Shown here: positions 1 to 44,802 of the stretch, in pieces
Position numbering within the stretch: the first letter of the stretch is position 1
How the letters are laid out: every line of letters begins with the position of its first letter
Source: Thermoproteota archaeon
GTDB taxonomy: Archaea; Korarchaeota; Korarchaeia; Korarchaeales; Korarchaeaceae
Assembly: GCA_027491435.1 (NCBI GenBank)
Contig: JAOZFG010000021.1
Span: forward strand, 1 to 44,802
Length of the DNA stretch: 44,802 bases
Direction of reading: 5' to 3'
The notes under the pieces: generated by a model
The model's input: the letters and a program-made list of their open reading frames with translations, nothing else
Told to the model about the DNA's origin: nothing
The model's database searches: none
Made by a program: the position numbers and the translations under genes

Positions 1-1689
1 TTTCGATTCGTTCACTTCCTCTTGACCTTCTCCCCCCGGCTGGGTCTCAGTCCTGTTGACCTGGGCCCAGTCGCTGGTCCTGTTCGTATGAGGTTGACCT
101 TCAGGGCTTGTCTGATCGGCTGACTCGTTAGAGTTGCCGGGATTTGTCTGATTTGCAGAGTCGTCCTCCTGACCATCGTCGGGGAGCTTAACTATTAGAG
201 AGGCTACATCAGTGGCTACAACCCCATCTATGTCCTGAGCCTTGGCTGTGAACGTGAGGGCGCCGTTGACTGAGCTCGACTGTCTAGGCACCTCGTAGTT
301 TACGACTCCCCCATCCGGACTTAACTGGAACCTTTCACCGGTCTCCTTCACTATGAGCTCCACCTGGAGGCCCTCAGCGTCGTCAGAGGCCGTTACTGTC
401 ACGGTCACAACATCCCCCGGGCTCGCTTCCGAAGCGCTCAGCGAGACGTTGACCTCTGGCTCTAGGTTTTCAACGGTTACTGGCCAAGAAACGTTGGTCC
501 ACCCGTCGACGTCCCCAGCGCTGACCTCTAACGTGTAATTGGAGGCTAGTATATCCCTAGGAACGGCTATCTCCTGATTCCCTTCGGATAAGCTTAACTT
601 GAGAGGTCCGAAGCTGAGCTCTCCCCTAACATCATCTCCGTCTTCCTCGCTTATCGATACGGTTATGAGGTCCCCCCTATGGACCTTTGGTGGGACGTCC
701 CCCTCTACCCTAGGCGGGGATCCCAGCACCGTCACCTTGAAGGACTTGGAGAAGTTCCCGTCAGAATCCCTGACGAAGGCCTCTAAGCTGTACTCTCCGG
801 CTTTAACGTGGGGAACCTCCACTTGGTAGCTGCCCGTCCCGCTTACCTCTATCGTGTTGTTAAAGGCCCTGATGAAGCCCGTGACCTCATCCCCGTCGAC
901 CTCCTCCACGATAACTGGTATTTGAGACCCCTTCCTGAAGCTACCTCCAGACAGCCTTACCGTAGGCGGATCGCCCAGCACCCTTAAGCTCCTACGGGAG
1001 TACTTGGTATCGCTTATCCCGCCGTACTCCTTAGTGACTTTGACTGATACCTCATACACGCCTTTTCTGACGTTTGGAACGGTTATTTTGTGGGAGAAGG
1101 TCCCCTTTCTAGTCCTAGGTATCGTATAATAGGACCCAAATACCTTTGCCCTTACTGAAAGAGTTCCATAGCCGTCGTCAACCTCGTCTAAGCCTGTAAC
1201 CGTCAGGGTGAATTGTTTACCCCTCCTAACCTTGGAGGGGCTCAGGTAGACGTTAAACCTAGGCACCCCAACGGAGTAAGTTGAGCCCAGAGACTCGGTG
1301 GCCGTTAGAGTCTCAGTACAGATCTCCTCTTTCATTTCCTCATCGTAAAAGCAGTAGGAGTACTTTACCACGGCCCTAGCAGATCCCGTACCCAGTGAAG
1401 AGGCGAGCAGGTTGGCTGATACGCTGCCTCCGTTCACGTTAACTGAGCTCAGGGAGAGCGAGCCGCTAACTGATACGGTGGCAGATGAGACCTCGCACCT
1501 AGTCACCTGACCTACCACTTCCTTCGAGTAGGTGTAGGCCACAGTCACCCTGTTTCCGTAGCTAACAGCCCTCGGGAGGCCTTGACTTACGCTTATATCT
1601 ATTTCGCACCTGGGCCTGTCTCCCACCACGTTCAGGTTGATGGAAGAGAGCAGCAACATAAAGGCCAGCAAGATTGAGGCCTTGTTCAT
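1..1689 (-). CDS. Large secreted/surface protein with tandem Ig/cadherin-like repeats (3' end runs off the window edge; absent from the ORF track)
   Basis: ATG at 1689 gives MNKASILLAFMLLLSSINL (signal peptide). My manual translation stays open to base 1 (563 codons). Repeats read VLGDPPTV..EEVDGDEVTG / VLGSPPRV..EEDGDDVRG / VENLEPEV..SDDAEG, followed by an acidic low-complexity linker. Confidence 0.85.
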   Translation of the reverse strand, partial: MNKASILLAFMLLLSSINLNVVGDRPRCEIDISVSQGLPRAVSYGNRVTVAYTYSKEVVGQVTRCEVSSATVSVSGSLSLSSVNVNGGSVSANLLASSLGTGSARAVVKYSYCFYDEEMKEEICTETLTATESLGSTYSVGVPRFNVYLSPSKVRRGKQFTLTVTGLDEVDDGYGTLSVRAKVFGSYYTIPRTRKGTFSHKITVPNVRKGVYEVSVKVTKEYGGISDTKYSRRSLRVLGDPPTVRLSGGSFRKGSQIPVIVEEVDGDEVTGFIRAFNNTIEVSGTGSYQVEVPHVKAGEYSLEAFVRDSDGNFSKSFKVTVLGSPPRVEGDVPPKVHRGDLITVSISEEDGDDVRGELSFGPLKLSLSEGNQEIAVPRDILASNYTLEVSAGDVDGWTNVSWPVTVENLEPEVNVSLSASEASPGDVVTVTVTASDDAEGLQVELIVKETGERFQLSPDGGVVNYEVPRQSSSVNGALTFTAKAQDIDGVVATDVASLIVKLPDDGQEDDSANQTNPGNSNESADQTSPEGQPHTNRTSDWAQVNRTETQPGGEGQEEVNESK

Positions 1690-1756
1690 GGAGACCCCGT
1701 TAGGGGGTCATCTCACGTAAAAGCCACTCAACTGGTTCAACTCTAAGGTGTAACTT

Positions 1757-2173
1757 TCACCAGACTGCCAACACTATCATGCTTAAAGTGCCCTCCACCC
1801 CATCCCTCTCCCTTATTGTTTCTATCGCCTTGTTGAGGCTGGAGGGGTCGACGCTCACCACCTCAGCTACTATATCGTAGTCCCCGGTCACCTCGTAAGC
1901 CTTGACCACTTCGGGGATCTTGGATATGTACTCAGCCACTTTGGGTATCTGATAGCCTGACCTCACCTTTATGAGGACTATCGCCTTGAGGCCCGTCTCG
2001 CCCAGCTCTACAGTGAACTTCTTTATAACACCTTCCCTGATTAGCTTGTTAACTCTTTTTCTGATGGTAGCCTCACTTACCTTAAGTTCTTTAGCTATAT
2101 CCGTGAATGGCGTCCTAGCATTTTCAAGCAATCTCCTGAGGATGTGCCTGTCCAGCTCGTCCATAGTCATCAT
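1757..2173 (-). CDS. Lrp/AsnC family transcriptional regulator
   Basis: MDELDRHILRRLLENARTPFTDIAKELKVSEATIRKRVNKL HTH plus a C-terminal RAM domain (YEVTGDYD). Confidence 0.95.
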   Translation of the reverse strand: MMTMDELDRHILRRLLENARTPFTDIAKELKVSEATIRKRVNKLIREGVIKKFTVELGETGLKAIVLIKVRSGYQIPKVAEYISKIPEVVKAYEVTGDYDIVAEVVSVDPSSLNKAIETIRERDGVEGTLSMIVLAVW

Positions 2174-2222
2174 GTATTCGTACCTTAGTTAAGTTAAATA
2201 GTTATGGCTGTTCGATAATTAG

Positions 2223-3491
2223 GTGAAAAAGTTGGTGGATATTAGGGACGTGTTAGAAGGTAGGGTTCCCGAGGGGGAGGAGGTCTCCCTGACCGGCGAG
2301 GTGGTGGACCTCCTCCCACTAATAGCCATCGGTGACATAAGGTATGGGAGGCTCAGGATATCTGACGGGAAGGACTCGATAGTCCTCATGATACAGCAGG
2401 GGTCTGGCTACTACCTTCCAGGCGACGTGCTCGAGGTCAGGGGGAAGGTGAGGCCGTGCCCCTTCATGCTATCTTTGAAGTGCGTGGAGACGGACCCTGA
2501 CATGATAAGGGTGAAGAGCTGGAAGTACGTCTCCCCGGAGGACAGGGGTAGCGTAGAGAGGCTGGGTCCCTTCTACCTGAAGTACCTGCTCTTCTTCACC
2601 AGCACTGATGAGAGAGTAGTAGACGTGCTGCTCAAGACCGGCCTGGAGCCTCTGAGGGTTCTCTCGCTGGCCAGGGAGATGGCGGCTAGGGGCGAGGACA
2701 TGAGGGGCCTTGTAGACGCCATTACGGCTATGGTGGCTTACTCCTACTTCTTAAAGGACTTGGAGGCAGCCAACACCGCCAACATAATCACGAAGCTCCT
2801 TCTGGGCGACGGAACTCTCCCTGATAAGTTCAAAGAGGCAATAGATCCTTTGGACAAGATGATATCCATAATGGTCAGTGCTGAGGGGCTTAGGGTCGTA
2901 GTTGAGCCCTCCCCCTCCATGGTAGGGCTAGTCAAGCTTTACCCGACGGCCTCGCCAGAGGAGCTTGATGACGTCTCCTTCCTGAGGCCTCTGACGGAGA
3001 GACTCATTCACCTCCTGAAGGAGGGGTCCAGCAGGCTGATAATAATTGAGATCATGCAGAAGGAGCTCATACCCATGGTCAGGAAAATGGGAGAGCTGAT
3101 TCCCGGTCTGGGCGAGGCTCCTCTCTACTACCTGGCAGTTCCCTCCCTGGAAAGCTCAGAGTCCTTTGGAGAGGCGGTTAGCAAGCTCATAAAGCTAGGA
3201 GAGGAGATGGAAAGCAAATCTGTAGTTTACTTGGAGTTCCCAGAGATACTGGTGCCGAGCGACGCCTTCATTTCCACAGCCAACGTGCCTGACGAGTGGA
3301 AGATGATGATGCACATAATGAGGAAAGACGTGATCGATTCCCTGAAGAAGGCCCTGGAGAAGGGATCAGTAGTGCTTGTGGTAACCATGTCCGCCACTTA
3401 CATATCCGAGGACCTGTTGGAGAGAGCCGACAAGGTTTACAGGGTGACCGCCTCAGGCGTAGTGGACGTCACCGAATCCGTTAAGCAGTAA
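2223..3491 (+). CDS. Hypothetical protein: N-terminal OB-fold, C-terminal degenerate AAA-like domain
   Basis: 422-aa ORF. EVSLTGEVVD..LRISDGKDSI..PGDVLEVRGKV is an OB-fold pattern. The C-terminal region has AAA-like spacing without an intact Walker A. Confidence 0.6.
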   Translation: MKKLVDIRDVLEGRVPEGEEVSLTGEVVDLLPLIAIGDIRYGRLRISDGKDSIVLMIQQGSGYYLPGDVLEVRGKVRPCPFMLSLKCVETDPDMIRVKSWKYVSPEDRGSVERLGPFYLKYLLFFTSTDERVVDVLLKTGLEPLRVLSLAREMAARGEDMRGLVDAITAMVAYSYFLKDLEAANTANIITKLLLGDGTLPDKFKEAIDPLDKMISIMVSAEGLRVVVEPSPSMVGLVKLYPTASPEELDDVSFLRPLTERLIHLLKEGSSRLIIIEIMQKELIPMVRKMGELIPGLGEAPLYYLAVPSLESSESFGEAVSKLIKLGEEMESKSVVYLEFPEILVPSDAFISTANVPDEWKMMMHIMRKDVIDSLKKALEKGSVVLVVTMSATYISEDLLERADKVYRVTASGVVDVTESVKQ

Positions 3492-3935
3492 GGACAGGAT
3501 CCTGTAGGTGAGACCCCACACCACCAGCCCGCCCATCACGAACGCTGGAGTGACGATTCGCCTGCCTGGTATGTAGGCTATCGTCCTCCTGGGGTTGAGC
3601 TCCACCCACCTAGCTTCTTCTACCTCTTTACCATCTGTTTTCGGCATCACCTCCTCACTCAACCTGAATAGGAAAGGCTTAACCCTCACCTTAGTTAGCA
3701 GGGTGCTCATGAACGGGAGTTCCCCCATCAGGTCCTCCTCAGAAAGTTGGATGCCCACCTCCTCTTGGGCTTCCCTGAGAGCAGCCTCTAGGCAGCTCTC
3801 CCCCTTCTTAGCCCTGCCTCCGGGGAATCCGACCTGCCAGAAGAACCTGTCCCCCTTTCTGGGCCTTCTCCTGATGAGGAGAACCCTCGCGCCCGACAGA
3901 ATGACGGCTACGGAGGCCTCACACATCCCAACCAT
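3453..3935 (-). CDS. Nudix hydrolase (CoA pyrophosphatase-like)
   Basis: Nudix box FPGGRAKKGESCLEAALREAQEEVG and the C-terminal VWGLTYRIL typical of the CoAse subfamily. Confidence 0.9.
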   Translation of the reverse strand: MVGMCEASVAVILSGARVLLIRRRPRKGDRFFWQVGFPGGRAKKGESCLEAALREAQEEVGIQLSEEDLMGELPFMSTLLTKVRVKPFLFRLSEEVMPKTDGKEVEEARWVELNPRRTIAYIPGRRIVTPAFVMGGLVVWGLTYRILSLLLNGFGDVHYA

Positions 3936-3974
3936 TTTAAAAACTGATCAAAGAAAAGGATTACTGAGGGCCTT

Positions 3975-4760
3975 ATGCTGGACCTCCTCTACAAGATCCT
4001 GAGCAAGATCCAGATGCCCGTGTACACCAAGTACTTGGAGGGCTCCGTGAAGAAGGGGAAGATGCCCAGGCATATAGGGATCATACTGGACGGCAACAGG
4101 AGGTTTGCCAGGAAGATGGGCCTGAACTACTACGATGGATATAGGTTGGGGGCTAAAAAGGTTGAGGAGATACTTAACTGGCTGGACGATCTTGGAATAG
4201 AGCACATAACCCTTTACGTCTTCTCAACGGAGAACTTCGACAGGCCTAAGGAGCAGATAGAGGCCATAATGAGCGTCATAGAGGAACAGCTTAGAAGCCT
4301 GCTTAACGACTTAGACAGGTTGAGGAGATCCGGAATTAGATTTAGGGCCATAGGAAGGCTTGAAATGTTGCCGGAGAGGGTTAGAAAGTTGATAAGAGAG
4401 TTAGAGGAGAAGACTAGAGATTTTGGCGGCCGAACCCTCAATATAGCCGTCGCTTACGGCGGAAGAAGGGAGATAGTGGATTCCGTCAGGAAGATAGCCG
4501 AGAAGGTGCTTAGAGGTGAGCTGAGACCCGAAGAGATAGATGAAGAGGTTATAAGGGAGCACTTGTACGCCCCTGATCTGCCAGACCCCGACCTCATAAT
4601 AAGGACCTCTGGGGAGGAGAGGTTGAGTAACTTCCTGCTCTGGCAATCCGCCTACTCCGAGCTCTACTTCTGCGAGGCTTATTTGCCGGAGTTCAGAAAG
4701 GTCGACCTGTTGAGGGCGATAAGGAACTACCAGAGGAGGGAGAGGAGGTACGGGAGGTAA
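3975..4760 (+). CDS. uppS: cis-prenyltransferase (undecaprenyl/polyprenyl diphosphate synthase)
   Basis: Motifs PRHIGIILDGNRRFA, FSTENFDR, YGGRREI, PDLIIRTSGEERLSNFLLWQSAYSE and RRYGR. Confidence 0.97.
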   Translation: MLDLLYKILSKIQMPVYTKYLEGSVKKGKMPRHIGIILDGNRRFARKMGLNYYDGYRLGAKKVEEILNWLDDLGIEHITLYVFSTENFDRPKEQIEAIMSVIEEQLRSLLNDLDRLRRSGIRFRAIGRLEMLPERVRKLIRELEEKTRDFGGRTLNIAVAYGGRREIVDSVRKIAEKVLRGELRPEEIDEEVIREHLYAPDLPDPDLIIRTSGEERLSNFLLWQSAYSELYFCEAYLPEFRKVDLLRAIRNYQRRERRYGR

Positions 4761-5647
4761 TGGAGACGAAGGTTGAGGTTATGGACATTTACGTTAACTT
4801 GGAAGACCTCATAGAGGAGTACGGATTGGACGTTGAATTTCAGCCCGTTAAGTCTGATGTCGGATCCCTTTACAGGTTAAAAAATTATGGAGTGTTTGTT
4901 TACGAAGATGTGGACTTAGTAGAGCTTCAGAAGAGGCCATACATAGTTGGAAGGGAGTTCAGAAGGCACATCGTCCCCTTCAAGGAGAGGCTCGAGAAGG
5001 TGGTGAACAAGCTGTTCCCGCCGAGTTTCGGGAGGAGAAGTCTGATCCCAGTCGGGAGGGCCCCTAATTACCTTAGGGTCCAGCTGAGCCCTTCAGAAGG
5101 CAGGATCGCCCCCGTATTCTACGGGAAGTTCGTGGGCCCTAAAGAGGTAGGGGAAGTGGAGGGCTGGTTGAGGAACTTTCTAGATGAGGTCTCCGTCTTC
5201 ATGATCTACGGCTTCGTCTCGGTCCAGGCTTTAGAGGGTTTGAGGTCACTTTCCGAGTCCTTAGGACCTGACATGATAGTCCTGTCGCTCTCGGCCCTGC
5301 CTAGCTCCGACAGCGAGGGAAGGCAAGTCATTTACGGGCCGGACATAGGGAAGCTCAGGGAGGAGACCTTCAAGCCCCTGGGCGGGGCCTTACCCAAGGA
5401 AGTTCTGGTGAACCTCCTGGACTCCTACGCCCCGGGCACGAGCGTATACGTAGACGAGGCTAGGTACTCTAGCGAGTGCTCTGAGCTGGGGGATTACTAC
5501 AGGTCCCTGGTGGAGGACCTTCAGCTCCTTTTAGAGAGTCCGGTCCTGGACTCTTGGCAGTATGAGGTGACCTACAGGCTCATGAAGGAGGTGTTCGAGG
5601 AGGTCGACCTGTGTGGACTGTCAGGAGAGGATTTTAACGGCATCTAA
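4760..5647 (+). CDS. Hypothetical protein
   Basis: 295-aa ORF coupled to uppS (TAATG overlap) with host-like codon usage. No family recognised. Confidence 0.75.
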   Translation: METKVEVMDIYVNLEDLIEEYGLDVEFQPVKSDVGSLYRLKNYGVFVYEDVDLVELQKRPYIVGREFRRHIVPFKERLEKVVNKLFPPSFGRRSLIPVGRAPNYLRVQLSPSEGRIAPVFYGKFVGPKEVGEVEGWLRNFLDEVSVFMIYGFVSVQALEGLRSLSESLGPDMIVLSLSALPSSDSEGRQVIYGPDIGKLREETFKPLGGALPKEVLVNLLDSYAPGTSVYVDEARYSSECSELGDYYRSLVEDLQLLLESPVLDSWQYEVTYRLMKEVFEEVDLCGLSGEDFNGI

Positions 5648-6215
5648 CGAGCTCTTAGAAGCCTTGTCTTACGGATGTGAGGGGTTCTCCAGGTCTGTGG
5701 CCGGGATAGTGGAGTGCAGAACACCGACTAGAGGGGTCCTCCCCACCTACGTCATGTACCAGTTGGGAGACCTACTGGGAAGGCGATTGAGGGACCCGGC
5801 AGGCTCGATAAAGGGCATCCTTAGGTGTTGGGTCAAGGGGGGCAGGGAGGTTAGGTTCATACTTTCGGTGGCCCTGGGCAGGGTGGCCATGGCCTACCCC
5901 CGAGAAGTCGAGGTCTACCTGGCTGAAGTCCTTCACCTGGACGACGGCTCCTTATCTAAGTGGGTAGTGCCCATCCTAATGATCTGGGACAAGGGATCCT
6001 TCTTCAGGTTGCTCCACAGGAACGAGGCCGCTAAATGGCCCCTCATAGAATCCCTAGTTTGGTACACCAAGTATTCTCCGGAGGACGCAGACTATGCCCT
6101 TTACGCCTTGAGCACGCTGTCAATCGAGGGGGATCCCAGGTACAGGAAGGTCGTCGAGTCCATAAACAGGGTTAGGTCTGTCAACCAGAGGGTTGAACGG
6201 ACCAGGGCCACCTAG
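5613..6215 (+). CDS. Hypothetical alpha-helical (HEAT/AlkD-like) protein
   Basis: 200-aa ORF overlapping the upstream gene. Helical repeat-like pattern (GGREVRFILSVALGRVAMAYP). Confidence 0.6.
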   Translation: MDCQERILTASNELLEALSYGCEGFSRSVAGIVECRTPTRGVLPTYVMYQLGDLLGRRLRDPAGSIKGILRCWVKGGREVRFILSVALGRVAMAYPREVEVYLAEVLHLDDGSLSKWVVPILMIWDKGSFFRLLHRNEAAKWPLIESLVWYTKYSPEDADYALYALSTLSIEGDPRYRKVVESINRVRSVNQRVERTRAT

Positions 6216-6867
6216 CTGGCTTAACCATCACGTGCTCCTCACCTAAGTCCATCTTCTCAAGCCACATGTCCATGGTTATGTTCATATCGGGGCTCGAGGA
6301 TCTAGTCTGAGCCTTCACCAGGGCTCCGGTCTCGACGTCGTACATCAAGTATAGAGAGGCCTTTCCAGACTGAGCGTAGTTCTCAACCTCGTACCTGTAC
6401 TTGTAGACCGTGTAAATGTTACCTCCAGACGACACAGAGTCCAGCCCATCGTAAGTGAGCTCAATGGGCGCTCCCCTACCGCCGAACGGCAGGACTATGT
6501 TCCTGGTGCCCAGCACCTCGACCGGCAAAGCTATGTAAGGAAAGAAGACTTGGGCGCAATCTTTAGTGACCTGCCCCCGCTCAACGAAGCAGACCTGGTA
6601 GTAGGGCCAAGTAAAGTTCCTTATCACGAACTCCCTGACTGAATCCGTGTAGACCTTCTTGGTACCGTTAGGATAGTAGCCAACCGCACGGAAGTGCTGA
6701 GCCAAGGTCGAGTTCTCCCCGACCTTGAAGGTGAGCTCGCTCAGCTTCTGATAAACCTCGTTGAAGCTCTTGTCAACCTTTGAGGTTAACACGACCACGT
6801 TTAGATATAGAACGCCTACCATGAGCGCCGCTGCTAAGGCTATGATGCCTACCACGTACCCTTTCAT
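6181..6867 (-). CDS. Hypothetical exported/membrane-anchored protein
   Basis: N-terminal hydrophobic helix, a beta-rich body (YDVETGALVKA) and NxS/T sequons. Confidence 0.75.
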   Translation of the reverse strand: MKGYVVGIIALAAALMVGVLYLNVVVLTSKVDKSFNEVYQKLSELTFKVGENSTLAQHFRAVGYYPNGTKKVYTDSVREFVIRNFTWPYYQVCFVERGQVTKDCAQVFFPYIALPVEVLGTRNIVLPFGGRGAPIELTYDGLDSVSSGGNIYTVYKYRYEVENYAQSGKASLYLMYDVETGALVKAQTRSSSPDMNITMDMWLEKMDLGEEHVMVKPARWPWSVQPSG

Positions 6868-6917
6868 CCCTTAAACCCAACCTTTAACACAATCTAACTA
6901 TAAGAACTTAACTAGGT

Positions 6918-7715
6918 GTGCCTATGAGGGAGGAGCTTAACCGTACAGGCGTCCTCGTAGCCAAGCTGGGGCTTGGGACTTACACGCTGGACTCCATCCC
7001 CAGGGAGAGGGCCGTGTCAGTAATAAGGCGTGCTATAGACTTGGGGATGAACTTGATAGACACAGCTGAGATGTACGGCTGGGGAAAAGTAGAGGAGCTA
7101 GTGGGTGAGGCAATTAAGCCTTACGACAGGGAGGATTACTTCCTAGTGAGTAAGGTCTGGGGGACCAACCTGGGCTACGAGGGCGTGATCAAGGCAGCGA
7201 AGGCCAGCGTAAAGAGGCTGGGCACCTACATAGATCTCTACCTTATACACTGGCCTAACCCCAGGTACCCCCTGGAGGAGACCCTGAAGGCCTTCAGAGA
7301 GCTCAAAAGGGAGGGGCTCATCAGGTTCAGCGGGGTCAGCAACTTCTCCTTGGGTCAGCTTAAGGAGGCGATGAGATACGATGAGATAGTTGTCAACCAA
7401 GTAGAGTACCATCTGAACAACAGGGAGCCTGAAAGGGGACTTCTGCAATTCTGTCAGGAGGAGAGGATCACTCTAATGGCTTACAGCCCACTTGACAGGG
7501 GGAGGCTTGCTAGAAATCCGCCCAAGGTCCTCAGGGAGGTGGCTCAAGAGCTGGGAAGAACTCCCGCTCAAGTAGCTCTTAGATGGCTTATCTCAAAGAA
7601 AATGGTCGTAGCAATACCTAAAGCTGGCTCTATAGAACATCTTAAGGAGAATTATGGTGCTTTAAGCTTCAAAATTCCGGATCACCTTATGAAGAGGCTG
7701 GACTCGATGGCTTAA
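6918..7715 (+). CDS. Aldo/keto reductase
   Basis: Motifs LGLGT, IDTAEMYG, SKVW, YIDLYLIHWP, GVSNFS, AYSPL and AIPKA. Confidence 0.96.
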   Translation: MPMREELNRTGVLVAKLGLGTYTLDSIPRERAVSVIRRAIDLGMNLIDTAEMYGWGKVEELVGEAIKPYDREDYFLVSKVWGTNLGYEGVIKAAKASVKRLGTYIDLYLIHWPNPRYPLEETLKAFRELKREGLIRFSGVSNFSLGQLKEAMRYDEIVVNQVEYHLNNREPERGLLQFCQEERITLMAYSPLDRGRLARNPPKVLREVAQELGRTPAQVALRWLISKKMVVAIPKAGSIEHLKENYGALSFKIPDHLMKRLDSMA

Positions 7716-7769
7716 CATCTCATTCAATAACTTTATTAAGAAAGTAAGTTTACTAAATATGGTGGTCAA

Positions 7770-8363
7770 ATGGAGTTACTAAGAGAGGCTGCCATGTGGT
7801 TGGGATGGGTGATCCTCTCACCTGAGGAGGCCTTCGACTCGTACATAGCTGAGAAGAGGTCAGCCATGCTGCCGGTGCTAATCTACACCATAATCTCCTA
7901 CTCCTTGGGATCTCTGATACTGAGGAACATATCCTCTTGGGGGATAATGGCCCCCCTCAGCCCCATACTCGGACCTTTGAGCTACGTGACCGGGGTGACC
8001 ATATTAGGGATCTCTCTAGTGAACTTGGTGGTTTACACCGGGTTCGTTCACCTCATCGCGGGCCTTATGGGACACCATGAGGGGAGATGGGAGTCCTTCA
8101 TAGGTTTAGTGGGCTTCTCATCGCTGCCCCACCTGATACCGTCAACCCTGCTAGCTTCCTACGTGATAACGCCCAACCCCTGGATATTCGTTGTGGGGAT
8201 CACGCTGATGTTAGTCACGTTCATTTGGTCTGTGTACATGGTGATAGTGGCTGCTGCAGTAAACTACGGAATGGACAAGGGACGTGCCTTCTTGGCCTCG
8301 GTGATCTCTGTTGTCCTGGCCTTGCTGCTGCTGTCCGTCATAAGCAGAGTCTGGAGGTGGTGA
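7770..8363 (+). CDS. Yip1-family membrane protein
   Basis: ILSPEEAF start, five predicted TM helices, HLIAGLMG..G.W, GFSSLP and WSVY motifs. Confidence 0.8.
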   Translation: MELLREAAMWLGWVILSPEEAFDSYIAEKRSAMLPVLIYTIISYSLGSLILRNISSWGIMAPLSPILGPLSYVTGVTILGISLVNLVVYTGFVHLIAGLMGHHEGRWESFIGLVGFSSLPHLIPSTLLASYVITPNPWIFVVGITLMLVTFIWSVYMVIVAAAVNYGMDKGRAFLASVISVVLALLLLSVISRVWRW

Positions 8364-8364
8364 G

Positions 8365-9012
8365 ATGAAGGTGGATAGGAGGGAAGCGATAGGTTACGTC
8401 GTAATGGCAATGCTGGTCTTCTCATTGGTGGCCTCAGTGATCCCAGTGGAGCCGAAAACGAAGATAAGGCTGGGGCCAACCTGGTTCCCCTTGGAGAAGG
8501 GAGTCGAGTTCGTGGAAGAGCTGGACCCACAAGATGTAAGCTTTAAGCTACAGGCCGGAGAGCTGAAGGTCATTAACTCCGACGTTGAGAGGCCGTTGGC
8601 CAGAATATCTGGCTTTAAAACGGATGAGGGCGTAGCTGTCGGGGAGGTTCTGCTCGAACTTCCCAAGGGCTGGTCGGGCAGGCTGAACCTCTCTGTCAAG
8701 ATGGGGGAGCTTAAGCTCTCTGGAGCTGAGGTAGGCGAACTGATGGCTTCAATCGTAATGGGCTCCATAGACGGCACCGTCAAGGTGACTAGAGCTTTAA
8801 CTGTGAAGGGGACAGCTAACGAGGTTGACCTGACCATTATAGTACCTGAGAACGTTAAGGTCGTGCTGGAAGTTGACGCCAGGAGGTCAAGTATACTTGT
8901 GGACGGAAAGTCTTACGAGGGAGCCAGCCAACGCCTGACTTCAGGTGAGGGAACAGAATTGCCCCTGAAGGTAAAGGCCGGAAGGGTCAAGCTAGTGGTG
9001 ATAAGGGGGTAG
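8365..9012 (+). CDS. Membrane-anchored beta-solenoid protein (DUF4097/LiaF-like)
   Basis: One N-terminal TM followed by repeated strands ending in G-E/S-L/I (LQAGEL, VKMGEL, IVMGSI, VKAGRV) and LTIIVP. Confidence 0.6.
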   Translation: MKVDRREAIGYVVMAMLVFSLVASVIPVEPKTKIRLGPTWFPLEKGVEFVEELDPQDVSFKLQAGELKVINSDVERPLARISGFKTDEGVAVGEVLLELPKGWSGRLNLSVKMGELKLSGAEVGELMASIVMGSIDGTVKVTRALTVKGTANEVDLTIIVPENVKVVLEVDARRSSILVDGKSYEGASQRLTSGEGTELPLKVKAGRVKLVVIRG

Positions 9013-9014
9013 AG

Positions 9015-9656
9015 GTGTACATAACTAGGGCCAGGATACTTAGAGCTAAGAAGGTGCTAGACGCCCTGACAAGCGAGACTAAACTCAGGATACTTAAGAT
9101 TATAATGGAGAGGCCGTCATCGGCCAGCGACATAGCTAAAGAGCTCGGGTACACCTTGCCGGCCGTGACCTCACACCTGAAGGACCTGGAAGAGGCGGGG
9201 CTCATAAGGCTGGTGGAGAGGAGAAAGGGAAGGGGGAGGCCAGCCAAGCTCTACTCGTTGTCCACCAAGAGGGTGACCATAGACATAGACCTAGAATCCT
9301 TCCTAGAGCTCTCCTCCACCGACAACCTCGAGGAGCTGGCCAAGAGGTACGTGGAGTGGAAACTAGAAAACGGGCTTAACGGTATAAGCTCCAGGGAGAT
9401 AAGCAAGATGTTAAACGTCCCTAGGAGCGTGGCCATTGCGATAGTGGACCTGTTGAACCAGAGGCAAGAGCTGATAACTGAGCCTCTAAAAGATAAGTGC
9501 CTTAGCCTGATAGGCGAGGACTGGATCTCCATCTCAGAACTCTCTGAGAACCTGAAGGTGGACAGGAAGTGGTTGAACATGGCCCTCAAGGAGATGGAGG
9601 AGGAAGGCCTAGTGGAGGTAAGGAGGGGAAAGGTGAGGAAGGTCACAGCTCCATGA
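9015..9656 (+). CDS. ArsR-family wHTH regulator with additional HTH domains
   Basis: ALTSETKLRILK..SASDIAKELG..VTSHLKDLEEAGLI..GRGRP, with a second wHTH at the C-terminus. Confidence 0.85.
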   Translation: MYITRARILRAKKVLDALTSETKLRILKIIMERPSSASDIAKELGYTLPAVTSHLKDLEEAGLIRLVERRKGRGRPAKLYSLSTKRVTIDIDLESFLELSSTDNLEELAKRYVEWKLENGLNGISSREISKMLNVPRSVAIAIVDLLNQRQELITEPLKDKCLSLIGEDWISISELSENLKVDRKWLNMALKEMEEEGLVEVRRGKVRKVTAP

Positions 9657-10656
9657 CGGGAACCTCTCCGAACCTCCCCAACCTAATTTTTTCTCCAGGT
9701 TCCTCATCCACTGGGATTATTCTGATTCCCACCACCTTCCCCTTCACTCTGCCCGATGACAGCACGTCCCCTATCATCTTAGCCAACCTGCTAACGTCCC
9801 CGAAGGGTATCACAACCATGTCCAATCCAGTCACGCAGTAGGAGGACAGGTAAGCTAGGTCCCTGGCCCTCAACTTGTCCTGAAGTGCCATGTCCATCAG
9901 AAGGCTGTCCTCCGCCATGGGGAGCATCACCTCGTTGAACCCCATGGATTTCAGCCCCTCCACGCTTTCCCTTATAATTTCATTCATTTCCAGGATGGCT
10001 GAAGCCGTTCCCGGCTCTAAGAAATCTGTTCTGGCCAACAAACTTATCACCCTGGCGGAGCTCTCTTCCATCCAGGGGCTTAGCGAGTAGTCTATGCCCA
10101 GGAAGGGGGCTTCATCCCCTAGCTCATCTAAGAGCTCCTGTTCCGCCTGCGAGAATAGGAACTTTAAGACGCTCCTAAGAGTCATCTCTGGTTCCTCGGC
10201 CTCGTAGAGTGCCCCATAAAGTTCTGATGGGTAGAGGAGAGATGCCGAAATCCCGAAGCTCCCTCCCCTGGTAGCTGGGAAGTAAGGAGTTTCGTAAGGT
10301 TCACCAGAAGTCAGAGCGAACATCGTGTTCGCCTCAGGTCCAAGCTCCTCTGAGATCCTGTGTAGGAACTCCGCTGCGTACAATAGGTTGGCCCCGTATG
10401 ACCTATCTCCCATGTTAACTGAGGTGAAGTAGCCCTCCTTCAACAGTTCGTAGGCGCGATCAAAGCCTTCTGGATCTAAACCGGCGTGAACAGCTTTAAG
10501 TTCCTCTTTAACGTCCAGGGGCTCGGTCATGACCACTCTTTTTGTGAAGGCGTCCAGCCTCCTGTGGAGCCTGTCCAACAGGTCGGAGTAGGACTCGTAC
10601 TCCTCCTCACTCCTTACGTGCAAAGTTACGGCCCTGAACCTCACTTGCCCACCCAC
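9643..10656 (-). CDS. DUF711-family protein
   Basis: Motifs TPYFPA, GIDYSLSPW, GFNEVMLPMAED, SSYCVTGLDMV and GKVVGIRIIP. Confidence 0.85.
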   Translation of the reverse strand: MGGQVRFRAVTLHVRSEEEYESYSDLLDRLHRRLDAFTKRVVMTEPLDVKEELKAVHAGLDPEGFDRAYELLKEGYFTSVNMGDRSYGANLLYAAEFLHRISEELGPEANTMFALTSGEPYETPYFPATRGGSFGISASLLYPSELYGALYEAEEPEMTLRSVLKFLFSQAEQELLDELGDEAPFLGIDYSLSPWMEESSARVISLLARTDFLEPGTASAILEMNEIIRESVEGLKSMGFNEVMLPMAEDSLLMDMALQDKLRARDLAYLSSYCVTGLDMVVIPFGDVSRLAKMIGDVLSSGRVKGKVVGIRIIPVDEEPGEKIRLGRFGEVPVMEL

Positions 10657-10702
10657 CCAATCTGAAGAAATACGTTAAAAGTGAGAGGGTTAGGATAGGG
10701 CG

Positions 10703-11614
10703 ATGTCCGAGGAAGTCGTCGAGTTGATGACCAAGGATGGGAAGGTTATGAAACTGGTCTTCAAGGTGGTAAGCGACGCCGAGGAGCTTTGGAAGTTAGT
10801 GGACGTCCAAGTCTCGGCCTGGGGAATAGGGCCCGATAAGCTGGACGTCGTGCCGGTGCACGTGTTGAAGGCCGCCTCAGACAACTCCGGAATGGTTATA
10901 GGGGTCTACGAGGTGGAAACTGGGGAGGCGGTGGGCTTCGCCTGGGGGTTCCTAGCCAGGGACGAGGAGGGGCTTTACTTCTACTCCCACCAGAGCGGGG
11001 TTGTGGAGAGGTACAAGTACTCAGGAATCGGCTTTAGGATAAAGCAGTTTCAGAGGAAGGTGGCCTTATCCAAGGGGTTAAAAAGGATGAGGTGGACCTT
11101 CGACCCCATGCAGGCCCTGAACACTAGGTTTAACCTGGGCAAGCTGGGGGTGGTCTCCAACGACTACAGGGTTAACTTCTATGGGAGGATGACCGACTCC
11201 CTCAACAGAGGGTTGAGGAGCGACAGGTTGAAGGTATGGTGGTACTTAGACAGCAGGAGAGTTGAGCTGAAGGCTCAGGGTAAGTTGAGATCTCCTTCTT
11301 TCAAGGAAGCTCTGGAGGCTGGGGCAGTACAGGTGCTTGAGGTCGAGGAGGGGATGCACAGGAGGCCCGTTAACGTTAAAGAGGTGGACGGGGACCTGGC
11401 CCTTGTCGAGATACCCTATGACATAAACGCCAGCAAGAGGGACGGGACAGCCCCTATCTGGAGGGAGTTCACGGGAAGGGCCTTCATGAACCTGTTCTCC
11501 TCTGGCTTCTACGACTTCGAGTGCGTCGTCGACAAGGAGAACTGGAGGGTCTTTCACGTCCTTTGGAGGGCGCCCTTGCAGGAGATCTTGGAGGGGGAGA
11601 CCCCCTTCAGCTGA
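10703..11614 (+). CDS. GNAT acetyltransferase (COG3375-like)
   Basis: Motifs FYSHQSGV, GIGFRIKQFQR, WTFDPMQALNTRFNLGKLG, NFYGRMTDSLNRG and SDRL. Confidence 0.88.
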   Translation: MSEEVVELMTKDGKVMKLVFKVVSDAEELWKLVDVQVSAWGIGPDKLDVVPVHVLKAASDNSGMVIGVYEVETGEAVGFAWGFLARDEEGLYFYSHQSGVVERYKYSGIGFRIKQFQRKVALSKGLKRMRWTFDPMQALNTRFNLGKLGVVSNDYRVNFYGRMTDSLNRGLRSDRLKVWWYLDSRRVELKAQGKLRSPSFKEALEAGAVQVLEVEEGMHRRPVNVKEVDGDLALVEIPYDINASKRDGTAPIWREFTGRAFMNLFSSGFYDFECVVDKENWRVFHVLWRAPLQEILEGETPFS

Positions 11615-12431
11615 CCTTCCTCCACCTCTTGTAGCTCCCAACCAGTTTAACCCAAACCGCCTGTTCCTCGAGCTCTTTTAGTGCCTCTTTAACGTAATCC
11701 TCGTGCATGGATCCCTCGAACTCCACGAAAAACGAGTAGTTCCAAGGCTCCCCCTTTATGGGCCTGGACTCTAGCCAGAGGAGGTTTATGTTCCTCCGGG
11801 CGAAGGCCCCAAGCGCCCTCCACAGGGCTCCAGGCACGTGCCTAGTGGCGAAGAACGCCGACGTCGTGTCAGCGTCTCTAGGCCACGTGGCATCCTTAGC
11901 TATGACGTAAAACCTAGTTATGTTGGGCTTCACGTCCTGTATCCCCCTAAGTAAGACGGATAGGCCGTAGAGCTGGGCAGTCTTCTCTGAGGCTATCGCC
12001 GCGTATGAAGGATCTGCCCTCTCAGCCACCTCCCTGGCGGAGCCAGCAGTGTCATATCTGGGTATCACCTGCCAGTCCCTGGAGGAGAGGAAGCCTTCGC
12101 ACTGAGATATAGCCTCTGGATGGGAGTAAACGTACCTTATGCCCTCTAATGTCGCCCCTTTAGGCGCTAGAAGGGCGTGCTCTACCTTAACCTTCACCTC
12201 ACCAACGGCGTAGACTTCCCTCTCCAGCAGCAGGTTGAGCACCCTCCTTATGCTTCCCGTAGTAGTGTTCTCAACGGGCACGACCCCTCTCTCAACCTCT
12301 TCCGACTCGACTAGATCGAATACCTCGCTGAACGTCCTCAGAAACACCGGCTCATATTCCCCGAAGAAGAGCTGAGCAGCCTCATCGCTGTAGGAGCCTT
12401 TATCTCCCTGAATAGCGACTTTCACTGTCAT
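11607..12431 (-). CDS. pheA: Prephenate dehydratase
   Basis: Motifs QGDKGSYS, GVVPVENTTTG, YSHPEAISQC, NITRF and ACT-domain LESRP. Start placed at the MTVKVAIQG ATG (12431) instead of 12473. Confidence 0.95.
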   Translation of the reverse strand: MTVKVAIQGDKGSYSDEAAQLFFGEYEPVFLRTFSEVFDLVESEEVERGVVPVENTTTGSIRRVLNLLLEREVYAVGEVKVKVEHALLAPKGATLEGIRYVYSHPEAISQCEGFLSSRDWQVIPRYDTAGSAREVAERADPSYAAIASEKTAQLYGLSVLLRGIQDVKPNITRFYVIAKDATWPRDADTTSAFFATRHVPGALWRALGAFARRNINLLWLESRPIKGEPWNYSFFVEFEGSMHEDYVKEALKELEEQAVWVKLVGSYKRWRKVS

Positions 12432-12620
12432 TGATGGCTGAGGACACCCCAACCTTTTTATCTTTTCGTGCATCCCCTTTTGAGATGGATGGCGGACGTT
12501 CTCAAGGCTATTATCGCCTTCAAAGTTACTAAGGGACGTTTTGCAACGATACAGAACGTTTTAGGACCGTATTTCAGATAAGGTAATAAGGGAGGAGGAG
12601 CACCTTAACTCGGTGAGCCG

Positions 12621-12788
12621 ATGAGGTTCGTGGCCCTGATGAACCCCCTCCTTTACCTCGGTGGGATGTTGAGCTACCTGATGGGGGTGAACTTGGGCCT
12701 AGCTGTGGCTCACCTTAGTGTGTTCCTCGCCCTGGCCTACTCCTTGAACTACACGGTTAACAGGCTCAAACGAGCCCTTCATCCTTGA
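12621..12788 (+). CDS. Small hydrophobic protein (55 aa, below the ORF-track cutoff)
   Basis: GGTGAG RBS precedes the ATG at 12621. MRFVALMNPLLYLGGMLSYLMGVNLGLAVAHLSVFLALAYSLNYTVNRLKRALHP has two hydrophobic segments and a basic tail. Confidence 0.55.
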   Translation: MRFVALMNPLLYLGGMLSYLMGVNLGLAVAHLSVFLALAYSLNYTVNRLKRALHP

Positions 12789-13263
12789 GGTATATCAGCT
12801 GGTAAGCTAGGATTTTCCTCCTCAAGAAGTTCATAAGGCCAACTAACTTGGGTTCCATGACGACCTCGGCTTCTTGATCGACGACCGGGCTTCTGCCCAG
12901 CACTTTAGTGTGCAGCCAGAAGTATATGGTCTCCCAGGGGTTGGGCAGGGACTTCTCCATTGAGACGTCCATCAGGTAGACTAAGGCATCTGAGAGGGTA
13001 GAAAACCCCTTTATTATGCCGTTCAGCCCTTCCCGCGATTTCCTATCGCTGACAACTTTATCCCACAGGATTGAGGCCACGTACCTCCCGCTGCCCTCAT
13101 TTCTAACTATTAGTGGGGCCTCTTCAGTGAATACGCTCGTTATGTAATTCCTGGGGAGCCTCCTGAGTATTGAGAGTCCCCTTTCTATTATGAGGTCCCC
13201 CGGAATCACCGATAACGCGTGGAGATCCTCCTTTACCGCGTATATCCTGTACCTCTTTTGCAT
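12766..13263 (-). CDS. Hypothetical protein
   Basis: 165-aa ORF with a GGAGG upstream, co-oriented with the CBS gene. Confidence 0.7.
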   Translation of the reverse strand: MQKRYRIYAVKEDLHALSVIPGDLIIERGLSILRRLPRNYITSVFTEEAPLIVRNEGSGRYVASILWDKVVSDRKSREGLNGIIKGFSTLSDALVYLMDVSMEKSLPNPWETIYFWLHTKVLGRSPVVDQEAEVVMEPKLVGLMNFLRRKILAYQLIYLKDEGLV

Positions 13264-13295
13264 CGCCCTTCAGACCTCCGGTGGCCAATTAAAAA

Positions 13296-14075
13296 TTAGG
13301 GGGCCAGCTCATCGTAGAGGCTCATCCTCCATATGGCCTCAACAACGTCTCTAGCCGTTATTATACCAGATATCTCACCCTCCTCAGTTAGTGGAACCCT
13401 CTTTATCCTCTTCTCGACCATCAACTTAGCCACCTCCACCAGGGGGGCGTTTAGCTCCATGATGTGAAGCGGGGACTTGGCCACCTCCCTGACGGGCCTT
13501 GACATGTCAAATCCCTTTACGAGCACGTCCCTGACCATGTCCCTCTCAGTTATTATAGCGTATATCTCCTCACCCTCCTTGACCAGCAGGCTCCCCACCC
13601 TCTTCTTGCTCATGAACCTCACGGCGTCGGCTATTGTAGCGTCTCCGGAAACCGTCTCAACCCTGAGGGTGGCAAACCTCCTGGTGGGAGGAGACTCTGT
13701 AACCGACTGGGAGTAAGCCCTGACTATGTCCGAGGCCGTAACCACACCTACCAAGTTTTCGCCCTCCATGACCACTAGCCTTGACTTGACGGACATCATA
13801 GCCCTAGCCGCCTCGACGTAGCTATCATCAGGCCTAACCACGCCAAACCTGGGCCTCATCACGTCCCTGACCTTGACTTTCAGGGAGAGGCCTCCAGCCA
13901 TGACGTTGGAGACTAGATCCCTCTCGGTCACGAATCCCCTCACGTACCTCCTGTAGACCACCGGGCTCCACACGTTTCTGTCGGCCATTATCGAGAGCAC
14001 TTCGTCCAGTTGGTCTTCCGGATCAACCGTTAGAGGGTTCGAACTCATGAATTCCTTTACCCTCAGAAGCATCAC
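13296..14075 (-). CDS. CBS-domain protein (two CBS pairs)
   Basis: Four CBS motifs: GFVTERDL, GVVTASDI, AIITERDM and GIITARDV. Confidence 0.93.
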   Translation of the reverse strand: MMLLRVKEFMSSNPLTVDPEDQLDEVLSIMADRNVWSPVVYRRYVRGFVTERDLVSNVMAGGLSLKVKVRDVMRPRFGVVRPDDSYVEAARAMMSVKSRLVVMEGENLVGVVTASDIVRAYSQSVTESPPTRRFATLRVETVSGDATIADAVRFMSKKRVGSLLVKEGEEIYAIITERDMVRDVLVKGFDMSRPVREVAKSPLHIMELNAPLVEVAKLMVEKRIKRVPLTEEGEISGIITARDVVEAIWRMSLYDELAP

Positions 14076-14245
14076 CCATTATTCTCGGCATGACACGTTA
14101 AATAAGCTCCGCTTTATTTTTTATACATAAAAGGCTGGGTCGACGCCATGGACAACAAAATGTTAAAGAAATAAATTTGTTACGAACATCGGATCCCAAG
14201 TGGCCCAACACTTAATTTTCCTCGTCGGGTTCTAGGGGGGAGACC

Positions 14246-15343
14246 TTGGGAAGGTGCCTCGTCTGTGGCAGGTCATCTCCTCTCATAAGCGATTCCCTGG
14301 GGGCTTGCTTAGACTGCATAAGGAGAGGTGATGCCTCGGGCCTCATCAAGACGAGGAGGGCTTCCTGGAGGGAGGCCATGGGCTTGCCCCCAAGCCCGCC
14401 GAACCAAGGACTTCAATGCAACCTCTGTTCCAACCGGTGCAGGATAGAGGATCGAGGCTTCTGTGGGGTTATCAGGAGAAAGCAGAACAGGTTGGAGCCC
14501 GTGACAGGCAGTTGGAGGGTGGCGATAGGCCACTACTACCTGGACCCCCTGCCCACTAACTGCGTAGCCAATAAGGTGTGCCCTGCCTCGACCTGTAGGG
14601 GATTCCCCGAACACACTAAGGTGTGTGGGCCGGAGGTAGGCTACTATAACCTGGCAGTGTTCTACGGGGCCTGTAACCTAGACTGCTTCTTCTGTCAGAA
14701 CGTGGAGCATAAGAGGATGTCTGTCAAGGGAGGGCCCCTCATGACGGTGGAGGAGCTTGTCAAGCAGGCCCTAAGGCCTGAGGTTACGTGCATCTGCTAC
14801 TTTGGCGGCGATCCGGCTCCTTGGGCGCCCCACTCCTTAGCGGTAGCCAGGGAAGTACTTTCCAGGAAAAAGTTAAGGGTCTGCTGGGAGACCAACGGGT
14901 TGGAGAACGCTGGGATCTTCAGCAAGATGATGGAAATCGCTGTGAAAAGCGGAGGCATCGTGAAAGTCGACCTGAAGGCTTGGAACCCCCTGGTCTATGA
15001 GGCCCTGACGGGAGTGAGAGGTCCCGATGAGGCCCTCAGGAACCTGAAGGAGGGAGCCGAGTGGTTCAAGGTTAGGCCAGATCCGCCGCCTCTAGTGGTC
15101 AGCACCCTCCTAGTGCCCGGATACGTGGATTGCGATGAGGTTAGGGCGATAGCTGAGTACCTTTCCTCCCTAGATGAAAGGATTCCTTACGTCCTCCTGG
15201 CCTTCTACCCACACTTCATGGCTAGGGACCTCCCACCAACCCCCAGGAAGGTGGCCTTAGATTGTCTAAGGGAGGTCAAGCCCCTCCTCAATGAAGTATA
15301 CCTTGAAAACGCCTGGCTCCTGTCAGATTTACCTTATCCTTAA
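14246..15343 (+). CDS. Radical SAM protein (PFL-activating-enzyme-like) with Cys-rich N-terminus
   Basis: CxxxCxxC motif GACNLDCFFCQN, plus YFGGDP, WETNG, VDLKAW, STLLVPGY and AFYP. Confidence 0.92.
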   Translation: MGRCLVCGRSSPLISDSLGACLDCIRRGDASGLIKTRRASWREAMGLPPSPPNQGLQCNLCSNRCRIEDRGFCGVIRRKQNRLEPVTGSWRVAIGHYYLDPLPTNCVANKVCPASTCRGFPEHTKVCGPEVGYYNLAVFYGACNLDCFFCQNVEHKRMSVKGGPLMTVEELVKQALRPEVTCICYFGGDPAPWAPHSLAVAREVLSRKKLRVCWETNGLENAGIFSKMMEIAVKSGGIVKVDLKAWNPLVYEALTGVRGPDEALRNLKEGAEWFKVRPDPPPLVVSTLLVPGYVDCDEVRAIAEYLSSLDERIPYVLLAFYPHFMARDLPPTPRKVALDCLREVKPLLNEVYLENAWLLSDLPYP

Positions 15344-16442
15344 TAGTCAACCCAGCATTTGTCGTAAACTTCTTTTTGGAAAGGCCTGATTCGACCAGAG
15401 CCCTTCCCATCTCCGTGAGCTTCACATACCTCTTGCCTTTAACGTAGCTACTACTGATTAAGCCTATGCTCTCCAAGAAGTCCAGATTCCTCTTTATGGA
15501 TTCGGTGGACATGCCCAGCTCCTTAGCAAGTTCCCTGAGGTAGGCCCCGCCTAACTTTTCCTTATCGGCCACAACCCTGAGTATGTGTAACCTGGTAGGG
15601 TTCATGGCCATAGCCTTTATCTTGACGTCAAAGGTCTTGCCAGGTACGTAGTAGTACTTAGTCCCGGCGAAGACCTCTGACTTTATGAGGCCTGACCTCT
15701 CGAGAACTCCCAGGTGCCACAGCAAAGAGGACTTTGACAGTTCCATCTTCTCCCTGAGCTCCTTAACCGTCAAAGGCTCTCTCTTAAGCTCCTCATATAA
15801 GATCTTCCTTGTTTTGCTCTTCAGCGGGTCCTTAATCTTGACGGCAGAGGCTGCTACGTACAGAGGGGCCGCTACAGCCCCCTCAACTCCCTTCAAGTAC
15901 TTCTCGTAGATCTTATAGCTTATGACTGAAGCTGTAGTGGCCACTAAAGTAGTGATCAGCACTGTAACGGCGGCCTGTCTCCCCTCCAAGTAGTTAGCTA
16001 CCTTAGCCAATATGGCCCTCAAGAAGTCGTCAGGCAGGCCCTTTAGGGGGAGAGCCACTACAAACTTCAGGATTCCGTTAAAGTCCCTGACCATTAAGAG
16101 GGGAGCTCCGTCATTAAATGAGAGAAGGACCGTCCATCTTTCCTGAGATATTATCGCCCTCCTCCCGTTATAGTGGATCACCTTGCCGTCAATGACCGCA
16201 GAAGCGTTGGCCGTTAGCTCGCTATACGACATGGACGGCAGCCTCTCAAACCCCGGAGAGTCCATGAAGTAGATCTCAGCTACCTCTCCCTTCTCACCCA
16301 GTCTAAACTCAAATGAATCGATCCTCATGGGGAACCTAGCGTCCTCCCCACTGTAAACTACGACGACGCTACCAAAACCAAGTATAGTAACTAGGGGAGA
16401 CACGAGAAGTAGCGTAATTAGGGAGGACGCCCTCAAACACAT
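15288..16442 (-). CDS. Membrane-anchored transcription regulator with tandem wHTH domains (COG3398-like)
   Basis: N-terminal hydrophobic segment, external domain and TM helix, then DPLKSKTRKILYEEL..LLWHLGVLERSGLI and NPTRLHIL..RELAKELG..LDFLESIGLI. Confidence 0.8.
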   Translation of the reverse strand: MCLRASSLITLLLVSPLVTILGFGSVVVVYSGEDARFPMRIDSFEFRLGEKGEVAEIYFMDSPGFERLPSMSYSELTANASAVIDGKVIHYNGRRAIISQERWTVLLSFNDGAPLLMVRDFNGILKFVVALPLKGLPDDFLRAILAKVANYLEGRQAAVTVLITTLVATTASVISYKIYEKYLKGVEGAVAAPLYVAASAVKIKDPLKSKTRKILYEELKREPLTVKELREKMELSKSSLLWHLGVLERSGLIKSEVFAGTKYYYVPGKTFDVKIKAMAMNPTRLHILRVVADKEKLGGAYLRELAKELGMSTESIKRNLDFLESIGLISSSYVKGKRYVKLTEMGRALVESGLSKKKFTTNAGLTIKDKVNLTGARRFQGILH

Positions 16443-16487
16443 CTACAATCCTTCTCCAGGTCTATTATAACGTTAGTCCTATTTAAA

Positions 16488-16961
16488 CTACCCTACCCCG
16501 GTGATCTTTATGAACCCCTTATCCTCTAGGTGTATCAGCTTCTGAACCACCATGGCCGGGGTAACTCCTAGGAGGCTAGCCACCTCTCCAACTTTAACGT
16601 GGCCCTTCTCAGCGATCATCTCCACTATGGTCTTCTCATCTTCGCTTAGGTTGATAAACTCTCCCACCTTATCGAACCTGATCTCGGCAAATATCTTAAC
16701 ACCAGCATATCCCATAGGCACCTCCTCGCTGTGATACATGGAAAGAGCTGCTATAACTCCGGCAGTTATATCGAGTATTAGCGCTAGGATAAGCTGCGTC
16801 TGAGTTAGGAAGGGCATTAGCAACACTATTATTACCGCCACTAGTATAGTCGTGGCTATGCCCATCTCTATGGCAGATAACAACCTCCTCCTCTTCCTCC
16901 TCCTAGCCAACTCAAGGGCTTGAAGGGCGGCAAACTTAGCTATCCAGTCATCGGCCATCAT
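16488..16961 (-). CDS. Two-TM membrane protein with C-terminal wHTH
   Basis: Two hydrophobic helices, then LSEDEKTIVEMIAEKGHVKVGEVASLLGV..LIHLEDKGFI. Confidence 0.75.
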   Translation of the reverse strand: MMADDWIAKFAALQALELARRRKRRRLLSAIEMGIATTILVAVIIVLLMPFLTQTQLILALILDITAGVIAALSMYHSEEVPMGYAGVKIFAEIRFDKVGEFINLSEDEKTIVEMIAEKGHVKVGEVASLLGVTPAMVVQKLIHLEDKGFIKITGVG

Positions 16962-16962
16962 A

Positions 16963-19539
16963 TCACCTCACAACGTCCACCCCATAAGAGCTGGCAACGA
17001 GCTCCGCCTTCAGGGAGATCGTATAGATTTTGGCCCCAAAGTTCCTGGCGAGTATTATGGATGACATTTTCTCGGCGTCTAGCTCCGACTCAGGGGCTTC
17101 CATGAGTAGGAAGAGCGAGCTCACGTCGTCTAGGGGGACGACGTCCAGCACGCCCTCATTTATCGCTTGAGCTACCACTAAAGAGACAATAGGATCTTCC
17201 ATTGACCTCATTAAGGTCAGGTCGGAGATTACCGCTCTGCCTAGATCCCTGAGGCCGGTAACCCCGACGTTCAACAAAATCCCCCTTAAAGACTCATAAT
17301 CCATAACCACGTACTTCCTGTACCTCCTCCTAAGCAGTACTGGGAATAAGAGCACCATGAGAGGGAGTAGAACCGCCGGAGGAACAGCCACCTTCATTAT
17401 GCTCTCGACCTCTGGGGCTGCTAAGCCTTTATGAAGAAGCAATGTCACTCCAGAAGCCTTGTTGAATTCTGGAAGAGATGCTACATTAGTTATCTGGCCC
17501 GTAAAGTCTTTAGGTACCTTCATTTTGAACTCAACCACCGTAGTTCCTTTTCTGGGCACCACTACGGTCCACTCTAATTTCCCCCCTCTAGAGGACATGC
17601 CAAGGGGTTGTCCTATTGGAGGAAGTATATCTATTAACTTTGTCGTTACTCCTGTAGGCGAAGACACAGTTATAATGAATTTTATAACGCCCTTAGCTAT
17701 TACAAATCCAGATTTGGTCAAGGAAGCCTCTTTTTCCGGGATTTCAACCCTGAAAGTGGCTCTATAGGGCTTCCCGTTGACGTAGGCTATGTTCTCACCT
17801 ACGCCCCCTTCTGGGTACCCTTTTACAACCGCTGAGAAGGTGATAACTGCCTCTTGACCCGGCTCCAATTTCTCAATTACCCAGGTGAGCCCTCCCATGA
17901 AGGTCGCCCCCCTACCGGACTCAGTTCCCCTAACTAGGAGCAGATAGGCTGGTAAAGAGTCCGTTACCCTAACGTCCTTGGCTGAAGCGTTCCCCTCGTT
18001 TCTCACCCTTATCGTGAAGGTGATCGTCTCGCCCACCTTGACTACTGTAGGAGAGGCTGCCTTCGAGGCCACTATTCTAGGCACTCCGGTTACACCTAAT
18101 GTGGGTAAGGCGGTAGTGGAGGTGACGTTTTCCTGAGTAGGTCCGCCAGTTGTCGGGGCTGGGCCCTTAGCTTTCACCACTACTTTTATGGAGTCTGAGG
18201 CCACTTCCCTGCCTTGATAGTAGACCCTGTTAGTTATCACCCCGGGCTCCTCAGCCACTACCCTAGCTTTGAAGGAGATCGTCTTGGTCTCCCCAGGTTT
18301 CACCTCACCGAAGTTCCAGTATTGACCCTCCCTCAATTCCTCAGGTCCGGACAGGTAAGACAGGCCCTCCGGCAAGGGATCCACCACCAGCACTTCGTGG
18401 GCCGTAATGTTCCCCTCGTTAGACACTGACAGGCTTATCGTAACCACGTCTCCAGGCTTGACGACTTTGGGGGACATTGACTTTCTGAAAGACAGCTCCT
18501 GAATAAGCTCCTCCCGCTCATGGCAGGTTATGGGAGGTTCAACTACCGGGGCCTCAACTGTTGGTGGGTTGCCTGAAGAGGGGGCTGTGAAGTACTCTTG
18601 ATCGAAGATGACCGTGAAGTTTGCCGTGGCGAAGTACTTGGGTATGCTCTCCGGGCTGTCGCTTACTATGGGAGAGGCCCACACCTCCCCAGGTTCGATA
18701 ACTCGATTTGGGTGGAAGCACCTCACCAGCCTCCCGTTAACTTCATCGTAGAGGCAGACCTCGGTGAGGTTAACCTTAACCCCCCTAGCCGAGTTCTTGA
18801 AGGTGGCGCCGACCTGCCAGCCCCCGTCCCTTGACTTAATGACCCCCACCTGAGCAGAGGTCGTCCCGTGAGCCTTCAACCTGATGGAGGCCCCCTCAGC
18901 CCTGAAGGTTATCCTGGCGGCCGGGAGCAAGCATGCGTTAATTTCAGCGAGACCCTCCACCGTCAAAGTTACTGGAGATGAGAGGACGCTCGCGTTCCAG
19001 GTGAAAACTCCTCCATCGAAGGAGCCCTGGCTAACCACCACGTCGCTCAGCCAGGGAAGCGACTTTGAGAAGGATACTTCCCTCAAGGTTCCGTTTGGTA
19101 TGAGCCTAACGGTAAGCTTGAACCTCGTCCTCTCCCTCCTGACGAAGTTTGTAGGCGTTACAGTCTCCTCCACCCTCAGGGGAGGAGAGTAATTTGAAGG
19201 GTCTAGAGCCTCGTAGTACCAAACTACCTCTTCCCCTGGCATCAGCTGGTTGAGTTTAAGGGGGCTCGGAAGCCAGTCAGAGCTGAAGGGCCTCACCATC
19301 TTGACTTTAAACTTACCCTGATCGTACCAGATCCTAATCGAGGATATAACGTCTGATGTCGGGTTCTTCAAAACTATGAGGCCCCAGACCCGGTCTACCT
19401 GGTAGCTCCCGTCGTACTTGAAGGTCACCTCTAAATACTCGGTGACGCTTAAGAGGGGGGCCGAGGGGGGAGAGGCCAGCAGGGTCGAGCCCCCCAGCAA
19501 ACATAAGAGAGCTACCAGGAAGACCGGCCAGAGCCTCAA
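16963..19539 (-). CDS. Surface protein with DUF11-like Ig repeats, TM helix and cytoplasmic PIN-like domain
   Basis: Signal peptide; DUF11 motifs K..SP.VV..G..VT..L.V.NEGN..A..V.V.D.LP (two clear, one degenerate); Pro/Thr linkers; TM followed by RRRYRK; ~115-aa C-terminal domain. Confidence 0.85.
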   Translation of the reverse strand: MRLWPVFLVALLCLLGGSTLLASPPSAPLLSVTEYLEVTFKYDGSYQVDRVWGLIVLKNPTSDVISSIRIWYDQGKFKVKMVRPFSSDWLPSPLKLNQLMPGEEVVWYYEALDPSNYSPPLRVEETVTPTNFVRRERTRFKLTVRLIPNGTLREVSFSKSLPWLSDVVVSQGSFDGGVFTWNASVLSSPVTLTVEGLAEINACLLPAARITFRAEGASIRLKAHGTTSAQVGVIKSRDGGWQVGATFKNSARGVKVNLTEVCLYDEVNGRLVRCFHPNRVIEPGEVWASPIVSDSPESIPKYFATANFTVIFDQEYFTAPSSGNPPTVEAPVVEPPITCHEREELIQELSFRKSMSPKVVKPGDVVTISLSVSNEGNITAHEVLVVDPLPEGLSYLSGPEELREGQYWNFGEVKPGETKTISFKARVVAEEPGVITNRVYYQGREVASDSIKVVVKAKGPAPTTGGPTQENVTSTTALPTLGVTGVPRIVASKAASPTVVKVGETITFTIRVRNEGNASAKDVRVTDSLPAYLLLVRGTESGRGATFMGGLTWVIEKLEPGQEAVITFSAVVKGYPEGGVGENIAYVNGKPYRATFRVEIPEKEASLTKSGFVIAKGVIKFIITVSSPTGVTTKLIDILPPIGQPLGMSSRGGKLEWTVVVPRKGTTVVEFKMKVPKDFTGQITNVASLPEFNKASGVTLLLHKGLAAPEVESIMKVAVPPAVLLPLMVLLFPVLLRRRYRKYVVMDYESLRGILLNVGVTGLRDLGRAVISDLTLMRSMEDPIVSLVVAQAINEGVLDVVPLDDVSSLFLLMEAPESELDAEKMSSIILARNFGAKIYTISLKAELVASSYGVDVVR

Positions 19540-20207
19540 GATTTCACCTTTCTAATTACTAGCCCTATCAATATCAAGAGGAATGCCAGCGAGGGCCAGA
19601 AGACCAAGTACCCCTTAACCGGCAGCGTCGGGAGGGGGACTTGGGAGTACTCCAACTCAAGGAAGCCGCTATGAAGGTCCCAAATGACGGTAGACGACAG
19701 GGACTTAGGCTCTGGCTTCACGTAAGTGACGTGATAACCTGGAGGAACGCTGATGACCACTCTCATACCCTGTACTCTTGTGGAGAACTTGGATACTGGC
19801 ATCTTAAACTCGTGGAAGAGGAGTCCCTTAGTGACGGCCCCCCTCACCTCGAAGTGTATCTTCACCTTCACGCTCTTATTGGAGGGGATGGGCCTCCAGA
19901 CCGTGTACCTGATCTTGTCTTTCAGCTTGATGGCCTCCACCTCTTTCCCATCTATCCAAGCTTTAACGTCTAGCACACTTTCTGGGCTCACGGTCAGGTT
20001 GACGTAACCGTACCCTGGCACTACTGGCACCTTGGCGGTGTTCACGATCTCCCCCTGTATAGTCACGAGGGCGTTTCCGTTTTCATCTAGAGAGACCTGT
20101 ATCAATACGTCTCTAAAAACTAGTGGATTATACTCTTGAGCACTTATCTGAAAAAATCCTATAAAAAATAAAGGGATGAGGAGTAATGATAGGTACTTGC
20201 CGCTCAT
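19536..20207 (-). CDS. Exported beta-sandwich protein with C-terminal TM anchor
   Basis: Signal peptide, beta-rich body, C-terminal hydrophobic helix plus RKVK. Abuts or overlaps both neighbours. Confidence 0.8.
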   Translation of the reverse strand: MSGKYLSLLLIPLFFIGFFQISAQEYNPLVFRDVLIQVSLDENGNALVTIQGEIVNTAKVPVVPGYGYVNLTVSPESVLDVKAWIDGKEVEAIKLKDKIRYTVWRPIPSNKSVKVKIHFEVRGAVTKGLLFHEFKMPVSKFSTRVQGMRVVISVPPGYHVTYVKPEPKSLSSTVIWDLHSGFLELEYSQVPLPTLPVKGYLVFWPSLAFLLILIGLVIRKVKS

Positions 20208-22409
20208 TTATTCCCTCCTCGCTGCTATTGCTATGCTAGCGAAGAGGGCCAACATAGCTATTAAGGAGAACACCCACTCGTTGCTTTCAGCCTTGGCTAT
20301 ACCGAACACGGTGTAGGGTTGGAACACCGATATGGAGTCCATGGTGTTCCTGGGATCCACGCCGACCACGTAGATGTCAGTCATGTTATACTGTCCGGTG
20401 CCTGAGACGCAGTAGTAGACGAACACTGGGTTGTACACGTCCATATCCAAGTTTTCGTAGTATCCCTTGGCCGAAACCAAGACGTAGCCCCCGCTGCCGG
20501 CGGCTATGCTGTCGTGCACCAGAGCCACCAGGAAGGTAGTCTCAGCGGCGCCAGTACCAGCGACTAATTCGTTTCCTTCCGTGTAGGCAGTGCCGTTTAT
20601 CTCTATGGTGGAGGCGTCAACCACCTTGACCGTCCAGTCCCTGGTGCTGCCATCAGCCATGGTCACGGTCACGGTCTTGGTAGTGGCTGTATCGGGGAAC
20701 CACTCAAGAAAGCCCTTCTGGGGAGCGGGTATCGGGTAGGACTTCCAAATGTACATCTTTGTGTACCCAGTTATCCCAGTCACTATCTGAGAGACGTCCG
20801 CGGGCACATCCCCTGGGGCTCCGTTGTCTTCTGCCAGCATGGCGTACGGGTAGAAGTTCATGTAACCCTCGGTGGCAACGTCCAACGGGCCGAAGTTTAT
20901 AGGTAAGAGGTCGTAGAACTCTAGGTAGGGAGTTATCCATTGACCAGCGTTTTCTAGGCTAACGGCCACACAGTAGGCTCCAGCTCCGGCAGTGGCATTA
21001 GCCCTTACCTCCTTCTTAGCTTTAACCAGGTATCCTTTAACGACCCATATCATCTCCTTAAGCCAGTAGCTGGTCTTACCGTCCACCTCCTTTACCGTGC
21101 CGTTGGTGTAGTTATACCACCCATTAGTCTCAGCTGGGTCTTTAGCTATTATAGCTATGAACTTAGCCCATTCCTTGGGAACTCCCGTGTAAGAGAAGCT
21201 CTGTGGAGTCGCCGGGAAGTTGTACCAGCTTCCCGGGTTCACGGTGGCTAGAGGAGTGCCTGAGCTGCTCACCCTAGATCCAGTTATTGCTGGGGAGTTC
21301 GGGTTGTTGTCAGGAGTTGCCCAGACGGTGGCATTCAACACTTCGTACTTGAAGAGGCCGCTTGAAGCGTAGAAGGTGGCGTTTATGTACCAGGTGCTAG
21401 GGTTGGTCGTGTCCTGCTCCTTCTTAACTGCCAGGGATGACTTGGCCGTGGCGTAGAAGAAGGGCACTTGAGCTCCAGTTATGGTGTGCGGAGCTGTGAA
21501 ATAAACGTAAACCCTACCTATCTCCACTTTCGTTGTTGATCCGCCGACCTCATCCAGTTTAGGCGTGCCCTGCACCTGGAAGTTCTCTATCTTAGCTGAT
21601 GAACCGCTGGTCAAGGTTATGTAACCGCCAGGCCAAGTGCCGTCGCTGGTCCAGTACAGGGTCTTGCTGTCACCAGATAGGCCAGTGGCTCCCGTGTCAG
21701 GCGTGCCAGCGCTGGTGAATATTGGGTTGTTGGTCACAGCATCGTCCCAGCCGTCAGTGGTTGAGTTAGCGTCAGGCGGCAGGACCTTCTTTATCTTTAA
21801 GTTAACGTCAAAGGGGAAACCGTTGGTCACAGTCAGGTTTATGTTTATGGTGGAACTGGCCCCGTCAACTATCTTGTAGGGGTCCATCTCCTCGGAAAGG
21901 GTGATGGGCGGGCACAGCGTGTTGGCAGTGGCGTTGTAAGTTATTACTACCCTCTCCCCGCTCTGAAGCTCTGTTATGTGGACCCACCTGGTGGGAGTGG
22001 GAGTCCCCACCCTAGAGTTGTAGTCATCGTAGAGCCACTTGGGTATGGAGCTGGTTGAATGCGTAGTGCCTATGGTAACGGTGGCTGTGGCCGGTTTCTC
22101 CTCTATCTTGATGTAAGAGTCGTCAGCGGATGAGGTGTAAGTGTAAGAAGTAGTGTCCAGGACTATAGGAACCCATATGTCGGACACCCTTTCGCCAGCG
22201 CCGTTGTAAACCGTTATGTTTCCCTCCACGAACCAGCCAAAGCACCTCACGTTGGTGCCGTCGAACTCCACAGCGGCGTTAACGTACTCTGAAACGTAAA
22301 CTGAAACGGGGGCATCAGGCCTAGCTACAACATAAGGCATTACGGAGGTTAGCAGGATCAGAGCCAAGCTCAGAACCGCAAACCTTCTGTAGAGCTTTCG
22401 GCTGAACAT
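20208..22409 (-). CDS. Large secreted glycoprotein, probable cell-surface structural subunit (paralog of the N-terminal half of 16963..19539)
   Basis: Signal peptide, Thr/Asn/Gly-rich, many NxT/S sequons, C-terminal TM plus RRE. From memory it resembles the uncharacterised MJ1393/AF2028-type proteins (unverified). Confidence 0.85.
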   Translation of the reverse strand: MFSRKLYRRFAVLSLALILLTSVMPYVVARPDAPVSVYVSEYVNAAVEFDGTNVRCFGWFVEGNITVYNGAGERVSDIWVPIVLDTTSYTYTSSADDSYIKIEEKPATATVTIGTTHSTSSIPKWLYDDYNSRVGTPTPTRWVHITELQSGERVVITYNATANTLCPPITLSEEMDPYKIVDGASSTININLTVTNGFPFDVNLKIKKVLPPDANSTTDGWDDAVTNNPIFTSAGTPDTGATGLSGDSKTLYWTSDGTWPGGYITLTSGSSAKIENFQVQGTPKLDEVGGSTTKVEIGRVYVYFTAPHTITGAQVPFFYATAKSSLAVKKEQDTTNPSTWYINATFYASSGLFKYEVLNATVWATPDNNPNSPAITGSRVSSSGTPLATVNPGSWYNFPATPQSFSYTGVPKEWAKFIAIIAKDPAETNGWYNYTNGTVKEVDGKTSYWLKEMIWVVKGYLVKAKKEVRANATAGAGAYCVAVSLENAGQWITPYLEFYDLLPINFGPLDVATEGYMNFYPYAMLAEDNGAPGDVPADVSQIVTGITGYTKMYIWKSYPIPAPQKGFLEWFPDTATTKTVTVTMADGSTRDWTVKVVDASTIEINGTAYTEGNELVAGTGAAETTFLVALVHDSIAAGSGGYVLVSAKGYYENLDMDVYNPVFVYYCVSGTGQYNMTDIYVVGVDPRNTMDSISVFQPYTVFGIAKAESNEWVFSLIAMLALFASIAIAARRE

Positions 22410-22552
22410 TCTAGCATCACCCTTTATTTTTCATTACCTGTATTATCACAGCATTGCAATGCATATTAAAGGTTCTAGGTCAGGGCCCAAACGGTTCCTC
22501 TGCAACAGTTTCATCAAGCTGACAGTTCAACGAAAGGTAAAACATAAAATAA

Positions 22553-23695
22553 CTAACCCCTGGACACATACCACTTAAACAGGGAAGGCGATAGGAAGAC
22601 CGTAATGAGGGCGTATACCACTATGGTGGAGTATATCCCTATGTCTATTAAGCCGATCCTGAGCCCGGCTTCGGCGGCCGCTATGACTAAGCTGAGCTTG
22701 GCCCACATTATTATGCCCATGGAAAAGGCCTTTCTCCCGTTAAGCCCCCTCCCTTTGGCGGAAAAGTAGACACCTGCCACCTTGCCTACCAGGCTTATGA
22801 GGATCAACCCTACTATCAGCAAGGCGTTTCCACCGGAGAATATGGCCATTAAGTCAATCTTGCTTCCGGTTATCAGGAAGAACATTGGGATGAAGAGGGC
22901 ATACCCAAATGATGCTAGGTTCTTGAGCAGGTAGTCCACCGACTCTATAAGCTCTGATATAATGATTCCGGCGAAAAAAGCCCCAACCACGCCGTGTATC
23001 CCGACGGACTCAGCCAAGTAGGTGAAGACCACCATTAAAACCATGCTCAGCCTGGTGGAGAAGTGATACCTCTCCTCCATGTCCGAGATCTTATGCACTA
23101 CCCTGGAGTAGAGCTTAACCGCCTTGTAAGAGGGGTAGATTAGGGCCAAGGCCACAGCGGCCATTATCAGGGTGTCCGTATTGGGGCTAGTTTCCTGTAT
23201 GACCATGGCGAGGATGAACATGCTCAACATGTCTGAAACCGCTGTAGCCCCTATGGTGAGTTTGTAGAACGAATCTGATCCAGAATTCAGCTTCATCTCC
23301 GTTATTGTAGGCAAGACTATGCCAACAGAGGTAGTTGAGGATATCACCCCTACAAGCTCAGGGCTAACGTTGAGGGCCAGGCCAAGCAGGTAGCCTAAGG
23401 CGAAGGGAACCAGTGTGGCAGAGGTCCCTATTATTAGGGAGTCTTTACCTCCCTTCCTCAAGAAGTCCATCTCAACCTCTAGGCCAGCCAGAAACAGCAA
23501 ATAGATGAGGCCGAAGTCGAAAAGGAAGCCTATCCAGTCTGAAGTGACGTCAACAACTCCCAGTATGGACTTGCCCAGGAGCATGCCGAGCATTATCTCT
23601 ATGACGACACATGGAATGCCGCTCCTCCTGGCAACCAGGGGAGCTACTATCGATGCGAGGCCTAGAATTGCGAGTGAAGCTATATCTGAGCTCAC
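22553..23695 (-). CDS. Cation:proton antiporter (CPA2/Kef-type)
   Basis: Motifs GLIYLLFLAGLE, STTSVGIV, ATAVSDM, GAFFAG, FIPMFF and GKVAG; about 12 TM helices. Confidence 0.93.
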   Translation of the reverse strand: MSSDIASLAILGLASIVAPLVARRSGIPCVVIEIMLGMLLGKSILGVVDVTSDWIGFLFDFGLIYLLFLAGLEVEMDFLRKGGKDSLIIGTSATLVPFALGYLLGLALNVSPELVGVISSTTSVGIVLPTITEMKLNSGSDSFYKLTIGATAVSDMLSMFILAMVIQETSPNTDTLIMAAVALALIYPSYKAVKLYSRVVHKISDMEERYHFSTRLSMVLMVVFTYLAESVGIHGVVGAFFAGIIISELIESVDYLLKNLASFGYALFIPMFFLITGSKIDLMAIFSGGNALLIVGLILISLVGKVAGVYFSAKGRGLNGRKAFSMGIIMWAKLSLVIAAAEAGLRIGLIDIGIYSTIVVYALITVFLSPSLFKWYVSRG

Positions 23696-23791
23696 GGAGC
23701 TACTCAGCTGGCTAATTAATAAAAAGTTTGAGTCGCTAAGGAGGAGGGAACAGTTATTAGCCAGTTTCCCGAGTTTCGAACGGTGGAAACG

Positions 23792-24808
23792 ATGGCATTC
23801 GGGGCCTTCATAGTACCAAAGAAGGAGGAGCTGCCAAGGGACTGGGACATTATAGTGATAGGTGGCGGACCTGGAGGCTTAACAGCTGCAATCTACCTGG
23901 CCAGGTACGGGTTCAGGGTCCTAGTGATAGAAAAGGAGACTCCGGGAGGTAAGGTAAACATAAATCCGATAATAGAGAACTACCCCGGCTTCAAGGAGAT
24001 CACTGGCGAGGAACTGGCCAAGATATTTCACGAGCATGCCGTTCACGCTGGAGCCAAGCTTCTATTTCCGGAAGAGGTGGTCAAGCTAGAGCTTAAGGGG
24101 GACTGGAAGAAGGTGTACACGGCTTCAGGAAAGGAGTTCTCTGCTAGGGCCTTGATAATAGCTACGGGATCTGTGGATAAGACCCTAGGAGTTCCTGGAG
24201 AAATAGAGTTCTACGGAAAGGGGGTCAGTTACTGTGCCGTGTGCGACGGACCCCTCTACAAGGGGAAGAAGGTTGTGGTTGTCGGAGGAGGGGATACAGC
24301 TGCTATATCTACCATCTACCTCTCCAGGATAGTCAGGGAAATAGTGCTGGTTCATAGGAGGGATAAGATGAGGGCCGAGAAGGCCTTAGCCGACAGGGTG
24401 CTGTCCCTGCCTAACGTCACGTTCAAGTGGAGCAGTGTGGTCACAGAGATACTTGGGGACAACAAGGTCAAGGCCGTTAAAGTGAAGAACCTGAAGACCG
24501 GAGAGGAGGAGGTCATAGACACGGATGCTGTCTTCATATTCATAGGGGTGAAGCCCCAGAGCGACCTGGCTAAGGCTGCAGGCGTTGAAGTGGACGACAA
24601 CGGTTTCATAAAAGTTGATTATTGGCAGAGGACTAACTGTTATGGAGTTTACGCCGTAGGGGACGTCACTGGAGAGCCCATGCAGATAGCCAAGGCTGTG
24701 GGTGACGGAGTGAAGGCGGCCACGGACATCAACGACAGGCTGTTCGGTGGGGCTTATGGAGATTACCCAGGTAAGTGGCACGTCGAACCTTGTCCTACTT
24801 CTGACTAA
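23792..24808 (+). CDS. trxB: Thioredoxin reductase
   Basis: Motifs GGGPGGLTAAIY, IENYPGF, GKGVSYCAVCDG, VVGGGDTA, HRRDKMRA and AVGDV. Start placed at ATG 23792 after a GGTGG RBS. Confidence 0.96.
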   Translation: MAFGAFIVPKKEELPRDWDIIVIGGGPGGLTAAIYLARYGFRVLVIEKETPGGKVNINPIIENYPGFKEITGEELAKIFHEHAVHAGAKLLFPEEVVKLELKGDWKKVYTASGKEFSARALIIATGSVDKTLGVPGEIEFYGKGVSYCAVCDGPLYKGKKVVVVGGGDTAAISTIYLSRIVREIVLVHRRDKMRAEKALADRVLSLPNVTFKWSSVVTEILGDNKVKAVKVKNLKTGEEEVIDTDAVFIFIGVKPQSDLAKAAGVEVDDNGFIKVDYWQRTNCYGVYAVGDVTGEPMQIAKAVGDGVKAATDINDRLFGGAYGDYPGKWHVEPCPTSD

Positions 24809-24862
24809 ATTTTTTACATAATTCTTTATTAAGGGTTCTCTATTCTATTATCAGGTGTTAAT

Positions 24863-25420
24863 ATGACCAAGGTCCTTATAATCGCTGGGGACGCTGTGGA
24901 GGCCCTCGAGCTATTCTACCCCTACTTTAGGTTAAAAGAGGAGGGCTTCGAAGTTGATGTGGCCGCTCCCTCCAAGAAGACCCTGTACACGGTAGTTCAC
25001 GACTTCGAGCCAGGGGTGGAGACTTACACGGAGAAGCCAGGGTACAGGTTCGGGTGGGTGACTAAGTCGTTCAAGGAAGTTAACCCTGAGGAGTATGATG
25101 GCCTGGTGATACCAGGGGGAAGGGCTCCTGAGTACATAAGAACTTACCCGGAGCTGGAAGGTGTAGTTAAGCACTTCTTTGAGGAAGGTAAGCCAGTAGC
25201 TGCCATCTGCCACGGTCCTCTAGTCCTAGCGGCCTACAATTTGGTGAAGGGGAGGAAGATGACCGCCTACATGGTGCTAAAGTCCGACATAGAGAACTCT
25301 GGAGGCACCTACGTTGATGAGGAGGTTGTCGTAGACGGCAACCTGGTTACCAGCAGGGCCTGGCCGGACAACCCCGCCTGGATGAGGGAGTTCATCAGGC
25401 TGTTGAAAGACCGTGACTAA
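24863..25420 (+). CDS. pfpI: DJ-1/PfpI-family protein (intracellular protease/deglycase)
   Basis: Motifs EALE, YDGLVIPGGRAPEY, AAICHGP and VVDGNLVTSRAWPD. Confidence 0.93.
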   Translation: MTKVLIIAGDAVEALELFYPYFRLKEEGFEVDVAAPSKKTLYTVVHDFEPGVETYTEKPGYRFGWVTKSFKEVNPEEYDGLVIPGGRAPEYIRTYPELEGVVKHFFEEGKPVAAICHGPLVLAAYNLVKGRKMTAYMVLKSDIENSGGTYVDEEVVVDGNLVTSRAWPDNPAWMREFIRLLKDRD

Positions 25421-26862
25421 ATACTCTCATATTTTTTCTTCAACCTCTCATACATTTCCCTGCTTATCTTTCCCTCCCTGTACATCCTCTCCAATCTCTT
25501 CAGGATTTCAGACCCAAATTCGTCCTCTACAACCTCTTCTGCTATCTCCTCTTTTGTCATCTGGGGAGCAGCCTTCACCTCATCAGTCATTATGGATTCT
25601 TGGGTTGTGAATTCTTGGGCCTCCACCCCCTGTATGGGCACCTCCTCACTCTCAGAAGTAGTCAGGCTCTCCGACTGTGGCTTCTCCTCAGTCCTAATCT
25701 CAGACGGCAGTTCTAAGAGGCTCTTCTCCAACTCTTCCAATGCCTTAAGCTCATCCTTTATAGATCTCTCTATCTTAGTAAGATCTTCTAGGGAATATCC
25801 CTCCTCCTTAAGCTCTTGGAGAACCTTAAGCCTTTCTTTGAGCTCTTCTTTCTTCTCTTTTATTCCCTCAACTCCTTTCTCCTTCAAGAGCTTAGAGAAC
25901 TTAAGGATTAAGGTCAGCCTCTCCTGAAGCTCCTTAAGCCTCCTCCTGTAGTCGGCCAAGTCTACCTTTCCTTTAACGAAGTCAAGTTTGAGCTTCATTA
26001 TTTCCTCCTTAACCATCTCCTCAACATCTATCCTTTTGAATTTTGGGCTCAAAAGCTTGCCCCTCCCTGGGATCTCACCTTTAACCTCCCTCTCGATTTT
26101 TGGCGTTGGCTCCAGATAACTTTTACTGGTATCGTTCGTGATCTTAACATCTCTGGCTGAGGTGAGGTTTGTGGCACGATTTTCCTCAAATTTAGGAATT
26201 GAAAGAGAAGAGTAGTTTTCCTCCTTAAATGACCTCGGCGTCTCTTGAGAGTTTTGTAAGGTCTCCCCTGGCTTCTTCAGCTTAGGTAAGGCGTATCTAG
26301 ATCCCTTTCTAGGCTCAGCTCTTTTATCAACTATTTTTTTCATTTTAGATTTATTTTCGCTATGAATCCAGCCAGCGAGCTCTATCAAGGCATCTAAAGG
26401 CATGGTGACGTCTCCTATAGTTATAAGCTTGGGATCCTCGCTTACCATGGTTACCGCCAAACCCTCCACGTTGTTTGGCAGTTGCTTCTCTATGCCCATC
26501 AGAGATTCCACCCTGAACTCCGAGTAAGTGATGAGGCCCACCTCGTACTTGCCCTTTTGATCAGAGAGGAAGTTTACCAGATCTATTAGCTGATCTGCAC
26601 TCCCAACTTTTCCCACTGCTACTACAAAGTATTCCTTTTTCTTGCCGAAGAGGCCAAACCTGCCCCCTCCTAACTTGGGTATGAACATTATCATGTCATA
26701 AAGTGGAGAGACTTGTTTTGCCTCTATTATGTTTATTTTAGAGACATCCCCCACATCTGAGAACATCTTTGTTATTTTTCCCATGAGCTGAGCCAGCACA
26801 GAGGCCGGCACGCCAGGAGCTTGAGAGAGATCTGATGACATCAACTTATTTTCCTTTGGCAC
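25417..26862 (-). CDS. Hypothetical protein: globular N-domain, disordered linker, coiled coil, C-terminal SHOCT/CdvA-coil-like helix pair
   Basis: 481-aa ORF with E/K-rich heptads; C-terminus LKRLERMYREGKISREMYERLKKKYE. Confidence 0.75.
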   Translation of the reverse strand: MPKENKLMSSDLSQAPGVPASVLAQLMGKITKMFSDVGDVSKINIIEAKQVSPLYDMIMFIPKLGGGRFGLFGKKKEYFVVAVGKVGSADQLIDLVNFLSDQKGKYEVGLITYSEFRVESLMGIEKQLPNNVEGLAVTMVSEDPKLITIGDVTMPLDALIELAGWIHSENKSKMKKIVDKRAEPRKGSRYALPKLKKPGETLQNSQETPRSFKEENYSSLSIPKFEENRATNLTSARDVKITNDTSKSYLEPTPKIEREVKGEIPGRGKLLSPKFKRIDVEEMVKEEIMKLKLDFVKGKVDLADYRRRLKELQERLTLILKFSKLLKEKGVEGIKEKKEELKERLKVLQELKEEGYSLEDLTKIERSIKDELKALEELEKSLLELPSEIRTEEKPQSESLTTSESEEVPIQGVEAQEFTTQESIMTDEVKAAPQMTKEEIAEEVVEDEFGSEILKRLERMYREGKISREMYERLKKKYESI

Positions 26863-26875
26863 CTAAAAAGTGTTT

Positions 26876-27388
26876 TCATCCACTTTCCCTTCTGTTAAGT
26901 ACGGCTCTCAGCCTCACCCTTTGGCTGACACCTGATAAACCTGCCGCTATCACTATCAAGGCTAGGAAGGTGAGGAGGTCAGCCCTGACCACTAACAGGA
27001 AGGAACCAAGGACTACCAAGCCGCCCATCCTGTCCAGCTTTGGGTCTAACCACTTTTTGGATAAGTCGTGCGCCATTAGCCCCACTAGAAACATGGGTAA
27101 TATTGTGCCTAGCACTGAGGAGTAGTAGGAGTTGGGGAAGTCCACGAATATTGGAAGCAATACCATCACAGCTGAAGCGAGCGTGAGGACTGCAGCAATG
27201 TAAGCCTTCCCCCTGCTCCAATCTAGCTTGGTAAAGAGGTAGGATAGGACTACCAGGAGCAGCGAGTAGTAAAGCTTTACCACCAGCATCAAGATGGCGC
27301 CCGCGAAGGTGGAGACTATCTCCATCAAGGGGTAGAAGGCCATCATCCCTATCACGTCAGCAAGTCTGAACAGAGTTTTAGGCTGCAT
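26876..27388 (-). CDS. Hypothetical polytopic membrane protein
   Basis: 170 aa with five to six hydrophobic segments. Confidence 0.75.
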   Translation of the reverse strand: MQPKTLFRLADVIGMMAFYPLMEIVSTFAGAILMLVVKLYYSLLLVVLSYLFTKLDWSRGKAYIAAVLTLASAVMVLLPIFVDFPNSYYSSVLGTILPMFLVGLMAHDLSKKWLDPKLDRMGGLVVLGSFLLVVRADLLTFLALIVIAAGLSGVSQRVRLRAVLNRRESG

Positions 27389-27418
27389 CCCCGCTAGGGC
27401 TAGAGCAAAAAAATAAGG

Positions 27419-28837
27419 TTATTGTTTCCAGAAGTCCACCGGAGGCTTGTGATCTGGGGGTATTAAGGGCCTGTATTTCCTGCCTCTCAACCTCCTCCTG
27501 TGATCCTCCTTCGCCTTAGCCAGTAAATCGGGATCTGTCATCAGGTCCAGGGCCGTTAGGGCCATGACCTTTGCCGCATATATCAGAGACCTGTAACCCA
27601 ACGGAGAACCTGACTGGGCCGTGCTCTGCCATGAGTGGAAGGGCGTGCCCAGCACCCATGCGGCCGTGCTGAACTCAACTGTGGGAGCCTTCCAGCTCAC
27701 ATCTCCGACATCGGTAGAGCCTGGCATGTACTCTCCCTCTCCCCAGGGGTCTGGGACCTCGTCGTCAACGAGTTTGTCCATTAAGCGCTCCCAATCCGGC
27801 CTTCTGGACTTCCTAAGCTGATTCTCCTTGACGTCCCTGGGGATCGTCTTCGCAATCTCCTCAGCGAACTTCCTGGCTTCTTCCGAGAGTGGTGGGATGC
27901 CTAGAGCCCTCATGTTCTCAACTATCCTTTCGGAGATGGGCCTGTTGGGTATCACGTTATATATAGCGTCTACAAGCTCCTCCTTCACCTGAGTGCCGGA
28001 CATTAGAGCTGCTCCCTTGGCTATGTCGAGAACCCTCGCGTATATCCTCTCAAGCTGATCCACTTCTGGAGCTCTAACGTAGTACCAACTCCTGGCGTAA
28101 TCCGGGACCACGTTAGGCTGTTCCCCTCCCCTCTCTATCACATAGTGGATCCTGGCTTCCTGTATTATGTGCTCCCTTAGGTAGTTAACGCCCACGTTCA
28201 TCAGCTCCACCCCGTCCAGCGCGCTCCTCCCCTCCTCTGGTGAGGCAGCTGCGTGGGAAGCAACGCCGTAAAAGTGGAACCTGGCTGACTTAACGGCTAA
28301 AGAGCTCATCAGGGTGACGGCGTTCATGTCGGCTGGGTGGTGAGATAAGACAGCATCGACACCGTCGAAGAGCCCGTCCCTGACCATGAAGACCTTGCCG
28401 CTGAAGTTCTCCTCGGCAGGGGTTCCGTAGAATCGTATAGTTCCCTTCACCCCCTTGAGCTCCATCACCCTCTTAACGGCCATGGCAGCGGCTAGGCCTG
28501 AGGTCCCGTGTATGTTGTGGCCACAACCATGGCCTGGGGCTCCTGGTTTTAAGGGCTCTCTCCATGGGACAGGTTTCTGTGATAGACCAGGAAGGGCATC
28601 AAATTCCCCCATTATCCCTATTACAGGCTTGCCCTTACCCCAACTGGCCACAAAGGCCGTGGGCATGTCAGAGACTCCTCTCTTAACGTGAAATCCAGCC
28701 GCTTCTAGGGTGTCGGCGAGCAACTTCGATGACTTGAACTCCTGGAGGCCTAACTCAGCGTACTCCCATATCTTCATGGATATATCTATAAAGAGGGACC
28801 GATTAGACTCGATATAATCGACTACATCCTCCAGCAT
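27419..28837 (-). CDS. M20 amidohydrolase, AbgB-like
   Basis: Motifs GEFDALPGLSQ, GHGCGHN, GTPAEE, HAAASPEEGRSALD and GSTDVGDVSW. Confidence 0.93.
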   Translation of the reverse strand: MLEDVVDYIESNRSLFIDISMKIWEYAELGLQEFKSSKLLADTLEAAGFHVKRGVSDMPTAFVASWGKGKPVIGIMGEFDALPGLSQKPVPWREPLKPGAPGHGCGHNIHGTSGLAAAMAVKRVMELKGVKGTIRFYGTPAEENFSGKVFMVRDGLFDGVDAVLSHHPADMNAVTLMSSLAVKSARFHFYGVASHAAASPEEGRSALDGVELMNVGVNYLREHIIQEARIHYVIERGGEQPNVVPDYARSWYYVRAPEVDQLERIYARVLDIAKGAALMSGTQVKEELVDAIYNVIPNRPISERIVENMRALGIPPLSEEARKFAEEIAKTIPRDVKENQLRKSRRPDWERLMDKLVDDEVPDPWGEGEYMPGSTDVGDVSWKAPTVEFSTAAWVLGTPFHSWQSTAQSGSPLGYRSLIYAAKVMALTALDLMTDPDLLAKAKEDHRRRLRGRKYRPLIPPDHKPPVDFWKQ

Positions 28838-28867
28838 AGGCCCCCGCTATTAAGCAGGAGATAAAAT

Positions 28868-29461
28868 TTAAGCTAAATCTGTCAGGAGCTCCCTGAGCTC
28901 TTCACTCTCCATGATGAGTTCTTCCATCAATCTGGACTTGCCCATGTGTCCTCTAATATAGGAAAGCTTACCCCTGCCCAGAGATAACTCGTCTAAAGTG
29001 TACTCTAGGCTACTCTGACTGACGACCTTCACCTCATCTATAAGGGCCCATTCTTCTACCCCTAGGAGTAAGTTCAGCCCGCGTATCGCTCCCTCCTTAA
29101 TCCCAAGCTCCCTAACTAAAAGGTCCTCAGCTTCAAGCAAAGATGTGTTAACGGGAAACAATAAGTTGAAACGATAAGACTTTCTAGCTTTTAATAGCCC
29201 TTCTCTTAACTTAGGAACCCTTTCAGCGTACTTATCGTATGAGTCCATTAACTTCTTGAAGACCTCTTTAGGGTCTATGAGCTGATCTAATTTGACGTCT
29301 CCATTACCAGGCCTGGGCTTTGGAATTATCAGAGGAATGAAGTGCTCAAGCCTGTTGGCCCACTTACTGAAGAATACGTCCACGTAAACCCGGACTTCAT
29401 GAGTCTCCCCAGCCGCTTTAACGGTCAACGTGACGGGTTTCACAGGGACTTCTAGAAGCAT
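28868..29461 (-). CDS. Hypothetical protein
   Basis: 197-aa ORF co-oriented with its neighbours. No family recognised. Confidence 0.65.
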   Translation of the reverse strand: MLLEVPVKPVTLTVKAAGETHEVRVYVDVFFSKWANRLEHFIPLIIPKPRPGNGDVKLDQLIDPKEVFKKLMDSYDKYAERVPKLREGLLKARKSYRFNLLFPVNTSLLEAEDLLVRELGIKEGAIRGLNLLLGVEEWALIDEVKVVSQSSLEYTLDELSLGRGKLSYIRGHMGKSRLMEELIMESEELRELLTDLA

Positions 29462-29700
29462 CCAGTATTAGTGACCTGACAACTTAAAGCTTTCAACATA
29501 CAGTTGATAAGACGCAGTCGTTGCAGGCCAGTATTTCTTCTAGCAAGCTGTCTAGTTGATGACGAAGCTACTTTACTCGAATTGACCGCCCCCACTTATA
29601 GAGCTGGTTAACCACCCGAAAAGTTAGATGAAGTCCCTAAATTGCCACGGTAGAAAGCCTACCTCACCCCTTATTTATATTCCGCCGGTCTTAAGCCTTA

Positions 29701-29750
29701 CCTGATGAGTTGTAAACGTTATGAGCTGAGAGTACCCTCTATAACTGAGG
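29701..29750 (+). ncRNA. Candidate C/D-box sRNA
   Basis: CTGATGA (29702), 12-nt guide, ATGA, GC, TGAGA, 13-nt guide, CTGA (29745-29748). A TTTATAT element sits at 29674-29680. Confidence 0.3.
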
Positions 29751-30530
29751 CTTTAGGCGCTATATTCATCTACCTGCCTGACTTCGCCTTAGTCGAAGTG
29801 AGGTCCATCGACCCTCTTAGGGCTCATCCTAACCAGTGTTGATCTTAATACACGAGGGGACACGTGTTCACCGTTGTGGCCCTGAATCGTAAGCTACCAT
29901 CTATGGGAGTCGACCCGTATTACATTACGTTTATGTGTCCACCAAAAAACCCATCAGGAGAAATCAACACGTGATCATAGCCCTATCAACCCTGATAGGA
30001 CTTTCCCTAACGCTTCAGATCATCTACAGGATTACAGAAAGCTCTGATTTTGCTATACTCTACTTAATGAACCTCATAGGCTCCTGGGGACTTCATACTA
30101 GCCCTGGAATCGCTAGCATATCTCGAAGATTCATGGGTAGAGGATAAGGGGAGCTCGTCTTACTTCTGCGTTAAGGACTGGAGGCCTCCTCGATGGTTGG
30201 ACAAGTTCAGTCCCTTCTTAAGGAGGGTCGCCTTAACTGTACCCCTTTCATCCCCAATTGGAGTCAGGGTATATGTAAAGTGAGGAAGGACCTTTAAGAA
30301 GCCTGGAATTAAACCTAGACCAAAAGATATTCGTGCTCTCTGTATACTCTAGGATTAATTTTGGCCTTTATCTGGTCTCTAACCTATAACAACTCGAATG
30401 AGTGACGACGAATTGCCGTCCCGGTAAACGATCTTCACGAAAACATTTGGATAAAAATTTTACCAGAAATTCGCATCCCATGCTAATCAGATACCTTTTT
30501 ATTTTGTCTTGAAGGGCTCGCGGAGGGACT

Positions 30531-32330
30531 ATGAATAAGTACAAGCCCCTATTCATCCTGTTGGCCCTTCTACTGATCATTCCATACTTGGCAACCCCTC
30601 TTAAGGCATCCCCAGAGGAAAAAGAGCTCAAGTTTGAGTTAATGGTTCTAAGTTGGGACGGTCTGTCCGTTACTGCCGGAGAGGTCATAGCTGAGCAATT
30701 AAAGAAGGTCGGGATAAAAGTGGAGGTCTCAGCTCTAGACGACGCTGTCATGTACCCCAGGATAGATAAGAGAGACTACGACGCTGAGGAGATGGCTTAC
30801 GGAGTCGATCCCATACCAACTTACTTTTACGACCGCTTCCACTCATCTCAGGACTTTGAGGGTGGAAACAACGCCTGGAGCTATCATAACCCAGAGGTGG
30901 ACAAGCTTCTCGATCAGGCCTTCTCCACTGGCGACGTGAACAAGGCAAAGGAGCTGTTCCACAGGGCAGAGGCCTTAATAGCGGAGGACGTGCCCTACAT
31001 ACCCCTCTTCCTGGCTAAGGACGTTCACGCCTTTGCTAAGGGGTGGAAGAACTGGACCGTCATGCCAGCCGGCCCCATCTCGCCCTACAACAAGTTGACG
31101 CCCATCTACATATACAATGAGGATGGGAAGGACACCATGGTTATCAGGTACCCATCGGCCCCCGAGCCGCTGAGCCCCATGGCAGCAGACAACGGAAGGG
31201 CTCTCTACTACTGCTCCCTAGTTTACGACACCCTGATCGCCTACGATCCCCATCTGAAGCCAATACCTTGGCTGGCCAAGAGCTGGGAGATAAGCGATGA
31301 TGGCAAGACCATAACCTTCCACCTGAGGGAGGGGGTGAAGTGGCACGACGGCAAGCCCCTAACCTCCGAGGACGTGGCCTTCACCTTCAACTACATAAAG
31401 GAGAAGAAGGTGACCGGGGGCATATACACGGTCCACCTGATAAGGTTGTTGGATAGCGTTGAGACCCCCGATGAGCACACCGTCGTGGTTCACCTGAAGA
31501 GCCCGTTCCCGTTCGCCTTACACGTGTTCGGATACACCTTCATAGTGCCCAAGCACATATGGGAGAAGATAGATGAGTACGACTGGCCCGCCAGCAAGGC
31601 CCCAGAGTACGCCGTGGGCTCAGGCCCCTTCAAGTTCGTGAAGTACGTTGAGGGCGAATACTTAGAGCTGGCCAGGTTTGATGACTGGTGGGGCAAGAAA
31701 CCAAACATAAAGAGGCTGATAATCAAGATAATCAAGGAGGACGAGTCCACGATACTGCAGATAAAGAAGGGGGAGGTCACCACCTTCAGGTACGGCCTGA
31801 TGTCCCCCGGACTTATAAAGGCGGTTAGGAAGGATCCAGACCTCCAGGTGGTCGAGGCGATAGACCAGTGGGATTACCTGCTCGCCTTCAACAACAAGAG
31901 ATGGCCCTTCACCATAAAGGAGGTCAGGCAGGCCATAGCCTACGCCATCGATAAGAAGGAGATAGTTAAGAAGCTTTTGGACGTGGGGATAATAACTGAC
32001 AACTACGTGTTTGAGCAGTGGTACGGCGACTGGGCCAACCCCAACGTGCCTAAGTACGAGTACAACCCGGAGAAGGCTAAGGAGCTGTTGAGAAAGGCAG
32101 GGTTCGTTGACGTGGACGGCGATGGAATACTTGAGTACGCCCCCGAAAAGGCGAAGCCCACAACGCCAAGCCCAACGAAGACCCAGACAGTTCAGCCAAC
32201 AACCCAGAAGCCGACTCCAACTCCCACGACAACTGAGAAGCCCTCTGGTCCTGACATGACCCTTGTAGCTGGCGTTATCATACTGATCATAATAGTGTTG
32301 GCGGCCCTGTGGTACCTGAAGAAGCGTTAG
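30531..32330 (+). CDS. dppA: Peptide ABC transporter substrate-binding protein (family 5), circularly permuted, with C-terminal TM anchor
   Basis: Motifs PWLAKSWEISDDGKTITFHLREGVKWHDG, GSGPFK, VRQAIAYAID and YNPEKAKELL; Thr/Pro linker plus TM. Confidence 0.93.
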   Translation: MNKYKPLFILLALLLIIPYLATPLKASPEEKELKFELMVLSWDGLSVTAGEVIAEQLKKVGIKVEVSALDDAVMYPRIDKRDYDAEEMAYGVDPIPTYFYDRFHSSQDFEGGNNAWSYHNPEVDKLLDQAFSTGDVNKAKELFHRAEALIAEDVPYIPLFLAKDVHAFAKGWKNWTVMPAGPISPYNKLTPIYIYNEDGKDTMVIRYPSAPEPLSPMAADNGRALYYCSLVYDTLIAYDPHLKPIPWLAKSWEISDDGKTITFHLREGVKWHDGKPLTSEDVAFTFNYIKEKKVTGGIYTVHLIRLLDSVETPDEHTVVVHLKSPFPFALHVFGYTFIVPKHIWEKIDEYDWPASKAPEYAVGSGPFKFVKYVEGEYLELARFDDWWGKKPNIKRLIIKIIKEDESTILQIKKGEVTTFRYGLMSPGLIKAVRKDPDLQVVEAIDQWDYLLAFNNKRWPFTIKEVRQAIAYAIDKKEIVKKLLDVGIITDNYVFEQWYGDWANPNVPKYEYNPEKAKELLRKAGFVDVDGDGILEYAPEKAKPTTPSPTKTQTVQPTTQKPTPTPTTTEKPSGPDMTLVAGVIILIIIVLAALWYLKKR

Positions 32331-32355
32331 CCTCCCTTCTCCCTTTTTTAGGAGG
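32331..32355 (+). terminator. Pyrimidine/T-tract after the SBP gene, with a CCTCC...GGAGG hairpin covering the dppB RBS
   Basis: cctcccttctcccttttttaggagg lies immediately after the stop codon at 32330. Confidence 0.45.
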
Positions 32356-32362
32356 TTTCTTT

Positions 32363-33343
32363 ATGGGGTTCAAGGAGTATGTGGCCAGGAGGTTACTCTC
32401 TTCCCTGGTCACCTTCTTCCTGATAATAGTGCTGAACTTCTTTATATTCAGGATAATGCCCGGAGATCCCACCAGGACCATAGCTAGGGATGCCAGGTTA
32501 CTGCCGGAGCAGAGAGAGCTTCTAAAGAAGAGGTTCGGGTTGGACAGGCCCTTGTGGGACCAGTTCATCCTTTACCTGGTAAACCTCTTCAGGGGGGACC
32601 TGGGCCTTTCCTTCCAGTACAGGGGGACTCCGGTAGTGGAGGTCATATTGGGCAGGAGGATGCTGAACACCTTCCTGTTGATGGGAAGTTCCATAGCCGT
32701 CGCCTTGGTTATAGGCATGACTTTAGGCACGATAGCCGCCTGGAAGAGGGGCTCCAAGGCCGACATCGCCGCCATAATATTTTCCCTGGTCACGTACTCC
32801 ATACCCACTTTTTGGATGGGGATGCTCCTGATACTGGTCTTCGGCTATTACCTGGATTGGATCCCCATCAGCGGGACCATAACCACAGGGGTTGAGTATC
32901 AAACCTTCTGGGAGTACGCAGCAGACTACCTTCACCACATGGTCGGCCCCATGGTAACTTTGGTGATCTCCTTCATAGGGTATCACTTCCTCCTGATGAG
33001 GAACTCCCTGCTGGACGTCTTCACCGAGGATTACATGCTGACTGCTATTGCAAAGGGACTCAGCACTAGGACCATACTGTTCAAACACGCTATGAGGAAC
33101 GCCCTGCTCCCCATGATATCCGTCATGGCTTTGGAGGTAGTTTACCTGTTCAGCGGAGCTACGGCCACTGAGACCGTCTTCACCTGGCAGGGGTTAGGCC
33201 TGCTGATATACGAGTCTGTGGTAAAGCAGGACTACCCCGTGCTTCAGGGCATATTCATATTCATGGCCTTAGCCGTGCTCACGGCCAACTTCGTAGCCGA
33301 CGTGGTCTACGCCTTAGTGGACCCCAGGATAAGGTACGGGTAG
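32363..33343 (+). CDS. dppB: Peptide ABC transporter permease
   Basis: Motifs MPGDP, GDLGLSF, EDYMLTAIAKGL, HAMRNAL and DPRIRY. Start placed at ATG 32363 after GGAGGT. Confidence 0.95.
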   Translation: MGFKEYVARRLLSSLVTFFLIIVLNFFIFRIMPGDPTRTIARDARLLPEQRELLKKRFGLDRPLWDQFILYLVNLFRGDLGLSFQYRGTPVVEVILGRRMLNTFLLMGSSIAVALVIGMTLGTIAAWKRGSKADIAAIIFSLVTYSIPTFWMGMLLILVFGYYLDWIPISGTITTGVEYQTFWEYAADYLHHMVGPMVTLVISFIGYHFLLMRNSLLDVFTEDYMLTAIAKGLSTRTILFKHAMRNALLPMISVMALEVVYLFSGATATETVFTWQGLGLLIYESVVKQDYPVLQGIFIFMALAVLTANFVADVVYALVDPRIRYG

Positions 33344-33347
33344 GAGC

Positions 33348-34226
33348 ATGAAGGGGTTAAAGTTAAGGTTAAGAGTACTCAGGAGGAGGGTCTCGAACTT
33401 CTGGAGGATTTACAGGACCAGCAAGTTGGGGTTAGCTGGCCTAGCCATAATACTGGGCTACGTGGCCCTGGCCGTGATGGCCCCCTACATAACCCCCTAC
33501 GACCCCTTTGAGAGCGTCGCCCTGCCCTTCGAGGAGCCATCTCCTCAACACCCGCTGGGCACGGATCACCTGGGAAGGGACCTCTTGAGCGAGCTAATTT
33601 ACGGCACCAGAGTATCCCTCATGATAGGCCTGACGGCCAGCTTCATCTCGGTCATGATAGGCACTACCGTAGGGCTTATAGCCGGCTTCTTCGGGGGCAA
33701 GGTCGACACGGTGCTTATGAGGCTCACGGACACCTTCATACAGATGCCTCAGCTCCCCCTGATGCTCATATTCGTCTCTATACTGGGTAAAGGAATACTG
33801 AACATAGTGCTGGCCATCTCAGTCGTCGCCTGGACGGCGAGCGCAAGGATAGCCAGATCTTTAACCCTCTCACTTAAGGAGAGGCCTTTCGTGGAGGCAG
33901 CCAGGGCTGTAGGAGCAGGAAGCTTCCAGATCCTGTGGAGGCACATAGTGCCCAACGTGTTCCCGGTGATATTCGCATACGCTAACATAGCCGTGGTGGA
34001 CGCCATACTCTCTGAGTCATTCCTTAGCTTCATAGGCTTTGGAGATCCCAGGACACCGAGCTGGGGCATGATCCTCTACTTCGCCAGCAGGTCTGGGGCC
34101 ATGAGCAATGGATTTTGGTGGTTCGTCATACCGCCAGGCCTCATGATAATGACGCTAGCCCTGGGATTTGCGATAACTAACTACAGCCTGGATCAGGTGC
34201 TGAACCCGAGGCTGAGGAGGAGGTAG
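33348..34226 (+). CDS. dppC: Peptide ABC transporter permease
   Basis: Motifs HPLGTDHLGRD, FVEAARAVGA, LSFIGFG and PSWG. Confidence 0.95.
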   Translation: MKGLKLRLRVLRRRVSNFWRIYRTSKLGLAGLAIILGYVALAVMAPYITPYDPFESVALPFEEPSPQHPLGTDHLGRDLLSELIYGTRVSLMIGLTASFISVMIGTTVGLIAGFFGGKVDTVLMRLTDTFIQMPQLPLMLIFVSILGKGILNIVLAISVVAWTASARIARSLTLSLKERPFVEAARAVGAGSFQILWRHIVPNVFPVIFAYANIAVVDAILSESFLSFIGFGDPRTPSWGMILYFASRSGAMSNGFWWFVIPPGLMIMTLALGFAITNYSLDQVLNPRLRRR

Positions 34227-34227
34227 C

Positions 34228-35175
34228 ATGCTCCTTAAAGTTAGAGACCTCAGGGTTTACTATGACACGGTTGCTGGAGTCGTCAAGGCGGTGGACGGGG
34301 TCTCCCTATCCGTGGAGAGGGGCGAGATAGTTGGCCTGGCTGGGGAATCTGGGAGCGGGAAGACGACGATGGCCAGGGCCATAATGAGGCTTCTGCCAAG
34401 CAACGCCAGGATTGTCTCGGGGGAGATAGTTCTGGATGGCGTGGACGTGCTCTCCCTGAGCGAGAGCGAACTTAAGGATTTTAGGTGGAAGAAGGTGTCC
34501 ATGGTCTTCCAGGGGGCGATGAACGCTCTAAACCCAGTCCTGAGGGTTGGGGAACAGATAGCGGAGGTTCTGGTGGAAAAGGCTGGATACGATAAGAGAA
34601 GAGCTTGGAGCAGGGTGGAGGAGCTGTTCAAACTGGTTGGCATAGACCCTTCTAGAACTAGAGATTATCCGCACGAGTTTAGCGGTGGGATGAGACAGAG
34701 GGCAGTAATAGCCATGGCCATAGCCCTCAACCCAGACTTAGTTATAGCCGATGAGCCTGTTACTGCCTTGGACGTGGTGGTACAATCGAAGATACTGGAC
34801 CTTCTTAAGAGGTTAAGGGATGAGCTGGGCATAAGCGTTCTCCTGATAACTCACGACCTCTCAGTCATAGCCGAGGCCTGTGACAGGACGGCGATAATGT
34901 ACGCTGGTAGGATAGTGGAGTACGGCTCCACCGAGGAGGTGTTCGAGGAGCCCCTTCACCCCTACACTAGAGCTTTGATCTCAGCCTTCCCCAGCATTAC
35001 GGGCGAGAGGAGGAGCTTTGAGCCCATAAAGGGTGATCCTCCAAACATGTTGAACCTCCCCCCTGGATGTGCGTTTCACCCCAGGTGTCCTAAAGCCTTC
35101 GATAAGTGCAGTAAGGAGGTACCGGAGCTAAAGGAGGTGAAGGGAAGGCTGGTGGCCTGTCACCTCTGGGGGTGA
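34228..35175 (+). CDS. dppD: Peptide ABC transporter ATPase
   Basis: Motifs GESGSGKT, FSGGMRQR, IADEP, HPYT and C-terminal Fe-S cysteines. Confidence 0.96.
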   Translation: MLLKVRDLRVYYDTVAGVVKAVDGVSLSVERGEIVGLAGESGSGKTTMARAIMRLLPSNARIVSGEIVLDGVDVLSLSESELKDFRWKKVSMVFQGAMNALNPVLRVGEQIAEVLVEKAGYDKRRAWSRVEELFKLVGIDPSRTRDYPHEFSGGMRQRAVIAMAIALNPDLVIADEPVTALDVVVQSKILDLLKRLRDELGISVLLITHDLSVIAEACDRTAIMYAGRIVEYGSTEEVFEEPLHPYTRALISAFPSITGERRSFEPIKGDPPNMLNLPPGCAFHPRCPKAFDKCSKEVPELKEVKGRLVACHLWG

Positions 35176-35179
35176 TCCA

Positions 35180-36160
35180 ATGCTGGAAGTTAAGGACCTT
35201 AGGGTCTGGTTTCCTGCTAGGACTTCGTTCTGGCAGTCGCTAAAGGGAGTGAGTAGGTACGTTAAGGCTGTGGACGGCGTGTCGTTCACCATCAAGAGAG
35301 GGGAGGTCCTGGCCCTTGTGGGCGAGTCGGGGAGCGGGAAAACCACTACCGGGAAGGCGATACTTAGGCTTATAGAGCCTACCTCAGGGGAAGTATGGTT
35401 TGAAGGGGTTAACGTGCTTTCTCTTAACAAGAAGGAGCTCAAGGAGTTCAGGAGGAAGGCCCAAATAATATTTCAGGACCCCTTCGAATCCCTAGACCCC
35501 AGAATGACCATCTACGACATAGTGGCGGAGCCCCTCAAAGTTAACAAGGTGTATGGGTCGGCCGATGAGGAGTACGACGCCGTGGCCAAGGCTTTGGAGG
35601 ACGTCAGGCTGGTGCCCCCGGAGGACTTCATGACCAGGTTCCCCCATGAGCTCTCTGGCGGGCAAAGGCAGAGGGTCGCCATAGCTAGGGCCCTCATACT
35701 TAGGCCTAAGTTCATAGTGGCCGACGAGCCGGTAAGCATGTTGGACGCCTCGATAAGGACTCAGATACTTGAGCTGATGGAGGACCTCAGGAAGGAGTAC
35801 GGGCTCACCTACCTCTTCATAACCCACGACCTAGCTCAGGCCAGGTACACCAGTGACAGGATAGCAGTCATGTACCTGGGGAGGATAATGGAGATAGGGC
35901 CTACAGAGGAAGTTGTATCCAACCCGCTGCACCCCTACACCAAGGTGCTTATATCACACGTTCCAATACCGGATCCTAAGCTTGCCAAGAGTAGGAAGAA
36001 GATAGACGTGCCTGGAGAGACTCCTAGCCCCATAGACCTCCCACCAGGCTGCAGGTTTTACCCCAGGTGCCCTTTCGCCAGGGAAGTGTGTAAGGAAGAG
36101 CCTCAGTTAATTGAGGTAGAGCCAGGAAGGTGGGTGAGCTGTCACCTAGTGAGGAGTTAA
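35180..36160 (+). CDS. dppF: Peptide ABC transporter ATPase
   Basis: Motifs GESGSGKTT, FQDP, LSGGQRQR, ADEPVSMLD and GCRFYPRCP. Confidence 0.96.
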   Translation: MLEVKDLRVWFPARTSFWQSLKGVSRYVKAVDGVSFTIKRGEVLALVGESGSGKTTTGKAILRLIEPTSGEVWFEGVNVLSLNKKELKEFRRKAQIIFQDPFESLDPRMTIYDIVAEPLKVNKVYGSADEEYDAVAKALEDVRLVPPEDFMTRFPHELSGGQRQRVAIARALILRPKFIVADEPVSMLDASIRTQILELMEDLRKEYGLTYLFITHDLAQARYTSDRIAVMYLGRIMEIGPTEEVVSNPLHPYTKVLISHVPIPDPKLAKSRKKIDVPGETPSPIDLPPGCRFYPRCPFAREVCKEEPQLIEVEPGRWVSCHLVRS

Positions 36161-36460
36161 CAGAGCCCAGCTACACTCTAAACAAATCTTCTAGGACGCT
36201 GAGCAGAAAGCCTGATCTGGAAGACAGTAGGGGCTAGAGCTCTCTGGAAGGAGGTTAAAGGGAGCAGCCGTGCCAAAACAGATACCACAGGGCTACGAGG
36301 GTGGAACTCCTGTTCTTTGAAATTAAGGGGTCTCCCTAAAGGCTCCTAATGAAGGTTAGGGCAGTTGTTGCAGGAGCGAGCTTAAAAATTAGGAGCCAGT
36401 AGCTGAGGCCTCTGTTAGAAGGTCTGCTTTAAGCGTTTACGTCGTAATACTATGGAAGAC

Positions 36461-37438
36461 TCAAGTAGAGGAGCTCCTAGGCAGCTTTGGGCTGACCACC
36501 CGGCCCATGTCCTCTGGTATCTGGTAACCACTAAACCTTAGGGAGAGCGACCTAATCCTAGATAAGAGCTCCTTGAACTCCCTAAAGGAGTCTTCCTCAA
36601 CGAATTCAGCCGCTAGGGCGAAGTCGAACTGTTCCCAGCACACTGGCTTGAACTCGAGGCCATAGCGTTCTGCTGTCTCCCTTAGGGTTAAGGTCAGGTC
36701 GGCCCTCCCTTCAGCCACCTCAAGACAGATCTCATCGTGCCTGTAGAACTCCTCTCCCCTAGGGGAAAAGCCCAATAGCTTCTCAAGGAGGATCCTAGTC
36801 CCTGAACCCCTATTTCTCAGCGCCAGCTTCAGCCTTCCCTTCCTTATAGCCCTTAAGTCCGGCTCAGTCCCCGGCCTGAAGGCCCAGCCCACCTCCCTCC
36901 TAAAGCCCCTAACCAGTAAGACCTCCCCTCCTGGGAAGAGCTTCCTTACCACCGTATTGTACTCGCCGGTGTCCACGTCTAATATGTGAATCCCAGCCAC
37001 GTCCGCTTCTCCTACGGCTAAGTAGAGCAGGGCCGCGGAGGATCCGACCCACCTAACCCTTAAACCATTGGAGGAAGCTTCCAGGAGGGGATCGTGACTG
37101 CTGGCAATCACTATCCCCTCGAAGGACTTCTCCTCAGCCTTCCCCATCAAGTAAGCGTTTAGCAGCTCCTTCCCTAACTCAGTCAGAGTGGCCCCTCCTC
37201 CTCCCTTGCCCCCCTTAACCGACCTTATCACTTTCCCTCCAAGCTCCCTTTCCAGAGAGGCAAGCCTCCTCCACGCCCTTGAGTAAGGGATTCCAAGCTC
37301 CTTGGCTGCCGATAATATTGAACCAGTTTCCTTGACTTTCAAGAGGATTTCACCAGTTAGCTCGTCCATGACCTTCCTCCCATCCAAGTAGACGCTTACC
37401 TCTAGAACTGGCTTTAACCTCAAGCCTTCTCCTGCCAC
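36461..37438 (-). CDS. ModE-like wHTH regulator fused to a periplasmic-binding-protein-like (molybdate/tungstate) domain
   Basis: Motifs ETGSILSAAKELGIPYSRAW..GGKGGGGATLT, SHD, VGSSAAL, AGIH and NRGSGTR. Confidence 0.9.
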   Translation of the reverse strand: MAGEGLRLKPVLEVSVYLDGRKVMDELTGEILLKVKETGSILSAAKELGIPYSRAWRRLASLERELGGKVIRSVKGGKGGGGATLTELGKELLNAYLMGKAEEKSFEGIVIASSHDPLLEASSNGLRVRWVGSSAALLYLAVGEADVAGIHILDVDTGEYNTVVRKLFPGGEVLLVRGFRREVGWAFRPGTEPDLRAIRKGRLKLALRNRGSGTRILLEKLLGFSPRGEEFYRHDEICLEVAEGRADLTLTLRETAERYGLEFKPVCWEQFDFALAAEFVEEDSFREFKELLSRIRSLSLRFSGYQIPEDMGRVVSPKLPRSSST

Positions 37439-37447
37439 AGTTCCACC

Positions 37448-39265
37448 TCAGTGCAGCAAAAGCTCCCTGGCCTTGACGGGATCCCAGTTCCTCTTCCTGA
37501 CCACTGGCTCCTGCCTTCCCTTGTACCTCTTGGACCCCCTACTTATCAGGTCAGCTGATTCGAGCTTTGTGAGCAACCCTTCAACGTACTGATCTAGCGT
37601 GTCATCGGACATGCTCTTCTTGTTCTTCTTGAGTTGTTGCCTGACCCCCCTCTTGATGACCCTGAGCGACTTCTCCCTCTTGGCCTCTTCCAGGAGCTCT
37701 ATTATGGTCTTAGCTATTATCACCTCCGCAGGCTCCTCTCTTAGAGTTGTGACCTTCTGAATATCTTCCATGGCCTTGGCCCCTACCACCAGCTCGTACA
37801 GAAGCAAGTCCAGGTTCCAGACAGATAGGAACAACCTCTCCATTAGGTCAAATCCCTCAGAGAACTCATCCTTGGTAGAAAGGCCTGCGAGTAGGGCTAG
37901 CCTCGTCGGGTAGGGGACTACTAAGGCTGGATAGGGCCCCTCGTACCCCTTCAACTCCCTCATTATGTCCAGAACCTCCTCCTTTCTGTCAGGCTCCAAA
38001 GCTATGATTCCGAGGAGGCCGCACTTCGCCAACTTCTTCCAATCGGAAAGCACCCTCCCCTTAGCTTGGGAGAACTTCACTTCCACAGGTACCCTGGCGA
38101 CCTCCCTGAAAGTATCGGCTAGCTGCTTGCTTATCAGTATGTGTCCGTCGCTCTCCTTCCTCCCACACTTCAAGTTCTCCGGCCTGTATTCGACGAAGTA
38201 GTGGTCTTCCTCCACCTGTATACCAGTGGCCATTCTCCTCTCCAGCACCCTTTTGACGAAGTTCTCGAAGGCCAGGCCTGCATCCTTCTTGTACCCCTTG
38301 CCGAACCTCTTCTCCATGGCGGCTATCTCCCTCTCAAGGGCTGAGAGGGAGAATTTAGAGAAGAACTCCGCCGCTGGGTCTATAACGTCTATCATGGTAG
38401 TGTTGGCCTCGCTTATCGACCCCTTGGATAGCCTATCGGAGATCATGTAGATAACTTCGGATATGAAGACCAGCTCGTCGTGAGCGAAGTTTCTCCCCTT
38501 AGCTATTGAGATTAGGGAAGCTATCCTCCCGAACCCCTCGGGCAGGTAGCCCCTGTAAGAGCCTGACACGGCCACCCTATCCTTCATAAAAGTGGAGAAC
38601 CTCTCGGTTCTCTTGTCCTTCTGAACCCTCTCCAGGTCCTCGCCAGTCATGTAGAAGATCATGTAGAGGCCCTTGTCCATTTTATCGTGTATGGAAGTGA
38701 GTAGGTCTAACCACTTGTACAAGAGATCCCCCCTCAACTTCTCAAACTCGTCCAAGTGGACGTTAATCACACCGAAGATATCCCGAACCAACAGCAGGGC
38801 GTCAGCCAGGGAGTTTCCCCTCAAATCCTTTGAAGACATCAGATCCAAGAGATCCAACACGGCAACCCTGTCGTCGGACTTATCTACCTGCTGGCTTATG
38901 GCCTCCAGGAGGGACGCTGTAAATGAGTTGGGATCCGGCCTCATGCCGAAGTCGTGCCCTACAACCAAGGCCTTCTCTCCCATGGCCTTGTGAATCAGGT
39001 ATTCCTTGAGCTGAGACTTTCCGCTCCTATAAGAGCCAATAACGAACGTGTACTGAATGCCCTCCTTGGCCAGGGCGAGCTTATCTGTCAGCTGCCTCTC
39101 GGCCTCTAGGACCCAGGGGAACTTGACTATCACCTTCTCAGCCAGCTCCCCTTTCAGGGGCTTGCCCAACCTGAGCAGGTTGACGGCGTCTAACGCCTCT
39201 TCCTGGGTGACTAGATCCCAGAGCCCGTACCTCTTGTAAGCCTCCACGAAGTCGTTCACCTTCAT
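37448..39265 (-). CDS. P-loop ATPase (BrxD/DUF2791-like) fused to a PD-(D/E)XK nuclease-like domain and a C-terminal wHTH
   Basis: Walker A GSYRSGKS, Walker B VHLDEFE, and GLAFENFV..ESDG..VEVK. Confidence 0.75.
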   Translation of the reverse strand: MKVNDFVEAYKRYGLWDLVTQEEALDAVNLLRLGKPLKGELAEKVIVKFPWVLEAERQLTDKLALAKEGIQYTFVIGSYRSGKSQLKEYLIHKAMGEKALVVGHDFGMRPDPNSFTASLLEAISQQVDKSDDRVAVLDLLDLMSSKDLRGNSLADALLLVRDIFGVINVHLDEFEKLRGDLLYKWLDLLTSIHDKMDKGLYMIFYMTGEDLERVQKDKRTERFSTFMKDRVAVSGSYRGYLPEGFGRIASLISIAKGRNFAHDELVFISEVIYMISDRLSKGSISEANTTMIDVIDPAAEFFSKFSLSALEREIAAMEKRFGKGYKKDAGLAFENFVKRVLERRMATGIQVEEDHYFVEYRPENLKCGRKESDGHILISKQLADTFREVARVPVEVKFSQAKGRVLSDWKKLAKCGLLGIIALEPDRKEEVLDIMRELKGYEGPYPALVVPYPTRLALLAGLSTKDEFSEGFDLMERLFLSVWNLDLLLYELVVGAKAMEDIQKVTTLREEPAEVIIAKTIIELLEEAKREKSLRVIKRGVRQQLKKNKKSMSDDTLDQYVEGLLTKLESADLISRGSKRYKGRQEPVVRKRNWDPVKARELLLH

Positions 39266-40017
39266 CCTACCACCAGCTTCGACGTTAGGAGGTCATCTTC
39301 GCTCCAGAGCGAGTACAAGGTGGCTACTTCCCTTCCCCTCTGGAAGTCGAAGCTCACCAGGTCGTCGTTACTTTCCAGAACCCTCCTTTCACTTTCTGAA
39401 AGTTTCTCTGAAGGTATTGAAGTTGGAGGATCGTCAATGCCCTTATCCAGCCACAACTTAAAGAGATCAGGCCTTGGAGGATTCACAAGCCCCTTCTTAA
39501 TGGCTGAGAGAAGGCACCTTCTGAAGTAGGAGTCAGAAAACCCCTTGGATATGGCCCATTCCCTCAACTCCTTGACTTTGACCCCTCCGGACGAGAAGAT
39601 GTAAGCTGCTAGGGATAGAGAGCAGTCTGACGAGATGTAGAAGGCCTTCAAAGGTACTAGAGCACCTAAATTCCTTAAAGTGCTCTTCAGAGCCTTCCTG
39701 GCCCTTTCGCTCATGCTCCCGTCAAGCTTAGTCGTGATTCCCTCCCTCTGGTTTAGAGACTCAAGTAGCCTCCTTGCCAGCAGTTCCCTCAACTCCCCCC
39801 TGTCGTTGACCCTCACCTTCTCTAACTCCTCTTCACCCCTCAGCATCCCCGCTAAGATCAGCATGTTCAGCGTTTCTCTGGCCTTCCTCCTGCGCCCATA
39901 CCTCTTTTCTAAAAGTTTTAGGTAAGTTTCCCTGCTTCCACTCGGGGGAAGCTGTAGATAAAGCTCCCAGATCTCGTCGAACCTGAGGGCCCTTATTCCC
40001 GGAACCCTGTCCATCAA
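39262..40017 (-). CDS. Hypothetical basic protein, probable tandem wHTH
   Basis: 251 aa with helical segments ending LILAGML, LRNLGAL and AIKKGLV. ATGA overlap with the ATPase gene. Confidence 0.7.
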   Translation of the reverse strand: MMDRVPGIRALRFDEIWELYLQLPPSGSRETYLKLLEKRYGRRRKARETLNMLILAGMLRGEEELEKVRVNDRGELRELLARRLLESLNQREGITTKLDGSMSERARKALKSTLRNLGALVPLKAFYISSDCSLSLAAYIFSSGGVKVKELREWAISKGFSDSYFRRCLLSAIKKGLVNPPRPDLFKLWLDKGIDDPPTSIPSEKLSESERRVLESNDDLVSFDFQRGREVATLYSLWSEDDLLTSKLVVG

Positions 40018-40065
40018 GTAGGGTGCTTACCTGAACTCTATAAAGGTTCTCAATTAGTTACCTAG

Positions 40066-40701
40066 ATGTGGCCGAAGTTGCTGCTGGTGGACTTGGATCA
40101 GACACTGGTGGACACGTTATACAGGTTCTATCTCACCCTCATCGAGATGCTCCCGGGAGAGATTAGTTGGTTGGGGTTCTTGACCCTCTTCAGAGAGGAT
40201 AGGCTTGATGAGATTGTACCAGAGCCCAGAGGAGTCTTTTGGAGTGAGTTTACCAGGAGGCTGTCTGAGAAGAGGACCTCAATGGACAGGGTTTACCCGG
40301 GAGCTGTTGAAGCGTTGTCAGCTATTAAGGCCAGGAAGGCCGTTGTAACCGGAAGGAACGTGGAGCCCGAGCTCATATGGGACGAGCTGATGGAGTTCGG
40401 AGTAGCTCATCTCTTCGAGAGGGTTTACACGGGTCATGGGGAGGGCTGGATGAAGGATCAGGTGCTTGAAAGGGCCTTGAGGGACTTCGGAGTGAGGGCC
40501 GATGAGGCGGTCATGGTAGGGGACTACTGGGTGGACGTGGCTTCAGCTAAGTCCTTAGGGATTAGGGTAGTGGCCGTCAGGACGGGGCTTGAGCCGGACG
40601 AGAGGCTGCTCATGCACGGGGCCGACCTTATAGTTGACGGGATATGGGACGTGGAGAGGGCTATCCTGCTGCTTAAAAGAGGCTTACAAACCTCCACTTA
40701 A
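40066..40701 (+). CDS. HAD-superfamily hydrolase (phosphoglycolate phosphatase-like)
   Basis: Motifs DLDQTLVDT, VVTG, K and MVGDYWVD. Confidence 0.92.
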   Translation: MWPKLLLVDLDQTLVDTLYRFYLTLIEMLPGEISWLGFLTLFREDRLDEIVPEPRGVFWSEFTRRLSEKRTSMDRVYPGAVEALSAIKARKAVVTGRNVEPELIWDELMEFGVAHLFERVYTGHGEGWMKDQVLERALRDFGVRADEAVMVGDYWVDVASAKSLGIRVVAVRTGLEPDERLLMHGADLIVDGIWDVERAILLLKRGLQTST

Positions 40702-41725
40702 GCCCCAACCTGTCGGCCTCCTCATAAGCTCTCCTCAGTTCCTCCTTTTTAGGCCTTCTAGCTATCTCCCTGTAGTTGTAGGCCTTGTACTCTGGCCTAT
40801 ATTGCTCCATGATATTCACCAGGCTGTTAGGGACGTTCTCCGCTATCCACCTCAATATTGGGATTGTACAGCATTCCACGTGGTTTGGAAGCACTAGGTG
40901 CCTTATCACCATCTCCCCCAAAGTGTAGGCCATTCTTAAGTTCCTGGTCACCGTCTCCCTGTACCTAGGTATTCCGCTGTACTTCCTGGCGTGCTCATCG
41001 TCCCAGTACTTGAAGTCTGGAAGCCAGAGATCCACTACGCCTAGAAGCAGCCTAGTCGCTGGCTCGCTCATGTACATGTTTGAATTCCAGACCACCGGGA
41101 AGTCCGCTTTAGCGTACTTAAGGGCCTCTATTATGTAGGGCAAATTGGGGGTGGGCTCCCCTCCAACCAGGTTCACGTTTCTGGCCCCCCTGTACCTTAG
41201 GGAGTCCATTATGGAGGCCAACTCCTCTGAGGTCGCCTCCCTCCCAGACTTGGGGTATTGGGAGATATCCCAGTTCTGGCAGAAGACGCACTTGAAGTTG
41301 CACCCGGAGAAGAAGATTGTGCCTGACGGGGTTATGGGCGGTTCCTCCCCCATGTGGATGAAAGCGCTGGACACTCTGGGCCTGGTCACCCTGCAAACCC
41401 CTATTTCACCGTTCAGCCTGTTGATCCCACACTTCCACTCGCATAAGGAGCATCTCCCAGCCAACTTCTTGGCTAGCTGTACCTTCAGGTCTAGTAAGGT
41501 TATTCCTTCCCCTCCTGAACGCTCACATCCGTCTAAGCACTCCCTAAGCATTTGCATGCCTTCCTCATGAGCTTCCCAGGGATCGTCCTTCACCTGAACC
41601 CGGACCATCTGAGCTATCCTGAAGAGCGGCCTCTCCTTGCCCAGGACAACGTCCACGTACCTTCGTAAGGTTTCCCTGACCTCTTGAACTTCAAAGGCCA
41701 TCAGAGCATCTGGCCTCATCCACAT
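40673..41725 (-). CDS. PflX-like radical SAM Fe-S protein
   Basis: Motifs CSLCEWKCGINR, HMGEEPPI, GTIFFSGCNFKCVFCQN and RHLVLPNH. Start placed at 41725 (GGTGAAGG RBS) instead of 41836. Confidence 0.92.
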   Translation of the reverse strand: MWMRPDALMAFEVQEVRETLRRYVDVVLGKERPLFRIAQMVRVQVKDDPWEAHEEGMQMLRECLDGCERSGGEGITLLDLKVQLAKKLAGRCSLCEWKCGINRLNGEIGVCRVTRPRVSSAFIHMGEEPPITPSGTIFFSGCNFKCVFCQNWDISQYPKSGREATSEELASIMDSLRYRGARNVNLVGGEPTPNLPYIIEALKYAKADFPVVWNSNMYMSEPATRLLLGVVDLWLPDFKYWDDEHARKYSGIPRYRETVTRNLRMAYTLGEMVIRHLVLPNHVECCTIPILRWIAENVPNSLVNIMEQYRPEYKAYNYREIARRPKKEELRRAYEEADRLGLKWRFVSLF

Positions 41726-41735
41726 GTCCTTCACC

Positions 41736-41760
41736 AAAAAGGAAGGTGGAGGTGCGGTGG
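41736..41760 (-). terminator. Pyrimidine-rich tail and T5 tract downstream of the structured RNA
   Basis: The minus strand reads CCACCGCACCTCCACCTTCCTTTTT directly before the pflX-like RBS. Confidence 0.45.
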
Positions 41761-41761
41761 G

Positions 41762-41892
41762 GGGACTGCCCGGGTGGAGGGTTAAGAGCGGCGTCCCCTG
41801 TGCGGGGACTCGGGGCCAACAGGGGGCCCCTTTCACAGCAGTAGACGCCTACCCCCGCAGCGGGTTTAGACCCGCCAAGGCCGGGCAGTCCC
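41762..41892 (-). ncRNA. Unassigned GC-rich structured RNA (~131 nt)
   Basis: Perfect 12-bp terminal inverted repeat GGGACTGCCCGG/CCGGGCAGTCCC enclosing several hairpins; TATA box upstream and T-tract downstream on the minus strand. Confidence 0.75.
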
Positions 41893-41916
41893 CATTAATA
41901 GAAGGGGGCTAGGGGG

Positions 41917-41923
41917 TATATAA
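41917..41923 (-). promoter_or_regulatory. TATA box for the structured RNA
   Basis: Minus-strand TTATATA preceded by purine-rich GAAAAGGG (BRE-like), ending 24 nt before the first G of the terminal stem. Confidence 0.6.
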
Positions 41924-42036
41924 CCCTTTTCGGGCGGATTAAAGCCCGGCAGGGGGCTCAATCGATCTGCAGGTTCGTCGTGAGATCTGTTATTTTTGAT
42001 ATTATTTTATAGGGGTCTACTTTACGAGTATTACCG

Positions 42037-42267
42037 ATGAGTGTAACCATCTCAGCCAAGGTCAAGAGGGACCTGTGGGAAAAGGCCAAGAGGATGGGGA
42101 TCAACATAAGCGAGGTGATAAGGGAGGCTCTTGAGAGGAAGGTCAGAGAGGAGGAATTGAAGTGGGCTGTGAAGGTGATGGATGAGATCTCCGGCAGGAT
42201 AAGCTTGGATGAAGATTCATACAGGATAATTAGGAGGGAGAGGGACAGAAATGGCAATCGTTCTTGA
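42037..42267 (+). CDS. vapB: VapB-type antitoxin (RHH, CcdA-like)
   Basis: MSVTISAKVKRDLWEKAKRMGINISEVIREALERKV; overlaps the start of the PIN gene. Confidence 0.88.
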   Translation: MSVTISAKVKRDLWEKAKRMGINISEVIREALERKVREEELKWAVKVMDEISGRISLDEDSYRIIRRERDRNGNRS

Positions 42268-42664
42268 CGCCAGCGCCGTAGCTAAGCGGTTCGTTAAAGA
42301 GGAAGGGTCTGATGACATGAGGCTGTTAAGGGAGATGATAGTTTCTGAACAACTCGAAGCTCATGCTCCCTAGCTTATCTTGGTGGGGATAGCCAACTTA
42401 TTCAGGTACGCTAGGAACTCCACATCTGATGACGCTCAAAAGGCAATAAGAGCTCTGGAGGTGTTGCTCCACCTTCAGGGTGATGGAGCCTTGCTTCAAA
42501 AGGCTATAAAGCTAGCTTTTAACGAGGGAATCACTGTTTACGACTCATTGTACGTGACGTTAGCTTTAGACTTGAAAGCAAAGCTAATAACCTACGATAA
42601 GGAGCTCCTCTCCAAGTTTAAAGGAGTAGCGTTGAAGGCCGGGGATTTCCTCAGAGATGATTAG
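42251..42664 (+). pseudogene. vapC: VapC PIN toxin interrupted by an in-frame TAG at 42371-42373
   Basis: MAIVLDASAVAKRFVKEEGS...HAP*LILVGIAN...ITVYDSLYVTLA...LITYDKEL reads in one frame. Confidence 0.88.
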
Positions 42665-42755
42665 GCTGAGTCGTTTGCCCACCCGTGGAGCTCAATTAGG
42701 GGCCACTCATGTTAGCGGTGAAGTCCGCCTTTTTTTAAGCCCTTGAAAATTAACG

Positions 42756-43613
42756 TCACTTCGCCACCAACTCTTCAGCCCTAACTTTGCCTTTGGAGGC
42801 CCTACTTAGCTTGGAGCCTTTTAAGCAGAGAAGTAGGGAAGCCGCGAATCCGGGTAACCAGAATAGGCCGTAGGAGGTGAAGGCCTTTAAGAGCAGTTCA
42901 TATAAAGGAATTGACAGGATAGCGGCCATCAGATACACAGATAGGTCCATGGGCCTGTAAACCCTTAGGGTTATAAACGAGAATAAGGATAGTAGAGCTG
43001 TTGTAAGTAGAAAAGGCGTCCAGAAATTGTACCCTATGGTAGTTAGCTGATTTAATGGATCTCCGCTAGTGGTTAAGTAGCCAGCGACCTCCCCTTTACC
43101 AAAGGTCTCCACATCCCCTATGAGCTCAGGTATGGGGCCTGCCACCACCCAATCCCCGTAAACCCCTACGACGGTACAGTTTACCTTTTTTCTTATGCCA
43201 CCGATGGAAACCTCGAATTCCCTTTTAAATGGCAAACTCCCGTTAAACTTATCAAATAGCATCCTATGTACGAGGCACTCCCCTTCCTTCGGGTAAAACC
43301 CCCTTATCAATTTAGGGAAGGCCTCTGGGGGAAACTCATCGTAGTTAAGCGTGTAAAGCAGATGAGAGGATGGAACTAGCTGTATCTCTCCACCAACGGT
43401 GTCCCATATGTAGGTTTGCACTCTCCCTCGGTATATGACAGCCAACCCAGGCCCCCTGTCGCTGATGTAAAACTTTTGTGGAAACGTGAAAGGCCTTACA
43501 GCTACTGTTATCAAAGCTGCGGTGGACGCTATGAAGAGGGCTGCGAGGAAAGCCTGTCCTGCTAGGAATAGATAGCTTCTAACTTCTGACGATGTGGATT
43601 TAGTCATATCCAA
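42756..43613 (-). CDS. Membrane protein with a MacB/FtsX-like extracytoplasmic domain
   Basis: One N-terminal TM, RGFYPKEGECLV..CTVVGVY, then three C-terminal TMs. Confidence 0.55.
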   Translation of the reverse strand: MDMTKSTSSEVRSYLFLAGQAFLAALFIASTAALITVAVRPFTFPQKFYISDRGPGLAVIYRGRVQTYIWDTVGGEIQLVPSSHLLYTLNYDEFPPEAFPKLIRGFYPKEGECLVHRMLFDKFNGSLPFKREFEVSIGGIRKKVNCTVVGVYGDWVVAGPIPELIGDVETFGKGEVAGYLTTSGDPLNQLTTIGYNFWTPFLLTTALLSLFSFITLRVYRPMDLSVYLMAAILSIPLYELLLKAFTSYGLFWLPGFAASLLLCLKGSKLSRASKGKVRAEELVAK

Positions 43614-44127
43614 GCCCCACGCAAAAACTCACTGTTAACCAGTCGTGAGAATAGTTAAAAACTCTAATGACAATTCTTCCCTGTAGTTTGTACCAAGTGT
43701 AGCTAAATCTCCACCTACCGCCTGAAGACCATTCGGGGTAAACGTAGACGTGGTCAACTCTACTTGGCACGCCTACTATAAGAGTGGCTAGGCTGTAAGA
43801 TGTATAAGCTATGGATTTACCGGTAATCCCCTCGACATCGTTGTAAGGTGGATAAGGAACTGGATCCACTTGAATTTTTAGTCCGCATCTCCTAGCCCAC
43901 ATAATCGTTAATTCCTTAGAGATCTTGTCGTAGTTAGCTATGGTTTGCGGCTTTTTTATGGGTAACTTAGCGCCCACAGCTATTGTAGGGTGGCTCCCAA
44001 TCACATTAGGCTTTATGCTAGCTCCCGCACTCCCGGCATAAGCTGCTAAAGGTAAAGGCGAGATAGCTATCAAGAGCGCAATTGTAACTGATATTAGCTT
44101 AATGGATAATAAGTATATTAAATTCAC
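43600..44127 (-). CDS. Hypothetical exported protein
   Basis: Hydrophobic N-terminus; overlaps the downstream gene; AT-richer than the core genes. Confidence 0.6.
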   Translation of the reverse strand: MNLIYLLSIKLISVTIALLIAISPLPLAAYAGSAGASIKPNVIGSHPTIAVGAKLPIKKPQTIANYDKISKELTIMWARRCGLKIQVDPVPYPPYNDVEGITGKSIAYTSYSLATLIVGVPSRVDHVYVYPEWSSGGRWRFSYTWYKLQGRIVIRVFNYSHDWLTVSFCVGLGYD

Positions 44128-44802
44128 AACCGCATCCCTAAGTTTGTACGCAACCTCACGAGAGATATTTAAATATTATTATGTCCACGGATTTCAATAG
44201 TCCCATAGGTGCTGTCAACTTAAGGCCACCCACACGCTTTGTCCATCAGCATGAGCATTTTCAGCCATCAGGCTGATACAGGGGTATTGACTTCCTCTGG
44301 CGTGTGGCTAACTAATAGGGCATGAACCTGTGAGGCCTTCCTAACAGTTAGCAGGCAACGCTTGCTTGGAGGAGTTAATCGAGCCTGTCTTAGTCTCTAT
44401 GGCTAGGTAGCTCCTTCTGCCTCCGCTCATCACGTATTTAGTCTAAATAAGACGCAGCAAGCCTGTACAAGGCCTTCGTCCGTGACGACTGCTAACGTCC
44501 CTCCTCTTAAGGAAGTTTCTAGCATTGCCCAGCTCATCTCGTCGCTGAGCTCAGTCAGATCAGTTATCTCAGGGTTCAGCGCCTCCTAGTTGAACGGCTC
44601 GTAGTGAAGTTCACCACCGTCTCGTCCACAACGCTACCCTTGGTCTTAGCAGCTAAACTGATTCATTCTAGCTCTAAACCTGTGAACTCGCTTCCTTACG
44701 CATCATGGCTCCTCCTGACACCTAGCAAGGCCAAGTTGGCTGACATGCTCAGCTAGGCCCGAAAGTAAGAACAAGGCATAGGCTATACAGCAGGGGTCAG
44801 CT

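Follow-up and report, generated by a model that had tools for sequence, protein, structure and literature searches.

The window, the whole 44,802-nt stretch of DNA analyzed here, carries a GC-rich structured element on its minus strand, placed between a TATA box and the start of a radical-SAM gene. The features of this locus are listed below in the order of the minus strand.

41924-41932, minus strand: purine-rich, BRE-like stretch preceding the TATA box
41917-41923, minus strand: TATA box TTATATA, about 30 nt upstream of the RNA start
41761-41893, minus strand (41893→41761): predicted structured RNA, 133 nt, 71% GC, closed by a 13-bp stem
41881-41893, minus strand: 5' strand of the closing stem P1, a perfect 13 bp with 41761-41773
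41851-41875, minus strand: 5' hairpin region, in which the hairpin 41860-41875 forms in the source genome
41812-41830, minus strand: central hairpin, the most conserved part, with a 6- to 8-bp G-rich/C-rich stem and a 7-nt loop C-N-N-N-R-U-U
41790-41809, minus strand: 3' hairpin, its 3' strand kept in the genus and its 5' partner re-registered in the source genome
41761-41773, minus strand: 3' strand of P1, pairing with 41881-41893
41726-41760, minus strand: C/U-rich tail, 35 nt, holding a T5 run (41736-41740) and a GGTGA Shine-Dalgarno (SD) site
40673-41725, minus strand: pflX, a PflX-like radical-SAM gene, 350 aa, co-oriented with the RNA, Pfam Radical_SAM at 2e-18, ATG at 41725

The 350-aa protein, presumably a PflX of COG1313, has its closest relatives in thermophilic archaea. 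No NCBIfam family reaches its cut-off for this protein, and the only PDB match was PFL-activating enzyme (E = 1e-5). Neither of these sources gives a function for PflX, nor does the Atlas, where the matches are generic radical-SAM clusters. The gene begins 35 nt downstream of the RNA, in a gap without room for a separate pflX promoter. On the plus strand, at 42037-42664, an RHH antitoxin-like gene is followed by a PIN-type gene split by an in-frame stop (pieces 42251-42373 and 42380-42664); this pair stands where relatives have an endonuclease-IV-like gene. Two overlapping minus-strand open reading frames at 37448-40017, of 605 aa (with a P-loop-like motif) and 251 aa, had no Pfam or NCBIfam match. 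The convergent AAA_17 kinase-like gene that is conserved 3' of pflX in relatives (L113-L141), and the lone Cas6-like gene found there as well, are absent from the window.

An initial annotation of this DNA had described a 12-bp closing stem (41762-41773/41881-41892), three hairpins, a TATA box, and the T5 run, and we found every one of them in place. The stem extends by one further pair to a perfect 13 bp (41761-41773/41881-41893). All three hairpins (41793-41809, 41812-41830, and 41860-41875) form in the source genome, but the one at 41812-41830 is alone in being family-wide; the other two occur in shifted registers among relatives, and the parts common to the family are the closing stem and the central hairpin. 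The helix that is conserved in the 5' hairpin region of genus relatives lies one register downstream, at the equivalent of about 41851-41865, and this helix (helix 2) is paired in 95% of alignment cells with no compensatory changes. The GC content is, as had been claimed, much above that of the flanks: 71%, compared with 47% in the 200 nt on the promoter side, 55% in the 200 nt on the gene side, and 51.8% genome-wide. The folding z-score was -3.0 for the minus strand, with equal stability in 1 of 200 dinucleotide shuffles, and -2.7 for the plus strand (3 of 200). Perfect stems of at least 13 bp spanning 90 to 200 nt occur at 12 places in the 1.64-Mb genome, and such a stem is therefore not unique. 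It is conservation with compensatory changes, not the stem alone, that raises the element above chance.

When we took 30 pflX loci from the class, the element was found upstream of 29, the one exception belonging to another family. We then searched with R2, a covariance model for the whole family; 19 of the sequences went into building it and so match by construction. R2 found a single copy in 33 of 36 genomes of one Korarchaeota family, in every case immediately followed by pflX or its remnant. The three family genomes without a match are 70 to 72% complete. R2 had no match in 41 other archaea, at 68 other pflX loci, or in 7 further genomes from the phylum, of which 5 were searched a second time at E up to 5. 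The pattern of the central hairpin gave 6 metagenome matches, none of them backed by a second model, R1 (best E = 0.17), and no match in viral sequences. The same RNA occurs in a record named Ca. Methanodesulfokora, which places the source lineage in Korarchaeota. The homologues are 127 to 154 nt long, and the locus is fixed across five genera. In the source window, the link between the RNA and pflX survived although both flanks changed.

The homologues support both the fold and its strand. Pairing holds in 97.5% of 564 cells of the genus alignment, where 4 of 32 pairs have changed at both positions; none of 500 shuffles reached the genus covariation score, and slid controls were 37 to 52% paired. 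For the family alignment, such two-sided changes number 7 among 16 pairs, although kin are not independent and such counts are not probabilities. Compensatory changes were seen in P1 and in the central hairpin. The first 10 pairs of P1 in 30 homologues comprise 283 Watson-Crick, 16 G-U, and 1 A-C of 300, a 16:1 excess of G-U over A-C when read on the minus strand, in a count biased by a stem-finding script that allowed G-U. The stem sequence of the central hairpin is conserved beyond the needs of pairing. Its loop has 7 nt in 25 of 30 homologues and 8 nt in the other 5; in the 7-nt loops, C at position 1, a purine at position 5, and U at position 6 are found in 25 of 25 and U at position 7 in 24 of 25, and positions 2 to 4 vary freely. 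The side helices vary, being branched in four genera and forming an unbranched rod with internal loops in one. The source-genome copy is the most divergent of its genus, with 13 of 70 otherwise invariant sites substituted.

This distribution allowed us to judge whether the element acts as DNA, as a MITE or a cruciform, and not as RNA. The perfect 13-bp terminal inverted repeat is what such an element would have. However, there is a single copy at a fixed locus across five genera, the G-U wobbles favor one strand, and the spacing from the TATA box, described below, is fixed. The initial annotation had named dispersed copies as the sign of a MITE; none were dispersed, and with a single copy in 33 of 33 genomes we rejected the MITE. 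We regard a DNA-level role as the most improbable of the explanations considered here.

All 30 homologues have a TATA-like box 27 to 32 nt ahead of the closing stem. This fixed spacing suggests that transcription probably starts at the P1 stem, and the predicted 5' end of the RNA is the first G of P1 or adjacent to it. The minus-strand RNA with its own promoter, as proposed in the initial annotation, gains support from all 30 homologues, as well as from the apparent survival of the RNA after loss of the downstream gene in a relative (see below). The terminator proposed at the T5 run fared differently. The run is present and adjoins the SD site of the next gene, but a run of five T's occurs in only 1 of 29 homologue tails, and it is therefore not a feature of the family. 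What recurs is a pyrimidine-rich beginning: the first 18 nt of the tail are at least 72% pyrimidine in 22 of 30 homologues. The tail can fold over the SD site and start codon. In two genera (L130-L134), an extra GC-rich structured segment of 80 to 110 nt lies between P1 and the pflX start; it has a conserved CCUCC motif, able to base-pair close to the start codon. The RNA is predicted to head the transcript unit of pflX. This arrangement was absent from the initial annotation, and it keeps alive the reading of the RNA as a leader of that gene.

We asked whether the RNA matches a known family. At gathering thresholds, Rfam 15 gave no match in the whole window, the best local match having 14.5 bits against a cut-off of 60, and a search of seven homologous loci at E up to 3 found nothing at the element. 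RF00373 and RF02357 had no match there, and ARAGORN found no genes in the window. The Rfam search proposed in the initial annotation therefore returned no known family for the window, the locus, or the seven homologous loci, and its statement that there is no tRNA, 5S, SRP, or RNase P signature agrees with these results and with the 5S and SRP genes found elsewhere in the genome. New-family status is provisional. In the literature on Korarchaeota RNAs and on PflX/COG1313, supplements and subscription papers lying outside the search, we found no description of this RNA.

Another reading is a highly diverged housekeeping RNA (RNase P, 5S, SRP, H/ACA guide, or Y RNA). For RNase P, the source genome encodes Rpp29 and Pop5, yet neither RNase P RNA nor a HARP-type PIN_5 gene was detected in it, which suggested that the element replaces RNase P RNA. 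However, of 20 relatives in the genus, 14 carry normal RNase P RNA, so the element is not the sole candidate, and 13 of the 14 also have the element. On the ground of this coexistence we rejected replacement. A gene for A-type RNase P RNA in Korarchaeota has been published (PMC7191817). At 99.5% marker completeness, the source genome yielded no RNase P RNA, tRNA-Met, or tRNA-Trp, and its 16S is assembled for the first ~300 nt only. Since the rRNA operon too is mostly unassembled, an assembly gap is the simpler account of the missing RNase P RNA, and all of these absences are probably assembly gaps. A match to type-T RNase P RNA was observed on another contig (G000:C17:36850-37021, minus strand; L106) at 29.7 bits and E = 1e-4, below the cut-off of 60.

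The other housekeeping candidates fared no better. 5S and SRP RNA were ruled out by their canonical genes elsewhere in the source genome, and Y RNA by the finding of Ro60/TROVE in none of 43 genomes, with the control positive in 2 of 14. The weak match noted above is to the H/ACA RNA PyrR207 (E = 9.8) and lies on the opposite strand. Neither an ACA box nor a K-turn was seen by eye in the alignments, and the rRNA pocket was checked in part, the rRNA operon of the source genome being mostly unassembled. Antisense matches to 5S, SRP, tRNAs, and the assembled part of 16S did not exceed 10 nt. A guide antisense to stable RNAs was rejected on the same ground, its best matches being 9 to 10 nt and not common to three homologues; 12-nt antisense matches genome-wide were scattered. 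Descent from a housekeeping RNA is thus already largely refuted, and we consider it very improbable.

Radical-SAM enzymes are known to modify RNA loops. The RNA could therefore be a substrate or ribonucleoprotein partner of PflX, a proposal that draws on the tight linkage of the two and on the central hairpin, whose 6-bp stem and 7-nt loop have the geometry of an anticodon arm. However, PflX is widespread in archaea without the RNA (none of the 68 other pflX loci has it), loop positions 2 to 4 vary freely, and the RNA persists in one genome, G003, without the enzyme. It is improbable that this relationship explains the RNA.

G003 belongs to the same genus and is 92% complete. Its RNA was found at 121.5 bits by model R1, which was built without the G003 sequence, and a search for pflX at E = 1e-30 was empty. 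What follows the RNA is an old pflX pseudogene, with 10 stops in 164 codons, a lost start codon, ~25 indel events, and large deletions that have removed much of the N-terminal part. We compared it with G019, the nearest relative of G003 examined. At second codon positions, 54 of 253 sites (21%) differ in pflX versus 219 of 3666 (6%) in intact neighbors, and 50% of the four-fold sites of the pseudogene differ. No intact pflX orthologue was found elsewhere in the G003 genome. Both genes that flank the RNA have decayed (G003:C16, ~56150-57700; L157, L164, L209), pflX and a divergent endonuclease-IV-like TIM-barrel gene, a joint loss that may hint at a role for PflX in DNA repair. The remaining genes compared in 19 kb are intact, and the decay is therefore not an assembly-wide error. 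The next intact gene downstream is convergent, which leaves the RNA no target in cis.

In contrast to the gene, G003 shares an unchanged promoter core with G019, and across 135 sites their RNAs show 15 differences and no indels. Among genus-invariant sites, 4 of 55 changed in the RNA versus 66 of 306 in the pseudogene (Fisher P = 0.015). Despite 7 stem changes, none of 42 pairs is broken, in a pair set whose helices P2 and Pb (8 of the 42 pairs) were chosen after the G003 copy had been seen. In neutral simulations with the pseudogene spectrum, this no-break outcome arose in none of 10,000 runs at the excess rate and in 79 of 10,000 at half that rate; it arose in 34 of 10,000 when the simulation was conditioned on 7 stem changes. 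The RNA identity of G003 and G019 is 89%, and intact pairs at a similar distance (81 to 89% PflX identity) have 87 to 96%. In six of the 7 stem changes, a weaker wobble has taken the place of a Watson-Crick pair, with a minimum free energy of -72.7 versus -81.3, so some relaxation is possible. At the level of sequence, these data demonstrate that the RNA is under purifying selection without pflX in one genome. An intact promoter and RNA after decay of the gene suggest that the RNA has a job of its own rather than just the control of pflX.

This bears directly on whether the RNA is purely a cis-acting 5' leader of pflX, such as a riboswitch, a protein-bound operator, or an RNA thermometer, in which the folded domain would sense a ligand or protein and gate the SD site and start codon through the tail hairpin. 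The RNA is always directly before pflX (33 of 33), with the start codon 19 to 97 nt away in the 24 tails, of 29, that were resolved, and the source genome does use a TPP riboswitch, a match to RF00059 at 66.4 bits (over the cut-off) that sits in a long closing stem upstream of a gene (G000:C33:16752-16865, minus strand; L214). To assess gating, we ranked SD occlusion against the 421 SD-led genes of the source genome, for a set of 23 starts that leaves out the genera with longer leaders. Eight of the 23 starts, all from one related clade, rank in the top 14 and have a covarying hairpin that occludes the SD site; the other 15 are ordinary, and the SD opening energy of the source-genome pflX start ranks 89 of 421. 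When the SD site was forced open in the model, the predicted core was essentially unchanged, and we found no coupling between them. The RNA never occurs before a second gene, which means that there is no regulon, and the known riboswitch classes are described as sparingly used in archaea (PMC5473149). Judged as a riboswitch, then, the RNA does lie in the 5' leader of a protein gene, and its putative expression platform is a strong SD hairpin in 8 of 23 starts and an ordinary one in 15, without predicted coupling to the core. Further, it did not decay with its gene in G003, in one genome. A leader would have to explain the G003 copy as a slowly decaying relic, in which the promoter and all pairs were nevertheless retained through the long decay of pflX. 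A purely cis-acting leader is a possible but rather unlikely explanation.

The reading we favor, with moderate confidence, is that of a stand-alone small RNA that heads a two-part transcript, the RNA and then pflX, and whose invariant central hairpin probably binds a protein. This layout is like that of 6S RNA and ygfA. A stand-alone role is consistent with the single copy in 33 of 36 family genomes, the coincidence of the predicted 5' end with P1 in 30 of 30 homologues, the G-U excess on the minus strand, the ordinary SD sites at 15 of 23 starts, and the retention of the promoter and all pairs in G003. Against it stand the position of all 33 copies directly before pflX or a remnant, a link kept though both flanks changed in the source window, and the covarying anti-SD hairpin of one clade. 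Further, there is no conserved U-tract terminator, no candidate protein partner was found, and the decisive case is one metagenome-assembled genome in which 6 of 7 stem changes are weakening. Stand-alone and leader roles need not exclude each other.

A stand-alone RNA could be produced and used in four steps. Transcription would begin at P1 from the TATA promoter, as the fixed spacing suggests. P1, for which there is covariation, would then join the 5' and 3' ends into a unit that may resist nucleases. Many transcripts would be ended or trimmed in the C/U-rich tail, freeing an RNA of 127 to 154 nt, and those that read through would supply pflX mRNA, its start partly occluded by the tail. FttA reportedly has a preference for C/U. 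Most tails are C-rich rather than U-rich, which makes release of the aCPSF1/FttA type a weak step; cleavage by aCPSF1/FttA near U-rich tracts in archaea has been reviewed (PMC13675443). The freed RNA would act in trans, most likely as a scaffold or decoy for a family-specific protein recognizing P1 together with the central hairpin. pflX would then be a passenger on the promoter of the RNA, as ygfA is on that of ssrS (6S RNA).

Comparison of the sequences establishes the predicted structure of the RNA, its strand, its single copy, its linkage to pflX, and its promoter spacing. The family is real, undescribed, and specific to one Korarchaeota family, and an independent gene is more probable than a mere leader. 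The "possibly novel ncRNA" of the initial annotation is supported by the lack of an Rfam match, the single copy, the promoter spacing, and the apparent survival in G003. Apart from tRNA, rRNA, RNase P, SRP, and the modification guides, archaea are known to have very few kinds of stand-alone structured RNA. An RNA with its own promoter, kept in 33 of 36 family genomes and outliving the gene with which it is cotranscribed, would, if this is true, be a new entry among them. We suggest, tentatively, a broader role as a new class of stable archaeal RNA, present almost throughout a deep-branching family of Korarchaeota and selected despite the loss of its neighbors, which might form a ribonucleoprotein with a partner from the core machinery, for example as a 6S-like decoy of transcription or translation components. 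Even as a leader, it would bring a new gene-control RNA to the archaea and offer a way into the uncharacterized PflX-like radical-SAM family. The comparison with G003 makes the choice between leader and gene directly testable.

Four known systems resemble the element in part. Archaeal H/ACA guides (Pyrobaculum sR207, RF02805) share with it GC-rich hairpins in a thermophile and gave its weakest Rfam match (E = 9.8), but that match is on the wrong strand and far below the cut-off, and neither an ACA box after the stem nor a K-turn was seen. Archaeal RNase P RNAs of types A and T likewise have their own promoter, a long P1 that joins the ends, and a GC-rich, multibranched fold. Unlike them, the element is less than half the length of type A, has no match to RF00373 or RF02357, and coexists with normal RNase P RNA in 13 genomes. 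Translational riboswitch leaders, such as the TPP riboswitch (RF00059) of the source genome, are alike in that the mRNA begins with a P1-closed folded domain and continues into a tail that could mask the SD site. In contrast to riboswitch leaders, the RNA described here has no known aptamer and no regulon, shows strong SD occlusion at 8 of 23 starts only, has been kept after loss of its gene, and has its conserved nucleotides mostly in stems and one hairpin loop. The element differs from 6S RNA in being branched in four genera, shorter, archaeal, and without an Rfam 6S match, and RNA polymerase binding is not part of the likeness. The likeness is an analogy of layout: in both, a structured RNA with a long terminal stem stands ahead of an enzyme gene, and in one genus only the element is, like 6S RNA, an unbranched rod with internal loops. 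ssrS and ygfA are cotranscribed in a conserved arrangement (PMC2848244), and the RNA and pflX would be arranged in the same way.
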